Of a stretch of DNA of 61,645 nucleotides, positions 1 through 61,645 are shown in pieces (position 1 is the stretch's first letter; every line of letters starts with the position of its first letter). Both the position numbers and the translations under genes were made by a program. The stretch spans positions 1 through 61,645 of the forward strand of contig CBFIJH010000013.1 in the NCBI GenBank assembly GCA_965662895.1. Direction: 5' to 3'. Below the pieces are notes generated by a model. That model worked only from the letters and a program-made list of their open reading frames with translations. It made no database searches and was not told the origin of the DNA. The DNA comes from Candidatus Poseidoniaceae archaeon (GTDB lineage Archaea > Thermoplasmatota > Poseidoniia > Poseidoniales > Poseidoniaceae).

Positions 1-2
1 CT

Positions 3-266
3 GATTGGTGGTTTCAGGAAACAAAGGTCATCCAACAGAAAATCAATTCTCAAAAGAAAAGACGGAAGTCAAGAAAGAGATTAGTTGATGATAAGGAATT
101 GAACAAAGAATTGATGTCGAATCCAATCCCATTCGATGCTTTTGTGGGAGAAATAAGGCGAATTCCAAACTCCGAACCCTTAGATTCACGAATGGTGTCG
201 GTAATTTTTGCATGGCCTCAGGAAATGAAGCCTCCAATTAAAGTCCAAAAGTATAATGAGAATTGA
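3..266 (+). CDS. 3' end of a hypothetical protein (truncated by window edge), AT-rich
   Basis: Frame open from nt 3 to TGA 264-266 (DWWFQETKVIQQKINSQ...KVQKYNEN*); not in the ORF track. Confidence 0.55.
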   Translation, partial: DWWFQETKVIQQKINSQKKRRKSRKRLVDDKELNKELMSNPIPFDAFVGEIRRIPNSEPLDSRMVSVIFAWPQEMKPPIKVQKYNEN

Positions 267-354
267 TTGATTTCAGTGAACTGCTTTCAGATTTCATCCA
301 GGTTCAAATTCAAGTCGGCTTGAGTCAACTTAAGTAGGGAATACGGAACTAGGA

Positions 355-427
355 TGCTCGTACCGGGATTTGAACCCGGGTCAAAGGAATGAGAGTCCTT
401 TATGATGGGCCACTACACTATACGAGC
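355..427 (-). tRNA. tRNA-Glu(CTC)
   Basis: Reverse complement GCTCGTATAGTGTAGTGGCC...AAGGA-CT-CTC-AT-TCCTT...GGTTCAAATCCCGGTACGAGCA folds as a cloverleaf; no intron. Confidence 0.96.
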
Positions 428-489
428 GTGGTAGTTCCGCCTACATCGACCTCTATTTAGAAATGGCGACATTGCACATTGAGATTTTG

Positions 490-559
490 TTCACTTTTCA
501 TTTCCTGAAATGGAATAAAACAACGAATAGCGCTACATCTTTACTTTCACTTTTCATTT
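490..559. promoter_or_regulatory. 14-bp direct repeat TTCACTTTTCATTT (490-503, 546-559) plus palindrome CATTTC-CT-GAAATG (499-512)
   Basis: Seen directly in the AT-rich region between divergent tRNA-Glu and the 607/846 ORF pair; function inferred. Confidence 0.4.
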
Positions 560-606
560 ACGTCTCAATTTTCTGTTGATATACGGCCGCCCTTGAATCT
601 TGTATC

Positions 607-846
607 ATGAACAACAATGTTCCAACAAACTTCGCTGACCTTTCAGCATCGCAAAACGGTACTGAGGAACCGCTCTGGTACCATCGAACGACAACAATAT
701 ACGCCTCCTCAAGCGGAAAACTTCCTGGCCGAATGAGCGAGATGACGTGGGCACCTTGGCATCAGCCAGGACAAGCTTCGACACCGAACTTAACGACCAG
801 CATTCGTAACCTGATCAAAAGAGTCGGCATACGAGGTGAAGCCTGA
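607..846 (+). CDS. small hypothetical protein (or structured leader of the DUF3860 gene)
   Basis: 79-aa ORF with TTGATA box about 30 nt upstream; TGATG overlap with next gene; no recognisable motif. Confidence 0.45.
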   Translation: MNNNVPTNFADLSASQNGTEEPLWYHRTTTIYASSSGKLPGRMSEMTWAPWHQPGQASTPNLTTSIRNLIKRVGIRGEA

Positions 847-1085
847 TGTCGAGAACCAAGCGTTTGCGAGATGCGATTGACGAGTACCTTGAATCTGTCG
901 AAGAAGCCAACACCAACGATATCCTCGACCATGTGAATCAACGCTTCAGGTGGGGAGCAACCATGAATCAACTTGGTAATGTTCTTGCTCGAGATCGCCG
1001 ATTCATCAAAGTGGGATTTGATGAGAACACGGACATTGGTGGCTTCCGAATGCGTGTTTGTGTTTGGGCCCGTGCAACCGCCTGA
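846..1085 (+). CDS. DUF3860-family winged-helix putative DNA-binding protein
   Basis: RLRDAIDEYL...NTNDILDHVN...GATMNQLGNVLARD..FIKVG matches the family pattern; GAGGTGA SD upstream. Confidence 0.75.
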   Translation: MSRTKRLRDAIDEYLESVEEANTNDILDHVNQRFRWGATMNQLGNVLARDRRFIKVGFDENTDIGGFRMRVCVWARATA

Positions 1086-1123
1086 GAGAAAAGGAACAAG
1101 TGGTAACGCCACTTGGGTCGGGC

Positions 1124-1993
1124 ATGGCCAACAAACTTGTCGCATCCATCCAACTGATGCGGGTCAAGAATCTTGGCCTCGCCCTCATTGCGACACCGTT
1201 GGGTGCTGTCTTTGCATTGCTTGACTTTTCTTCCCTTGTCGATTATCCAGAGGTTGCTCTTGCAACATTGTCCGTCCTCTTCTTCATGGCAGCAGGTAAT
1301 GCTTTGAACGACCTAAGCGATGTTGAAATCGATCGAATAGCGCATCCCAACCGGCCTCTTGCAAATGGTTCGTTAAGCATTGCACAGGCGAAAGTTCTGA
1401 TTGGAGTCCTATCAACAATGAGTGTAGCTTCGCTCATCGGTTGTCTTTACCTCATGAATGGTTCCCAGGAATACACTGGTGCAATTTATGTCATCGCTGT
1501 TCTCCTTATGTTGACTTACGACCATGGGCCGAGGACAAAGCAAAATGGGTTCATCGGAAATCTTGCAATATCATTCCTTGTGGCCGCTGTTGTCCTTTAT
1601 GGAGCCTCTTCTATAGAGGGACTCGGTTCTCTGCTTTGTTGGTATGTTGCTGCAGTCGTGTTCTTTGTTAACTTGGCTCGAGAGATCATCAAAGACTGTC
1701 AAGATATGGAAGCTGATTCAGATTCTCGACGAACGTTACCGATGAAAATTGGAAAAGAGAACAGTAGAATGGTTGCTTACGTTCTGACTTTGGTTGGAAT
1801 TGTGTTCCTGTACATCCCTTACTGGCAGGGACCATTTTCGTTGGGTCAATTGCTGATGCAATCGCCAGCAATTTTCATTCTCATGGGTCTCAATGGGCCG
1901 ATGTGGAAAGGTGAAGACTATGTTGCAGCAACTCGATTACGAATTGCCATGCTCCTTGGTTTGGTTGGTTTCATCGTTACGATTCTTGTTTAG
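1124..1993 (+). CDS. digeranylgeranylglyceryl phosphate synthase (UbiA prenyltransferase family)
   Basis: Multi-TM; NDLSDVEIDRIAHPNRP and REIIKDCQDMEAD Asp-rich motifs; start moved to MANKLV. Confidence 0.85.
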   Translation: MANKLVASIQLMRVKNLGLALIATPLGAVFALLDFSSLVDYPEVALATLSVLFFMAAGNALNDLSDVEIDRIAHPNRPLANGSLSIAQAKVLIGVLSTMSVASLIGCLYLMNGSQEYTGAIYVIAVLLMLTYDHGPRTKQNGFIGNLAISFLVAAVVLYGASSIEGLGSLLCWYVAAVVFFVNLAREIIKDCQDMEADSDSRRTLPMKIGKENSRMVAYVLTLVGIVFLYIPYWQGPFSLGQLLMQSPAIFILMGLNGPMWKGEDYVAATRLRIAMLLGLVGFIVTILV

Positions 1994-2958
1994 ACAAGAC
2001 CCATGAACTCACCCATTGCATCCCAGGCTTCTTCTGCAATGAAGTAGCATAACAACGACATCTGTGCCCACATGCGGTTTTCTGCCTGATCGAACACAAT
2101 CGATTGCTCATGATCCATGACCCAATCTGTGACCTCATCGCCACGATGGGCTGGCAAACAGTGCATGAACCGCCAACCATCATCCATTCCGGAAACCATG
2201 TCTTCGTTCACTTGGTATCCCTCGAACGATTTCATTTTGTCTTCCAAGTGCTCTTCTCCCATTGAAATGAACACATCCGTGTAAACGACGTGTGCATTCT
2301 TTACTGCTTCCTTTGGGTCGATGGTTCTCACGAATTCCGATCCTTTTGTTGAGGCGTAGATTCTAGAACGTTCGACTACATCTTCCGCTGGTTCATAGCC
2401 CTCTGGCACAGCATATCGGAAATCGATACCAAGCATTGTACAAGCCAGCATCAAATCGTGAAGAACGTTGTTACCGTCACCCACCCATGAGACAATGAGG
2501 TTATTTCGATCATCAAAGTGTTCCATAATGGTCATAAGGTCTGCTGCGGCTTGGCAAGGGTGATGCTTTGCAGATAGAGCATTGAGCACAGGTACTGTTG
2601 CATGCTTTGCAAGTTCTGTCACATCCTCATGCCCGAAACACCGGTATGTCATCCCACCAAGAAATCTCGAAAGGACTTGGGACGTGTCACCAACAGTTTC
2701 CGACTTTCCGAGTTGGATGTCATTTTTTGATAAGGTAAGGGCATTGCCACCAAGTCGGTGAATACCTACTTCAAAGGATACCCTTGTTCGCGTGGACGGT
2801 TTCTCATAAATCGATCCGATTGTCATGGTGTCGAGTGGCATGAAGTTCAAAGCCACCTCATCACCTTGCTTCCACAACCGCTTGAATTCGATTGCCCAGG
2901 CAAGAATTTTTTGGAAGTCATCGTTAACATCATCAATGGCTAGTAAGTGATTGACCAT
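1990..2958 (-). CDS. argF: ornithine carbamoyltransferase
   Basis: STRTR, HPCQ, SMG and HCLP motifs. Confidence 0.93.
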   Translation of the reverse strand: MVNHLLAIDDVNDDFQKILAWAIEFKRLWKQGDEVALNFMPLDTMTIGSIYEKPSTRTRVSFEVGIHRLGGNALTLSKNDIQLGKSETVGDTSQVLSRFLGGMTYRCFGHEDVTELAKHATVPVLNALSAKHHPCQAAADLMTIMEHFDDRNNLIVSWVGDGNNVLHDLMLACTMLGIDFRYAVPEGYEPAEDVVERSRIYASTKGSEFVRTIDPKEAVKNAHVVYTDVFISMGEEHLEDKMKSFEGYQVNEDMVSGMDDGWRFMHCLPAHRGDEVTDWVMDHEQSIVFDQAENRMWAQMSLLCYFIAEEAWDAMGEFMGLV

Positions 2959-2992
2959 GACTTATGGTCAACGAGAAGGGTTACAATGTTTT

Positions 2993-3826
2993 TCAAACGA
3001 AATCGTCAACATCTTTCTCATGTTCAATGTCACTCGCAAATCCATCTCGGGCATCGTTCATGCCACCAAACATTGCTTGAGCAAACGTAAGGATGTCTGC
3101 TAGCCCTTCTTCGAGTTCACTTGAGAGAGGCGTTAGTCCCGGACTTTGTGCAAATTGTTGCATCAAGCGCAGTTGGTTGATAGCAAATTCTGTTCGCTGA
3201 CCACCGGCTTCATCGTACAATGCCATCTCGAGAATCTCTAAACGTTCGGACCATTCGAGAATCTTCTCCAATTCATCCGGGTCGAGAAGATCACTCTTCG
3301 ATAAGAAATTCTTCGTTGGCAATCCCAGACGGAATTCAACAATCGAGGAAAGAAGCATCTGCGAAACGAAACCAGAAGGTGAGCGCGATAGCATTGGATC
3401 AAACAAGTAAATGATTGCTGACTGTTCACGGCCAAGAACTTCGATAAGATGGTTGCTCGCTTCTCGGAAGGCGAAAAGTTCGACTTGCCCTGGTGTATCA
3501 ACGATCATCATTTCTCCACTAAGCGCATGGAGTTGCTCAGCAACGTCCCCTGCCTGCGAAGCCAAAAGATCGGCGGCCAAAATTTGTGCACCATTCGGTC
3601 CAAGATCGTATTCCATCATTACCTCGGTTAAGGAAATCAAATCACGGACGTCAAATTCAGCGTCATAATGAACTCTCTCTGCACCTGGGTCGAGGTTTAC
3701 TGCAATGACATCCGTTTCGAGGAATCGAGACCATCTCTGGAATGAGGTTACGAGGGAGGATTTTCCAGCTCCTGCAGTTCCTACAACAAACAACACTGGG
3801 GGAGTCCCACTATCTTGGCCGACCAT
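2993..3826 (-). CDS. GPN-loop GTPase
   Basis: GTAGAGKS P-loop, NLDPG, LGPNG, DTPGQ, SKSD. Confidence 0.93.
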   Translation of the reverse strand: MVGQDSGTPPVLFVVGTAGAGKSSLVTSFQRWSRFLETDVIAVNLDPGAERVHYDAEFDVRDLISLTEVMMEYDLGPNGAQILAADLLASQAGDVAEQLHALSGEMMIVDTPGQVELFAFREASNHLIEVLGREQSAIIYLFDPMLSRSPSGFVSQMLLSSIVEFRLGLPTKNFLSKSDLLDPDELEKILEWSERLEILEMALYDEAGGQRTEFAINQLRLMQQFAQSPGLTPLSSELEEGLADILTFAQAMFGGMNDARDGFASDIEHEKDVDDFV

Positions 3827-3956
3827 GATTCATCCTCCAACCCAACGTACATGAACTCAACGCAGGAACGCACGAGTTGAGCAAAACTATGCAACAGAAC
3901 GGTTATGTGCTAGACTTCAATGGAAAGGGTACGGTTCGCCGTATGGAGGAGAGAAA

Positions 3957-6900
3957 ATGACTGACGAAGATACAAACAAACCAGAAGCACCACCGGGAAT
4001 GCCACCTATGCCACCAATGCCACCTATGCCTGAAGCACCGCCAGCTCCACCAGGCATGCCACCTATGCCGCCCATGCCCGAGGCACCTCCATCTCCACCA
4101 GGCATGCCACCAATGCCACCTATGCCAGAAGCTCCGCCAGCTCCTGCTGAAATGCCACCTATGCCTGAAGCACCTCCGGCTCCACCAGGCATGCCACCAA
4201 TGCCACCAATGCCTGAAGCACCACCGGCTCCTCCTGAAATGCCGCCAATGCCACCAATGCCTGAAGCGCCACCGGCTCCTCCTGAAATGCCGCCAATGCC
4301 TGAAACACCAACGGCTCCTCCTGAAATGCCACCAATGCCTGAAGCACCACCGGCTCCACCCGAAATGCCGCCAATGCCTGAAGCACCACCGGCTCCACCC
4401 GAAATGCCGCCAATGCCTGAAGCACCACCGGCTCCACCCGGCCTAGACCTTTTGACTCCAGTCGAATCGCAACCAGATGTTGAAGCGCCTGCTGCTCCGC
4501 CTGGCTTAGATCTCCTCGCTCCATTGCCAACACCTACAGAAGCGCCTGCTGAAGAAGCGCCGGCAGCACCTGTGGGAATGGATTTACTGACCCCACTCAC
4601 ACATCCGGAAGCAGCGCCTGCTGAACAACCTCCTGCTGCAGATCCACTTCTCGCTCCTGTTGCTCCTGCTGAACCTTCTTCTGACCCAGTACTGGCCGCA
4701 GATGAAAATGCGATTCAAGTCGGCGAGATTGCTGGAGCAACCATTCGCTCAAGCGCTGAGGTTGATGAAGTTCCAGGAGACAAACTCGAAGGGACACTTC
4801 ACGAAATCGAAACATCAACACTCTCACCTGACGGCACCGTTGTCAGCCAGAAGATCAAAGGAACTCTAACGGTCAACAACCCATCCGCTGAAGATCGAAT
4901 CTACGACATCGACGTGCTCCTCGACAATGCCGAATCAACAGATATCGGCGGCGACCAAATTTCGGTTGATGAACTGGAAGCCGGGAAAAACTACGTCAAG
5001 AAGTACTCTGTTGCTGACGCACAGATGCTCGTTCTACGGGAATCTCTTGATACCAACCCCGCTCGTGACAATGAGCGATCCTTGAGCATCGCGCTCTCTG
5101 AAGAGGCCGGTACAGTCGCTCTGTCCATCGAAGTTGAGAATGTATCGAACGTCCATCTCAACAATGTCGCCGTAACGAGAAACATTCCAGATTGTCTCAC
5201 CTTCACACACACCGCAAACGCAACCATTGAATCGGGTACGCTCTCTTGGGACGTTGGTTCGATTGCTCCTGGACAAAAGCAAGTCCTTGCAATCGAAGGA
5301 GAAATTCTCGTTACATCAACAAGCACCATCAAAGCAGGTATCGCCAAAGCAACCTATCAAGCAGACTCAACCCTGTCAAATCTAGCCTTCCGTGACCTCG
5401 ATGCTTTTTGTAGAGGATTCACATACATGCGAGTTCGGGAAGACGAACGCCCAGACAACTGGATTTGTCAAACCATTTTCGAAAATCGTTCATCCTTCGC
5501 AGTTGACCTTGTCAAATTGCAAGTTCGAATGAAAGGAAGCGACGATTTGCTCTTCGATGTGAGTGATGTCAAGGAAGACGTCCATCCGCAGGGCAAGTGG
5601 GAGAGCGACGAACGTACCGTCATGGCGACCGCTGAACCGGATTTCACCTACGACCTCTCGTATACCGTTTTGCCACGTGCTACGCGCAAGACTGAGGGAA
5701 CACTCAAACTCGAAGAGAGTTCGTTCACAGTTGTCGATGCTGAGATTTCCAAGGAATACTCAACCGATACACTTCGTTCATTCCGTCAGCAAAGCATTGA
5801 TTCGACGCTTGTTGTGAAAAACACTGGATCAGCAACGATCAATCTCATGCGAATAACGGACGATATCCCTGGCCTCTTTGATGCACCCGACATGGATTCG
5901 CTCACAATTACCGTCAACGGAAAAGAATTGCCAGAAGAGCAATGGAAAGGTGAACTTTCAGCAGGAATTACCCTTGAGAAAGAACATCGTTCACCCGATG
6001 GTGAGGGGCACACAATGACTCTGACTGTGGGAACCAAGGGACCAATCGGATTGAAGCCAGGAAAGACGATGGAAGTTTCCTATCACCTCAATGCTGCAGA
6101 TCCCTCACCAGGCAACGAGCGAGTTGATGCTCCTGCACGCTTCCAGTTCAGTTCCGAACAGTTTGGACCGGTCTGTGTACGTGACGCACCTGAGTCTCCA
6201 TCAATCCGTGTAAGCCACCTGCGACGAAACTTCTCAGCAGGTAAGCAAGCTATTCCGATGGGTGGTAAAGGACGCTATGAAGTCCTCATCCTGTTTGAAA
6301 ACAACGGAGATACTGCACTCCAAGATGTCTTTATTCGAGATGTTATTCCTTCGAACTTTGAAATCAAAGATTGGCACATTCGAGGTGCTGGAGGCGAGAA
6401 GCGAAGCGATGTTGAGATGCTCACAACGGAAACAGATGCTGGAGTTGAAATCACTTGGAAGGTTCCAGTCGTTGACAAGGGCGAACGTCTTGATGTTTCA
6501 TTCGAAATTAAGGGCGAAGGCGAAATCGATGCTGAAGCACTCAACCGGTTCCACGGTGCACACTTTGGTGACGAACTCGAAACCGAAGATGATGCAACCG
6601 AAAATGCTGAAGAAGTTTCTGAGGAAGCAACAGAAACCGAAGAAGAGGCGACCGAAGAAGATTCCGAGGAATCCGAAGAGGAACCTGAAGAAGATACCGA
6701 GGCCGAAAAAGCAGCACCAGCGATTAAATTCCGAGAGGACATCATGCTCCGAGTTATGGAAGAATACGGAATCACGGATCGGGATGCTTTCCTCGAACAC
6801 TCGATGGATTTCGATCTTGACGACAACGGCTACCTGAAGAAGGCTGAATTTGTTGAAGCGGCAAAGGCGTTCACAGCAGATGAAGAAACCGAAGAATCTG

Positions 6901-7064
6901 AGGAAGACTCCACTGAAGACGAAGCCTCGGAAGCGACTGAGGAAGGTTCAGAAGCTGCAGAGGGTGAATCCTCGGAAAATGAGCCGAAGAGTTGTCCGAT
7001 TTGTGGAACATCCAATGCTCATGATGCTTCAGCCTGCATTGCTTGCAACTACACATTCGAGTGA
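3957..7064 (+). CDS. large cytoplasmic protein: Pro-rich repeats, beta-sandwich core (mu-homology/DUF11-like), acidic linkers, EF-hand, C-terminal zinc ribbon
   Basis: 1035-aa ORF with GGAGGA SD; no signal peptide or TM; motifs described under findings. Confidence 0.85.
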   Translation: MTDEDTNKPEAPPGMPPMPPMPPMPEAPPAPPGMPPMPPMPEAPPSPPGMPPMPPMPEAPPAPAEMPPMPEAPPAPPGMPPMPPMPEAPPAPPEMPPMPPMPEAPPAPPEMPPMPETPTAPPEMPPMPEAPPAPPEMPPMPEAPPAPPEMPPMPEAPPAPPGLDLLTPVESQPDVEAPAAPPGLDLLAPLPTPTEAPAEEAPAAPVGMDLLTPLTHPEAAPAEQPPAADPLLAPVAPAEPSSDPVLAADENAIQVGEIAGATIRSSAEVDEVPGDKLEGTLHEIETSTLSPDGTVVSQKIKGTLTVNNPSAEDRIYDIDVLLDNAESTDIGGDQISVDELEAGKNYVKKYSVADAQMLVLRESLDTNPARDNERSLSIALSEEAGTVALSIEVENVSNVHLNNVAVTRNIPDCLTFTHTANATIESGTLSWDVGSIAPGQKQVLAIEGEILVTSTSTIKAGIAKATYQADSTLSNLAFRDLDAFCRGFTYMRVREDERPDNWICQTIFENRSSFAVDLVKLQVRMKGSDDLLFDVSDVKEDVHPQGKWESDERTVMATAEPDFTYDLSYTVLPRATRKTEGTLKLEESSFTVVDAEISKEYSTDTLRSFRQQSIDSTLVVKNTGSATINLMRITDDIPGLFDAPDMDSLTITVNGKELPEEQWKGELSAGITLEKEHRSPDGEGHTMTLTVGTKGPIGLKPGKTMEVSYHLNAADPSPGNERVDAPARFQFSSEQFGPVCVRDAPESPSIRVSHLRRNFSAGKQAIPMGGKGRYEVLILFENNGDTALQDVFIRDVIPSNFEIKDWHIRGAGGEKRSDVEMLTTETDAGVEITWKVPVVDKGERLDVSFEIKGEGEIDAEALNRFHGAHFGDELETEDDATENAEEVSEEATETEEEATEEDSEESEEEPEEDTEAEKAAPAIKFREDIMLRVMEEYGITDRDAFLEHSMDFDLDDNGYLKKAEFVEAAKAFTADEETEESEEDSTEDEASEATEEGSEAAEGESSENEPKSCPICGTSNAHDASACIACNYTFE
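3981..4440 (+). repeat. intragenic tandem repeat, about 11 units of 39/48 bp encoding PEAPPAPP(E/G)MPPM(PPM)
   Basis: Units visible in DNA and translation, with synonymous divergence between copies. Confidence 0.9.
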
Positions 7065-7553
7065 TCAGAAGGGCAACTTCCACTGAGGCCAGTCCTCATT
7101 ATCCGAGGAACTGCTAACGATGACGAGGACATTTCGTTTGGTACTCGCAAGAAGCGTATTGAGGGGCGTCTGAGTTGATGGAGGAATGACACCATCGCGC
7201 AAGTCGACGGCAAGCCAAGCACCCGGGTATTGCGTCAACCAAGCATTGAGTTCTGCTTCGATTCCAATAGGTGGGACGCCTTGACGAACGCTAGCGAGAA
7301 AACCCCAATCTGAAATTGTTCGTCGCTCATCGTCTGTCCACAGAAAAATACGCTCGCTAAACCCTATGCGCTGAAGTTGCTCGAGCGCTTCGGCCTCCGT
7401 GCAGCAAACCGGCCGTCCTGGCATTGGCATTGGCACTGGGTGTTGCCATGTTTTTGTTACATCCAACGGTTCCTTTCGGCGCATGAGACCAAGCACCACA
7501 TCCTCTCGTTTGAATCCAGCGGAAGACCAACCTTCATGACCCTCATGCTGCAC
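7065..7553 (-). CDS. hypothetical protein (start uncertain)
   Basis: Fills the gap between two + strand genes exactly; globular alpha/beta-like composition. Confidence 0.65.
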   Translation of the reverse strand: MQHEGHEGWSSAGFKREDVVLGLMRRKEPLDVTKTWQHPVPMPMPGRPVCCTEAEALEQLQRIGFSERIFLWTDDERRTISDWGFLASVRQGVPPIGIEAELNAWLTQYPGAWLAVDLRDGVIPPSTQTPLNTLLASTKRNVLVIVSSSSDNEDWPQWKLPF

Positions 7554-7562
7554 AGAAGTACC

Positions 7563-8471
7563 ATGGCGAACCGTTCGGCACCTCCACCCCCGCCCCCAAA
7601 TGGTTCAATGATGACCATGTTGCTGGTCATGATTTTGATGACATTTCTCATCATCAACCCAAACATTCGCAATGCCCTGGGAAACATGGCAGATCCCATC
7701 TTGGCACCGGTCCTTCCAGAAACTGAATTTTTCATTATTACAGTTCTCATCCTCGGAACCTTTTCGATGACCTTGAACACCGTTTTGAGAAATTTCTTCG
7801 CCGATCCAATCGAACAAGCGCACATTGGTCACCGCCAATCGCAAGTCAGGAAAATGATGAACGATGGACGTATGAGTCGTGACCCTATACTCGTTGAGAA
7901 AGCGAACACACTTCGAGAACAGATGATGCCTGAACAGTTGAAGGTTCAGATGAGTGCGATGCGACCGATGATGTTCACAATGATTTTCATCATCGGAATC
8001 TTTGCTTGGCTAACAACAGCTGTTGAGACATTTCGCGTCGATTATGTCTCTCTCCCTTGGGCTCCACGTTGGCATTTACTGGATGACAAATTCTTGTTCT
8101 TCCCAGCTTGGATATGTGCGTACATTTGCATGAGTGCACCATTGGGAAGAATTGTTGACCGACATATCAAACTGATTCGATACCGAAATCATCCCGTTGT
8201 TCTTGCAAATGAAAAATTAAGCGAACCCTTGCTTCACCTTGTCGTAAGCGATGATGGTGCAAAGTCAAAACAAGCCAAGCAACGACGGAGTCGTTCCCGT
8301 AAAAATGGTCCGAAGAAGCAAGCAAAACCGACAAAAAATGAAACCTCCGATTCAAAGACAACAACGAATCAGGAGAGCAATGAAGCGTGCCCAGAGTGCA
8401 TGAGCGATGACGTTCAGCGGAAAGGTCCACGGACTCTACGTTGCAACGTATGTTATCACGAATGGGTGTGA
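7563..8471 (+). CDS. EMC3/TMCO1 (DUF106, Oxa1 superfamily) membrane insertase with C-terminal zinc ribbon
   Basis: TM, coiled coil, MRPMMFTMIFIIGIFAW, WI.AY; sits before cmk as is typical; tail CPEC...CNVC. Confidence 0.85.
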   Translation: MANRSAPPPPPPNGSMMTMLLVMILMTFLIINPNIRNALGNMADPILAPVLPETEFFIITVLILGTFSMTLNTVLRNFFADPIEQAHIGHRQSQVRKMMNDGRMSRDPILVEKANTLREQMMPEQLKVQMSAMRPMMFTMIFIIGIFAWLTTAVETFRVDYVSLPWAPRWHLLDDKFLFFPAWICAYICMSAPLGRIVDRHIKLIRYRNHPVVLANEKLSEPLLHLVVSDDGAKSKQAKQRRSRSRKNGPKKQAKPTKNETSDSKTTTNQESNEACPECMSDDVQRKGPRTLRCNVCYHEWV

Positions 8472-8474
8472 GCA

Positions 8475-9017
8475 ATGGTTCTCATTACCATCTCTGGTCA
8501 TCCAGGGAGCGGGACTAGTACACTCGTCAAACTTCTCACCGAGGCACAAGGATGGTCGTCTCTCAATGGAGGAGAATTGTTCCGCCAAGAGGCAAAAAGA
8601 CGTGACATGAGTCTTGCAGAATTTGGACAATTGTGCAAACAGAATCTTGACGTCGATCAGGAACTTGATTTGCTTCTCAAACATGAAATGCTTCGGGATG
8701 ACGACGATGCACCTTCAATTGTTGAAAGTCGCCTCGCTGGCTGGTGGGCGTACCAATTGAATCTCAATATCCCAAGAATTTGGTTGAATGTTGATGAGCG
8801 AGAGCGAGCAAACCGAGTTCAAGCGAGGGAAGGTGGAGAGATTGACAACATTCTTGCTGCAAGTCGAAAAAGGGCGAGTGTTGATGCAGAACGGTTTTTG
8901 GAATTGTACAATCTCCTCCCTGAGCAAAAAGAACCGTATACGCACATACTTGACGCGACCAGCCTAAACCCTCAAGAAGTGCTGGCCCAGGTTCTTGAAA
9001 TAGTGGAGGAATTCTAA
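8475..9017 (+). CDS. cmk: cytidylate kinase (archaeal type)
   Basis: ITISGHPGSGTST, GELFR, VESRLAGW. Confidence 0.92.
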   Translation: MVLITISGHPGSGTSTLVKLLTEAQGWSSLNGGELFRQEAKRRDMSLAEFGQLCKQNLDVDQELDLLLKHEMLRDDDDAPSIVESRLAGWWAYQLNLNIPRIWLNVDERERANRVQAREGGEIDNILAASRKRASVDAERFLELYNLLPEQKEPYTHILDATSLNPQEVLAQVLEIVEEF

Positions 9018-9976
9018 TGCCAGATATCATCGAATTGGACAAGGAAGCAAAGACCGACGATGCTATCGGCGCATACCCAGATCAGAAGACGATTGAACAA
9101 CGTCTTGAATCAGGTTTCTTTCTTCTCGATAAGGGGGCAGGTCCAACATCGCATCAAGTTGCTGCATGGGTGCGAGATATGCTTGAGTTGCCACGTCTTG
9201 GCCATGGTGGAACGCTCGACCCATTTGCAACGGGTGTTCTTCCTCTTATGGCTGGTAAATCCATGCGATTAACAAAACAAATTCTTGAGCATAACAAGAC
9301 CTACATTGCAGTTTTTCGTTTCAAGAACGAAGTTGAGCCTGATGCGTTGAGTACTGTTATGGAACAATTGACTGGACGAATCTACAACGTTCCACCAGAA
9401 ATATCCGCTGTTCGTGTCCAAGTTCGCACAAGAAAGATACATGATTTCTCTCTTCTCGATCAGTCGTCAAAACACATCGTTGCCAGGATTCGATGTGAAG
9501 CCGGAACCTACATTCGTACCATGGCTCGAGACATGGGGTTGCTCTTGGATCAACCGGTTGAACTGAAGGAATTGCGTCGAGAGGATTCAGGTCGGTTCAA
9601 ACTTGAAGACTGCGTTCAACTCCACGAAATTGCGGATGCTATCTGGCTCTGGAAAGAATGCAACGATGGGGAAGCACTCTCTCGTATGCTTCATCCTACT
9701 GAGAAACTTCTCTTTGATTTACCACGCATCGTCGTCAAGGACAGTGCGGTAGCAGCACTCGCACATGGTGCGCCCCTGCTTCGGCCAGGTCTGGTCTCGA
9801 TACCCGATGATTTGTCATCTGGCCAGGATGTCCTCGTAACCAGCATCAAAGGCGAAGCTGTGTGCTTCGTCAAGGTGAACACTGACAGTGAAAGCATCAG
9901 CAAAATGGAACGAGGCGAAATCGCACGCCCATCAGCAGTACTGATGAACGATGATGTCTACCCTCGACGCTGGTGA
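9017..9976 (+). CDS. cbf5: RNA-guided pseudouridine synthase Cbf5 (TruB family, PUA domain)
   Basis: LDKGAGPTSHQV, GHGGTLDP, GTYIRT, VVKDSAV, YPRRW. Confidence 0.94.
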   Translation: MPDIIELDKEAKTDDAIGAYPDQKTIEQRLESGFFLLDKGAGPTSHQVAAWVRDMLELPRLGHGGTLDPFATGVLPLMAGKSMRLTKQILEHNKTYIAVFRFKNEVEPDALSTVMEQLTGRIYNVPPEISAVRVQVRTRKIHDFSLLDQSSKHIVARIRCEAGTYIRTMARDMGLLLDQPVELKELRREDSGRFKLEDCVQLHEIADAIWLWKECNDGEALSRMLHPTEKLLFDLPRIVVKDSAVAALAHGAPLLRPGLVSIPDDLSSGQDVLVTSIKGEAVCFVKVNTDSESISKMERGEIARPSAVLMNDDVYPRRW

Positions 9977-10042
9977 TCACGCTTCAAAGTACTCTTCGTA
10001 GATGAACTCCTCTGTTTCTATTCGTATTTTCAATTCTGACAT
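9977..10042 (-). CDS. candidate 21-aa acidic micro-protein MSELKIRIETEEFIYEEYFEA
   Basis: GGGGA SD-like sequence just upstream; TTGATAA box at 10119-10125; stop abuts the cbf5 stop. Confidence 0.35.
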   Translation of the reverse strand: MSELKIRIETEEFIYEEYFEA

Positions 10043-10183
10043 GTCCCCACATCCGTTCCATCAGCATGGCTGAACGACCCCCACAGTCTTGGAACAGTTC
10101 GACCAAAAATTCTCACCGTTATCAATGTTCATGTCGATTTCAGCATTATCCGACAAAGGGAGAGCGATTTGCACTTGGATTCG

Positions 10184-10801
10184 TTAGCCAAACACAACAG
10201 GCTCATCGTTCTCATGCCACTGTGGATGTTTGACCATGCAATTTCGAAACGTTTCGCCTTCCAAGATCTCAGCAAGCCAGCGGTGAAGATGCGGGTATGG
10301 TAATGCATCAAACCACGTCCGATCCGTATTTGCAAACTGTCGGACAAACGGAGCAAGTGCATAGTCAGCAATTGTGCATGCATCACCACAAAGGAATGCA
10401 GTTGTGGATAACCGTTGATTGTAATGCTCAAGAAATTCTACCACATGACTGCGATGTTGTTCAGGCTTTAGCGGATCTTCGTACCGATTGTTGTACTTGT
10501 AACGATCCAGATGATGCTTGAAATCACCATCGTTCCCGTCAACCAAATTCTCCCAATCTCCAACCAACAAGGATTCGTCGAGTGCCCATAGCATGATGTC
10601 CATGCTCTCTTCGAGGACTGTTCCATCAGGTAAGAGAAGAACGGGTACAGTCCCTTTGGGAGATATTTCCATCATATGTTTTGGGCGATCACGCAATACA
10701 ACTTCTCGAAGTTCAACCTGAAGATTTGCGAGCAACAAAGCCATTCGTGCTCGCATTGCATAGGGACAACGCCGAAAACTGTACAGAATCGGTAACGTCA
10801 T
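10184..10801 (-). CDS. glutathione S-transferase family protein
   Basis: LYSFRRCPYAMRAR, ISPKGTVPVL, EESMDIM, FKHHLDRYKY, PFVRQFA. Confidence 0.92.
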   Translation of the reverse strand: MTLPILYSFRRCPYAMRARMALLLANLQVELREVVLRDRPKHMMEISPKGTVPVLLLPDGTVLEESMDIMLWALDESLLVGDWENLVDGNDGDFKHHLDRYKYNNRYEDPLKPEQHRSHVVEFLEHYNQRLSTTAFLCGDACTIADYALAPFVRQFANTDRTWFDALPYPHLHRWLAEILEGETFRNCMVKHPQWHENDEPVVFG

Positions 10802-10805
10802 GAAA

Positions 10806-13229
10806 TCACTCGTACTTTCTGATTTTTGCAGGAGCAAAGGCTCTGAAGGCTAAGAGAATAAGAACGAGTGCGACGAGGCTGCCCACATAGATGGTCGTCG
10901 TCGAAACTCCCGAACCCTTCTCATCTTGAATCGATACTTCGGGTTCGACAAGCGTCAACGAGACACCCAACTCGTTGTTCGATTCGTTTCGCTCGTCGAT
11001 GACTTGTCCACCATCAACAATTGCATCCACCGTTAAGAAATCGCCAAGAACTGGGGTTTGAAACGAACATTCAGCCACAGCAATCTCACCAGGGCCAAGT
11101 GTTGGAATGCTGGCAATATCTGCTGTTTGCCCGTTGATTGTGCACCGTATTGTAATCATCTCAGCAGATGCAAAACCATAGTTTCCAACATAGACCCGGG
11201 CTTTCAAGAACTGACCGTTTTCTACTTCAGAAGACTCCGTGAAGGCACCATTTGAATCGTCTCCAACCACGAGGTCGGTCACCTCAAGGTCCGGAAGAGA
11301 GACAACGTGCAAATCCAGTACTCGCTCGCTGCATGATGTTGAATCACAAAGTGTGAGGAGGACCGAGGTATAGCCAGGAGTTGGAGCGTCAATTGTCAAC
11401 GTTTCATCTCCAAGATTCACGTCGACCCAAGAACGATTTGAAGTCATGGTCATATCCGAAGCAGCACTATCAACATCGGTCCACGCAAATGGGATCGATG
11501 TTTCAAGGGCATGCTCAACTTGAACCATTGAAGGGAATTCGTTCAAAACAGGTTGATCATCCACAGATGCAACAAAAACATTGAAGATTTCCGTATGCAT
11601 GTTCCCTGATGCATCGGAAACGGTCATGGTGATTTGAGAAGCACCGGATTGTTCAGAGATTAAGGAGATACGAACCTCGCCTTGATCAAGTGAAACATCA
11701 ACGATGTCAGGTTGAGAATTTTCGAAATTCACAACAAGGTCCTCAGCAAGACCACGATCGTCCGTGCAACGCGTAAGAAGAGGTACAAACAACCCACCTC
11801 CATCCTCCGTGAGATATTGATCTCCAATAAGCTGGCAAGTCGGATCTTCATCGTACAAAATATCGTACCCACCATTCATTTCTATAGAATTAATTTCCAA
11901 GGCAGTCGTGCTCGCACTCCCATCGGAATCCCACGTGAACCACGTCTTGATGGTCACCTCGACATCCGTGGTTGGCTCTAAAAATGCATGACCAATCGGA
12001 ATTTGATGTGAGAATTGTCCTAATGCAACAGGAAGATTGGCGACTGTGACATCGTTCACAGTAATGGTCCATCGAGAGAGAGTGGCATTGATTCCCAAGG
12101 CATCACCGTAAATTCTCCCATTGACGGTTAACGTTGGATCGTTCACATCAATATGCACCGACACAATGCAAGCAACATCTGTGGAAAGCCGTACTTGGAC
12201 AAATCCAACATCTGGCAAGACTTCTCCATCATAGGATGAAAAACTGCTAAATGATTCCCCATCCGTTGAAGTTGCATATTGAACACTCACGTTTCCTTCA
12301 GTTCCTGTCGTATTCACAGTGTAATGAATTCGGCCGAACGATTGTTCGGGTGGAACCGCAACAGGCTCACTCGTCCAAGTTCCAATCGTTTGTCCGTCAA
12401 TCGACTCTAAACCACAGATTGACAAACCAATTCCGTTGTAATCACCATAGTTCAGGTCAAGATCGAGCACCGGGAGGTCATGACCAGTTGCGATCGATGT
12501 TGCACGGCCTACTTCACCACCGTACCATGGCGTCTCCATTGTCACCTCAATACCAATGGCGTCGAGTTCCAATCGAGCATCATCCGTTTGGCCGACGGAT
12601 ACATAATCCATTGTGAATTTGGATGTTTCCAACATCGACCATGTCCATGATTCAATGCTTGATACGTCGAGGCTGAACGCGGTTCCGTTGATGTAATCAA
12701 TCGGACCACCAGTGTTTGACCAGGTGCGAAGAATTTCTGATCCATTGGACCAATCCATGGATAGTCGTACCGAATCGATCAACAATGCATCTGTAATCTT
12801 GAATGCAAGAACGACCCGAACCTCCGTGATGACATATTGTGTCGATGAGGTGACATCGAAGTTTTGAACGCTCATTACAGGTCCTGTCGACCACATGAAC
12901 AAACCGTCAGGCGCACCGATGACATTCTCAGATTCAGAAGGACTCGTCAACCCCCAATAGGTGAGCATGTCCGTGTTTTGCGGTCGCTGATGAACCATAG
13001 TAATTCGTTGATCGGCGACCATCGATTCCGTGTAATCAGCTGCATCGGATGTGAACGATGTTGTAGCATCTGTTGACCAAAGATTCGGATTTGTCAAGTC
13101 GCCTTGTGGAAACAGATCGTAGTCTGAAGTCGCATACACAGAACGTGCAGAAGCAGTCGACAAGAAGGGTGAACAAACCGCGAACCCCATGATAAAAAAT
13201 AAGAATGTTGCATTCCACTTCCGTCGCAT
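10806..13229 (-). CDS. secreted/surface protein with cadherin-like and CARDB domains and C-terminal TM anchor
   Basis: Signal peptide MRRKWNATFLFF..., VDDQPV, LPDLEV...VIDERNESNN, hydrophobic C-terminus. Confidence 0.8.
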   Translation of the reverse strand: MRRKWNATFLFFIMGFAVCSPFLSTASARSVYATSDYDLFPQGDLTNPNLWSTDATTSFTSDAADYTESMVADQRITMVHQRPQNTDMLTYWGLTSPSESENVIGAPDGLFMWSTGPVMSVQNFDVTSSTQYVITEVRVVLAFKITDALLIDSVRLSMDWSNGSEILRTWSNTGGPIDYINGTAFSLDVSSIESWTWSMLETSKFTMDYVSVGQTDDARLELDAIGIEVTMETPWYGGEVGRATSIATGHDLPVLDLDLNYGDYNGIGLSICGLESIDGQTIGTWTSEPVAVPPEQSFGRIHYTVNTTGTEGNVSVQYATSTDGESFSSFSSYDGEVLPDVGFVQVRLSTDVACIVSVHIDVNDPTLTVNGRIYGDALGINATLSRWTITVNDVTVANLPVALGQFSHQIPIGHAFLEPTTDVEVTIKTWFTWDSDGSASTTALEINSIEMNGGYDILYDEDPTCQLIGDQYLTEDGGGLFVPLLTRCTDDRGLAEDLVVNFENSQPDIVDVSLDQGEVRISLISEQSGASQITMTVSDASGNMHTEIFNVFVASVDDQPVLNEFPSMVQVEHALETSIPFAWTDVDSAASDMTMTSNRSWVDVNLGDETLTIDAPTPGYTSVLLTLCDSTSCSERVLDLHVVSLPDLEVTDLVVGDDSNGAFTESSEVENGQFLKARVYVGNYGFASAEMITIRCTINGQTADIASIPTLGPGEIAVAECSFQTPVLGDFLTVDAIVDGGQVIDERNESNNELGVSLTLVEPEVSIQDEKGSGVSTTTIYVGSLVALVLILLAFRAFAPAKIRKYE

Positions 13230-13324
13230 GAGCATTGGAGCGGGTGGTACCATTTCAAACAACGGGTTTCTTGAACCAACGACGTATTGTTGAAATACCA
13301 CGCCCATGACGGACAACTCCCCAT

Positions 13325-13400
13325 GGCTGTGGTGGTGTAGGGGTTAGCACGGCAGATTGTGGTTCTGCCAGCCCGGGTTCAATTCCCGGCCACGGCCCCA
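13325..13400 (+). tRNA. tRNA-His(GTG) with encoded G-1 and CCA
   Basis: G-GCTGTGG...GCAGA-TT-GTG-GT-TCTGC...GGTTCAATTCCCGG-CCACGGC-C-CCA. Confidence 0.96.
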
Positions 13401-14003
13401 TTATTCCAATTCTCTCGAGTCGATGGTGTGTCCCATACGTTCAACCTTGGTTTGCAAGTACTGCAGGTTATCCTCACCAACGCCTGCAATCAAAGGAACC
13501 GTGTTTGAGACAACGATGCCGTGTTCCTGAAGTTGGTTCACTTTGTCGGGGTTGTTCGTCAAAAGAGCGACTTCCTTAATTCCAAGGTCTTCAAGCATCG
13601 TCGCTGCAATTTTGTAATCCCTTCCATCGGCAGGGTGGCCTAAAATCAGATTGGCATCAAGTGTATCAGCACCTTGATCTTGCAAGTGATAGGCCTGAAT
13701 TTTAGCATGCAATCCGATACCACGGCCTTCTTGGCGGAGATAAAGCAAACATCCCCAGCCATTGTCAACTATGGCTTTCAAGGCTGCATCAAGTTGTGGA
13801 CCGCAATCGCAACGAAGAGAAGAAAAAGCGTCACCTGTAAGACATTCGGAATGAACACGCATGAGGACTGGGTCCGGCCCTTCCATTGAACCGAGCATCA
13901 AAGCGACATGGTCGAGTCCCGTCTCTTCCTCATGGTAAACATGAATGTCAAACTGGCCCCATTTTGTTGGGAGTTTTGCAACACTTGGGACATCGTTACT
14001 CAT
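13401..14003 (-). CDS. ribA: GTP cyclohydrolase II
   Basis: RVHSECLTGD, RCDCGPQL, QEGRGIGL, LLTNNPDK. Confidence 0.96.
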   Translation of the reverse strand: MSNDVPSVAKLPTKWGQFDIHVYHEEETGLDHVALMLGSMEGPDPVLMRVHSECLTGDAFSSLRCDCGPQLDAALKAIVDNGWGCLLYLRQEGRGIGLHAKIQAYHLQDQGADTLDANLILGHPADGRDYKIAATMLEDLGIKEVALLTNNPDKVNQLQEHGIVVSNTVPLIAGVGEDNLQYLQTKVERMGHTIDSRELE

Positions 14004-14244
14004 CTGCTTTCACCTCAATGAGAAACATGTACTCGCCTTCGTTTGATTCTACAGAAAGAAGTTCATGAGGTGTTCGGCCAAGCATCAAGGGGATGTCATG
14101 AAGTGTTTCAGGATCACTTGCAAGCACTTGCAAAACAGAACCTACCTCCATGGTCGACAATGCCTGTTTTGCCTCAGCTACCGGAACTGGGCAAAAAAAA
14201 CCGAGAACATCAAGAAGATGCGTTGCACCCTTGCTCTCGACCAT
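13996..14244 (-). CDS. TusA/SirA-family sulfur carrier
   Basis: LDVLGFFCPVP, VLASDP...DIP. Confidence 0.88.
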   Translation of the reverse strand: MVESKGATHLLDVLGFFCPVPVAEAKQALSTMEVGSVLQVLASDPETLHDIPLMLGRTPHELLSVESNEGEYMFLIEVKADE

Positions 14245-14338
14245 GGTTGGTTGTCAATCCCCTGCTTTTTGAAGACATCCACGTTTGAAGCTCGTTTGAC
14301 GCAACACGTTGAAGAAGACCAAGGACAACCACGACTCA

Positions 14339-15391
14339 ATGGGTGAAGCCGCTTCGTCGAAAGCAAGCGATGACATGAGTTGGGGTGAAGTCGCTCAACT
14401 CGGTCTTCGCTACGGTAAAATCCCACTTGCTCTTGTTGCTGTGGAAGCATTGTACTGGTTCATTACACAACCTTCCGACACACTCGCCTTCATTCAGGTC
14501 ACTGAGGCGTACGTTTGGAACGAGGTGACACAACTGATGTTTGGTGAAGGCGCCTCGACTTTGAGTACACACAACGGTTGGATGACGAGGATTGATTTCT
14601 ATCATGAATCGTTTCCTGGTCCATTGGATTCGGTTGGCCTCTACGTATCCGATGAATGTGCAGGCGTTCACGAGATGATCTTCCTCTCAACACTGGTCCT
14701 CATGACGGATGGCGTCACACAACGAGAGAAATTCAAGGCTGTTGCCGTTCTATGTGGGATTGTCTATGTGTTGAACATTGTACGTCTTGTTGCATTTTAT
14801 CCAATTGCAGTTGAGGGATGCCTTGCAAATCCAAACCAGCCTGATTGTCTGAATGGGATGTGGAATTTCCACACCTTCGTGTACCAATGGGGGTTCCTTG
14901 TTGTTCTGTTGATCATGTGGCTGGTTTGGTTTCGATATGTTGGGGGTGCATCGAGAACAATGAAGGCATCCCAAGAAGAAAAGGAACAATGGCGAATTGT
15001 TCTTCGAAAGCGTTGGGAAAACAAACACGTTGCTTTCGTTGGCCTCATGGTCGCATTTTTCGGAATCGCATGGTTCTGGGTGGAAGGGAATTCAACAGCC
15101 ATGGATGCCAAGAATGTGATCGACTTCTGTGCATTCAGTGATTTAACAACACCAAACTGTTACGAGGCCCAAAATACATGGGACAATGCCATCCAGGGCG
15201 CATGGTCGTTCGCAGTTCTCGGACTTCTCATAGGCACACTTGGATTGTATGAAATTGAACGAAAAGATGAGAGCGGTCAATGGCCGACAAGAGCAATCGA
15301 GACAAAACCAAATGTTGCCGAATCAAAGAGTGTGAAACAAAAGCCACAAGGCTCTTGGAGAAAGCGAAATTTGAATGCAGAAGAAGAGTAA
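14339..15391 (+). CDS. archaeosortase/exosortase family membrane transpeptidase
   Basis: Catalytic triad pattern VSDECAG, LNIVR, FH in a multi-TM protein. Confidence 0.85.
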   Translation: MGEAASSKASDDMSWGEVAQLGLRYGKIPLALVAVEALYWFITQPSDTLAFIQVTEAYVWNEVTQLMFGEGASTLSTHNGWMTRIDFYHESFPGPLDSVGLYVSDECAGVHEMIFLSTLVLMTDGVTQREKFKAVAVLCGIVYVLNIVRLVAFYPIAVEGCLANPNQPDCLNGMWNFHTFVYQWGFLVVLLIMWLVWFRYVGGASRTMKASQEEKEQWRIVLRKRWENKHVAFVGLMVAFFGIAWFWVEGNSTAMDAKNVIDFCAFSDLTTPNCYEAQNTWDNAIQGAWSFAVLGLLIGTLGLYEIERKDESGQWPTRAIETKPNVAESKSVKQKPQGSWRKRNLNAEEE

Positions 15392-16807
15392 TCACAGAAC
15401 TTCTGCTTCGATCATATCGGAGCCAAATGGATGCGCTTGAATCGCTTTCATTGCAAGACCCAACTTACTGATGTGAATCGCAACGAGTGTTGATTCTCCT
15501 TCATACCGGACATCACCGATGGCGAGGGGATTGCAGCGAAGATGTTGTTCAAACCAATTCGCAATTTGCAGTGGTGTGCCAAGCGTCGATGAATCTGCGT
15601 TCAATCGGATGCTAACGAAACCATACACGTCAGCGTTCTCACCGTAATCGTCTTGTTTGCGAACAGGATCTTTGTCAACACCATCGGGGAGGTCTGGAGC
15701 ATCAGAATCTGCAACTGAAAGGTTGTACGTTGCAATGATTTTGCTCATTTGCGGTGCATCATCTTTGGAGACGAGGCTCCATGCCTCTCCATGTCGCCCA
15801 ATTCGACCCGTACGTCCAATTCGATGAATAAAGGAGTCCATGTCGGAAGGAACATCGTAATTGACAACCAAGGTAATTCCATCAATGTCAATTCCCCGTG
15901 CAGCCACATCGGTCGCTACGATGGTGCGAACATTACCATCTCGGAATTTATCAAGAATCCTTTCGCGCTGGTTTTGTTTGAGATCACCATGCAAACCTGC
16001 AATATCAAAACGGTGCTTTTGCAAGCGTTGAACTGCCAAGTCCACCATACGTTTTGTATTGCAGAAGATGATGCACTGGTCATCATCATCCATTCGAATC
16101 AAAAGACGCCCAAGTGCCCAGAGTTTGTTCGCACGCCCAATCGAAATTTTGTACAAATCGATTGGGGGAACGTCAAGTTCTTCTTCATTAGTGAGAACGA
16201 ATTCAGGGTTGCTCGTGAATTCGTTTGCTGCGTCCAAAATTTCTTGTGGAAACGTAGCAGAAAACAACAGCGTTTGTTGGCGTGATGTCGTTCGCTCAAG
16301 AATCCACAGGATATCTGGAAGAAAACCCATGTCAAGCATTCGGTCAGCCTCATCGAGACAGAACACTTCAACCTTCGATAAGTCAAGGTGGCCTCGCTCC
16401 GACATGTCCATGACACGTCCTGGAGTTCCGACAATGATATCCACACCGGAATCAAGACCTCGAGCTTGTTTCTCAAGATCGGTCCCCCCGTAAACAGTCA
16501 TGATGCTTCGTTCCTCACCATCGAGAGTTGTCATCTCTTCAGCTACTTGCTGAGCAAGTTCTCGCGTTGGTGCCAAGACCAAGCCTTGGAGGCTTCCTGT
16601 TGGTTGACATCGTTCAAGAATTGGAATGCCGAACGCTGCTGTTTTGCCGGAACCTGTTCGAGCCTGTCCAATGACATCACGACCTGAGCGTGCAAGTGGA
16701 ATCGTGTCTCGCTGCACTTCAGTCAGATATTCCCAACCGAGCGAGTCAATACCTTGCTTGATTGAATCGGGTAGTTGAAGCGAATCGAATCGGGTTTTGG
16801 TGAACAT
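15392..16807 (-). CDS. DEAD-box RNA helicase
   Basis: Q motif, TGSGKT, PTRELA, TPGR, LDEAD, SAT, ARGID, HRIGRTGR. Confidence 0.96.
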   Translation of the reverse strand: MFTKTRFDSLQLPDSIKQGIDSLGWEYLTEVQRDTIPLARSGRDVIGQARTGSGKTAAFGIPILERCQPTGSLQGLVLAPTRELAQQVAEEMTTLDGEERSIMTVYGGTDLEKQARGLDSGVDIIVGTPGRVMDMSERGHLDLSKVEVFCLDEADRMLDMGFLPDILWILERTTSRQQTLLFSATFPQEILDAANEFTSNPEFVLTNEEELDVPPIDLYKISIGRANKLWALGRLLIRMDDDDQCIIFCNTKRMVDLAVQRLQKHRFDIAGLHGDLKQNQRERILDKFRDGNVRTIVATDVAARGIDIDGITLVVNYDVPSDMDSFIHRIGRTGRIGRHGEAWSLVSKDDAPQMSKIIATYNLSVADSDAPDLPDGVDKDPVRKQDDYGENADVYGFVSIRLNADSSTLGTPLQIANWFEQHLRCNPLAIGDVRYEGESTLVAIHISKLGLAMKAIQAHPFGSDMIEAEVL

Positions 16808-16811
16808 GTTG

Positions 16812-16855
16812 CTCCTTCCGTCTCATTTGTTCAGGCCACCGAGACGGAGGTGGCC
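16812..16855 (-). promoter_or_regulatory. H-type pseudoknot (or two-state switch) abutting the SD of the DEAD-box helicase
   Basis: mRNA: GGCCACC-TCCGTCTC-GGTGGCC-TGAACAAAT-GAGACGGA-AGGAG-CAAC-ATG; two perfect interleaved stems of 7 and 8 bp. Confidence 0.6.
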
Positions 16856-16865
16856 CCCACGCACA

Positions 16866-17069
16866 TCAGAAGTTGTCTCGATCCTTAATTTCCGCCTGAA
16901 GTTGGCCGAGCCAGTACTTCTTGGCATTGTCACGGTTAAGCGGTCGACGCATTTGTCGAACGTGCTCAAGGATGTATTGTCGGAATTTCAAAGCCTTTGT
17001 TCGGTTCACACCTTTTGGTGTAATTCCTTCCCAAAGTCGGTCGAACTGGAGTTCTTTATCGTCCATCAT
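16866..17069 (-). CDS. small hypothetical protein
   Basis: 67-aa helical ORF co-oriented with neighbours, GAGG SD upstream. Confidence 0.75.
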   Translation of the reverse strand: MMDDKELQFDRLWEGITPKGVNRTKALKFRQYILEHVRQMRRPLNRDNAKKYWLGQLQAEIKDRDNF

Positions 17070-17119
17070 GCAGAGACCTCGATGTCTTCCCGACCGAGCA
17101 CCCCCTCATAACCATGTCG

Positions 17120-18334
17120 TTAGGAGCTAAGGCGTTCATCATCAGGGTGTGCGTCAAGTAGCGGTACATCCACAGGAGCATTTTCGAGGCCAACTGCTTT
17201 TCCTTGCGCATGAGCAACCTCACGCTCGAGTGCAGGCACGGGCAATGCTGGCGAGAGGAAAGCGTTCTTTTCATCTTCGCTACCTTCAATCGAGGCATCG
17301 TAGGTCATTTCAGTCAACAATTTCTTCAAACCTGAATCGGTTTCACTTTGCAGTAATTCGGTCGCAACGATACGTAATTTGTCTTCAACCAACAACATCG
17401 GAAGCATCTCGATGCACGATCGGCGGACGACAACATTGCTATGACGCGCACCGTTCATGATAAGCGTACGAGCACGTGAATCGTCGGTATCCATGGAACG
17501 AATCGCCCGAAGTGCATTGTTGCGGACTTTTTCATCGGTGTCAAGTATGGCGCGCTCAGTGAGCATAATCGCAATGCGTGGTTCCTTCTTTGAGAGTGAC
17601 GCTAACGTTTGTGAAGCATTTCTACGCACTTCGGCATCCGCATCGTTCAAGGCCCATGAAATCAAATCCCATCCCATTGCTCCTGCACGTTGAACGATGT
17701 TTCGAAGCAGTTTCGAGGCTTTTCTACGAAGTCGCGCATCGTCGATCAAAAGCAATTCGTCGATGTGATCACAGACAACTTCGGGCCAGGTTTCAGTCAG
17801 CGCTTTCAAACCACGCCAAGCGGGCTCACTTCGCGCTGAAATCGATGATCGCAACTCTTGCGCAAGTGAACTGTCCACCCCGGATGGGAACGTAGGTGCT
17901 GCTTGCTCAAGGCAGGCACTTGCTGCTTTGCGAACCCCAACATCATCATCATCAAGAAGGACTGAGAGCCAGTCAAACAGTTCGTCGGAACGCTGCTCGG
18001 CGACTATAGGTAGCACCTCAAGTCCAGCGATACGGATTTTGGGTTCATCCGATTCAAGTGCTTGCAGGAGGCTATTGTGAGCTCGGTCAGCCCAAACTCC
18101 CTTCAAACGTCCAAGTCCAAGTATACCATCGACTCGAGTAAGCGCCAGCCTTTGCCCAGACCAATTCACCATAACCTTCTCGACCGTTCCGTTCGATAAG
18201 TCGAGAATCTCTTGACGAGTACACTCCATCCACGGCCCTGTTCGCTCCTTTTTGGTAGACTTACGAGCCTTTCGACCTCCCGTTGCGATGGGAAGACCCG
18301 TTCTTGGGTCACGTGCGATGTACTCACGAACCAT
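17120..18334 (-). CDS. HEAT-repeat (alpha-solenoid) protein
   Basis: Repeated LxD.d..VRxxA units (LLDDDDVGVRKAA, LNDADAEVRRNA, ILDTDEKVRNNA). Confidence 0.85.
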   Translation of the reverse strand: MVREYIARDPRTGLPIATGGRKARKSTKKERTGPWMECTRQEILDLSNGTVEKVMVNWSGQRLALTRVDGILGLGRLKGVWADRAHNSLLQALESDEPKIRIAGLEVLPIVAEQRSDELFDWLSVLLDDDDVGVRKAASACLEQAAPTFPSGVDSSLAQELRSSISARSEPAWRGLKALTETWPEVVCDHIDELLLIDDARLRRKASKLLRNIVQRAGAMGWDLISWALNDADAEVRRNASQTLASLSKKEPRIAIMLTERAILDTDEKVRNNALRAIRSMDTDDSRARTLIMNGARHSNVVVRRSCIEMLPMLLVEDKLRIVATELLQSETDSGLKKLLTEMTYDASIEGSEDEKNAFLSPALPVPALEREVAHAQGKAVGLENAPVDVPLLDAHPDDERLSS

Positions 18335-18439
18335 GTTACCAATCAAGGCTTGCAACCTTCCAGTGATTAAGAACCTTCACTTCAGTCGCTCTGAGCATCC
18401 GTTGGGAAGACTCAAGAACAGCATGTCCAAGGTAGGCAT

Positions 18440-21400
18440 ATGTCGACCGTTCCTACAAGAACGGGTGTTTTCCTAGCACTCGTTATGCTTCTCGGAACGA
18501 TTCAACCGTTGCATCTTCTTTCGGACGAGGTTGGACCCACGCAAGACCGTGTCGATGGCGAGGACAGTTCGTTCGTCGACCAAGGTTTCGTCTTGGAACA
18601 AGTGAGCAGAAATTCGGTCAATGCCAAGCTTGAACTTCAGCGACCCGAAGTATCTTGGAACCCAACAAGTGGAATGGGTCTAGAAATTTCTCGCACGCAT
18701 GGGTGCATGGTCAAAGATTCCAGCAACGAACTTGTTTACTTCTTTGCTGGACGAACCGACCCCGACCGTACGCAAAGTAATGACGAAGAGCCTTCGGACA
18801 TCGTTGAAACCTTTGACACGTCGACAATGATGTGGTCATCCTCAACCCTCGTAATGCCGAAGACACAACAGTATCACGAATGTGTTCGAATCGGTGATAA
18901 AGTGTACGCAATCGGCGACTGGTACCCCGGTACATCACCAGGAACAGCATCCACCGGGCGAATGCAGATTCTCAATCTTACGACCAACGTCTGGGATTCG
19001 ACACCTCCAACGATGCCGTTTTCAAAGGAGGTCGGGAATTTTGGAATGGCCGCGATTGGTGAGAACATCTACATCGCAGGTGGTGTACAAAATGCATCCG
19101 CAAACGATGCCACGGATCGGTTGCTACGGTACAACACATCGACGGGAATCTGGACAGAACTGGCCAGTATGTCTGAAGAGCGATACGCTTTTCCTCTGGT
19201 CGCTTATGATGGTTTGTTGTATGCGTTTGGTGGGATTCAAGGCCCGTATACATGGAGCTCGAAACCCGTACTCAATACATCCGAAGTGTACAATCCTTCG
19301 ACGAATGCGTGGACAAAACTCACGAACATGTCGTTCCATCGATTTGGAATGGCGGCAACCGTTCACAACAACGAGATTGTATTGATTGGAGGTCATAGCA
19401 AGACATCCTCGGTAAAGGACACTTGGGGATTTGCACCGAACGAAAATCGATGGAGAAAGACGGGCGATTTACCAACGGCAATGTTTGATGTTGCTGCTGA
19501 AAGTGTCAATGGAACGATCATCATCGCAGGCGGGGACGAGTCAGCTCAACCGTACAGAACAACCTGGAGCGTTCGATATTCCGATTCGACGAACGTAGCA
19601 CAACGATTCCAGAGCCATACAGGTTGGATAAATTCGCCAATCATGAATCTAGCAACAACCGAGCATGGAAGCGCCTCCTTGATGTGGATGGAACTCGATG
19701 GGGTCGCCTTGCCATCGACTTCGATTGGATTCCAGTACCGTGTCTCTGATACAAATCTTGGTTTGGAAGTGGAAAATTGGTTACCCATCGACACTGCAAA
19801 CCCCACGAACCTCGCATTGCTTGGCATCGGCAATCACTCACTCGCAGCACTTGCACCTAGCGGGAATCAACTGATGCAGTACAGAATCCAGATGCAGACC
19901 GACAATGTCGAGGATTGGGTGGTCCCGACTTTGTCTTCCATCCGATGGTCTGCCGAAGAAGCCTCATTTTCTCCTAATAACCCCACGAAAATTCAATCCA
20001 ATGCCCCTCCGATTGTCTTTACCACCTACCATGGCGCAAGTGAGGAACAACTTCCTCAAGGTGCAACCTTCCAATTTTCGATTGCAAAAGCCACAGCTGA
20101 CGGGCGAATCCAACCGGGAACGGACTGGACGACAATTGGAATGAACTCATCAGGAAGCGCAACGGTTGTCAATGATCCGGAAAACCTCCTCGCCGGTTCA
20201 TCCGCCACCATGGGGCCGAAGATGAATGGAACCCGCTCCATCAACTGGGCACTCTCATTCAATGAGATAGATACGAGCCAAGTCCTTGTTCGAACATCGA
20301 CGTTTGGCGTGGCCAATTCAACCTATGTCCACCCGAATCCAGTCGAAATCGATCAGAGCATTCGGATTTATCTCGATGAGTTGCGTTCAGACTTTTCGAT
20401 AGACGAAGATCCAATCGTTTCAACAAATGAACTTCTTGCAGGAGGGTCGACTGTTTCCATTCTGATTGACCATGCCTATGCGAGCACAGGACTGCGGCCA
20501 TTAACCAATGACATCAAAGTACGAGCGAATTTTGAAACAAAACTTGCGTCGTTTGGGAACCAGGAAACACAAACATGGTACAATGTTTCAACGCCGTTCA
20601 CGGATTTGAATGCGAATCAGCCAACAGAGATCACCTACACGCTTCCAGCGAATGTCTCAGGTGAAACAACACTTCGACTGGAGGCAGAGACAACGGGAAC
20701 GTATGACATTGAACTCACGCAAGAGGATGCCACTACCATCTTTATGATCGACTCCTTTTCACCAATCATCACTTCAACCTCTCCCCATCAAAACGAACAT
20801 CTCAATCTTGCTGAAAACCGAACAGTTCTTATCGAATTGTACGATGTTGCTGGATTTTCTGAAGAGGACATTGAAACCTATGTTTGGCTCGAAGGCAACC
20901 ATGACGCCAATCAAAATGGCAATGCGGATTTGAACGAGCGTGTTCTCCTCGAACATATTCTGAGCAAGAATGGAGGTACGTGGCAAATTGAATTCTACGT
21001 GAACGAAACTGGAAATCTTGAAGGAGATTTGGTTCGTGTTTTCCTCGAGGGCAACGATCTTGATGGTAAATCAATTCCACTGAATGACGAACATCAAAGC
21101 CATCTCCAATGGGCAACTCGAATTCCGACGATATCGACCATCGTATCGGTCGACGATCGCTATGGCACCGAAAATGGTCTTCTCCAGCGAATCGAACCAA
21201 CGAAACGAAGCGGTTGGAACGTCGTGGTCGAGGATGCAAATGGAATTGATGACATCACCAGCGTTCGCCTTCTGCTTGGAGGCGACAATGGCCTTGGAAT
21301 ACTCTACAATCCAATTGAAGGATGTTCGTCCCTCGATGGCCGACTCATCGTTACAACGGACTGCCAAGGTGTCATGATGGATGATCAACTTCACATCAGT

Positions 21401-23059
21401 TTCGATTTCGAGGTCACATGGCAAATGCAATCAGCAGGCATCGACTTGGGTACGCTACAAATTCGTGCTTACGATCAAGACGGTTTTTCCTCTTTCGATG
21501 ACGATGCTGCGTGGACCTTCGATCGTGTCCTAACCGTCGCCATCAATTCAATGGAGGATGTGTCAGGTGACGTCCAGATCATGACTGCAGGACCACTGAC
21601 CACGAATGCTGTTCTAAAGACCAATGATGAAGTCGAGGTAACAGGAACCATCGACCACGCAACGAGCGGTCAACCGTATTCAGGTACGGTGGCATTAAGA
21701 TGGAATGGACAATTCCAGGCCAACAATTGGCTTGGTGGAAAAACCGTCACCGTCGAAAACGGTGTGTTCACCACCTCGTTCAATGTACCTGAAACAAGTG
21801 GAAAGATCTTTGATGCTCAGTTGGAGATTTGGGATCCCAACGAGAAAGAAATATTCCATACCATCGAGTTTCCTGATCTAATTGTCGATGGTGATGCACC
21901 TGTTCTTCTTTCAAGGGAATTTGACAAAGTTTCTCGATTCGATTTGGACAAGGTCGACATCGGTGCGAATGTGGAAGAGCCTCAATCGTGGACCAAGGAG
22001 CTCGCTATGACGTGCCAAGTGCGTTCAACGACGCTCAACTGGGAACCGATTACATTGGCGAGACAACCAATCGATGTCTTTGATGGGCGCACCTTGTTCA
22101 CGTTTAGATTCAACTTCTCGCAATCTGGCCAACCCTCGTTGCTCGGCGCTCAGGCCACGCTCAACTGCTGGGCCTCAGGAACGGATGATTCCGGATGGGA
22201 GGTTCGCTCGGAAGGAACAAATTCCCAAGAATCTCCTTGGGTATCGATTCCTCTTACCTCCGAAGGACCTGATCTCCAAATTGTGAAGATTGTTTTCGAT
22301 GATTCTCTCCAAACTGAATCGGAAGTGAAGGCATCGGTTCAGATTTTCAATGCTGGAAATCGTGTTGAACAATCGTTCAATGTCAGCGTATATCTCATCA
22401 AGGGAGATTCCAGCGAATTGATTGCTAGAAAGACGTTTGCAGGTCTGGACAGTTCCGAATCCGCTACGATGCGAATGACGGTTGATGTTCCTGAAGGCTC
22501 TTGGAGCCTTCAAGCGATGATTGATTCGGGGGAATCTGTAGCAGAACTTGATGAAACCAACAACCAATGGAACATGACCTACGACTCGGAGAGCCAAGGA
22601 TTTTCTTCGACCATTCTCGCAGTATCTGGGACCTCGTTGATTGCTGTTGTCGCTCTAGCAATGATTCTACTTCGTCGAAATCAGCGAACAACCAATATGG
22701 ATAAAAACGAGGACAGCATCGAAATGGTCCAAAACAAGGACGTTCCGATTCCTGCAAAACGATCCGGTCCAAGTAACGTTGTGACGACGAATGCGCCATC
22801 AAGGAAACGTGGCCCGCCTCCGGCACAACCCAAGTCAACAACGACGGTCACCGAACAAACGCCTGCAGAAGCTGCTGCGGCAAATTTTGCGGCATTGGAT
22901 GCGAAGATTCCTGAGAAAACGGTTGAAAGGGTTGCATCCTGGGAGGCTTTGCCTGCTGGAGGCGATTATGAGTACACGTCTGATGCGACCTACTACGTTG
23001 GTGCAACCTGTGGCCGGTGGAAACTCTTGGATGATGGTCAATTCGAAAAAATTGAATGA
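18440..23059 (+). CDS. giant surface protein: signal peptide, Kelch beta-propeller, Ig-like stalk, CARDB, TM, cytoplasmic tail
   Basis: Kelch GG..Y/W repeats (IYIAGG, LYAFGG, VLIGG, IIAGG); GPDLQI...VAELDETNN; TM followed by RR. Confidence 0.85.
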   Translation: MSTVPTRTGVFLALVMLLGTIQPLHLLSDEVGPTQDRVDGEDSSFVDQGFVLEQVSRNSVNAKLELQRPEVSWNPTSGMGLEISRTHGCMVKDSSNELVYFFAGRTDPDRTQSNDEEPSDIVETFDTSTMMWSSSTLVMPKTQQYHECVRIGDKVYAIGDWYPGTSPGTASTGRMQILNLTTNVWDSTPPTMPFSKEVGNFGMAAIGENIYIAGGVQNASANDATDRLLRYNTSTGIWTELASMSEERYAFPLVAYDGLLYAFGGIQGPYTWSSKPVLNTSEVYNPSTNAWTKLTNMSFHRFGMAATVHNNEIVLIGGHSKTSSVKDTWGFAPNENRWRKTGDLPTAMFDVAAESVNGTIIIAGGDESAQPYRTTWSVRYSDSTNVAQRFQSHTGWINSPIMNLATTEHGSASLMWMELDGVALPSTSIGFQYRVSDTNLGLEVENWLPIDTANPTNLALLGIGNHSLAALAPSGNQLMQYRIQMQTDNVEDWVVPTLSSIRWSAEEASFSPNNPTKIQSNAPPIVFTTYHGASEEQLPQGATFQFSIAKATADGRIQPGTDWTTIGMNSSGSATVVNDPENLLAGSSATMGPKMNGTRSINWALSFNEIDTSQVLVRTSTFGVANSTYVHPNPVEIDQSIRIYLDELRSDFSIDEDPIVSTNELLAGGSTVSILIDHAYASTGLRPLTNDIKVRANFETKLASFGNQETQTWYNVSTPFTDLNANQPTEITYTLPANVSGETTLRLEAETTGTYDIELTQEDATTIFMIDSFSPIITSTSPHQNEHLNLAENRTVLIELYDVAGFSEEDIETYVWLEGNHDANQNGNADLNERVLLEHILSKNGGTWQIEFYVNETGNLEGDLVRVFLEGNDLDGKSIPLNDEHQSHLQWATRIPTISTIVSVDDRYGTENGLLQRIEPTKRSGWNVVVEDANGIDDITSVRLLLGGDNGLGILYNPIEGCSSLDGRLIVTTDCQGVMMDDQLHISFDFEVTWQMQSAGIDLGTLQIRAYDQDGFSSFDDDAAWTFDRVLTVAINSMEDVSGDVQIMTAGPLTTNAVLKTNDEVEVTGTIDHATSGQPYSGTVALRWNGQFQANNWLGGKTVTVENGVFTTSFNVPETSGKIFDAQLEIWDPNEKEIFHTIEFPDLIVDGDAPVLLSREFDKVSRFDLDKVDIGANVEEPQSWTKELAMTCQVRSTTLNWEPITLARQPIDVFDGRTLFTFRFNFSQSGQPSLLGAQATLNCWASGTDDSGWEVRSEGTNSQESPWVSIPLTSEGPDLQIVKIVFDDSLQTESEVKASVQIFNAGNRVEQSFNVSVYLIKGDSSELIARKTFAGLDSSESATMRMTVDVPEGSWSLQAMIDSGESVAELDETNNQWNMTYDSESQGFSSTILAVSGTSLIAVVALAMILLRRNQRTTNMDKNEDSIEMVQNKDVPIPAKRSGPSNVVTTNAPSRKRGPPPAQPKSTTTVTEQTPAEAAAANFAALDAKIPEKTVERVASWEALPAGGDYEYTSDATYYVGATCGRWKLLDDGQFEKIE

Positions 23060-23643
23060 GGGATAAGACAATGCCAGAAGATGATGCTGAAGATGTTCGC
23101 AGAGTCCTCGCTATCTGCTTTCGAGGTGAAACAGAACTTGACGCCCTTGACATCGAGCGTATTTTGTCACTTGACATGGGTTGGCTGAAGCCGGAGGAAG
23201 CAACGACTGCAGTTCAAGCACTCGTCAAGTCTGGATGGCTAACCGGCGCACAGGAGAGTCTCTCACCTGTGGCTGATTTTTCTTCTTCATCAACGCCGCT
23301 TGGCTGGTACCCTCGACCTCAACGATTGCTCCATCCGATTGGATTTCAACAATCATCAACTGAGAATGTTGAACAGTCTTCGCAATCAAAGCCGCAACCT
23401 GAAACCAAAAAGAAGCCGATTGTTGCTCAAATCAAAGAAGAAAACGATGATCCGAGGGCTGGAACATCGAGACGACTTCTCAAGTACATCGCCCGAACAT
23501 CAGGGCTTGAAACTGAAGAAGTACAACGAAGAGCTGCACGTAAACAACGTGCACTTGTGCATGTTACCGGCTGGATGGCTCTGGCATTGGTTGCGAGAGA
23601 CCAGGGTTTGAACATGGAAAGTGTAATTGAAGCCCTAAGTTAA
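23056..23643 (+). CDS. DUF2240-family protein
   Basis: RRVLAICF...ILSLDMGWLKPEEA and C-terminal ALALVARDQGLN. Confidence 0.7.
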   Translation: MRDKTMPEDDAEDVRRVLAICFRGETELDALDIERILSLDMGWLKPEEATTAVQALVKSGWLTGAQESLSPVADFSSSSTPLGWYPRPQRLLHPIGFQQSSTENVEQSSQSKPQPETKKKPIVAQIKEENDDPRAGTSRRLLKYIARTSGLETEEVQRRAARKQRALVHVTGWMALALVARDQGLNMESVIEALS

Positions 23644-26210
23644 GACCCATTCTCCGCTGCTTCTTGTGCCCTTGCAGCCAATTCAAGAAGAACTGGAAGC
23701 AGTACAAGAGCGAGGACCAATGAAAAGAACACCGTGACCGCAGTAATCAGGCCGAAATCCTGTATCACCGGCATCGGTGATAGCATGAGAACAAGGAAAC
23801 CAGCGGCTGTCGTTGCTGCGGAAAGCATCAATGCTACACCCGTTGTTTCAAGCGATGTGCGAAGGGCGTTCCAATGGTCTTCTTGACGTTGCAATTCCCA
23901 CTCGATTCGTCGCCACATATGTATTGTGTAGTCGATACCTATTCCAAGCGTAAGAGCGGTAACCAGTACGGTCAAAACATTCCATTTGATACCTAGTACT
24001 GCCATTGAGCCAACCACCCAGAGCGATGCCATACCAACCGGTAGGAGAACGATGAATGCTGGCAGTATACGTCGCGTTAACAGGAGGAGGACTGCAAACG
24101 AAACGATTAGAGAGATGGCCGTTGATTTGAGTTGTGATGAGGACAAGCCATCGAGAACTTGTTGCAAGACAACAAGATCGCCGGTCACGTGAATAACTGC
24201 ATAATCTTTGAGAGAAGCACGCAATGTTCCATCATCCTCACTTTGCCCAATCATCGATTCAAACTCTTCAACAACTCGCTTGGATTCAGTTGATGTCGTC
24301 GCTTCAACACGGACTTCTGTTCGAAGATGCGCTATGTTGGTACCGTCAAGATGAACGGTTGCATTGACACGATCGCTCCATGTCTTTCCAGAAAGTGGAT
24401 CGGCAACGGTGTAATTGTTCTGAAGTTCTGCAAAGACAAGGCCCAAATCAATGGTAAATGATGGATTGTCCCAAACATCGTTCTTATCCACTTCAAGACC
24501 ATGAACGTCACCAAAGGTTGAATTTCGCATAATCGCATCGCGCAAGACCACGTAAGGACCTTCATACGATGGTGATGGGAAACGCTCATCCGTTCCAACA
24601 ACATCGTGATTGTTTCTCAAATCTGAATGAAGATCCCGTAAGTTATCGAGCAGGGTAACATCATCTGGAATCACACCACCGCCGACTGGCTCCATGAGAA
24701 CGTAAACGTATTTCCACCCAGCACTGTCGTAATTTGAGTTGATGTCGTCACGAACCGACATGATTTCCATGTCTTCGTTCACAAAATCAGACAAATCAAA
24801 GTCGGTTTCAAGTTGCATTGCACCGATAACCGACGCACTCGAAATCGCAATCGCTACCAAAAGAACTGCAACCTGTTGCTTTCGATGAAGTTGGAGCAAT
24901 GGCTGAGTGAGGTTTGTCAACTTCAATGGTTTTCGTTCGGTTGGTTTCGCCCCACTGTTGAACGTGACGTGAAGAGCACCGATGAGGAGCGTCGATGTCA
25001 GGAAAGCACAAATCACACCAAAAGCTAGTGCGATACCAAACGTGGAAAGTGGGGGCAGGGGTGAGACAATATTGGCAAGGAATGCAGCAACGGTCGTTAC
25101 AACTGCAAGAGAGAGTGGTATGCTCAGTTTACCACATGCCCTCATCCAAGCTTCTGCAACATCGTCCGTATTGTTGCGGTGATAAGCAAACGATCGTTGC
25201 AAATGGATGGCATAGTCGATGCCCAACCCAAGCACGAGTGGAGCAACAGCGACTTCGAGAGCAGTAAATCGTATACCTGCTAGATTCAAGAACCCATAGG
25301 TGAAAATCAGGGCGACGTTGAGACTGACAACAGGAAACAGCACACCTTTGACATTACGGAACGCTACAAACAACAAGGCGATGACGACAAGAGTTGCAAA
25401 GACGATGAGAAGCGTCAAGTTATCGAACGTTCCTTGATCAATATCGTACGACATCAAATCAAGAGAGGCAACAGCGTAGGTGAGATTTGATGAATCACTG
25501 ACATCATGAAAAGCGAGACGGATTTGGTGCTGGACTTCCCTACGTTCCTCTTCACCTAGTTCGGGGTTAATCTCAAGCACCCAAGCGGTCGAATCTGCAG
25601 CAGGTACTGCATCCCCTTCGCCGTTACTGATGTACGAACATGTTTTCGAGATGTCAAGATTCTTGTTGATCAACGCCGAACCGACAAAATTTACTGTACT
25701 CAACAACGCGTCTTCTGGATTGATGGCACAGGTCGTGTCATCATCAACCACCGCATCGACAAGCGATGGCCAGTCTTGATAATCGGTAAGTGTTGTATCC
25801 GGTGATTGTTCATCAAGAGCAATTTGAATCATGCCCGGTGATGTTGTCCAAGAATTCACGGCCGAAAGTTGAACACGTTCATCGTTTTTCAACACCGAAA
25901 GGTCGGAATCCATTTCGATAAGCGAATCAATGCTCAGAATGTTACCTCCATTATCCCGAGTCACATGAACGAACATTGGACGAGATTCATCGGGGAAAAA
26001 CTCGTGAATTTCTTGATGAGCTTTGTTTGAATCCGATTGAGGTGCAAAGTCATTCAAATCGGTACGAAATTCGGGAGGTGAGATCATCAAATGGGCGCCT
26101 AGGGCAACGGTTAACAAACCAGAAACAATGAGAATTGGAACAGAAATACGCTGAAAAAGTCCAGAATATTCTGCCATTTGGTCCTCATAATTCGAGGTGT
26201 CCATAGCCAA
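23640..26210 (-). CDS. MMPL/RND family transporter
   Basis: Two-fold repeat with GLGIDYAIH and GIGIDYTIH, large external loops. Confidence 0.9.
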   Translation of the reverse strand: MAMDTSNYEDQMAEYSGLFQRISVPILIVSGLLTVALGAHLMISPPEFRTDLNDFAPQSDSNKAHQEIHEFFPDESRPMFVHVTRDNGGNILSIDSLIEMDSDLSVLKNDERVQLSAVNSWTTSPGMIQIALDEQSPDTTLTDYQDWPSLVDAVVDDDTTCAINPEDALLSTVNFVGSALINKNLDISKTCSYISNGEGDAVPAADSTAWVLEINPELGEEERREVQHQIRLAFHDVSDSSNLTYAVASLDLMSYDIDQGTFDNLTLLIVFATLVVIALLFVAFRNVKGVLFPVVSLNVALIFTYGFLNLAGIRFTALEVAVAPLVLGLGIDYAIHLQRSFAYHRNNTDDVAEAWMRACGKLSIPLSLAVVTTVAAFLANIVSPLPPLSTFGIALAFGVICAFLTSTLLIGALHVTFNSGAKPTERKPLKLTNLTQPLLQLHRKQQVAVLLVAIAISSASVIGAMQLETDFDLSDFVNEDMEIMSVRDDINSNYDSAGWKYVYVLMEPVGGGVIPDDVTLLDNLRDLHSDLRNNHDVVGTDERFPSPSYEGPYVVLRDAIMRNSTFGDVHGLEVDKNDVWDNPSFTIDLGLVFAELQNNYTVADPLSGKTWSDRVNATVHLDGTNIAHLRTEVRVEATTSTESKRVVEEFESMIGQSEDDGTLRASLKDYAVIHVTGDLVVLQQVLDGLSSSQLKSTAISLIVSFAVLLLLTRRILPAFIVLLPVGMASLWVVGSMAVLGIKWNVLTVLVTALTLGIGIDYTIHMWRRIEWELQRQEDHWNALRTSLETTGVALMLSAATTAAGFLVLMLSPMPVIQDFGLITAVTVFFSLVLALVLLPVLLELAARAQEAAENGS

Positions 26211-26326
26211 TCCGAAGGGTAGAGGGTGTTTAAGTGACAGGGTAAAATGACCTCATGTGAGGTCGATAGCGCTCTCTTCACAACGGCAAGGTTCAAGACG
26301 GGGAGGTTGGTCGGTGGAACGATAAC

Positions 26327-26584
26327 ATGCCAGTTAAGGTCCTCATTCATGAGAAAAATGAACTCCGACTTCGTATTACTGGAGAGTCCCACACTGCTCT
26401 TCAAATCCTTCGAGATCGCCTCAACAACCACAAGTCCGTTGATTACGCGAACTACTTCCCAGGCCATCCAGATCTCGACCCACCTGAATTCTATATTCGA
26501 ACGACTGGAAAGGCCAAGCCAGATGCAATTCTCAATGAGATTGTCGACAGTTTGTCCAACGATTTTGACAGTCTAGCGCTATGA
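26327..26584 (+). CDS. rpoL: RNA polymerase subunit L (Rpo11)
   Basis: GESHTALQILR, VDYANY..GHP. Confidence 0.9.
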   Translation: MPVKVLIHEKNELRLRITGESHTALQILRDRLNNHKSVDYANYFPGHPDLDPPEFYIRTTGKAKPDAILNEIVDSLSNDFDSLAL

Positions 26585-26585
26585 G

Positions 26586-27995
26586 GTGGCTGCTATGCAG
26601 CCGAACGATTCGCTGGCAGAAGCCATCGGACTCATAGGTTACGCAACCGACGACAACGGTGTTGGAGGCGTTTTGAAGTCAAGGGTCGCTGACTTTCGTG
26701 TCGATGAGATATCTACGTCGATTGCGTTGAATCCAAAAGGCCGTTTCACTGTCGCAAAAATTACCCTCACCAACTGGGAAACGAACCGATTTGTCAACAA
26801 TCTTTCAAAGAAATTGAGTATTTCAAGGAACCGTATTTTCTTTGCAGGAACCAAGGACAAACGTGCAGTTACGACACAAATTTTTGTGATCGATGCTCCT
26901 CAATTCAAAGTTGCTGAAATCGAAATTCCGGATGCATTAATCGAAGTTCTTGGTCGAACGCATCAAAAAATCGGGTTTGGTAATCACCGAGGAAATCGAT
27001 TTACAATTGTCGTTCGAGGTTGTGCCCACAACGATGGGACTCCAATGACAGAAGACGATGCGATGGATGAAGTAGGTCGGATCAAATTGAGTATGGAAGA
27101 GAAACTTGGTGCTGGTCGATTTCCAAACTGGATAGGACCGCAACGATTCGGCAGTGGTCGGGCCGTAACTGCTGAAGTTGGGCGATGCATTGTTCAACAT
27201 GATTGGGAAAATGCTGCTTTAACGTACATCAGCAAGGAAGGTGAATTTGAAAGCCCAGACGTGGCTGCGTTTCGCAAACATATCCGAGAGAATGGTATCT
27301 CGCAAGAAGGGCTTGAACTTGCACCTGATTGGCTTGGATACGAGCGTCGAATGACCGAACATCTGCTCAACAATCCAGAGGATCATATTGGAGCCATTCG
27401 CAAACTTCCGAACAACCTACAACTCATGACCGTCCATGCGCTCCAATCCGTTGTCTTCAATCGTGCTTTGCGCAAGCGCCTCGAGCAGGGAATCAGCATA
27501 ACAACACCTGAAGCCGGAGATTTGGTTGGACGGCTTGACGAGCGTGGTCAACTTTCTGCAAACAATTGTGTCCTTGTTGAAGAACGAACTGCACCAAGGA
27601 TTGGGAGAAATTGTCAACTTGGTCGGTTGTCTGTAACCGGGCCGCTTCCGGGAAGGGACATTCGAACATGCGATGGAACACCAGGAGAACTGGAACAATC
27701 TGTCCTTGAAGAAATGGGATTGAAGGAGATCACATGGGAGATTGAAGACATCCCTCGACTCACAACCAACGGAACACGCCGATCTCTGACATCTTCATTC
27801 GATGAATTCACTGTCGAAGTTGCTCCAAAAGCGTCCAACGATTCGCTCGGAGAGAAATGGAACAACGGCCCTCTCGAAGGAAGTCGATGGCATCCTGATG
27901 GAGCTTGTTTGAAATTCAGGTTTACACTGTCGAGCGGTTCCTATGCAACAATTCTACTCCGAGAATTTATGCGAACGCCGTTGAATCAACTTTGA
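26586..27995 (+). CDS. truD: tRNA pseudouridine(13) synthase TruD
   Basis: DFRVDEI, FAGTKDKRAVTTQ, GNRFTI, GPQRFG, GSYATILLRE. Confidence 0.95.
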   Translation: MAAMQPNDSLAEAIGLIGYATDDNGVGGVLKSRVADFRVDEISTSIALNPKGRFTVAKITLTNWETNRFVNNLSKKLSISRNRIFFAGTKDKRAVTTQIFVIDAPQFKVAEIEIPDALIEVLGRTHQKIGFGNHRGNRFTIVVRGCAHNDGTPMTEDDAMDEVGRIKLSMEEKLGAGRFPNWIGPQRFGSGRAVTAEVGRCIVQHDWENAALTYISKEGEFESPDVAAFRKHIRENGISQEGLELAPDWLGYERRMTEHLLNNPEDHIGAIRKLPNNLQLMTVHALQSVVFNRALRKRLEQGISITTPEAGDLVGRLDERGQLSANNCVLVEERTAPRIGRNCQLGRLSVTGPLPGRDIRTCDGTPGELEQSVLEEMGLKEITWEIEDIPRLTTNGTRRSLTSSFDEFTVEVAPKASNDSLGEKWNNGPLEGSRWHPDGACLKFRFTLSSGSYATILLREFMRTPLNQL

Positions 27996-27996
27996 T

Positions 27997-28269
27997 TCAA
28001 AGCAGACCCATTGAAATAACTTCAATTTCGCCTACACCGGAGATTGAAGCCATCTTTTCTTCGAAAGCATCTGCCAAGCCTTCACCATCGTTCATCACAA
28101 CGTGAACCTGAACAAATTTGAGACCAAACGCAAGAGGCTTGACTTCAACGCTTTGAACGTCGTAGTTGTCGTCTCCAAAGGTTACGATTGTGGATGAAAT
28201 CATATCAGTGTCGACATTTTCCATCTCTGCATCAGGATTTATTTTGTATGTCATTGCTACCATGCCCAT
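27997..28269 (-). CDS. elongation factor 1-beta
   Basis: KINPD, PLAFGLK, ISGVGEIEV; follows the zinc-finger gene as is typical. Confidence 0.93.
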   Translation of the reverse strand: MGMVAMTYKINPDAEMENVDTDMISSTIVTFGDDNYDVQSVEVKPLAFGLKFVQVHVVMNDGEGLADAFEEKMASISGVGEIEVISMGLL

Positions 28270-28278
28270 ATCTTCACC

Positions 28279-28446
28279 TCAGGGCCCAACAAATCCACAT
28301 TCAGAGCAGGTGTAGGAAACGCCTTGATCTCGGCATCGAGGGCTACGGCCGATTGAGTTGCCGCAATTTGGGCAAGGAAAAGCCGTTGAGCCTGTTTCAG
28401 TTAATGGAACGCCGGACGATGTGCAGTTTTTTGCTCGCTCTGTCAT
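28279..28446 (-). CDS. small zinc-finger protein (DUF1610/HVO_2753-like), 55 aa, absent from ORF track
   Basis: MTERAKNCTSSGVPLTETGSTAFPCPNCGNSIGRSPRCRDQGVSYTCSECGFVGP; conserved position upstream of EF-1beta. Confidence 0.9.
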   Translation of the reverse strand: MTERAKNCTSSGVPLTETGSTAFPCPNCGNSIGRSPRCRDQGVSYTCSECGFVGP

Positions 28447-28488
28447 AATGGTGCCTCAGTTGGTATTTGCCCCACGACCTCCCCTTCT

Positions 28489-28791
28489 TTATGCTTGCGT
28501 GCAAATCTTGAGGTGAGAATGGCTGCCAACGGAGAGGTACAATTTCTGGTTGCGATGAAAACAAAACACCTTTTGCAACCTGATTTGCTGACCTCGCAGC
28601 AACTCTGTAGCGTACGAACCCCAGACTTTGACCCGAATCCAACCGCTTTCATCAGCAACGACGATGTTGCGAAATGGAAGCCAACGATCTCGAGCGAACA
28701 CCATCGATACAGGGTAACAGCGAAAAATCACACCAGAAACGAGCGAAACGGTTCGATTGGGCTTGAGGTCATGGATGCTTGTCATCGACAT
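28489..28791 (-). CDS. single OB-fold nucleic-acid-binding protein (SSB/RPA-like)
   Basis: IHDLKP...IVVADESGWIRVKVWG...GQQIRL...KLYLSVG pattern. Confidence 0.65.
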   Translation of the reverse strand: MSMTSIHDLKPNRTVSLVSGVIFRCYPVSMVFARDRWLPFRNIVVADESGWIRVKVWGSYATELLRGQQIRLQKVFCFHRNQKLYLSVGSHSHLKICTQA

Positions 28792-28825
28792 ACACTAAAC
28801 ATGTGCACCAACCGTCTTCAAAGTT

Positions 28826-29563
28826 TCAATCGGATTTTTTACGACGAACTGTGAAACTTGTCTTGGTTGCGACAACATCGTCCTGAATCTCATCACCACC
28901 GAGAATCTTGTTGACCTTCTCCTCGTAGATGTCAAGCACAGATGTTGACTTCGCATTCCATGGTGTATGGTTGCGACAGATGAGATACACTTCTGAGGAG
29001 GAATTCCTTGAAGCCTCGGGTGAAAATCGCCGAACGTAGGAGAAATGCGGTTTGACGGCTTCAATCAGTTCCTCAACACCTACGCCTTGGAACAGTTTCG
29101 TCACGAACCAACCGCCACTGCAAAGCAATGGCAATGCAAAGTCAAACACTTTTGCAACAAGCGTCATAGCGACAGCTTGGTCGACGTCCCATTTGCCGGT
29201 GATGTGCGGTGAAATGTCAGAAACAACCGAGTTGACCTGACGGTCCCCGAGTTCCTTGACAATTCGTTCTTGCGTCATCGGATCGGTAATGTCCCCAACC
29301 ATTAGCAAAGCACCATCAACAGGTTGGCAGGGTTCAAGGTCAACACCGACAACAATGCCGGATTCACCGACCTCTTCGACTGCGACTTGAGCCCAGCCGC
29401 CGGGGTGACAACCAACATCAAGAACAACATCGCCTTCTCGCATCAATTCAAATTTGGCTTGAATCTGCTTAAGTTTGAAAGCTGATCGGGCTCGATATCC
29501 ACTGGCTTTGGCTTGACGACGCCATGAATCACGTTTGTGATTCTCAATCCAGTGGTCTGCCAT
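28826..29563 (-). CDS. rlmE: 23S rRNA Um2552 methyltransferase RlmE/FtsJ
   Basis: YRARSAFKL, DVGCHPGGW, SDISP, K-D-K-E tetrad, SSEVY. Confidence 0.95.
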   Translation of the reverse strand: MADHWIENHKRDSWRRQAKASGYRARSAFKLKQIQAKFELMREGDVVLDVGCHPGGWAQVAVEEVGESGIVVGVDLEPCQPVDGALLMVGDITDPMTQERIVKELGDRQVNSVVSDISPHITGKWDVDQAVAMTLVAKVFDFALPLLCSGGWFVTKLFQGVGVEELIEAVKPHFSYVRRFSPEASRNSSSEVYLICRNHTPWNAKSTSVLDIYEEKVNKILGGDEIQDDVVATKTSFTVRRKKSD

Positions 29564-29666
29564 GGACGCTCCCCAATTGACCCTGCGAGAAATCGCAGAC
29601 ATAACTCCTTCCGTAGAAAATAGGCGCAAACGATGAGATGAAGGAGGTCGGATGGGTGGCCTGACT

Positions 29667-30596
29667 ATGGGCGCAGCCAGAAAGGCGATTCTCCTGTGTT
29701 GCATCATGGTCTTGATGCCACACGCAAATGCCAGCTCCATCGAACCGGAAGATTGGGACGGTTCGATTGTCGTTGAGGGGGGTTACAGCATCCTCGTTGA
29801 AGAATACACGGCAACATGGTGCCCAAGATGCGCTGAAATCGATCCAGATTTAGGCATCGTCGCCCAAGAACATGGAACACGTATCGCTATGGTATCCTAT
29901 CATCCAGATGATGGTGTGGACGCATTTGCCCCAGAAGCCGCCCAGCATCGTCTCGAGCGCCTGGAAATTCAGCATGGGAAAACACCAGGCTATCCCTCCT
30001 TTGTGGTCAATAACGGTCAACTACGTCAAGATGTTGAATCCTGGCCGGATGTTCAAAGCGACATCCTTCGCGCTGAATCGAATCAACGAGAGTTCACTGA
30101 ACTTACAGTAACTGCACAAACCAATGCAACCCACCTAACCGTGACAGTTATGCCGCCAAAACAAAACGATGTTGTCAATGAAACACAATTCACCGTACTC
30201 TTTGTCGAACACAAAAAAACCGTACCTTCTGGATTTGAAAATCCAGGTGAGGACCATCGCGACAGAGTGCTTGTGGGTCTGGCTGAGTTCCCAATGGAGG
30301 GTGAGATGATCGGTATTGGCGCAAGTATTGACGCTCCATTCGTTGCATCCTACCCAATTCAGAGCATCGAAGAATGGTCGGTTATCGTCGTGCATGAATA
30401 CACCGATGAAGCATTAAGGAATCGAAGCATCGTGGACTCACAACCATTGGGCGTTGTTCAAATTGCGGTGCAATCCCCAGCTCTCGAGGAGGGGAATCGG
30501 GTTCCAATTCTCCTCCCAGTCATGATCTTTATCGCAATAGGTGCCCTCGGACTCGTCTCGGCTAACATGAAGGAAAAGGTACAAGAAGAGGAGTAA
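29667..30596 (+). CDS. exported thioredoxin-fold protein (Omp28-like) with C-terminal TM anchor
   Basis: Signal peptide, VEEYTATWCPRC, GYPSFVVN, TM followed by charged tail. Confidence 0.75.
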   Translation: MGAARKAILLCCIMVLMPHANASSIEPEDWDGSIVVEGGYSILVEEYTATWCPRCAEIDPDLGIVAQEHGTRIAMVSYHPDDGVDAFAPEAAQHRLERLEIQHGKTPGYPSFVVNNGQLRQDVESWPDVQSDILRAESNQREFTELTVTAQTNATHLTVTVMPPKQNDVVNETQFTVLFVEHKKTVPSGFENPGEDHRDRVLVGLAEFPMEGEMIGIGASIDAPFVASYPIQSIEEWSVIVVHEYTDEALRNRSIVDSQPLGVVQIAVQSPALEEGNRVPILLPVMIFIAIGALGLVSANMKEKVQEEE

Positions 30597-30603
30597 AGAT
30601 AAC

Positions 30604-30631
30604 AAAATACTGCTGATTTCAGCAGTATTTT
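30604..30631. terminator. 13-bp perfect inverted repeat AAAATACTGCTGA-TT-TCAGCAGTATTTT (terminator or operator)
   Basis: Starts 8 nt after the stop at 30596; ends in a T run. Confidence 0.5.
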
Positions 30632-30699
30632 TCGAGAATCCGGAAAGGCCTGAAGCAAATGACCCATTCATTGATAAGGTAGGACGTGCATGTAATATC

Positions 30700-30963
30700 A
30701 TGGAAGAAACATTTGGTACGAGCAACCGTGATGACCACGTCAAAGAATGGATGGTTGAGTTCATTGCGATGGTCAACGGAGAGAAGCACCATCACCTCTC
30801 GGTTTTGTACGGTACGGATCAAGAAGATGTTCAGAGAGCAATGCTTCACGAGTTGCGCAGAATCTACACGGATACGGATCGAATTGACGTCACCATAGTC
30901 CGGCTCGAAGAAATCGAATCGGAGGGAGAGGGAGCATTTTTTGAAGGAATCTTCATTCCTTAG
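30700..30963 (+). CDS. hypothetical protein
   Basis: 87-aa acidic ORF with TTGATAA box about 25-30 nt upstream. Confidence 0.7.
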   Translation: MEETFGTSNRDDHVKEWMVEFIAMVNGEKHHHLSVLYGTDQEDVQRAMLHELRRIYTDTDRIDVTIVRLEEIESEGEGAFFEGIFIP

Positions 30964-31541
30964 GCGATTGGCCCATAATCGATGAAAATCTCTTGACCTT
31001 CAAGAAGGATGAAGTGATCGTAAGTGTCAACAACGGAGACGTTGCCATCTGCATCACGAACACTCATGATCATATCATGCGTCTCATTGACACGGTAGTC
31101 GAAGATTCCAGTCTCATCGAAATGTTGCCCCCAAATGTCGAAGAAGACACCCAATTCTACCGATTCATTTGTTTGCATCTCAAGGTGAAGTTTTCCGTCC
31201 GAAGAGTGCGTATGGACGACATGCATGTTGGCACCCGGTTGGTTGCACCTACCAGTGTTGACTCCAGTGTTCTCTGGAATGGTGACGAATTCACCGTTCA
31301 CACGAACGGTGAGATACATGTGCTCGTGACGAGTCAAATCCCCATGGGTAAGACAATTCGACGCGAGGGGATGAATTTCATCCAAGGAGGAAGGAAGCGT
31401 TTCAACGGACGAACTCTCCTCATTCTTAGGAGCATCCTCGCTTTCATCACCAAATGAGAGAATCCCCGCTTGAAAGGAGACCACCAGCAAGGCAACAATC
31501 GCTATGACGGTGATAGCAGCATCACGGTTCACGTGGATCAC
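30960..31541 (-). CDS. membrane-anchored His/Cys-rich exported protein
   Basis: N-terminal TM; CLTH..HEH..IPENTG..C..VHTH..GKLHLE..LGVFFDIWG. Confidence 0.75.
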   Translation of the reverse strand: MIHVNRDAAITVIAIVALLVVSFQAGILSFGDESEDAPKNEESSSVETLPSSLDEIHPLASNCLTHGDLTRHEHMYLTVRVNGEFVTIPENTGVNTGRCNQPGANMHVVHTHSSDGKLHLEMQTNESVELGVFFDIWGQHFDETGIFDYRVNETHDMIMSVRDADGNVSVVDTYDHFILLEGQEIFIDYGPIA

Positions 31542-32155
31542 TTCCTTGACTTTTTGATGTCAGGCGCCCAGTTGTCGGATTCTTCCAGTCTGAAGAGGAG
31601 GAAAAATCCAACGAGAGCGATGATGTTGGTGATGTGGGCAACGGTACAAAATGGGCAAATGAGGCCTTCTTTGATTTCGTAACTAACGAGCAGCATAATG
31701 ACTGGCAGACCTGCGAGGGTTGCCCCAATTCCTGCTTTGATGAAGAGAGGCGTTTGTGGTGACATTGGCTCCTTTGCAATCGTGATGACAAGCCACAATA
31801 GTGCAGTAAATGCCACCATACCAACCAAGCCCCACGGCTGGCCGAATAGAGGGTCAGTATTGTAGGCGGCATTTCCGATCAATCCATCGCAGTTCAAGAT
31901 TGAATTCCCGGAGCAAACGCTTGCCCCTTCGGAGAGTTTGTTGTGCATCCATAGCGTTTGAGCTGAGACCGTAAAGCCTCCTAGACAAACAAAAACCATT
32001 CCAGCAAGAATTTCTCCTCTGCGGGTGGTTGTTGCGGGATATCTGTTGTGAAGCATCGGTGAGAGGCTCGAACCCATTGGTGACATCAACAACACACCAA
32101 ACAGAATGATGGCACCATGAATCGAAAGAATCGCATATTCGTTCACTTCACTCAC
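31538..32155 (-). CDS. vitamin K epoxide reductase (VKOR) family protein
   Basis: Loop cysteines CSGNSILNC, FGQPWGLVG, active site ICPFC..AH. Confidence 0.9.
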   Translation of the reverse strand: MSEVNEYAILSIHGAIILFGVLLMSPMGSSLSPMLHNRYPATTTRRGEILAGMVFVCLGGFTVSAQTLWMHNKLSEGASVCSGNSILNCDGLIGNAAYNTDPLFGQPWGLVGMVAFTALLWLVITIAKEPMSPQTPLFIKAGIGATLAGLPVIMLLVSYEIKEGLICPFCTVAHITNIIALVGFFLLFRLEESDNWAPDIKKSRK

Positions 32156-32891
32156 CTCCGTTCAGCATAGTGAGTTGTTCAATGGCCTCGTTCAGTTGAA
32201 CGTAACCATCATCAAATCCATTGAGCGAAATTGATTTTTCTTCCTTCGCATCCCAACCAACGGAATTGGTTGCTTGATTGCCGTTCCATGCAACGATTCC
32301 ATCCGGCTGAACCAAGAAATAGGAAGGTGTTGCTCCGACATCCCAATCCTTTGCAATGCTGATGTCCAAATCATCAACGAATTGGAAGTTGTTGTTGTAT
32401 TGGGAACGGAATTCGACGATTTCTGCTCGAGAAGATTCTGAAACAAACTCAACAGCAACTGCAACGAAGATAACATCAGGGCCTACCCATTGTTCCGCTG
32501 AATACATTTCAGCCCACTGGCCAACATCCGGGGCGGATTGTTTGCAATAACCACAATCGGTGTCCAAGAACTCAACAGCAATCCATGGTGAGTCTTCCGT
32601 AGAATTCCAGGTCCAAGACGTGTCAAGAAGGTCCTCAAAATTGAACGATTTCCAACTCGATCCATCGTATGCATCCGCCGTAAAAATCGGTGCGCGTTCA
32701 CCAATTTGTGTACCGGAAGCAACAGGATTTGTTGTGAAAGCAACAATCAATATTCCAGCGAAGAACATCGACATTACGATAATTCCTGCATCCGAACGTG
32801 CGCTTGCTTCTTGGTTTTCAAGTAATGAGTTCATGTTCTCACCAGTTTTTGCGAATTCATTCTCATGCATAAGACCGACGGTTTGATTCAT
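32148..32891 (-). CDS. membrane-anchored redoxin/TlpA-like thioredoxin-fold protein (start uncertain)
   Basis: TM, IGERAPIFT, TDCGYC, ATPSYFLVQPDG. Confidence 0.82.
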   Translation of the reverse strand: MNQTVGLMHENEFAKTGENMNSLLENQEASARSDAGIIVMSMFFAGILIVAFTTNPVASGTQIGERAPIFTADAYDGSSWKSFNFEDLLDTSWTWNSTEDSPWIAVEFLDTDCGYCKQSAPDVGQWAEMYSAEQWVGPDVIFVAVAVEFVSESSRAEIVEFRSQYNNNFQFVDDLDISIAKDWDVGATPSYFLVQPDGIVAWNGNQATNSVGWDAKEEKSISLNGFDDGYVQLNEAIEQLTMLNGGE

Positions 32892-32901
32892 GATATCTGG
32901 A

Positions 32902-33846
32902 CTAATAGTCGAGACCGATCTCTTCAATGAGGACACGAGCAGTATGACGAACAGCATCTTCACTGTTGAATTTAACATTGAATCCTGTCGAAAGCATTTT
33001 CTCGATTGACAGCATTGCACGAGGAATATCACCCGCCCATCCCCTTGAGCCACCTGTGTAAGCAATCGCAGCGTTTGTGTATCCTGTCTCTTCGATAACG
33101 ATTTCTGCAATTCGACGAACACTGCATGTGTCATGACTTCCCAAATTAAAGAGGTTCAGCGGTTCATTCTCAGTCTCCATGACGTGAAGGATTGCATCAA
33201 CACAATCACCAACTTCCATGTACGATTTCTCTTGACGTCCATCTCCCAGAACTTCGAGCTCGTTTGGATTTCGCTTGAGTTTGTGGATGAAATCAAAGAT
33301 GACACCATGCGTACCTCGGTCACCAATGATGTTGGCGAATCGGAAAATGTAGCCTTGCAGGCCAAATGTACCAACCCAGCTACTGACCAACGACTCGCCT
33401 GCTGATTTGCTAGCACCGTAGAGAGAAATGGGCATACATGGGCCGTGATCTTCTGGTGTTGGCATCGGGGCGTTTTCACCATAAACGACCGATGAAGAAG
33501 CGAACATGATGGTCGGGACATTATGAATTCTCATCGCTTCAACAACGTTGTACGTTGCAATGGTGCCTTGTTTCAAATCAGTGTCTGTAATTTGAGTCCC
33601 TAGACGAATGTCAGGATTTGCTGCAAAATGATACACAATGTCCACACCCTCGAAATGAGGCGATATCGCATCAAAATCGGTAATGTCTACCTGGGCATGT
33701 GTCACGTTCGATGTATGGTGGGAAAGAAACTCTGCCTTACCACTGGATAAGTTATCGAGAACAATGACTTCATCACCACGAGCAACCAATCGGTCAATCA
33801 GGTGTGAACCAATGAAACCGGCACCTCCTGTAACAATGCTTCGCAT
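32902..33846 (-). CDS. NAD-dependent nucleotide-sugar epimerase/dehydratase (GalE-like)
   Basis: TGGAGFIGS, ASSSVVYG, YGASK. Confidence 0.93.
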   Translation of the reverse strand: MRSIVTGGAGFIGSHLIDRLVARGDEVIVLDNLSSGKAEFLSHHTSNVTHAQVDITDFDAISPHFEGVDIVYHFAANPDIRLGTQITDTDLKQGTIATYNVVEAMRIHNVPTIMFASSSVVYGENAPMPTPEDHGPCMPISLYGASKSAGESLVSSWVGTFGLQGYIFRFANIIGDRGTHGVIFDFIHKLKRNPNELEVLGDGRQEKSYMEVGDCVDAILHVMETENEPLNLFNLGSHDTCSVRRIAEIVIEETGYTNAAIAYTGGSRGWAGDIPRAMLSIEKMLSTGFNVKFNSEDAVRHTARVLIEEIGLDY

Positions 33847-33972
33847 GGGTTGCCGTTGACTTCCTTAATGTCAAGTTTTGCTTTCTTGGCGATAATTCAG
33901 AGGGTTCGATTGTTTGATAATCTTTGACGAAAATGTTCGTTCTACCTCACCAAGTGAGGGGATGTGTTGAAC

Positions 33973-34224
33973 ATGAGTAAAACAAAGAAAACCGAAACGA
34001 AGCAAACCGAAGAAAGCCGAACCATGTTGGTAGGATACGTTCGCCGCAGCAATGCTGGCGGAGCGATCAAATTGTCCATTAACACCGCATCGTTCGCAGA
34101 CTGTGAAACCTACGAAACAAGCGATGGGGAATCCTATGTCCCTCTCGTTGTGTCCATGGCTGCACTCCAGCGAGTTATCGCTGGTGAGCGAGCAGTCACG
34201 ACTGTTTCCCAACTCCTCGATTGA
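33973..34224 (+). CDS. small hypothetical protein
   Basis: LVGYVRRSNAGGAIKLSIN; GAGGGG SD-like sequence upstream. Confidence 0.75.
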   Translation: MSKTKKTETKQTEESRTMLVGYVRRSNAGGAIKLSINTASFADCETYETSDGESYVPLVVSMAALQRVIAGERAVTTVSQLLD

Positions 34225-34280
34225 TTCATAGAGGAGTACGGTGAAGTAGGTAACCATGCACAAAGAGATGCATGTCGCCG

Positions 34281-34328
34281 GACACAGTTCAATCCCGGTT
34301 GAACAGTGTTCCTTTTTTGAATTCAAAA
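34281..34328 (+). terminator. hairpin plus T-run, overlapping palindrome TTTTGAATTCAAAA
   Basis: ACAC-A-GTTCAA-TCCCGG-TTGAAC-A-GTGT then CCTTTTTT downstream of the 34224 stop. Confidence 0.4.
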
Positions 34329-34379
34329 CCCTGAGTATTTCCAGTATAACTATATATTCTATATTTTTGAGGAATTAAC

Positions 34380-35309
34380 ATGGAGACCGATTCTGGTCAT
34401 GCACGTATCGTTGCTGGCATGCCCATGTACAACGAGGAGGAGACCATTGGTACCGTTGTTACAATGGCTTTGCGCCACGTCGATGAAGTCATCTGCATCG
34501 ACGACGGTTCCTCAGATTCAAGCGCCCGAATTGCGGAGGCTTGTGGCGCAACTGTGATTCGACATCGTGGAAACCAAGGGTATGGTGCTGCACTCAAGAC
34601 ATTGTTCAGGGTAACTCGTGAGAGTGATGCTGACGTTCTCGTCGTGCTTGACTCCGATGGCCAGCACGACACAGCCGACATACCAAAATTGATTCAACCT
34701 ATTCTCGATGATGAAGCTGACTTCACCATTGGTTCTCGATTTATCGAAGGCGGGGAAGGAAATGACATGCCGGCTTATCGACGACTCGGAATCAAAGTTA
34801 TCACAGCCGCAAGCAATCTCACAAGCGATTTGGGAATCAAGGATACACAATCAGGATTTCGCGGATTCTCAAGAAAAGCCATCGACCGATTGCGATTCGA
34901 TTCTGATGGAATGGAACTCTCGCTCGAAATGCTCGAGGATGCAAAGGAAAAGCAACTTGCGATTCAAGAAGTTCCAACTGTGATTCGTTACGATGTTCCC
35001 AAAGGATCCAACTTTACTGCGATTTCGCACGGATTCACGGTTCTTACATGGGCGCTGCTTTCACTTTCACAAAAGAAACCCTTGTTGACCCTGGGGATTC
35101 CTGGCCTTGGGCTCCTCGCTACTGGAGCGGCCATGGGGATGAATACAGCTCAAGAATTCACGGCTCAAATCGATTCTGTTCTCGGCCAGGGTCTCACCGC
35201 TGTGTGGATTGGTGTACTTGGACTGGCGTTAATTGCAACTGGTTTTATCCTTCAGACTGTTCGTGGATTCTTGCGGATATTGTTGGTGCGTGAATTTGGT
35301 CTTGATTGA
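34380..35309 (+). CDS. GT2 glycosyltransferase (polyprenol-phosphate sugar synthase-like) with two C-terminal TMs
   Basis: PMYNEE, IDDGSSD, LDSDGQH, IGSRF, DTQSGFR. Confidence 0.92.
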   Translation: METDSGHARIVAGMPMYNEEETIGTVVTMALRHVDEVICIDDGSSDSSARIAEACGATVIRHRGNQGYGAALKTLFRVTRESDADVLVVLDSDGQHDTADIPKLIQPILDDEADFTIGSRFIEGGEGNDMPAYRRLGIKVITAASNLTSDLGIKDTQSGFRGFSRKAIDRLRFDSDGMELSLEMLEDAKEKQLAIQEVPTVIRYDVPKGSNFTAISHGFTVLTWALLSLSQKKPLLTLGIPGLGLLATGAAMGMNTAQEFTAQIDSVLGQGLTAVWIGVLGLALIATGFILQTVRGFLRILLVREFGLD

Positions 35310-35356
35310 ACTCAAGTCGTCGGATTGTTCTTCAATTGAAGACGGTTGGTTGACTC

Positions 35357-38263
35357 ATGGCAGGACAACTCTCTGCAATCTCTGAGAGTTTCCGCAGGAT
35401 GACAAAGCCCGCTCGTGAGAAGATGGAAGCGTGGCAAAGCGAGATTAATTCGTATGCTCGAGAACGAACGGAACAGCTGTACCGAACGGTCCTTGCATCA
35501 CCTGCAATTTTCGTATTGTTGCTCGTTGTTATCGCAGCATTCCTCGGCCAAAGTGGCCTTGATTTTCAAGACCAAATCGAGGACGATGTCGAAATCTTTC
35601 TTCCAGATGGCGCAGAATCCACAGACCTGCTTCTCGAAGTTCGTGAAGAGTGGTCGACCGACATCGCTGTGATTTACATACAAACAGACAATGCCCGATT
35701 GGGTGGTGGTTTGGGCGATAACATCACCGATGAAAAGATCCTTCGAGAGATAAGTTATATCGAGGGTGATGATGACAACGTGGGCGGATCGAGCACCGGA
35801 CGTGGAATGGACTATGACAAGGAAGATTATGGTGCAAAAGATGGCGTCTTGTGGATTATCTCGCCTGCCCAGGTCATGAAAGAAATCAACTCTGCAGATG
35901 GCCGTTTCAATGAATCAATGTGTGTTCATGGCGTCAACACTCGTTTGCCCGTCGATTTTGAGTGTGAGTTTTTACCGGAAGGCGGTCGATATGCGATTCC
36001 TGATCAGCAAACCATCGATCAAATTATTCAGAATTCAAGCGGTGCGTTTGAAGCCCTCATCAAGGATACGAACGACAACGACCTTTCCGTCGACAGTGAT
36101 GGTGATGGAGACCCTACCAACGATATGGATGGAGACGGCATATGGGATACAACCGCCGTCATTGTTGGAATGCGTTCAGATGTCCCTGAACAATGGGGTG
36201 AATTTGACCAATTGTTGGACCATTTCGATGAGATTATCGATGATAGACCATTGGATTACCAATCGACCAACATGACGGTTACAGGTTTGACAAAAACACT
36301 TGAAGACGTCTCCGATGCGATTTATGATGACCTTGTAAAAATGATGCCGTACTCGATTCTATTTACGATTCTCATTATTTCCTTCCTGCATCGCTCAGCA
36401 AAAGTTGTCGTCATCACAGGTACGCCAATCCTGCTTGCATTAGGTGTCACATTCGGAGCCTCAGTGGTCCTCAAGTGGACACTGACACCAATGATTGTTG
36501 CAACGTTTCCTATTCTCATTGGACTGGGTGTTGATTATGCGCTTCACATGGTGAACCGTATTGAAGAGGTGCGACGCAAAGAAGTTGAGAGAGTTCTGGA
36601 AGAAAACAACACTCGTCGCCGTCAAGGGAAAGATCTCCTTGAGGAGCCAGACATTTGGGACAAGGAATTTTACATTCGCTGTGTGACTTCAATGGCCGGC
36701 TCGACAGGTGTTGCTGTTTTCCTCTCTGCCTTGACAACCATGATTGGGTTCTCGGTCTTGATTGCCCCAACCATCGTCAACATAGCACCAATTCGGTCTG
36801 TCGGGCTCACCCTTGTCGTTGGAATATTGTCAACACTCTTGTTTTCAATTATCCTCGTCCCTGCACTCGCTTGGATGCTTCGGTTTCACAAAAGAACCAA
36901 TCCAAGTATGTGGAAAAACATCGGCAAAGTCCCAGTCCGTTACTTTGTTGTCATTCTCTTGGTCTCATCGAGTGTTACTGTGTACGGCATTGCCAATTTG
37001 GACGAATTGAATGAGCCAATCACTGGTTCCAGTGAAGCGCCAGAAGGGATTGAATCACTTGACAAAATAGCACAATATTCTGAGCAATTTGATAGCGGGC
37101 AAACCTCGATGTTTGTCTTTGATGCTACAAATCGTTTGAATGATAATGGAACTTCAAACATTCGGGATTTGCCAGTTATGGATGCTATTGATCGTCTCGA
37201 ACAACGAATCGATGCAGTTGAGAGTACCAATACAACAAGCATTATCACGTTCCTGAAAGCGGTTCCAATCAGTATCCAATTAACCGACAATGTTGTACTC
37301 TACGAAGGCTCACTGTGGGATTTGCTTCATGATGATTGTTGGGAAAGCAACGACCCGATTGAATGCAATGTATGGCTTGGTCTCGAAATAACTGGACCCG
37401 ATGGCCGAGAAGGTTTGCGTAGAGACATGGTCAATGTCGCATTCGACACCCTTTCGCTTGAAGTTCGCTCGATGCTCCTCAACCAGCAAGAAACGAAAGC
37501 AATCATCTATGTTGACCAACCCTACATGAACCTCAACATTGCTTCTGACTTGCGCGATGAAATTGATGAAATCCTCTCAGAGCCTCCAGAATTGCAACAA
37601 ACGAGAACGTCCAAATTAACAGGAGGACTTCCAGTCTCATTGGATATCAACGAGGGGATTCACGACACACAGTCGAGAACAACCATCCTCACCATGCTCA
37701 TTTTGACCATTGTTTTGGCCATCGTCTTCCGTTCAATCCGATTGGGGATTGTGACCATGGTTCCAGTTGCAGTCGTCATCCTGTGGCAACCACTTCTGAT
37801 GCAGAGTGGAGATGTCAACGTCAACATTTTCACAGCTATGATCGGAACAATTGTGTTTGGAATTGGCGTTGATGACGCTATTCATGTGATGCATCGAATT
37901 CAAGAAGAAGGTGAAAACTCAAAGGGTATTGCTCATTCTATAGAAGAAACAGGACAAACGATTTTTGAGACGACGATTACAACAGTTGCAGGTATATCTG
38001 CTGGATTTTTGGCAGCATTCCCTGGCTTGGAGAATTTCTTCATGCTCATGTGCTTGCTCATCATCTTCGCCTTCGTAACCAGTTCCTTCCTTCTACCAAG
38101 CATCATTGTTGCCGAACATACGGTTCGAGACTTGATCAAAGGTCGGACAACATTCGGAGAATTCATTCGTGGTGAAGACCCATGGAGAGACATGTCCGGA
38201 GATATGACCATTGCCAAAGCATCGGAATTGAAGCCTGTTGACGCTGTTCTCGATCAATCATAG
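35357..38263 (+). CDS. MMPL/RND family transporter
   Basis: GLGVDYALH and GIGVDDAIH motifs, duplicated architecture. Confidence 0.9.
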   Translation: MAGQLSAISESFRRMTKPAREKMEAWQSEINSYARERTEQLYRTVLASPAIFVLLLVVIAAFLGQSGLDFQDQIEDDVEIFLPDGAESTDLLLEVREEWSTDIAVIYIQTDNARLGGGLGDNITDEKILREISYIEGDDDNVGGSSTGRGMDYDKEDYGAKDGVLWIISPAQVMKEINSADGRFNESMCVHGVNTRLPVDFECEFLPEGGRYAIPDQQTIDQIIQNSSGAFEALIKDTNDNDLSVDSDGDGDPTNDMDGDGIWDTTAVIVGMRSDVPEQWGEFDQLLDHFDEIIDDRPLDYQSTNMTVTGLTKTLEDVSDAIYDDLVKMMPYSILFTILIISFLHRSAKVVVITGTPILLALGVTFGASVVLKWTLTPMIVATFPILIGLGVDYALHMVNRIEEVRRKEVERVLEENNTRRRQGKDLLEEPDIWDKEFYIRCVTSMAGSTGVAVFLSALTTMIGFSVLIAPTIVNIAPIRSVGLTLVVGILSTLLFSIILVPALAWMLRFHKRTNPSMWKNIGKVPVRYFVVILLVSSSVTVYGIANLDELNEPITGSSEAPEGIESLDKIAQYSEQFDSGQTSMFVFDATNRLNDNGTSNIRDLPVMDAIDRLEQRIDAVESTNTTSIITFLKAVPISIQLTDNVVLYEGSLWDLLHDDCWESNDPIECNVWLGLEITGPDGREGLRRDMVNVAFDTLSLEVRSMLLNQQETKAIIYVDQPYMNLNIASDLRDEIDEILSEPPELQQTRTSKLTGGLPVSLDINEGIHDTQSRTTILTMLILTIVLAIVFRSIRLGIVTMVPVAVVILWQPLLMQSGDVNVNIFTAMIGTIVFGIGVDDAIHVMHRIQEEGENSKGIAHSIEETGQTIFETTITTVAGISAGFLAAFPGLENFFMLMCLLIIFAFVTSSFLLPSIIVAEHTVRDLIKGRTTFGEFIRGEDPWRDMSGDMTIAKASELKPVDAVLDQS

Positions 38264-38757
38264 ATTCGAGCACGCCACATCGCAGCTGCGAGAAGAATGA
38301 ACAAACCGAAAGCAAGACCAAGTCGAACATCGAGAAGAGCAGCCTCACTCTCTCCTGTTGAGGTCCCGATTGTGTTGTCTGGTTCTTCTTCATCGGCAGG
38401 CGTCTCAACATCAACAACGGTTACTGAACCCGTCATGCCAACTGCTTCATGAGGTTCGCAAAAGAAACTGTACGTTCCTGCAGACTCGTAATCGAAAATG
38501 TGGCCATAATCAACAGCACGCTCAGGATCGCCTGAGTCAAAAACTCCGTTCTCTTCAACTGAATTGTGAGGAAGTGCTTGTCCACCCCAAACAAATCGAA
38601 GTGTATCGCCTTCATTAATGGTCAATGTTGAAGGTGTAAATCGGAGATTAGTACTGTCGACAGTTACGACGTGAACTTCAGTTTCTTGCTCATCCTCAAG
38701 GACAAGATTTCCTTGGAGCAAAAGGAGGAGGACTGTTGCAATGAGGGCTGCTCGCAT
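38254..38757 (-). CDS. blue (type 1) copper protein, plastocyanin/halocyanin family, C-terminal TM
   Basis: PHNS...YSFFCEPHEAVGM copper ligands H-C-H-M. Confidence 0.92.
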   Translation of the reverse strand: MRAALIATVLLLLLQGNLVLEDEQETEVHVVTVDSTNLRFTPSTLTINEGDTLRFVWGGQALPHNSVEENGVFDSGDPERAVDYGHIFDYESAGTYSFFCEPHEAVGMTGSVTVVDVETPADEEEPDNTIGTSTGESEAALLDVRLGLAFGLFILLAAAMWRARIYD

Positions 38758-38811
38758 GAGAGTTAATTCCTGACCCGATATATGAACAACTGTTCCAAGG
38801 TTGATTACAAT

Positions 38812-39119
38812 GTGGAGGGAGTGAGGAGTAAGCCCCTTTTTGTTGCCGTTCGGTGACCGCATTCAACTTAGCATCCTACCTGTCCCTCTGCGTGCCGCAT
38901 CAACAGGACCATTTGGACTTGCTCCAGTGGGGTTGCTCGTTCCATCGACATTCAGGCAACCTCCGTCTTTCAACATCATTGTACACACCTGGTATCGTAT
39001 CGTTTCTGTGGCATTGACCTGACCATCTCTGATCTTTCACTTCTGTGAACCACCTGCACTATGGAGAGGGGACTTTCCTCAGAGTCGAACTCTGTCAGCG
39101 GTCCTCTCACTCCCTCCAC
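38812..39119 (-). ncRNA. rnpB: RNase P RNA
   Basis: Terminal helix GTGGAGGGAGTGAG/CTCACTCCCTCCAC; GAGGAAAGTCCCC; GCCACAGAAACG; GGAGCAAG; AACAAAAAGGGGCTTA. Confidence 0.95.
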
Positions 39120-39156
39120 GCGGCTGTCAATCAACTTCCATATGAACCCATCAGAT

Positions 39157-42100
39157 TCACTGGTAAGGGTTCTGACCAACGTCAGAACCTTGTTGTTGCG
39201 TACCATACGGGCCTTGTGGTTCCTGTTGAGCCATTGCAGGGAGTGTTTGTTCAACCTGTGCCATTCGTTGCGTCATACGTGGATTCATTCGTTTCTTAGG
39301 TTGTTGAGCGGGTTGCAGACCGAACACCAACAATCCGACGAGGATGATGCTGAGAACAACCAACACCCCTAAGACAACGGGGTTAACTTCTGAAACAGTA
39401 CCGATGAACCCTTCGCTTTCTGCTTCTTTAACGCGAAGTGTCGGCGTTTGAACGGTCTCAGATCCGAGGATTTGGACCTCCAACCACATCGTACCGGTTC
39501 GAGATGGAACCCACGTTGCTTCAAAGACGGTTGACGTGCCTGGTGAAATTTGCAACTGACGGGCGTCGAGCCGAGTTCGTGCACCGTTTGATTCGACCAA
39601 TTCGAGGACAACTTGTACACTTCCTTCCGCGTTTCCATTGTTGATGATGGATGCTGAAACTTCAATGGTCTCATCAATACGAACGCTATCGCCACTGTAC
39701 TTGACCGTCGGTTCCCCAACGAAGGTAAAATCTGGAACGCGTTGCTCCAAATCCCATGTGTAGAAAGGCGCATCAACATCGTTGAAGTCTTCGGAAAAAG
39801 CGTTTCCAGCCATATCCTGGCCCGTCACCCATATTCGTAATTCGAGTGGATCGATGCGATCTGAATTCGAAATCAGTTCGTCCAGATTCAATGTTGCCGA
39901 AACGGGTATTTGTTCACCGAACGCTCGTCCTCCGAGTAGTTCCATGCTGATTTGGCCATCGTACAATGCAGCAACATTCAGTCCAAGACCGGCTGGATGA
40001 ACAGCATAATTCAGGACAATGGACTCTGGATTCAACTTTTCCATTTCTTGAATTGTTAATTCAATGGCTAAATCTGACCAATCCACTTCAGCAAGAATGG
40101 ATTCCCGAGCGGGAGAACGAATGTCGATGAGCGCAGGGGCTTGATCGTCAACGATGATCGTTGTCCTCGGACCATCACTCAGGCCTCGTAAGACCGCTCC
40201 GTTCGGAGGATTGTACATGGAGAGGAAAACACCGTGCTCACCGGCTTGCTCGGGAACTGAGCGAGCAAAACTAAAGTTTCCATAAGCTTCCACCACCGAT
40301 TCTTGTTCGTTGATTTCCAGAAGCAAATCAAGCGATTGTTCAATCGTACGCATGCTGCGATACCACACCAGTTCACCTTGGAAGTCCATGGATGAACCCT
40401 CTGCTGCATACGCTCCAACAGGATTGACCTCTTCCATATCAATGAAGAGTTTTGATTGTGATGTGTCAAGTGTAATCTCGCCGCTGTATTGCCAAGTAGC
40501 ATCCCAGAGCGGAATGACAGCTGTTTGACCGAGCCTATCTGTAAGTTGAACGGTGGGTGTTCGAACAAAATTTGGGTCAGGGTCAAAGCCCCACTCGATG
40601 CTAAGGTTAACAAGGATGGCACCTTGCTCCGAAAACACACCATCACCATCTTGGATGATGCATGATTCAACATCGACGTAAACGTGGTTGCTGTAACATT
40701 GATTGTTTTCAGCGAACCAGTAAATTATAGCAGAATCGGATTCAGTTGAGCCAAGGTTGACCTCGATTGATTCGATATCGGCGACGCCGTTTCGATCCCA
40801 AAGTGGTATTTGCACCAACGTAGCCTCGCCTGGATGGAACCAGCCATCACCATGTTCGCCCCAAATGAGGTCGAAATCTGTACCGAGCGATGGTGTTCCA
40901 TCCGATCGAATTTGCACGTTAAAGAGCGGTGTGCTTGAACTACCTCCTTCAATCATTACATTTCCAGCACCATCGGAAACCGAGAGCCATCCTTGCAGAT
41001 ACTCACCATCAGGCGCTTGAGATGTATCCATTGTAAGTGTAAACTCACCAATTGTTGCAAGCATGTCGTTCGGTTTTGCAAGTTCGATGGTTTGGACCTC
41101 ATTTTCATCCATCATTCCATCCATGTTCGCATCGTCAATCCAGGAGCGCCAAACATGAGCATCAGCATGATGAGGGAGCGACGGGCTGTCACCGAGAACA
41201 AACGTTAGTTCTGTTGCAGGAGACGCATCCCGATGGTCAAACGTTTCGACATCCATCGATATTAACATCGGAGCGATTGAATCCATTGTAAAATTCGCAG
41301 TTGGATTGACCTCATAGGCGACGCCCTGTCCGACCAAAGGCGTCACTTCGAGCTCCATCTCAAGATTGTTGGAATTTGAGGGTACGCTATAGGATAGGGA
41401 AGCCACGCCATTGAGAATGAGATTGGTTGAACCCTGATCTTGCCCATCGACGAGAAGGCGGACAAGGGCCTGTCCTGTTCTTGGCACTGCATCTCGAACA
41501 TGTTCAAAACCCAAGTAGGCATAGATGGTTACGGTCGTACCTTGAATCAATGAGGCTGCAGAAGCATCGGTTTCAACACCGGATTGCGATTCGATGGTGA
41601 AGCGTTTTAGGGAAACATCATTTTCAATACCGTTTGCATCCCCCAAACCAAAGATGTAGTTCAGCGGCAATGTCGGACCGGTTGGGCTGACCAACATGAC
41701 ATTCAAGGAAGCATAAGGCTCGTCGTTCCAACTCATTGGCATCTGGAACGTGTGCGTGAACTGAATGTAGGATCCCGAACCAATCATATTGATCTCGCCG
41801 TTCGCGTCAATGTCACTCCATCCCAAGGCATATCCCGATTGCTGACAATTTCCAACTGCAGCACCTGTAAGTGGTAACAGGATCGTTCCACAGAGAACCT
41901 TTGAGGAACCACTCGGACCGCGTAAGGTAAAGTCAACGCTCCAGCCATTGGTTTTGACATACGATTCTGCATCCAACACACCAAGAGGTGACAAATCGAA
42001 GGTTGAATTGACGGTGATCCAATCCGTTGATGGAGTCAGTGTGTCAATCAATGGTTCAACATAAATTGAAACTGGATTGAGTGTTGGTGATGAAGTCACG

Positions 42101-44223
42101 CTCACGATCGTCATGAGAACGGAACCAGACGACTGCATTCGAACTGGAAGGCGTACTTCCTTTACACCTCCGAGTGCGATAACTGTACTCAATTCTTGAT
42201 TAATGGCTTGGACCAAGGCAGAATTCGCTCCAAGATTGAGGTTCAATGCGGCTTCGTAGGGTGCGAAAATTCCGCACATGGTTAAATCTCCACTCGATTG
42301 TGAAGAACCTACCGTGATGCTGACTCGGCTCATTGGGATACCGGGAATGCCTCGATCGTCAACTGCGTTGGAAAGGGCACTGTTTAATGCACTCAACTCA
42401 CTTTGGGTAAATTCGACAAACGATGCTGTTTGGAAGTTCGTCAATCCACGATTGGTCACATCACTGCCAGCAATTTTGATGTTCATGTAGGGCGAAATCA
42501 TCTCGGAAGTCGAGGAAACTGTAAACCCGAAGAAGTCGATGCCAGATAGAGGGAGCAGAACCTCAAACACACCAGCTGAGCTCGGCGTTGTTGAGATTGT
42601 TTGGCAAACGTTACCGTTCGCTAATCGATTCTGCATACCGTAGCCACCAACGTCCTCGCCATCGTATCCCCAATCGGAAACACCATCGGCACCGACATCC
42701 AACCGTAGACCCGTGCTTGGAATGGAACGAACGGTTTCGACAGAGAATGAATCGACAGTGTAGGAACTTCCTGCGGATTGGAATCTGAACTGAACACTGT
42801 GACCGACTTCATCAAGAGGCGTGTACCCCTCGAGAGGGTAGGATAGCCATCCTTTATCGTCGATGTTTGCCTCAAAGATAGGTGACCCGGTAGCAATGGT
42901 TGATGTTGAAAGTGCACCAAACCCAGTGGAAATTCGATAGATTGGCGAGGTTATTGTGCCCGTCCCAGAGACATCACCTACAGATTGGGTCCATGCCATA
43001 CCCGCGAGTGTCCAATCGTGATTGGATGGGTTTTCGCTAAACGTTTCATTGATGGCTCCACTGATTCCGATACTGTGGACCTTTGGACCACCGCTCAGAC
43101 CTGTCATCATGTGCATCTTCAATCGTAGTGAAGGTGTGACTTCCCAATCAATCGACCCCAAGTCAAAACGTAAATCCGTCATTTCTTGGTAACCCGGAAG
43201 TACAGTGCCCGTTGATGCATCGATCAGCGACCACTCGAACAGAGAACCAGTGGGTATTTCCGCATCGATAACCATCAATCCAAATGAAGAAGGTTCACTT
43301 CCAAGCGTTGCTCCCGGACCAAACGATTGAGATGTCCAATTTCCTTCTCCCGTTGATATGCCCGATGCTTTTGGAAGGATTTCGACGTCATCGATGTTCC
43401 ATCCTGACCATTCGTACAAACCATCCGATGGTCCGATCCCAAACCGCACTTCTAAATCCGAGTTACCCGAGACATAACTTGAGATGTCATATGTTTGAGC
43501 GACATACGAGATGTCACTGATAGTGGATGTAGGGTTCGACCAGACGTTCACCCAGTTCCCGTTTGGATTTTTAACACTCACATAAGCTTCGTCCCAATTT
43601 GTCGATTCAACTCCCAATTGACGCTGAAATTTCAACTCCCATCCTCCAGAGCAGCCCCCACAATTCATGCTTGGAGAGGTGGCCCAAACCGTGCTTGACA
43701 TTGAAGTCGGATAACAACCATCATGGGAATAAAGTGCATTGACTCCACTTGGCGGTGTTACACTTGTTGGGCCGCGTGAACATGACGTGCTGTCTTGCCC
43801 AATCTTCCAACCCGACCCAAGCGTCCAAACATTCGGACCTTCAAAATCGTACGACCACCCTTGCGGCAAGAGTTGCAAAACCGAATTGTTCACATCCATG
43901 CCATCGTAAACTGCAAGCGAGTGATCGTATTGCGCAGGCGAATCAAACATTTTCGCTGCTGAAACAGGAAGAACGCTTTCATCCAAGGCAAGTTCAATCC
44001 CCGAAACCGCTTCACCACTCGGCACTGAAATGGACGGAGCATCGTTCACACCATCCGGATAGGAACCGATGCTCACAGTCGTTGCTTGACCCAGCGGAGT
44101 AGCATTTGAGACCGACAATTCGGATAACTTATCCGTCGAATTGACCATTGGACTGAGGAGAGAAAAAAGCAAAACAAGCAGCAGCACCGAGACGACGGTT
44201 CTCTTTTGCCGTACGCGAGCCAT
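39157..44223 (-). CDS. giant surface protein: signal peptide, jelly-roll/MAM-like head, Ig-like stalk, CARDB-like domain, TM, Gln/Pro tail
   Basis: 1688-aa ORF; SGWNIDDVEI motif; INNGNAEG..ISPG; TM near C-terminus. Confidence 0.85.
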   Translation of the reverse strand: MARVRQKRTVVSVLLLVLLFSLLSPMVNSTDKLSELSVSNATPLGQATTVSIGSYPDGVNDAPSISVPSGEAVSGIELALDESVLPVSAAKMFDSPAQYDHSLAVYDGMDVNNSVLQLLPQGWSYDFEGPNVWTLGSGWKIGQDSTSCSRGPTSVTPPSGVNALYSHDGCYPTSMSSTVWATSPSMNCGGCSGGWELKFQRQLGVESTNWDEAYVSVKNPNGNWVNVWSNPTSTISDISYVAQTYDISSYVSGNSDLEVRFGIGPSDGLYEWSGWNIDDVEILPKASGISTGEGNWTSQSFGPGATLGSEPSSFGLMVIDAEIPTGSLFEWSLIDASTGTVLPGYQEMTDLRFDLGSIDWEVTPSLRLKMHMMTGLSGGPKVHSIGISGAINETFSENPSNHDWTLAGMAWTQSVGDVSGTGTITSPIYRISTGFGALSTSTIATGSPIFEANIDDKGWLSYPLEGYTPLDEVGHSVQFRFQSAGSSYTVDSFSVETVRSIPSTGLRLDVGADGVSDWGYDGEDVGGYGMQNRLANGNVCQTISTTPSSAGVFEVLLPLSGIDFFGFTVSSTSEMISPYMNIKIAGSDVTNRGLTNFQTASFVEFTQSELSALNSALSNAVDDRGIPGIPMSRVSITVGSSQSSGDLTMCGIFAPYEAALNLNLGANSALVQAINQELSTVIALGGVKEVRLPVRMQSSGSVLMTIVSVTSSPTLNPVSIYVEPLIDTLTPSTDWITVNSTFDLSPLGVLDAESYVKTNGWSVDFTLRGPSGSSKVLCGTILLPLTGAAVGNCQQSGYALGWSDIDANGEINMIGSGSYIQFTHTFQMPMSWNDEPYASLNVMLVSPTGPTLPLNYIFGLGDANGIENDVSLKRFTIESQSGVETDASAASLIQGTTVTIYAYLGFEHVRDAVPRTGQALVRLLVDGQDQGSTNLILNGVASLSYSVPSNSNNLEMELEVTPLVGQGVAYEVNPTANFTMDSIAPMLISMDVETFDHRDASPATELTFVLGDSPSLPHHADAHVWRSWIDDANMDGMMDENEVQTIELAKPNDMLATIGEFTLTMDTSQAPDGEYLQGWLSVSDGAGNVMIEGGSSSTPLFNVQIRSDGTPSLGTDFDLIWGEHGDGWFHPGEATLVQIPLWDRNGVADIESIEVNLGSTESDSAIIYWFAENNQCYSNHVYVDVESCIIQDGDGVFSEQGAILVNLSIEWGFDPDPNFVRTPTVQLTDRLGQTAVIPLWDATWQYSGEITLDTSQSKLFIDMEEVNPVGAYAAEGSSMDFQGELVWYRSMRTIEQSLDLLLEINEQESVVEAYGNFSFARSVPEQAGEHGVFLSMYNPPNGAVLRGLSDGPRTTIIVDDQAPALIDIRSPARESILAEVDWSDLAIELTIQEMEKLNPESIVLNYAVHPAGLGLNVAALYDGQISMELLGGRAFGEQIPVSATLNLDELISNSDRIDPLELRIWVTGQDMAGNAFSEDFNDVDAPFYTWDLEQRVPDFTFVGEPTVKYSGDSVRIDETIEVSASIINNGNAEGSVQVVLELVESNGARTRLDARQLQISPGTSTVFEATWVPSRTGTMWLEVQILGSETVQTPTLRVKEAESEGFIGTVSEVNPVVLGVLVVLSIILVGLLVFGLQPAQQPKKRMNPRMTQRMAQVEQTLPAMAQQEPQGPYGTQQQGSDVGQNPYQ

Positions 44224-44320
44224 GCTTCCACGTCGAACTTCAACTCAAAAAGGATTCTTGCGACGACGACTCCAATTCAAATCAACAAGCAATATCAACC
44301 GGGTGAGCCTCCATTGGGGC

Positions 44321-45022
44321 ATGAACGACGCAGAAGCCCTGAAGAGAATCGCTGGAGAAGCAGCCTGTGAGTTCGTCAAAACGGGCATGCGTGTCGGATT
44401 AGGAACAGGTTCAACGGTCAGGTATACTGTGCTTGAACTCGGACGGCGAATAGCCGAAGAAGGCTTGGAAATCGTCGGAGTTCCTACATCGATTGCAACC
44501 CAAGAACTTGCAACCACGGTTGGTATTCCTCTGGTCGACCTCGGAACATTGGATGGTTTGGACATCGTTATCGATGGAACCGATGAGTTTGATCCAAACT
44601 TTCAATTGATCAAGGGAGGCGGTGCAGCACTGCTTCGAGAAAAGATTGTGGCGCAACAATCCTCAGCCATGGTGGTTGTTGCAGACGATCGAAAACAAGT
44701 GGATTGTCTCGGCGCTTTCGGTATCCCGATTGAGATTACACCTTTTGCCTGCGATGTGACTGTAAGAGCATTGTCGACATTGCTAAATTGTGATGTTCAA
44801 TTGCGAATGAATGGAAGTGAGCATAAACTTACGGACAATGGAAATTGCATTGCAGATGCAAAGATTGGAGCATCGATCAAGGACCCAATCGCCACTGAAG
44901 CAAGCATACTCAACGTGGCAGGTGTTGTTCAAGTTGGCTTGTTCAACAATATGTGTGATGTCGTTGTCCTTGCAAGTGGAACCGGCATCCAGACACTCAT
45001 GAATCCGAAGGGTCGTTTGTAG
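44321..45022 (+). CDS. rpiA: ribose-5-phosphate isomerase A
   Basis: GLGTGST, IDGTDE, IKGGGAALLREK, TDNGN. Confidence 0.95.
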   Translation: MNDAEALKRIAGEAACEFVKTGMRVGLGTGSTVRYTVLELGRRIAEEGLEIVGVPTSIATQELATTVGIPLVDLGTLDGLDIVIDGTDEFDPNFQLIKGGGAALLREKIVAQQSSAMVVVADDRKQVDCLGAFGIPIEITPFACDVTVRALSTLLNCDVQLRMNGSEHKLTDNGNCIADAKIGASIKDPIATEASILNVAGVVQVGLFNNMCDVVVLASGTGIQTLMNPKGRL

Positions 45023-45023
45023 G

Positions 45024-45097
45024 CGGGCCTGACGGGGTTCGAACCCGCGACCGACGGATTAAGAGTCCGTCGCTCTACCTGACTAAGCTACAGGCCC
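45024..45097 (-). tRNA. tRNA-Lys(CTT)
   Basis: GGGCCTGTAGCTTAGTCAGGTAGAGC-GACGGA-CT-CTT-AA-TCCGT...GGTTCGAACCCCGTCAGGCCCG. Confidence 0.96.
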
Positions 45098-45118
45098 ACG
45101 CCTGCCTCCGTCAGGTTG

Positions 45119-45125
45119 TATTTAA
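45119..45125 (-). promoter_or_regulatory. TATA box (TTAAATA) of tRNA-Lys, overlapping the arcC stop codon
   Basis: Lies 22-28 nt upstream of the mature tRNA 5' end. Confidence 0.55.
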
Positions 45126-46036
45126 TCATCTTGGGACAATGTCGTACCAGCATCCCCTCTCATTGCAGAAAGTGCATCGCCTGGTTGGCAAAGTATTGAG
45201 CGCATGGTTGGTAATCCGTGTATGGCATCGATCATGCTTGCGATTTTCGGACCCATTGAACCTTCAGGAAATTGCCCGTCCTCGAGATGTTGTTGTGCTT
45301 CTTGAATGGTCATGTGTCGGTGTTCAATCTGATTTTCCTGTCCGAAATTCGTGTAGACGGCCGGAACGCCGGTCGAGATGATAAGCGCCTTCGCGCCTAA
45401 GTCAACAGCAAGGCGTGAGGAAAATCGATCTTTATCGATAACTGCAGGTATTCCCCCATATTGGCGGTTGTGCTCGGATACAGGAATGCCACCACCACCG
45501 CCACAAATGACGACTGCTTGTCGGTCAACGAGGGTACGAATAACGTCCAAATCCAAAATAGTCTTTGGATTTGGACTTGCAACGACCCGTCGAGGCCCAT
45601 GGATGGTTGTTGCGATGTCCCAATCCCGTTGCATAACCTCTTGCGCAGAAAGGATAGGACCGACCGGTTTTGTTGGTAATTCAAACGCCTCATCGTTTTC
45701 ATCAACAAGAACACGGGTAAGAACAACAGCAGTTCGTTCTGGCCGATGCCTGTGTTTGAGGATGCTGTTCAACTGTAGCGACAAAACATGTCCGATCATG
45801 CCTTGTGTGGCTGCCACCCATTCATCCATCGAATGTGAGACGTTCACATCCAAGGCCATGAGTTCTCCAACTTGTGGCCCGTTTCCATGCGTAAGGACAA
45901 CGGACCAACCCGCTTCAAGCAAATCAACGACATCGCTCATTACTTTGGCGAGGACCAGACCATATTGACCATCAATCGGTGCATCTGGCGGGGACAACGC
46001 ATTCCCTCCAACGGCGTAGACGACGGTCTTGCTCAC
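45122..46036 (-). CDS. arcC: carbamate kinase
   Basis: AVGGNAL, THGNGPQVG, PTKPVGP, RRVVASP, GGGGIPV, AVIDKD, GSMGPK; GTG start inferred. Confidence 0.93.
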   Translation of the reverse strand: MSKTVVYAVGGNALSPPDAPIDGQYGLVLAKVMSDVVDLLEAGWSVVLTHGNGPQVGELMALDVNVSHSMDEWVAATQGMIGHVLSLQLNSILKHRHRPERTAVVLTRVLVDENDEAFELPTKPVGPILSAQEVMQRDWDIATTIHGPRRVVASPNPKTILDLDVIRTLVDRQAVVICGGGGGIPVSEHNRQYGGIPAVIDKDRFSSRLAVDLGAKALIISTGVPAVYTNFGQENQIEHRHMTIQEAQQHLEDGQFPEGSMGPKIASMIDAIHGLPTMRSILCQPGDALSAMRGDAGTTLSQDD

Positions 46037-46043
46037 AGTCGTG

Positions 46044-46124
46044 GTCTCGTTTGCTCCTGTTTGATGCTTTCGCAAATATGGGGCAACAACATCAGGTTTC
46101 TCAATCGAAACCAACAGGCCAGAC
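46044..46124 (-). ncRNA. candidate structured RNA (three-way junction) upstream of arcC
   Basis: CCTGTT/AACAGG, GGTTTC/GAAACC and TGATGTTGTTGC/GCGAAAGCATCA helices joined with no linker bases; outer GTCT/AGAC. Confidence 0.5.
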
Positions 46125-46160
46125 TTCAAACATGATATGTGAGAAGGTAAACGGGGTGAC

Positions 46161-47492
46161 ATGGCCAAAGACATCTGGATTGGTGATGTGCAGAACGGCG
46201 ATTACGATGGACAGGACGTCGAATTGAAGGGTTGGATTAAGCGTACTCGGGGTTCAAACAAAATCCGCTTCGTTGTTTTGAGAGATTCAACCGGAATCAT
46301 CCAATGCGTTGCCAAGAGAAATGTACTCGGTGATGATGCCTTTGAAGCGATTGCTTCTGCTCTCATCGAATCCTCAATCATCGTCAAGGGAACCGTCAAC
46401 GTAGACGAGCGAAGCGAGGGTGGACACGAACTTGTCGTCGCAAGTGTGGAAATTGTAGGTCCGGTTGATCCAGAGCGACCGTTTCCAATTACCGAATCCG
46501 CAATGAAGGCAGCCGATGGCGGTGAAACAGAATTTTTGCTTGACAACCGTCACTTGTATCTTCGAACCAGTCGTATGACAACCATGCTGAAAATGCGATC
46601 CTCGGTCTTTGGAGCCATTCATTCGTACTTCCGAGACTTGGATTTTATTGAATATCAAGCACCAAACTTCGTAGCTGGTGCTGTTGAAGGAGGATCAACG
46701 CTTTTTGAAGTACCCTATTTCGGAAGGAAGGCGTACCTCACACAGTCTTGGCAACTTTATGCTGAAGCAGCCATGCCAGCCCTTGAACGACTGTACACAA
46801 TCGCCCCTTCCTTCCGTGCAGAAAAATCCCGAACACGACGGCATTTAACCGAGTTCTGGCATGCAGAAATGGAGATTGCTTGGGCAACCAACGATGAAGT
46901 GATGACCCATGGTGAAGGTGTTGTTCGCCACATTGCATCCACGCTTCTTGACGAACGAAGCGAAGAATTGACGACCCTTGGAAGAGATCTTGAACTTGTG
47001 GCACGGTACGCAGACTCACCCTTTCCTCGAATGCGTTACGATGAGGCCATCGAAATCCTACAAGGAAAAGGTGTTGAAGTCGAATGGGGTCAAGACCTTG
47101 ATTATTCCAAGGAAAAAATTCTCACTCAAGATTTCGACGTCCCTCATTTCCTCACCCACTACCCACGGATTGCAAAACCATTCTACCATCGTGTCGACCC
47201 GAGCGATGACAAGTACGTGCTTTGTCACGATCTGCTCGCTCCTGAGGGTTATGGTGAAATTATCGGTGGGGGAGAACGAACCTGGTCTGAAGAGGAGATT
47301 CTTGCTCGACTTGAGGAAGAGGGAACTCCCAAAGAAGCCTACCAATTTTACATCGATACTCGAAGTTATGGGGGCGTTCCTCACGGAGGTTTTGGACTCG
47401 GCGTCGACCGTGTTTGCTCGTGGCTAAGCGGTGCTGATCACATCCGAGAAGTGATTCCATTCCCTCGTGACTCCCGCAGAGTTACACCATAA
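46161..47492 (+). CDS. asnS: asparagine--tRNA ligase
   Basis: OB domain LRDSTG, EGGSTLF, YLTQSWQLY, FRAEKSRTRRHLTEF, GEIIGG, PHGGFGLGVDR. Confidence 0.93.
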   Translation: MAKDIWIGDVQNGDYDGQDVELKGWIKRTRGSNKIRFVVLRDSTGIIQCVAKRNVLGDDAFEAIASALIESSIIVKGTVNVDERSEGGHELVVASVEIVGPVDPERPFPITESAMKAADGGETEFLLDNRHLYLRTSRMTTMLKMRSSVFGAIHSYFRDLDFIEYQAPNFVAGAVEGGSTLFEVPYFGRKAYLTQSWQLYAEAAMPALERLYTIAPSFRAEKSRTRRHLTEFWHAEMEIAWATNDEVMTHGEGVVRHIASTLLDERSEELTTLGRDLELVARYADSPFPRMRYDEAIEILQGKGVEVEWGQDLDYSKEKILTQDFDVPHFLTHYPRIAKPFYHRVDPSDDKYVLCHDLLAPEGYGEIIGGGERTWSEEEILARLEEEGTPKEAYQFYIDTRSYGGVPHGGFGLGVDRVCSWLSGADHIREVIPFPRDSRRVTP

Positions 47493-47501
47493 GGTGGCAA
47501 C

Positions 47502-48536
47502 ATGCAACCAATTGTTGCCCTCGGCAGTGGCCTTGTAGGCGAATTCGTCATTCACCGACTTGCAGATGATGGATTCAACGTCACAGCAGTCGACATACAA
47601 ATTCCAACTTCTCTTTCTGAAAGAGAGGATGTTCTCTCTATAGAACAAGATGCATACGAGTACATTTCCTCTCTAAACAATCCGAAAACGGTCATCAACA
47701 TGCTTCCCGGAAGGATTGGCCATGACATTCGAAAGCCTCTGATTCAAGGCGGTCATCAAATCATTGACCTCGCATTTACTGAGGAAGATCCACAAACCCT
47801 TGATACGCTGGCAAAAAAGTGCCATTCCACGATGATTTGGGACATTGGAATTGCACCCGGTCTGTCCAACATGCTGGTTGCGCAAGCACAAAGGGAACTA
47901 GGACCAATGGACAATGTCGAAATCCGTGTTGGCGGAAATCCCGTTCAACCTGACAATGATTGGTCCTACATGGCTCCTTTTTCGCCATCGGACGTGATTG
48001 AAGAGTATACGAGACCGGCTCGAATTGTTCGTAATGGTTCAATTGTTTCATTACCAGCATTAAGCGAACGCCATCGTATTGATGTTGAAGGGACGGATGG
48101 AATGGATGCCTTCCTAACCGACGGATTGCGAAGTGTCCTAACAACCATCAAAGCGACCAACATAGCCGAATACACGGTTCGATGGCCTCAGCACATTGAT
48201 CGCTGGATTGCTGAGGGGACTGGAACTTCTGAGGACGAACTCCTAGAAGCTTGGAGATTCGATACAACTCGACCTGAATTCACGTGGATGCATGTTCGAT
48301 GCGAGCGAAATGATGCTGTCCGACAGTGGACTGTTGTTGATTACGGAAAGGATGGTAACGGTTCTATGGCAAGAACAACTGGCCTGGTCACCTATGCGCT
48401 CGCATCGTTATTTGCAACTAAGGGACCTGAACATTGTGGGCTTCAACCAGGAATTCACCCTCCAGAAAAGGCAAATGAAGAAACACTTCACTACGTTCTT
48501 GACGTTTTCAAGAAACACGGTGTGTCGATTTCATAA
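47502..48536 (+). CDS. saccharopine/lysine dehydrogenase family protein
   Basis: LGSGLVG, DIGIAPGLSN, VGGNP, IEEYTRPAR, TDGLRS, SMARTTG. Confidence 0.88.
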   Translation: MQPIVALGSGLVGEFVIHRLADDGFNVTAVDIQIPTSLSEREDVLSIEQDAYEYISSLNNPKTVINMLPGRIGHDIRKPLIQGGHQIIDLAFTEEDPQTLDTLAKKCHSTMIWDIGIAPGLSNMLVAQAQRELGPMDNVEIRVGGNPVQPDNDWSYMAPFSPSDVIEEYTRPARIVRNGSIVSLPALSERHRIDVEGTDGMDAFLTDGLRSVLTTIKATNIAEYTVRWPQHIDRWIAEGTGTSEDELLEAWRFDTTRPEFTWMHVRCERNDAVRQWTVVDYGKDGNGSMARTTGLVTYALASLFATKGPEHCGLQPGIHPPEKANEETLHYVLDVFKKHGVSIS

Positions 48537-48641
48537 CATCGGTTCATCACAATGTGGACAAGGCATTCCAGGAATGAATTCGCCCAATAGGAAACCACAA
48601 TTCGTACAGATACTCGTCATGAAGTCATCGATGTTGCCCAT
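48531..48641 (-). CDS. 36-aa CxxC-x12-CPxC micro zinc-finger protein, absent from ORF track
   Basis: MGNIDDFMTSICTNCGFLLGEFIPGMPCPHCDEPML fills the intergenic gap. Confidence 0.7.
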   Translation of the reverse strand: MGNIDDFMTSICTNCGFLLGEFIPGMPCPHCDEPML

Positions 48642-48667
48642 GCGGTAAACACAAGCATACTCGTATA

Positions 48668-48913
48668 TTATTCTGAAGGCGACTGCTTTGCAGCAGATTT
48701 GGATTTGATGAATTTAAAGAGGATACGTGAGAAGATCATTGAAGCGATGAAAATGAGTACTGTAGCCCACCATGGTGCGTCTGTTGATGTTGCAAAAAAG
48801 TAAGCGAAAAGGAGAATTCCAATCCCATATACCGCCCGAAATGCAGAATACAACAGGAAGGATCGAAACAACGGATTTGATCGAACCCGATGGAGAAAGG
48901 ATTCATCTGTCAT
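48668..48913 (-). CDS. small two-TM membrane protein
   Basis: Two hydrophobic helices, basic tail. Confidence 0.7.
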   Translation of the reverse strand: MTDESFLHRVRSNPLFRSFLLYSAFRAVYGIGILLFAYFFATSTDAPWWATVLIFIASMIFSRILFKFIKSKSAAKQSPSE

Positions 48914-48937
48914 GATTCTGCCAAAATAAGGGAGTAC

Positions 48938-49885
48938 TCAAGACTTCTTGAAGAACGCAAAGAACAATGAAAGCAGGATGCCACCTGCTGCAAATCCACC
49001 TCCAAAAACAAGAAGTTGGTTCCCACTTTCTCCAGTCATGCTAACAAAAACAGCTTCCGATTCTTCTTCATTTCCGAGAAGGTCTACCAATACTGCGGAC
49101 GCATCTGTTTCACAACCAGTCTCCGAATTGCACGAGTTCCTCGAGGTTACTTTTACCTCAACCTCGATATCTGAGATTCTGTTGTCCTCAACGTTTTTGC
49201 TATTTCCAAGGTCACTCGGTGCCTTTAGATTGAGAACAACTCTGACCGGTTCGTTCTGTTCATCCATCTGTATCGTCTCCAGCGGGAATGAATAAGCAAA
49301 GCCGATTTCATCGAGCAAAGATGTTGAAGCTTGGGATAAGGAAAGATCCATGATGTCTTCTCCATTCCCTAAGTTATAGATCTCAAATGCCAACTCGAAT
49401 TCCATGCCAACCTCAACCTCAGTGAATGAATTTTGATTACCGATTGAGCACCCATAGTATTGAAGAATCTTAAAGGTAAATTTTGCTTCGCTTTCTGCTT
49501 GGTTCGGTGGCGGCAGACCACTGATTTCCTGAACAACCACGTTGACGACAGCTGTTTGTGATTGTACTGAGGTACCTTGATCTGCTTGGATACGGACATC
49601 AAAGGTCTCTGATGAGCCAGCAGCAATGTACATTGAGCCAGGCGCAGAATGAGCGAACTCCCCTGAATCAATTGTTATCACAATCTTCTCCACGTAGGCC
49701 GTGGGATTCTCGACTTCGCATGTGACGTTGCTTGAATGCGAACCTCCAGTTTGAACGTCAATCTCCATCATTTCGTCGCAAACAACCGAAATAGCAGCTA
49801 TTGGAGCCTGTGCCTGAACGGTGAAACTCAGACTCAGACAGGTCAACAGAAGCATGGATGCGAACACAATGCTCCGTAAAACCAT
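48938..49885 (-). CDS. secreted beta-rich protein with C-terminal TM anchor
   Basis: Signal peptide, CEVENPT, IYNLGNGED, hydrophobic end followed by KKS. Confidence 0.75.
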   Translation of the reverse strand: MVLRSIVFASMLLLTCLSLSFTVQAQAPIAAISVVCDEMMEIDVQTGGSHSSNVTCEVENPTAYVEKIVITIDSGEFAHSAPGSMYIAAGSSETFDVRIQADQGTSVQSQTAVVNVVVQEISGLPPPNQAESEAKFTFKILQYYGCSIGNQNSFTEVEVGMEFELAFEIYNLGNGEDIMDLSLSQASTSLLDEIGFAYSFPLETIQMDEQNEPVRVVLNLKAPSDLGNSKNVEDNRISDIEVEVKVTSRNSCNSETGCETDASAVLVDLLGNEEESEAVFVSMTGESGNQLLVFGGGFAAGGILLSLFFAFFKKS

Positions 49886-49931
49886 GATTCCATGATTGTT
49901 TAATAGTTAAAAAAGATTTTTCCTACGGATT

Positions 49932-50717
49932 TCACATATCGAAGAAGGTTCTGCACGAATTCAGAACAATTTCAAGATCTTTTTGGCGAATGACCTCATC
50001 TGCATGGGCAAGTGGTCGCTCATCCCATGGATTGAAGCAAATCGCATGAGCTGCTTCTTCAAACATCCCGATATCACCAGCTGAATCACCGACTGCAATG
50101 ACATGGCCTGCATCGACATTGAGTCGGCGGCGTAACATTCGAACAAGGGCGCCTTTCCCATCCATTTGCACTTGGTATCGGCCATAGTCTTGGAGCAAGA
50201 GTGATCCGTCCTTCTGGCCAGAGTTGGTTGTCCAACCGTTGGTGAAAACATGCAATCGCGTATCGAAACCATTTGCAAGTTTTTTCGAGGTGTGACGATC
50301 GATTCCTCCCCAGCGCCTTTGCCATTTCTTGTCGCTAGGGAACAGACATGCGATGTCGCGTGCTGTTTGTTGTAAGCCACCACTTACTATGGCCACGTGG
50401 TGACCATCATCAAGAAGCGATTGAATCAACAATTGGTAATTCTTCATCATCGGCATGCCTTCCATGCACGCACGCAAATCAGCATCTGTAATTTCAGAAT
50501 CGTTCTGTTCTTTCCAACTGTTTTTGATGAGTGCGATATCGAGTTTTATCCAATCCCACTCATCGAGAAGACCTTGATTGTAGAGGCTGAAGGATTCATC
50601 GTTGTTGATACCGAGTCGATCGTAAACAAATTGCCATGTTGACAAATGGTCGACAAGAACACGATCCATGTCCAAGCACACAAGACCACGCAATTCAATC
50701 ACCTCCTCTCGGGCCAT
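49932..50717 (-). CDS. HAD-superfamily (IB) phosphatase, SerB-like
   Basis: LDMDRVL, VSGG, K, VGDSAGD. Confidence 0.85.
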   Translation of the reverse strand: MAREEVIELRGLVCLDMDRVLVDHLSTWQFVYDRLGINNDESFSLYNQGLLDEWDWIKLDIALIKNSWKEQNDSEITDADLRACMEGMPMMKNYQLLIQSLLDDGHHVAIVSGGLQQTARDIACLFPSDKKWQRRWGGIDRHTSKKLANGFDTRLHVFTNGWTTNSGQKDGSLLLQDYGRYQVQMDGKGALVRMLRRRLNVDAGHVIAVGDSAGDIGMFEEAAHAICFNPWDERPLAHADEVIRQKDLEIVLNSCRTFFDM

Positions 50718-51528
50718 CGTATTGAGCCTGTATTTGCTCGACTTGTTTTCCCATAATGTAGAGGATGAGAGCAATCATCATTGCAAACAGTCCAAACAAC
50801 GTCATTGCAATGGTGAGCAATGTCACACCAATCGATTCTGTCGATAATTCAGTAAACGTGGTAACGACACCTCCTGAAAGCCGATATCCAAGGACAAACA
50901 AAACGATTCCAGGAATGCCAAAAAGGAACAGTGGGTGGCGAGATTCGATCATCCACATGAACAACTGAGCAAATCGAGAGGCTGTAGCAAGTGATTCTCG
51001 CTGTGGAAGCGATGGTAACGATGTTGATTCAATGACGCGCACACGAAGTTGATCAGAAAGGTCGTGAGCTGTTGCATCATCGTTTGCATGGATCAATTCG
51101 TTGAGGCCTTCATCGCTCACGGATGCATGCTGAAAGTAAGAGGACGCAAGTTTGGTTTTTGATGGACGAACCTCCTCTTCATCATTGGAAACTAGTCCAA
51201 TATAGACGTCCCAATTCTCGCGGGAACGATTGAGATGCAACGGGAATTCTCTCAGAGACCACTGTTTGTTGACGTGAATGAAGAGATAATTTTCGGCAGG
51301 TTCCAAATCTGAATCGTTCATACAACGAGCAATTGAAAGGATGTCCGAGTCTATAGAAGTGAGAAGTTTGCAGTCGATCTCTTCGACCAAAACAGGCGTT
51401 TCATCTTCAGAACCGAGGTCAATAAACACCACATCGTTGGTTGCTTGACGCGCTCTTGTCAGAAAGGATACAACCCGTAACTCAATGTCACGGCCTATAC
51501 CAACAATGCGTAGAGGAACCTTCGCCAC
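50695..51528 (-). CDS. degenerate GT2-like protein with two C-terminal TMs
   Basis: VVFIDLGSED remnant, no DxD; HPLFLFGIPG TM region resembles that of 34380..35309. Confidence 0.65.
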   Translation of the reverse strand: MAKVPLRIVGIGRDIELRVVSFLTRARQATNDVVFIDLGSEDETPVLVEEIDCKLLTSIDSDILSIARCMNDSDLEPAENYLFIHVNKQWSLREFPLHLNRSRENWDVYIGLVSNDEEEVRPSKTKLASSYFQHASVSDEGLNELIHANDDATAHDLSDQLRVRVIESTSLPSLPQRESLATASRFAQLFMWMIESRHPLFLFGIPGIVLFVLGYRLSGGVVTTFTELSTESIGVTLLTIAMTLFGLFAMMIALILYIMGKQVEQIQAQYDGPRGGD

Positions 51529-51613
51529 GTGCCCTCCTCAACGTCCTGCCTTTCAATTCTCCCTCATCTGTTTGCTTCACAACGCCTTTTTGCCGAGGAG
51601 GATTGGGTGGATC

Positions 51614-52510
51614 ATGATGGATGACCACACAATATGCGTGGTCATCCCTGCCCACAATGAACAAGCCTTCATCGGTAAGGTTTTGGAAACACTCCCACGT
51701 TTCGTTGATGTTGCCGTTGTTATCGACGATGGTTCAACGGATGCGACATTTTCTGTCGCCAAGCGTGCATCTTCACCTGCAGATGTTGCAGTGCTTCAAA
51801 CTCAAGGTTTGGGAGTTGGTGGAGCAATTGATCTCGGACACCAGCATCTTCTCAAAACAATCGAACATCCATTCATCAGTGTTGTCATGGCAGGAGACGG
51901 TCAAATGGACCCATCAAATCTCGCCGATCTGATCAAACCTATACTCAAGAACGAAGCGGATCATGTCAAAGGCAATCGAATGATGACGTCAAGTGATGTT
52001 GCACTGATGCCGAAACGTCGAAGAAGAGCATCTCAAATCCTTGGCTGGTTGACAACCTTAGCGAGTGGTCGAGTCACCAAAGATCCACAATGTGGCTACA
52101 CTGCAACATCCTCAAACCTTCTCCAACAATGGGATTGGGAACAGTCCTGGAGGGGGTATGGATATCCAAATTACTGGCTTATTCGACTTTCGAGCAACGG
52201 ATTTCGAGTCGTCGATGTACCTGTCAGGGCGGTTTATGGGGACGAGCAGTCCGGAATCAAGCCTTTGTCCTTCTTCGTGCGTGTTGGATGGATGATGACC
52301 ATTGAGCATCACAAGCGAGCGTTCAAACATCTCAAAAAGTCAGGTTGGATGTTGTTTTCATTTCTTTCATACTTGGCCGGATATGCTGCGATTGGATATT
52401 CAACCATTCATCCGATTGCAATCCTCGCTTTGCCTCCAAGTTGGTGGATTGCTCACAGGCTTGACCGCCTCGCTATGCATCGATTGTATGGTGGGCGTAC
52501 CAAGATTTGA
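51614..52510 (+). CDS. GT2 glycosyltransferase
   Basis: VVIPAHNE, IDDGSTD, AGDGQMDP, VKGNR, DPQCGY. Confidence 0.9.
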   Translation: MMDDHTICVVIPAHNEQAFIGKVLETLPRFVDVAVVIDDGSTDATFSVAKRASSPADVAVLQTQGLGVGGAIDLGHQHLLKTIEHPFISVVMAGDGQMDPSNLADLIKPILKNEADHVKGNRMMTSSDVALMPKRRRRASQILGWLTTLASGRVTKDPQCGYTATSSNLLQQWDWEQSWRGYGYPNYWLIRLSSNGFRVVDVPVRAVYGDEQSGIKPLSFFVRVGWMMTIEHHKRAFKHLKKSGWMLFSFLSYLAGYAAIGYSTIHPIAILALPPSWWIAHRLDRLAMHRLYGGRTKI

Positions 52511-52566
52511 ACTTGGGTCCAAGGCTCCCAAAGCCCCGAGTATAGGCCAAACTAACCCATACGCCC
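52489..52566 (-). tRNA. tRNA-Pro(TGG) with encoded CCA
   Basis: GGGCGTATGGG...GGGGC-TT-TGG-GA-GCCTT...AAGTTCAAATCTTGGTACGCCC-A-CCA. Confidence 0.93.
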
Positions 52567-52599
52567 TTGAGTTGTGGGACGTGGTTCTCCCTATGAACT

Positions 52600-53037
52600 T
52601 CACTCAAGAAGAAGCCAGGTTCCATTCTGCTGGCGAACCAGTGTCCCATCGAGTTCCATCTTTTCCAGTAATGCATCAGCCGACTGTTCTGAATCAAGAT
52701 CGTCCAGCACTTTCTGAACGTCGCAACGCTGCAGAATCATGTCCTCCCCTACAGCGTTTAGAATGGCTTTGAAGACTGCTCGAGGCGATGTTGAAGACGA
52801 AGCAATAAGCGGTTCATCAGAGGATTCGAGTTTCAATCGCAATTCATCCCGTAATTCCTCCGGGGTGTTTGCCAAAGCCACTTCAATTCGGAGCTGTGCT
52901 GATGATTCCGCTGTTGCTACGACAGGTGTTGTCGATGGAAGCGATTGGCCACAGTGAGGACACTGGCGCGGCTGCCCTCGCGTACCATGACAATTTCTGC
53001 ATGCAGGACAACGCACAACGGACCATGTTCCTGCCAT
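52600..53037 (-). CDS. zinc-ribbon plus winged-helix-like protein (DUF1922-like)
   Basis: VVRCPAC...CPHCG N-terminus; helical C-terminus ending LEKMELDGTLVRQQNGTWLL. Confidence 0.7.
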   Translation of the reverse strand: MAGTWSVVRCPACRNCHGTRGQPRQCPHCGQSLPSTTPVVATAESSAQLRIEVALANTPEELRDELRLKLESSDEPLIASSSTSPRAVFKAILNAVGEDMILQRCDVQKVLDDLDSEQSADALLEKMELDGTLVRQQNGTWLLLE

Positions 53038-53069
53038 GAAGGTGGATTCTGCCAACGGATTATGAAGAT

Positions 53070-53723
53070 TCACAAACTGAAATCTGTTCGATCATTGTTG
53101 CGACGTGCACCTGGACGAAGTGCAGGAGCAGCCGGTGCTTTCGTATCAACACGTTTCTTTTCAGGCTCAGCCGACCGCGTGAGTCCACCACGAATTGGAC
53201 CAGTACGACCGCGCCCCACCATACGAAGAGAATCGGGTAGAATCAAGGCTGCGATGGCAACGCCATGGTGGTCTTGTCCAGCAGTCACCTCGTCCACAGC
53301 AACATCAAACGAGAGAACCTCGAGGTCTCGAGAAGCGAGACGACGTTGGAGATTTCGACGAAGCAGAAGAACGGTTTCCTCATAGTCTACCTCCGTAGTA
53401 ATGCTTGCTACAATAGCACACTCATCACCTTCAGGCGTTTGACACATCGCATAACCAACACCTGCGCATGCAGTGGAACCACTCCAGGCGTAGGCGGTAG
53501 CAAGATGACACTCGACCAATGAACCCATGGGCAATGGTTCAGGAGGCACGACGTTGAAACCAAGTGGCAGCATAGCACCCTGAACCTGAATCAACCTGGC
53601 ATCGCCTAATCCCAATTCGACAAGCCCTTGATCGAAGGCATCCTCGGCATTTTCTCCCCATGGTGATACTGCAGTCATTAGCCAACCACGGGACGACTTC
53701 GAGCCTCCTTCATTGCCTGCCAT
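53070..53723 (-). CDS. pyruvoyl-dependent arginine decarboxylase-like protein lacking the Ser-Ser cleavage site
   Basis: AFDQGLVELGLG.ARLI....MLP, LPMGSLVEC, ACAGVGYA pattern of the PdaD fold. Confidence 0.75.
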   Translation of the reverse strand: MAGNEGGSKSSRGWLMTAVSPWGENAEDAFDQGLVELGLGDARLIQVQGAMLPLGFNVVPPEPLPMGSLVECHLATAYAWSGSTACAGVGYAMCQTPEGDECAIVASITTEVDYEETVLLLRRNLQRRLASRDLEVLSFDVAVDEVTAGQDHHGVAIAALILPDSLRMVGRGRTGPIRGGLTRSAEPEKKRVDTKAPAAPALRPGARRNNDRTDFSL

Positions 53724-53816
53724 GTTATCATGAAATCCTACACAGTTCATGAACAACTTGGTCCATTGGCCCTGAAAAAGAAGAAACGCTATCAGAACAA
53801 TGCAACTGGGAAGAAT

Positions 53817-54101
53817 ATGGCCAAGGCGTCGAGACTGCTCTTGCTGCTCGCAACCCTTGGCGTGTTTGTATTGGCCGTCATCATGCTTTTGAACAGCGAC
53901 TCAGAATTGATGGCAATACCATTGATTGGTGTTTCAATTCTTGCAGGCTTTGGCTACATGATGTTTGATGCGGAAGAACCTCAGAAACCCGACAGTACTC
54001 CAGGAGCACTTGATTCTGCTCGCAAGACGCCAGACTTGGAAACGCACAAAGAGCAACTGCCGGACTTGGCTCAGGGCGAGTACGATGTGCCCATTCTATA
54101 A
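53817..54101 (+). CDS. small two-TM membrane protein
   Basis: Two hydrophobic helices then acidic tail ending LPDLAQGEYDVPIL. Confidence 0.7.
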   Translation: MAKASRLLLLLATLGVFVLAVIMLLNSDSELMAIPLIGVSILAGFGYMMFDAEEPQKPDSTPGALDSARKTPDLETHKEQLPDLAQGEYDVPIL

Positions 54102-56006
54102 TCAAAGAATCCGAACTGTTTCGAGATTCTTTGGCGCATAGGTTCGACATCGATACTTGTCTCGAAGTTCCTTGCCGAGTTCACTGCACTTGTAGTAGTC
54201 ACCATGATGACAGATGATGTTGCGCGGTTTCGGGTTCATCGAATCAACGAAGGCAAGCAACTGACGACGATCGGAGTGACCACTAAATCCGTCAATGGTC
54301 GCCATTTCACAACCAACCTTGACGATTTCAGTTCGTCCATTGATTTGCATAGGAACCTCACCGAATCCTTTCTGAAGACGACGACCAAGCGTTCCTTCTG
54401 CCTGATAACCGACGAAGCACAGCGAGTTGCGCTCTTCGTGGGCCCAATTCTGGAAGTAATTCATGACCGGTCCACCGTTCAACATACCCGATGTTGCAAG
54501 AACGATGCAGGGGCTTGTATCCATAACGATGCTTTCTCGACGTTCAGCACCTTCAACAGTACGGAACCATGGACTTGTGAATGGATTTTCGCCATCGTTT
54601 TGTTGCAAGGACTTTCGCAATGCAGAAGTAAGGTAATTTGGATGACTGGCGTGAATCGCAGTCGCTTCCTGAATCATACCATCAAGCCACACAGGGACGG
54701 GTTTGACAGCCCCTGAACGGAACAAGTCATCAATGGCAATCATCACTTCTTGCGAACGACCAACAGCAAAAACAGGACAGATGAGCTTCCCATTTCGCTG
54801 CAAAGTTCGTGTGACGATGTCTTGCAATTCTTGATTGGCTTCTTCACGCGATGGTTGATAATCACCTGCTGCACCATAAGTGGATTCGATAACAAGGGTT
54901 TCACATCGCGGGAATCGAGTGTTTGCTGCATCGAACAGCCATGACTTTTCGAACTTCTGATCACCTGAGAACACAACGTTGTGCTTACCGTCTGCAATGT
55001 TGAGATGGACGGCGGATGAACCAAGAATGTGCCCCGCATTGGAGAACGTCATCTTGACATCAGGAGCAATATCGGTTGTTTGGTTCCAGTCGACATCGAC
55101 AACGTGACGCATGCACATTCGAATGTCTTCCATGTCGTACGGTGCACGCTTTCCTTCAGCTCCACCAACTTTGAGGTAGTCCGTTTGCAGGAGAAGCATC
55201 AAATCACGTGTTGGTGGCGTACAGAAGACAGGTCCCCTGTATCCATACTTGAACAGTACAGGAAGCATTCCTGCGTGGTCAAGGTGAGCGTGGGTCAGAA
55301 CGACGGCATCAATTTGTTCAAGCGGTAGTGCCTCTGGGGCAGTGAAGTACGGCATAGGGTCGGTATCTGAAGCGATGTTGACGCCAACGTCGATCATAAT
55401 GCGCGATTCATTTGTCGTCACGAAGTGACAAGCACGACCGACTTCCTGATACGAACCGAGTGCAGTTACTCGAGCCCACGTCGATCCAGGACGTTTTGGC
55501 CGATGAATGTTCAAGCCGAAGTTTCTGAGCAGTTTACGACGCTCTTCAGCATTGGCCTCTCGATAACCACGAATGTCTCGGACGGTTTTGGAAAGAATTG
55601 GAGGTGTTCGTTCGACAGACACTTCCCAGCCCGTCGAATTTCGGATTTCCTTTGCAATCGAACCTCGACGTCCAACAGCATCGCTTGGATTCTCGCATTG
55701 AATAATCACCTTCCAAATGCAAGGGTCGAAGAACAATTCAGAGATGTTGGCAGATTCTGGAACGAGGTCTTTGATGACCGCTGCTGCGTCATCCTTGTCC
55801 ATGACCATGTCAGGCTCAGGACGCATGACAATTCGTCGCTTGATCTTCTTCGAAATCTTCCCAGCCAACCCATCGCTTGAGGTGAACGGTTCGAAATCTT
55901 TGGTGAAAATGGCAATATCACCAGCTTCAAGGTCAACATTGTACTCAATGTTTCGAGGCACAATTTTACTAATCTCATCTTTGATTTCCTTAAACGTTAA
56001 TCGCAT
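54102..56006 (-). CDS. beta-CASP ribonuclease aCPSF1 (FttA) with N-terminal KH domains
   Basis: THAHLDH, AGHILGS, ESTYG, AVGRSQE, GFSGHSD; directly downstream of psmB. Confidence 0.95.
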   Translation of the reverse strand: MRLTFKEIKDEISKIVPRNIEYNVDLEAGDIAIFTKDFEPFTSSDGLAGKISKKIKRRIVMRPEPDMVMDKDDAAAVIKDLVPESANISELFFDPCIWKVIIQCENPSDAVGRRGSIAKEIRNSTGWEVSVERTPPILSKTVRDIRGYREANAEERRKLLRNFGLNIHRPKRPGSTWARVTALGSYQEVGRACHFVTTNESRIMIDVGVNIASDTDPMPYFTAPEALPLEQIDAVVLTHAHLDHAGMLPVLFKYGYRGPVFCTPPTRDLMLLLQTDYLKVGGAEGKRAPYDMEDIRMCMRHVVDVDWNQTTDIAPDVKMTFSNAGHILGSSAVHLNIADGKHNVVFSGDQKFEKSWLFDAANTRFPRCETLVIESTYGAAGDYQPSREEANQELQDIVTRTLQRNGKLICPVFAVGRSQEVMIAIDDLFRSGAVKPVPVWLDGMIQEATAIHASHPNYLTSALRKSLQQNDGENPFTSPWFRTVEGAERRESIVMDTSPCIVLATSGMLNGGPVMNYFQNWAHEERNSLCFVGYQAEGTLGRRLQKGFGEVPMQINGRTEIVKVGCEMATIDGFSGHSDRRQLLAFVDSMNPKPRNIICHHGDYYKCSELGKELRDKYRCRTYAPKNLETVRIL

Positions 56007-56011
56007 ATTAT

Positions 56012-56081
56012 CATCTCCAGCCACGACATTGCAGGCTACGCACAACCGAAGTTACGGCAACGCCGCGGGAGTAGGAAGATG
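56012..56081 (-). promoter_or_regulatory. long hairpin with C(UUCG)G tetraloop occupying the psmB-aCPSF1 spacer and pairing the SD
   Basis: CATCTTC/GGAGATG, CCGCGGCGTTGC/GCAATGTCGTGG, CGTAAC-TTCG-GTTGTG; G-U pairs work only on the mRNA strand. Confidence 0.6.
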
Positions 56082-56082
56082 C

Positions 56083-56709
56083 TCACTTCTTCTTGAGGAT
56101 GGCATCAATTTCGGATTGCTCAACTGGAACAAATCCATCTTTTGCAGTGATAACTGAAAGGTCCATGCCGTTTCCAGAAGCAGCATCACGCTGACCGGAG
56201 GCATTGAGTGCACGTGCAGCCAGTGCGACTGCGTTGTTTCGAGTCATGCCCTCGGAGAACCCATCTTCAAGCACACCGTACATGTACGGAGAACCCGATC
56301 CAGTGGCACAATAAACGTCAGGGATTGAACCACCTGCAGAGTCAATGGAGTAAACGTGTGAACCATCGTCGTCGACTCCAACAATGAGGAGCTGAACCCA
56401 GTGTGGGCGTCCAGAAAGAATGTTGGCAGTGAATGTTGCAGCACCCTTAACGGTCATGTTTTGACCACGACGTAGCTGATAGAGAGCGACTTCAGCAGCA
56501 AGTGTGCGGGACAGTGATTGCGCATGGCCAACAAGACCAGCCGTTGTCAATGCAAGGTTGTCACCGATCTTAAACAACTTCTGTACGCTTTTGTTGGCAA
56601 TGAAATGACCCATGGTCGCTCTGTGGTCCGCTCCAACAACGACACCGCCATTGAATGTGATTCCTACAGTACTGGTTCCAGTCTTCAATACACCGTCTTG
56701 TGCTTCCAT
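56083..56709 (-). CDS. psmB: proteasome beta subunit
   Basis: Propeptide ending KTG/TSTVG, ADHRATMG, TGSGS, RDAASG. Confidence 0.95.
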   Translation of the reverse strand: MEAQDGVLKTGTSTVGITFNGGVVVGADHRATMGHFIANKSVQKLFKIGDNLALTTAGLVGHAQSLSRTLAAEVALYQLRRGQNMTVKGAATFTANILSGRPHWVQLLIVGVDDDGSHVYSIDSAGGSIPDVYCATGSGSPYMYGVLEDGFSEGMTRNNAVALAARALNASGQRDAASGNGMDLSVITAKDGFVPVEQSEIDAILKKK

Positions 56710-56855
56710 GATATCACCAACGCGCCACCCCATATGAACCGTGGGGTTAGCAGTCTGTCCTACGCAAGCCCCCTTATCAACTCGACGATTGAAAATGATG
56801 ATTTCAGACGTTCAGGAAAGAAAGCATTCTTGAGCCATCGGACGTAGGCTGTGCT

Positions 56856-57434
56856 ATGGCAAGGAAACGTTCCTCTCAACCCGATGAGGGACAATTCTCG
56901 CTTGATGATTTCATCAATCAAGAACCTGCAGATGCGGACAGCGTTCCGGAGATGATTGATCTTTCGCAACAATCGAATCCACCTGCATCCAAACCAAATG
57001 AAGAAAGACCACTCCGCACGTTCACAATGCCAAGCAACGAGCTTGCAGAAGGACAACAGTCGACTCCACCTCCAAGTTCAGGCATTTACCACGACCTCGG
57101 CAAAATGTATCCAAATCCACCTATTCCAATGAACGATTCAGGAATGGTTCTCCACAGGGCAACACTGTACGATTTGACGGGAATTGACACCTTGCTCGAC
57201 TGGGTCAGCGATGGCGATGCAGCGTTGGTTGAAATGGCACGTTTGATGAATCGAGAACACGAAATTGAATCGGTTCTCGCCCGCCTCCACCGGTTTGTAG
57301 AAATGGACATGGGTGGCCAAATCGTCCAAATCACTGGAACTCGAGTGATGCTTCTCCCTCCGGGTTGTGTTGGAATCAGTGGGCTTGAAGACGAAGCATT
57401 CAACGATGAAGCGGGTTGGTCTGGAGGGGTTTGA
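56856..57434 (+). CDS. sepF: cell division protein SepF with long disordered N-terminus
   Basis: C-terminal DGDAALVE...MGGQIVQI...VMLLPPG; adjacent to ZPR1 as in other archaea. Confidence 0.75.
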   Translation: MARKRSSQPDEGQFSLDDFINQEPADADSVPEMIDLSQQSNPPASKPNEERPLRTFTMPSNELAEGQQSTPPPSSGIYHDLGKMYPNPPIPMNDSGMVLHRATLYDLTGIDTLLDWVSDGDAALVEMARLMNREHEIESVLARLHRFVEMDMGGQIVQITGTRVMLLPPGCVGISGLEDEAFNDEAGWSGGV

Positions 57435-58018
57435 TGGAAGAACAAGTCATCGACATGCCTTGTCCGATGTGTCACGATGAGGATAATTTGAGAATGATTG
57501 CTCATGTCGATGAAATCCCATACTTTGGCGAGCACACACAAGTAACCGTCCTGTGTCACGCATGTGGCTGGCGACAAACCGATTTCATTCCTGCAGAAGG
57601 ACGGAAGCCGGGCGGATGGACCTTTGAAATCAAGACCGAAGAGGACCTCACAGCACGTGTCGTTCGTTCATCATCGTGTACAGTCTGCATACCCGAACTT
57701 GATCTTGAGGTGAATCCAGGCGGTGCAGCAACAGGATTTGTCACCAACATGGAGGGACTGCTCGTGCGATTCATCGACATTGTTGAAATGGTCCTTCGAG
57801 ACATTGGAGAGAGCGAACCCGACAATCAACAAATCCTGCTTCACATGCTTCATCGATTGCAGCATGCAGGAAAAGAAGGTAAAGCTCTCAAGATTGAACT
57901 TCTTGATCCGCACGGACTTTCACAAATTCTTCATGAACGAGCCATCGATCGAGATTTGACACAAGAAGAAATCGATTCACTGCCAGTTGGACCCGATCCC
58001 GCTGTCTTCTCAGCTTAG
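57434..58018 (+). CDS. ZPR1 zinc-finger protein
   Basis: CPMC, IPYFGE, CHACG, RVVRS, IPEL, TNMEG, DPHGLS. Confidence 0.93.
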   Translation: MEEQVIDMPCPMCHDEDNLRMIAHVDEIPYFGEHTQVTVLCHACGWRQTDFIPAEGRKPGGWTFEIKTEEDLTARVVRSSSCTVCIPELDLEVNPGGAATGFVTNMEGLLVRFIDIVEMVLRDIGESEPDNQQILLHMLHRLQHAGKEGKALKIELLDPHGLSQILHERAIDRDLTQEEIDSLPVGPDPAVFSA

Positions 58019-59395
58019 GTCAGCAGCAAAGAACTCGTCAACCAGATGAGCAGTTTGGTCTTTCATTTCTTGATGGTTGGACAACCATGCCGTTGCACGG
58101 TCGATGCACAACTGTTTCATCTCTCCTGCGAGCAAAGAACCAGAACGATACTGTTGATTGAGTTCTTGCAAATACGCATCGTCATCTTCAAAGAAGTACA
58201 TCATGTACTGATAGGCAACATCAATGTCAGGATTGCCACCGATGCGGCGGTGCTCCTCAATGGTCGGTTGCCCTCCCGAAAATGCACGCTTGATCTTCTT
58301 CTCAACCGCCGCAATTTCATCATCAAGGAAGATGGTTGTCTTTGGCTGACTGCTCGACATCTTGTCACCTGTCAATCCAACAGCGAAGTGATGGTAGGTC
58401 GATGATGGAGCAAGCAGTCCTTGACCACCGAGCGAGCGCTCATAAGCCAACATCTGCATTCGAATTCGGTGAATGTCCTGCGAGGTTGCACTTGGAACGT
58501 TGACCATACCTTCCTTCGGATTGGACATAATATCCGAAAAGCCCATGCCTTCAAGATTTGAAACGATACCATCGAAGACGGATTGACGACGTGCACGGTC
58601 AACCCGACCGTTGGGGGCTTGACCCAACACCTCAGCATTCTCATCCTGAACAGAAAGACGAATCTGAGCACCACGACGCTTGCCTGGACCGACATTGAAC
58701 CAATTCGTCTTTCCAGCTAATCCTCGAGTCAATCGAAGGTGTGGATCTTGATCAACGCCTACAGGAACCACGATGGGACGAAGACCACCATAGTCATCCA
58801 ATTGAGGATGTAAGATATCACCAACTTGCACCATTGGAGCTTGAACGTGAGCCAGATTTGTCTCACCTCCAAATCCATAAATCGATTCAAATTCATTCAA
58901 ATTGGTTCGCTTTCCAAGTTGGAATCCAAGTCGTTGAACTGCAGGTCGTTGCGATTGGAAGTACACTTCTGTTGATTCGGAAAGGAGACCAAGTGCAGCA
59001 TAGTTGGCAACATAATCCTCTCGAGCGATTTGTCGACCCTTTGCTAACGAAACGCCACGAGTGGCTTGTGATTCAAGGTCTGCAACAGCAATGGTCACAT
59101 CAGCACCCATCTCCTGATAGTAGCGAACTTGTTCAATCACCATCGAATGACCCAAATGCATTCGACCACTCGGCATCAATCCAGTTAAGACACCAAAGGA
59201 TTCCTTTCGCTGATGGGCTCCAAGAATGACATCAAGATCACGATGGGCGAAAACGATACCACGTCGGTGCAGCTTGGTCGCGTTGGGCAAATCCAAGCCA
59301 TCGAGTGAAGACAATCCAAACTGGTCGATAATTCGACCATAATCCGTGGATTGGTTGCTGCTCCATGGGTCAATACGTACTGAATCGTCACCCAT
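58010..59395 (-). CDS. trpS: tryptophan--tRNA ligase
   Basis: IDPW, PSGRMHLGH, VPVGVDQDPH, KMSSS, AFSGG. Confidence 0.95.
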   Translation of the reverse strand: MGDDSVRIDPWSSNQSTDYGRIIDQFGLSSLDGLDLPNATKLHRRGIVFAHRDLDVILGAHQRKESFGVLTGLMPSGRMHLGHSMVIEQVRYYQEMGADVTIAVADLESQATRGVSLAKGRQIAREDYVANYAALGLLSESTEVYFQSQRPAVQRLGFQLGKRTNLNEFESIYGFGGETNLAHVQAPMVQVGDILHPQLDDYGGLRPIVVPVGVDQDPHLRLTRGLAGKTNWFNVGPGKRRGAQIRLSVQDENAEVLGQAPNGRVDRARRQSVFDGIVSNLEGMGFSDIMSNPKEGMVNVPSATSQDIHRIRMQMLAYERSLGGQGLLAPSSTYHHFAVGLTGDKMSSSQPKTTIFLDDEIAAVEKKIKRAFSGGQPTIEEHRRIGGNPDIDVAYQYMMYFFEDDDAYLQELNQQYRSGSLLAGEMKQLCIDRATAWLSNHQEMKDQTAHLVDEFFAADLS

Positions 59396-59447
59396 GGCTC
59401 ACCCTCCGGATGGCTGCTCAAGTCAAACCGATTAGAAGCCTTCGCCT

Positions 59448-60686
59448 CTATTCCTCTTCATACGGGAGATTTTTGCTGTGCATGAATCCAGCCAGTGGAC
59501 CAATTCCCTCACGTCCGAGAATTCCCATCATTGCAACGATGGTAACAACACCAGCAACCAAGGCAGCATACGGTAGCCATGGCAAACGGCCTTCAACGGT
59601 ACGCGGCGAAAGGAGCCACGTAAATCGTAACTGATCTTCATCATCGAATCGTTTGGACCAGAGGAACAAATCCGTCGTATCATGAGCAGCGATCGTCACT
59701 GCAGCATCGTATCCGTTCCAAAACTGCGTTTGATTGTGGACATCAAAAGAGATGTTTTGTCCATCGAGAACGACCGTCACAATCGTTCCACGCTTGACAG
59801 AAACCAGCAATTCATCTCCATCCATTCGCCACCCTTCAGCCGTCTGACGCTCTCCAGTCAAGTTCGTCATCGATTGACCAAGAACGTCCTGAACATCAAC
59901 AACTGTGGCGTTCTCAAAAGAGAGACGCCAGGTCGCTGGAACGTTCCAAGCATTTGGAGCAACGCTGGTGCATTGTTCCGTAACAATGGATGAGAACGTG
60001 AACGTTGCAGCTTCTTGGTTAAGCTCCTTTGAATGTTCAAAACAACGATTTGCAGTCCAATACGACCATGCTTGACCCCATGTTGTCATCCATGCTTGCG
60101 CATCGTTTTGCAAGTAATTAGCAATGTCTCGATCGTGGCGAATCGTGGCATCATTCACTCGACCAACCCAGTATAGATTGACCAAACCGCCTTCTTCGAC
60201 CGCATTCTGAACGGTTTCAAGACTGCCGATTTCTTTCTCAAGACTGCCACCACGACGACCAATGTTGTACCAATCCCACACATCGTAGGGAACATCGTCA
60301 ACATCATGCCAAGCAGATTCAGTCAAACCAGTCTCATCACCATGCACAACAAAGTCCTGCGAAGCGATGTAATTGTGTTGTGCCATGGTCAAACCATCAG
60401 GAGCATAGGTTGAGAGTGCATTGTCGCCCCACTTCGAAGCTTCTGTGTTGTTCTCAATGTAGGAACGACATTCCTTTGCAACTGCTCCAGGATCGTTGTA
60501 CCACGAATAGCCGGGAACACCATAGCAACCGAACTCATCACCCGACGCTAAGCGTTCATCGGCCAGAGCAGTCGTCAACCAACCGTCTCGCTCCCATTCA
60601 ACATCAGAGACAACAGGTGCTGCAATGGTTGAACTTGCAAACAACCCCAACATCAAGCAAGCTACGATACGTCGTGAACCTGCCAT
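59448..60686 (-). CDS. secreted hypothetical protein with C-terminal TM anchor
   Basis: Signal peptide, Trp-rich globular region, TM near C-terminus. Confidence 0.75.
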   Translation of the reverse strand: MAGSRRIVACLMLGLFASSTIAAPVVSDVEWERDGWLTTALADERLASGDEFGCYGVPGYSWYNDPGAVAKECRSYIENNTEASKWGDNALSTYAPDGLTMAQHNYIASQDFVVHGDETGLTESAWHDVDDVPYDVWDWYNIGRRGGSLEKEIGSLETVQNAVEEGGLVNLYWVGRVNDATIRHDRDIANYLQNDAQAWMTTWGQAWSYWTANRCFEHSKELNQEAATFTFSSIVTEQCTSVAPNAWNVPATWRLSFENATVVDVQDVLGQSMTNLTGERQTAEGWRMDGDELLVSVKRGTIVTVVLDGQNISFDVHNQTQFWNGYDAAVTIAAHDTTDLFLWSKRFDDEDQLRFTWLLSPRTVEGRLPWLPYAALVAGVVTIVAMMGILGREGIGPLAGFMHSKNLPYEEE

Positions 60687-60724
60687 GGCTTTTCCAATCC
60701 AACCCTCTCTTTGAGGTTGGTGTC

Positions 60725-61468
60725 TCAATCAGAAGCTGTCGCAGTATGAATCACAACAGGCAATATTGGACGATCGTAGTCATCAACAGCGACTTCAGAG
60801 AGCGTTGTAACATGCTCACAACCACTGGTAATGGTTCCAAACACAGTGTGCTTTCCATCCAACCATGTGTGTTGCGTGATATCATCAGGCATCAAGAAGA
60901 ACTGGGAGCCACCTGTGTTTGGCATGCTCGTCTTCGCCATCGAGATGGTACAGGAGGTGTGTTCCAGACCGTTGTTTGCTTCATCAGGAACGTTGTAGTA
61001 GACTTGACTTGGACAATCCGATTGGTTCATGACATCACCATCGCAAATGCCGTACCACTTTGCAGCATGGCCACCAGTTCCGTCACCGTTTGTGAAATCT
61101 CCACCTTGAATCATGAAATCATCAATAATCCGATGGAAGGTAACGTTGTTGTAGTTTCCATCGAGTGCATGAGTGCGGAAATTGTCAGCGTGCAGTGGAG
61201 CAAGTATGTGATCCAGTTCAATGGTAATCGTGTAGTTCGCAGTTGCCGTAGTCAAACTCTCACCGTGATAAATTTCGAGTGTAACATTGCTCGTTGCTCC
61301 AAGATAGATATCAAAGTCATACTCTTCCAAGACGTTGTTGACTTCTTCCATCAATTCAGTACATCCAGCTGCAGACATCATCAGAACCGTCAACAATCCA
61401 ACACCGAACATCCGCTTTCCATTTTCAAGGCCGCTCATGAAACTACGAAACCCTTCAAGTATATCCAT
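60725..61468 (-). CDS. cyclophilin-type peptidyl-prolyl isomerase, probable lipoprotein (start uncertain)
   Basis: AAGC lipobox, FHRIIDDFMIQGGD, ISMA, GSQFF, WLDGKHTVFG. Confidence 0.92.
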   Translation of the reverse strand: MDILEGFRSFMSGLENGKRMFGVGLLTVLMMSAAGCTELMEEVNNVLEEYDFDIYLGATSNVTLEIYHGESLTTATANYTITIELDHILAPLHADNFRTHALDGNYNNVTFHRIIDDFMIQGGDFTNGDGTGGHAAKWYGICDGDVMNQSDCPSQVYYNVPDEANNGLEHTSCTISMAKTSMPNTGGSQFFLMPDDITQHTWLDGKHTVFGTITSGCEHVTTLSEVAVDDYDRPILPVVIHTATASD

Positions 61469-61543
61469 TCAGCGATTATCCTACGGTAAAGACACAGGGC
61501 ACGGTGTGTCCTAGGCCTATTTCAAACCTATTCTTATGTTGAT

Positions 61544-61645
61544 TTATTCAATTCCCAACATAATTGAATACAGTTCTTCCACTTCTGTTCTCGAAATATC
61601 CGGATCATTGAATCTCGCCTTGTAATTTACATCTTCAACATCATT
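61544..61645 (-). CDS. 3' end of a hypothetical protein (truncated by window edge), AT-rich
   Basis: Open frame NDVEDVNYKARFNDPDISRTEVEELYSIMLGIE* running in from the window end. Confidence 0.5.
   Translation of the reverse strand, partial: NDVEDVNYKARFNDPDISRTEVEELYSIMLGIE

Follow-up and report, generated by a model that had tools for sequence, protein, structure and literature searches.

The window, i.e. the whole 61,645-nucleotide stretch that was analysed (contig CBFIJH010000013.1 of a Candidatus Poseidoniaceae archaeon), carries the gene of a 1035-residue protein and the following neighbours:

2993..3826, minus strand: GPN-loop GTPase (ATP_bind_1), divergent neighbour, syntenic in 5/5 Poseidoniales loci checked
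3957..7064, plus strand: whole gene, 1035 aa (P0001), a multidomain protein judged cytoplasmic from its sequence
7377..9976, plus strand: DUF106/EMC3-TMCO1-like insertase, cytidylate kinase and Cbf5/TruB, same-strand downstream neighbours

The 1035-residue protein is encoded by a single-copy gene in its own genome. As an earlier note on this DNA had stated, neither a signal peptide nor a transmembrane segment is predicted and the core is all-beta; each of the motifs quoted in that note was also found in place. The fold of the protein is well supported, and its function is one that we infer. The folded core (residues about 272–865) very probably consists of a mu-homology domain (MHD), then a pilin/CnaB-like Ig domain and then a DUF11-type Ig domain, and represents an archaeal family. 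To this core the Poseidoniales form adds a Pro-rich, predictedly disordered N-terminus with repeated D-x-LL-x-P, a putative EF-hand loop and a putative C-terminal zinc ribbon. The segments, all on the plus strand, are:

3957..4436, plus: Pro-rich tandem repeats (PPMPPMPEAPPAPPE/G), residues 1–160, predicted disordered from the sequence
4437..4769, plus: acidic Pro/Ala linker, residues 161–271, in which a short motif occurs four times
4770..5720, plus: predicted MHD, both subdomains, residues 272–588
5073..5381, plus: MHD subdomain B, residues about 373–475, the stretch matching Pfam DUF11 (DUF11 profile, AP mu alignments)
5730..6224, plus: second domain, pilin/CnaB-like Ig sandwich, residues about 592–756 (weak Pfam DUF7507)
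6225..6551, plus: third domain, DUF11-type Ig, residues about 757–865 (TIGR01451, weak DUF7619, model strands)
6552..6980, plus: acidic tail enclosing a helical EF-hand-like module, residues 866–1008 (sequence)
6981..7061, plus: putative C-terminal zinc ribbon, residues 1009–1035 (C-x2-C-x3-N-x6-C-x2-C at 1013–1030)

The MHD is a hallmark of eukaryotic vesicle coats, in which it recognises cargo. The Pfam profile of this domain, PF00928 (Adap_comp_sub), has no match to P0001 or to its residues 281–854 even at E≤10, a phmmer search of the window protein against PDB chains returned 0 matches, and a six-frame PF00928 search of the window's genome gave none, the controls being equally silent. PF00928 does match 29 of 72 family members at E≤0.01 (best E value 1.9e-10); one of them, P0154, scores 35.2 bits against a curated cut-off of 31.6. 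The window core is linked to PF00928-matching members over its full length (phmmer E value 1e-25 to 1e-85), which places it in the MHD family by transitive sequence match. The family profile matches the PDB at modest E values (0.0024–0.02; AP-3 mu, 0.0024), and nearly all of its matches are AP mu or delta-COP chains. They are colinear: the N-terminal strands fall where the MHDs of delta-COP and AP-4 begin, and the middle falls on subdomain B. The latter stretch aligns to residues 120–240 of AP-3 mu and 299–404 of AP-2 mu. Most Pfam PF00928 matches span subdomain B only (profile positions about 122–240), which is also the DUF11-like part. The profile of a small Asgard subfamily found only two PDB chains, both at chance level. 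Pfam PF27408 is pre-annotated on many homologues. In core numbering (protein residue = core + 269), N39 and P292 are invariant in the family, while E14, G33, Y81, E93, and W162 are nearly so. The net charge, calculated from composition, is -24 for the MHD and -6 for subdomain B, and an MHD so acidic suggests that there is no mu2-like basic lipid patch.

A complete MHD is predicted with high confidence in the structural model of the Poseidoniaceae protein. In this model the domain is elongated and all-beta, with two sandwich subdomains of which B appears to be inserted in A, and it superposes as a whole, i.e. through both subdomains, on known MHD structures, the comparison proposed in the earlier note. 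Only MHDs align over 204–223 residues at about 3 A spanning both subdomains, while single sandwiches align over about 105–130. Identity in the MHD alignments is 11–16%, and of the 316 residues in the MHD span about 95 stay unaligned, so that extra elements are present. The boundaries of subdomain B are approximate because they were read off the strand pattern of the model. The training set of AlphaFold included MHD structures, and homology rests on the family profile together with the predicted structure. When the whole model was submitted to Foldseek, long multi-Ig proteins (integrins, adhesins) ranked at the top with TM scores of 0.1–0.3 and rmsd of 13–40 A; this ranking is misleading, and domain-level or VIA-align searches are needed. 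In toto, there is strong support for a genuine kinship of the MHD with the C-terminal domains of AP mu, delta-COP, and the muniscins, with the eukaryotic arrangement of subdomains. Independent tandem DUF11/Ig domains, the contrary outcome envisaged in the earlier note, are disfavoured.

The strongest Pfam match on the window protein is DUF11 (PF01345) at residues 385–475 (E value 6.5e-11; 43 bits against a cut-off of 24.6), and DUF11 matches 68 of the 72 family members. It is thus strongly supported that subdomain B of the MHD retains the sequence signature of a prokaryotic DUF11 Ig repeat. In the third domain, TIGR01451 matches residues 780–802 with 31.8 bits against a cut-off of 24, and there is a weak profile likeness to the gamma-adaptin ear 1gyv (E value 0.05–0.1). 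It is to this domain that the 'second unit' of the earlier note, likened there to delta-COP, belongs. The reading given in the earlier note is supported in part: the likeness to an MHD holds for the first unit, on the predicted fold and the family profile, but not for the second unit, which is a separate DUF11 Ig beyond an intervening pilin-like Ig.

Upstream of the core, Pro accounts for 82 of the 160 residues of the repeat region, which corresponds to DNA tandem arrays at 3999–4442 with periods of 39, 48, and 87; the number of repeats differs between orthologues. The linker contains the motif [DE]-x(0,1)-LL-[ATGS]-[PA] at residues 164, 185, 209, and 229 (window 4446–4658). Of 133 close homologues, 117 have two or more copies N-terminal to the core, and past its start the motif does not occur; more distant orthologues carry the variants ADALLAPP and ADPLLAPP. 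A predicted complex of the core with its own motif-bearing segment (residues 150–245) scored 0.02 in a run without controls, a value that counts neither for nor against binding. At the other end, a canonical 12-residue EF loop, DLDDNGYLKKAE, lies at residues 953–964 (window 6813–6848) and fits D-x-[DN]-x-[DNG]-G-x-[ILV]-x3-E. This pattern is found in 120 of the 133 close homologues, and Pfam EF-hand_7/8 reaches only E values of 0.2–0.4. The cysteine spacing of the putative zinc ribbon is present in 72/133 by the strict pattern and in 124/133 by a looser four-Cys pattern. Zn_ribbon_RanBP matches the C-terminus of the window protein with an E value of 0.068 (12.9 bits against a cut-off of 27), and the upstream Trp, which we take to be part of the eukaryotic RanBP2-type consensus, is absent from it.

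The survey of homologues suggested in the earlier note revealed the MHD-Ig-Ig core in 35 of 36 sampled Poseidoniales genomes, with one copy in each. In a second Thermoplasmatota family, 23 of 24 genomes have it, and so do 100 of the 121 Asgard genomes, the latter often with paralogues. Since roughly five in six of the sampled Asgard genomes encode it, it is no rarity but a core gene of archaea. The taxonomy of homologues was taken from 7 named Asgard MAG loci, coded genome groups, and Atlas cluster labels; distant homologues passing PF00928 come from MAGs of Sigynarchaeum, Helarchaeota, and Promethearchaeia. In the family tree the Thermoplasmatota form a clade on one side of a branch with SH-aLRT 92, which upon midpoint rooting is sister to one Asgard paralogue clade. 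HEAT-like N-termini seen by eye in the Asgard paralogues P0152, P0179, P0246, and P0266 had no Pfam support at E≤0.01 and were discounted.

Among the neighbours, DUF106 with Cbf5 beyond it was detected in 5/5 of the Poseidoniales loci, and the kinase ORF between the two in 3/5. At five loci from other Thermoplasmatota (four f18, one f10) this synteny was not seen and no DUF106, kinase, or Cbf5 neighbour was found; at the annotated f18 locus the neighbours of the MHD gene include NFACT, PcrB, and PfkB. The Poseidoniales synteny was likewise not seen in four Asgard loci examined. In Asgard loci, a Ras/Arf-like GTPase, a Roadblock protein, and a BBS7-like propeller lie near different paralogues, none of them recurrently. 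The neighbourhood, kept only inside Poseidoniales and made of housekeeping genes, was set aside as a functional clue.

With regard to function, no longin domain precedes the MHD, the N-terminus being Pro-rich and disordered instead. Adaptin_N, Arf-family, and Roadblock profiles found no match in the 92%-complete window genome, and the Clat_adaptor_s search of the same genome gave nothing, with its controls silent too, so that this silence is uninformative. The combination of a longin domain and assembly with large and small subunits that marks an AP or COPI medium subunit was not found. Tentatively, and as a possibility that falls somewhat short of an even chance, we infer that the protein is a stand-alone motif-binding adaptor or scaffold, a monomer in the style of muniscins or stonins and not part of an AP-like tetramer. 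The MHD would bind short peptide motifs, e.g. in the cytosolic tails of membrane proteins, the disordered N-terminus would display many PPMP-type polyproline and D-x-LL-x-P copies and so recruit or cluster partners, and the putative C-terminal EF-hand and zinc ribbon might supply Ca2+-dependent or partner-dependent control.

A rather unlikely reading, though one to be taken seriously, accepts the MHD fold as real and makes the protein a cytoplasmic scaffold for some task other than cargo or membrane adaptation, such as membrane-protein biogenesis, in which the neighbouring DUF106/EMC3-like insertase and GPN-loop GTPase would take part, or a role in cell shape or division. It is consistent with the order GPN GTPase, MHD gene, DUF106 kept in the five Poseidoniales loci, which represent two families, with a gap to DUF106 of only about 80–120 nt in two of them, with the failure to find other coat components in the window genome, and with a single-copy, nearly universal family, as fits a housekeeping role. 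However, an ORF intervenes between the MHD gene and DUF106 in 3/5 of these loci (in two of them it encodes a TPR protein, and in one it has 139 aa and no annotation), and the synteny missing at the five other Thermoplasmatota and four Asgard loci is confined to Poseidoniales, so that it may reflect just slow rearrangement within one order.

It is very unlikely that the protein is a plain tandem DUF11/Ig-repeat protein, its MHD likeness arising by beta-sandwich convergence or structure-predictor bias and having no evolutionary meaning. While DUF11 is the top Pfam match, PF00928 is silent on the window protein itself and faintly matched one of six generic DUF11 proteins tested, and integrins and adhesins head the whole-model Foldseek list, those Foldseek matches are poor, the long alignments over both subdomains are peculiar to MHDs, family members exceed the curated PF00928 cut-off, and the PDB profile matches are colinear with AP mu and delta-COP. 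That the protein is exported or surface-bound, like most DUF11 proteins, by non-classical secretion is less probable still, to the point of being hardly credible. Ig domains of the DUF11, DUF7507, and CnaB-like kinds typically belong to proteins of the cell surface, but a signal peptide or transmembrane segment is lacking here and in nearly all homologues listed, a very acidic, Pro-rich low-complexity N-terminus stands in place of a leader, and the protein has a putative Cys4 zinc ribbon and EF-hand.

Poseidoniales are among the most abundant archaeal groups of the surface ocean. Our searches of the literature on MHD, Adap_comp_sub, AP2M1, or muniscin in archaea or Asgard, and on adaptor or clathrin in Poseidoniales, returned no relevant report, and term searches found no mention of the MHD in the main text of two structure-based Asgard surveys (PMC12962969; 10.64898/2026.10.28.762692). 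In the passages of Eme et al. 2023 (PMC10307638) that concern them, Asgard adaptor domains are described as 'sparsely distributed' and 'not fused to each other'. The proteins behind those passages probably belong to the family described here, although the complete core, MHD-Ig-Ig, occurs in the larger part of the Asgard genomes sampled and in Thermoplasmatota as well. What the present analysis adds to the sparse Asgard Pfam matches given there is a complete predicted MHD fold in Poseidoniales and in a second Thermoplasmatota family.

We speculate that the MHD is of archaeal and not eukaryotic origin, created by insertion of a DUF11-type Ig repeat into a second beta-sandwich, that MHD-Ig-Ig was ancestral to the mu, delta-COP, and muniscin MHDs, and that the single-copy version in Poseidoniales, which have no detectable adaptins, Arf, or Roadblock, serves on its own as a multivalent adaptor for cargo or membranes under Ca2+ control; taken jointly, these proposals are unlikely. 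The polyproline and D-x-LL-x-P arm would then fill the role of clathrin-box or DLL-type motifs in eukaryotic endocytic scaffolds, and a non-Asgard archaeon that is abundant in the sea would make use of coat-adaptor logic. With its motif-rich disordered arms and its putative EF-hand and zinc ribbon, the Poseidoniales form resembles such scaffolds, although other coat parts were not found; no Eps15-like DPF partners are known in archaea. The DUF11 signature in subdomain B offers a concrete, testable route to the origin of the MHD fold, and what an MHD did before coats existed can now be approached with recombinant protein.

Among known systems, DUF11/TIGR01451 repeat proteins share their match with both subdomain B and the third domain, but the generic DUF11 protein is long and repetitive, is in most cases exported (e.g. 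P0174, with a signal anchor), and is without the interleaved arrangement of two subdomains. The AP mu MHD structures compared (PF00928) were those of AP2 mu2 (5wrk, 1bw8), AP3 mu3A (4ikn), and AP4 mu4 (3l81). Unlike AP mu subunits, the window protein has no longin domain, and partner large and small subunits were not detected in the genome; its MHD differs from theirs by about 95 extra residues, by the two Ig domains that follow, and by an acidic character without an obvious basic patch. The monomeric comparators are the muniscins (FCHo, SGIP1, Syp1), the stonins, and the delta-COP MHD (PDB: 5awr, 3g9h, 4o8q, 5fjw). In contrast to muniscins and stonins, the window protein has no F-BAR or other membrane-binding N-terminal domain, and relative to all of these comparators it possesses additional Ig domains as well as a putative EF-hand and zinc ribbon.

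The ORF at 3957..7064 on the plus strand encodes P0001, whose layout is as follows:

3957..7064, plus strand: whole gene, P0001, 1035 aa
P0001 residues 1-160: Pro-rich tandem repeats, tandem in the DNA as well
P0001 residues 161-271: acidic Pro/Ala linker with four copies of the motif D-x(0,1)-LL-x-P
P0001 residues ~272-865: all-beta core, as predicted by the structural model
P0001 residues 866-1008: acidic tail around a canonical EF-hand loop (953-964), assigned by sequence
P0001 residues 1013-1030: putative terminal zinc ribbon, C-x2-C-x3-N-x6-C-x2-C

Two Gly-rich ORFs antisense to the Pro-rich repeats, 3917-4600 (minus strand, 227 aa) and 4159-4533 (minus strand, 124 aa), can almost certainly be put down to shadow frames opposite the CCN-rich coding strand, rather than genes. 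P0001 lacks both a leader and a hydrophobic segment (highest 19-residue Kyte-Doolittle mean, 1.02), in agreement with the earlier note, which had described a protein free of signal peptide and transmembrane segment. These features argue against export of P0001, which we consider highly improbable, and its cytoplasmic location is strongly supported.

A word-indexed search returned 588 relatives of P0001, the best 120 of which share 67-99% identity with it; those with a named source belong to MAGs of 'Candidatus Poseidoniaceae' or 'Thermoplasmatota', and the annotation is hypothetical throughout. An exhaustive phmmer search of 1.84 billion representatives yielded 417 proteins at E<=1e-3 and 81 at E<=1e-30, many having 22-30% identity across the entire 590-aa core and a length of just ~590-720 aa. 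A hydrophobic N-terminus is missing from nearly all among the matches listed, the exceptions being P0174, P0218, and P0258. Because such whole-core homologues are so short and nearly all without this N-terminus, the 590-aa core is a conserved cytoplasmic unit.

The segment singled out in the earlier note as resembling the mu-homology domain (MHD; Pfam PF00928, Adap_comp_sub) of vesicle-coat adaptors, 4797-6520, corresponds to residues 281-855, and all of the peptides quoted were found where they had been placed. Taken as a single sequence, P0001 would favor the caveat of that note, i.e., generic DUF11 repeats: DUF11 is matched at residues 385-475 (E value 6.5e-11), along with DUF7507 and, weakly, DUF7619, the NCBIfam model TIGR01451 is matched at residues 780-802, while Adap_comp_sub has no Pfam match even at E<=10 and phmmer found no match among all PDB sequences. 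The family, however, behaves differently. PF00928 is matched by 8 of 20 distant homologues at E<=0.01, with P0154 exceeding the curated cut-off (35.2 versus 31.6 bits) and the P0146 match spanning profile positions 12-234 of 259; in a 72-member set, PF00928 is found in 29 (best E value 1.9e-10) and DUF11 in 68. Family profiles compared with PDB sequences retrieve adaptor chains almost exclusively (23 of the 27 rows at E<=1 in one such search): AP-3 mu ranks first (E value 0.0024-0.018), ahead of AP-2 mu, AP-4 mu, delta-COP, and the gamma-adaptin ear. These alignments run colinearly, with the leading strands pairing with the beginning of the MHD in delta-COP and AP-4 and the middle pairing with subdomain B, and the 'LxW..G' and 'STLS' strands proposed in the earlier note are the segments that HMMER aligns to adaptor chains. 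As controls, six multi-DUF11 proteins of generic type, drawn from the same phylum, gave a single faint PF00928 match (17.6 bits; E value 0.0025). DUF11 thus bears a distant general likeness to MHD subdomain B, and the P0001 family is, as judged from sequence profiles, much nearer to MHD; a protein of mere DUF11 repeats is improbable.

Many homologues (P0002 among them) carry a precomputed Pfam label, PF27408.1, alongside DUF11, accompanied in P0154 and P0272 by PF00928 too; PF27408 may already describe part of the family. A weak profile match to 'Archaeal bundling protein X' (PDB: 9rhp_A; E value 0.12, profile positions 356-428) possibly reflects a relationship with the second, pilin-like Ig domain of the core.

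The core was also modeled by AlphaFold2 without templates and with archaeal-only alignments, giving a mean pLDDT of 95.4 and pTM of 0.82 for all 596 residues, and 97.0 and 0.90 for core residues 1-325. With the whole model, Foldseek matches are dominated by long multi-Ig proteins (TM 0.1-0.3), mu2 appearing at rank 45, and the first four matches of VIA-align, a Foldseek-independent scan of 48,161 chains, are AP2, AP4, and AP3 mu, with delta-COP, SGIP1, AP1 mu, and Syp1 interleaved with pilin matches to the second domain. With the domain model, the VIA-align top ten are all MHDs (AP2/AP4/AP3/AP1 mu, bovine and yeast delta-COP, SGIP1, and Syp1), and MHD chains are 37 of the 39 Foldseek matches listed (best E value 5.2e-11; TM normalised to target, 0.61-0.70). 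Identity in the structural alignments is 11-16%, and ~95 residues within the predicted MHD span are unaligned. Family profiles and predicted fold thus bear out the MHD-like core and disfavor the DUF11 caveat. A complete predicted MHD fold, homologous to eukaryotic MHDs, is strongly supported, as is MHD-Ig-Ig as the core architecture.

The arms were surveyed in the 133 closest proteins, which are not mutually independent. Of these, 120 have the EF loop pattern and 124 a C-terminal four-Cys ribbon (strict spacing in 72); in 117, [DE]-[ALP]?-LL-[ATGS]-[PA] occurs at least twice within the N-terminal region, and in none of the 133 does it lie past the core start. Among more divergent Poseidoniales orthologues the polyproline repeats persist, and the LL motifs are reworded (e.g., ADALLAPP, ADPLLAPP, IDLLGPL). 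Both arms are absent from the proteins of f18, a family in another class.

Of 201 Thermoplasmatota genomes, 61 have a full-length match (E<1e-99): 22 of 22 in the window's family, counting the window's genome, 13 of 14 in its sister family f2, 23 of 24 in f18, and one genome apiece in f10, f42, and f44; the other family of the window's class (f3) has none in two genomes. A further 26 genomes have short DUF11-type matches only. The gene is single-copy in the window's genome (92% complete), and its conservation as a single-copy gene is strongly supported. The f44 and f42 genomes (G162 and G190) are big fragmented bins of 5.0-5.5 Mb with 3-7% contamination, and their single full-length copies may be contaminants; that of G190 scores in the range of f18 proteins, and that of G162 lies on a 3.8-kb contig and forms a lone branch within the Thermoplasmatota clade.

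With a subfamily alignment as query, homologues were located in MAGs named Sigynarchaeum, Helarchaeota, Promethearchaeia, and Promethearchaeota; all five such Asgard genomes searched have 2-6 matching places (E<=1e-10), at least one full-length in each, and 100 of 121 genomes of an Asgard phylum sample are matched at E<=1e-40. The nearest ESM Atlas clusters (Promethearchaeota, Thermoplasmatota, Thorarchaeota) provide a lead. Many f18 and Asgard matches are flagged '1 TGA', '1 TAA' or '1 TAG inside', probably alignments running beyond the stop codon, since the open frames approximate the match length. In a quick unrooted ML tree (LG+G4) of 15 Thermoplasmatota and 40 Asgard sequences, the latter taken from 131 places, without internal stops and spanning the score range, the Thermoplasmatota all lie to one side of a branch (SH-aLRT 92); midpoint rooting makes them sister to one Asgard paralogue clade (98). 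The tree is compatible with a single old transfer from Asgard, or with an old vertical gene and Asgard duplications.

The gene is flanked, at each of the five Poseidoniales loci checked (two families), by a divergent GPN-loop GTPase on one side and a same-strand DUF106/EMC3-like insertase on the other, beyond which lies Cbf5 (5/5), with an intervening kinase ORF detected in three; a TPR gene is wedged in at two. In the window, the gap before the DUF106 gene is filled by a 162-aa ORF without Pfam match (7065-7553, minus strand), at whose position two f2 loci have the TPR protein (L018, 3696-4574, plus strand; L019, 7289-8140, minus strand); the 162-aa ORF may be a degenerate relative or spurious, and the DUF106 ORF, for which a start of 7377 is listed, overlaps it and probably starts further downstream. 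An 836-aa CARDB-domain protein (10806-13316, minus strand) adjoins cbf5, with relatives (28-44% identity) bordering that cluster at 5/5 loci. The 360-aa ORF at 14309-15391 (plus strand) has a sub-threshold match to 7tm_1, the rhodopsin-family GPCR model (E value 6.4e-4; 19.7 versus 30.5 bits), and possibly encodes a multi-pass membrane protein of unassigned family.

None of the Poseidoniales neighbors was found at five other Thermoplasmatota loci (four f18, one f10): NFACT, PcrB, and PfkB lie at the annotated f18 locus, an AdoHcy hydrolase and a deaminase at that of f10. Four Asgard loci share no consistent common neighbor, and a Ras/Arf-like GTPase, a Roadblock protein, and a BBS7-like propeller occur once each among them. 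The GTPase (L011, 2467-3609), extended by 210 aa at its N-terminus, lies between two full-length paralogues ~7 kb apart on one contig of a Candidatus Sigynarchaeum MAG (G201:C8). The Roadblock/LC7 protein (L015, 11735-12196, minus strand) is 1.4 kb from another paralogue in a Promethearchaeota MAG. The propeller (L017, 9775-11277, plus strand), at a single Promethearchaeota locus, is directly 3' of an MHD-Ig-Ig paralogue (7260-9464, plus strand) and matches the BBS7 propeller (E value 1.2e-23) and BBS2_Mid. In the window's genome, Adaptin_N, Arf, and Robl_LC7 have no matches at E<=0.01.

We tentatively propose that P0001 could act on its own as an adaptor or scaffold in the manner of muniscins or stonins. 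Short peptide motifs would then be the ligands of its MHD, the disordered arm at the N-terminus would offer polyproline and acidic-LL motifs in multivalent form, and the EF-hand and zinc ribbon might serve as regulatory or docking modules. The main functional rival, a role apart from cargo sorting, e.g., with the neighboring insertase or GTPase, we regard as rather unlikely. The D-LL motifs may resemble eukaryotic clathrin-box or DLL motifs, and the window's archaeon is not known to have clathrin.

Full-text searches, with supplementary tables outside their scope, returned no literature linking MHD to non-Asgard archaea, and the main text of two structure-based Asgard surveys does not mention it. 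Eme et al. 2023 (PMC10307638) reported five adaptor domains in Asgard, one of them the mu C-terminal domain of Pfam, and described them as 'sparsely distributed' and 'not fused'. The present data provide evidence for near-universal occurrence of the family in the Asgard genomes sampled and for a DUF11 origin of subdomain B; what we rate as new is the architecture and the lineage in which a known domain, MHD, is found.
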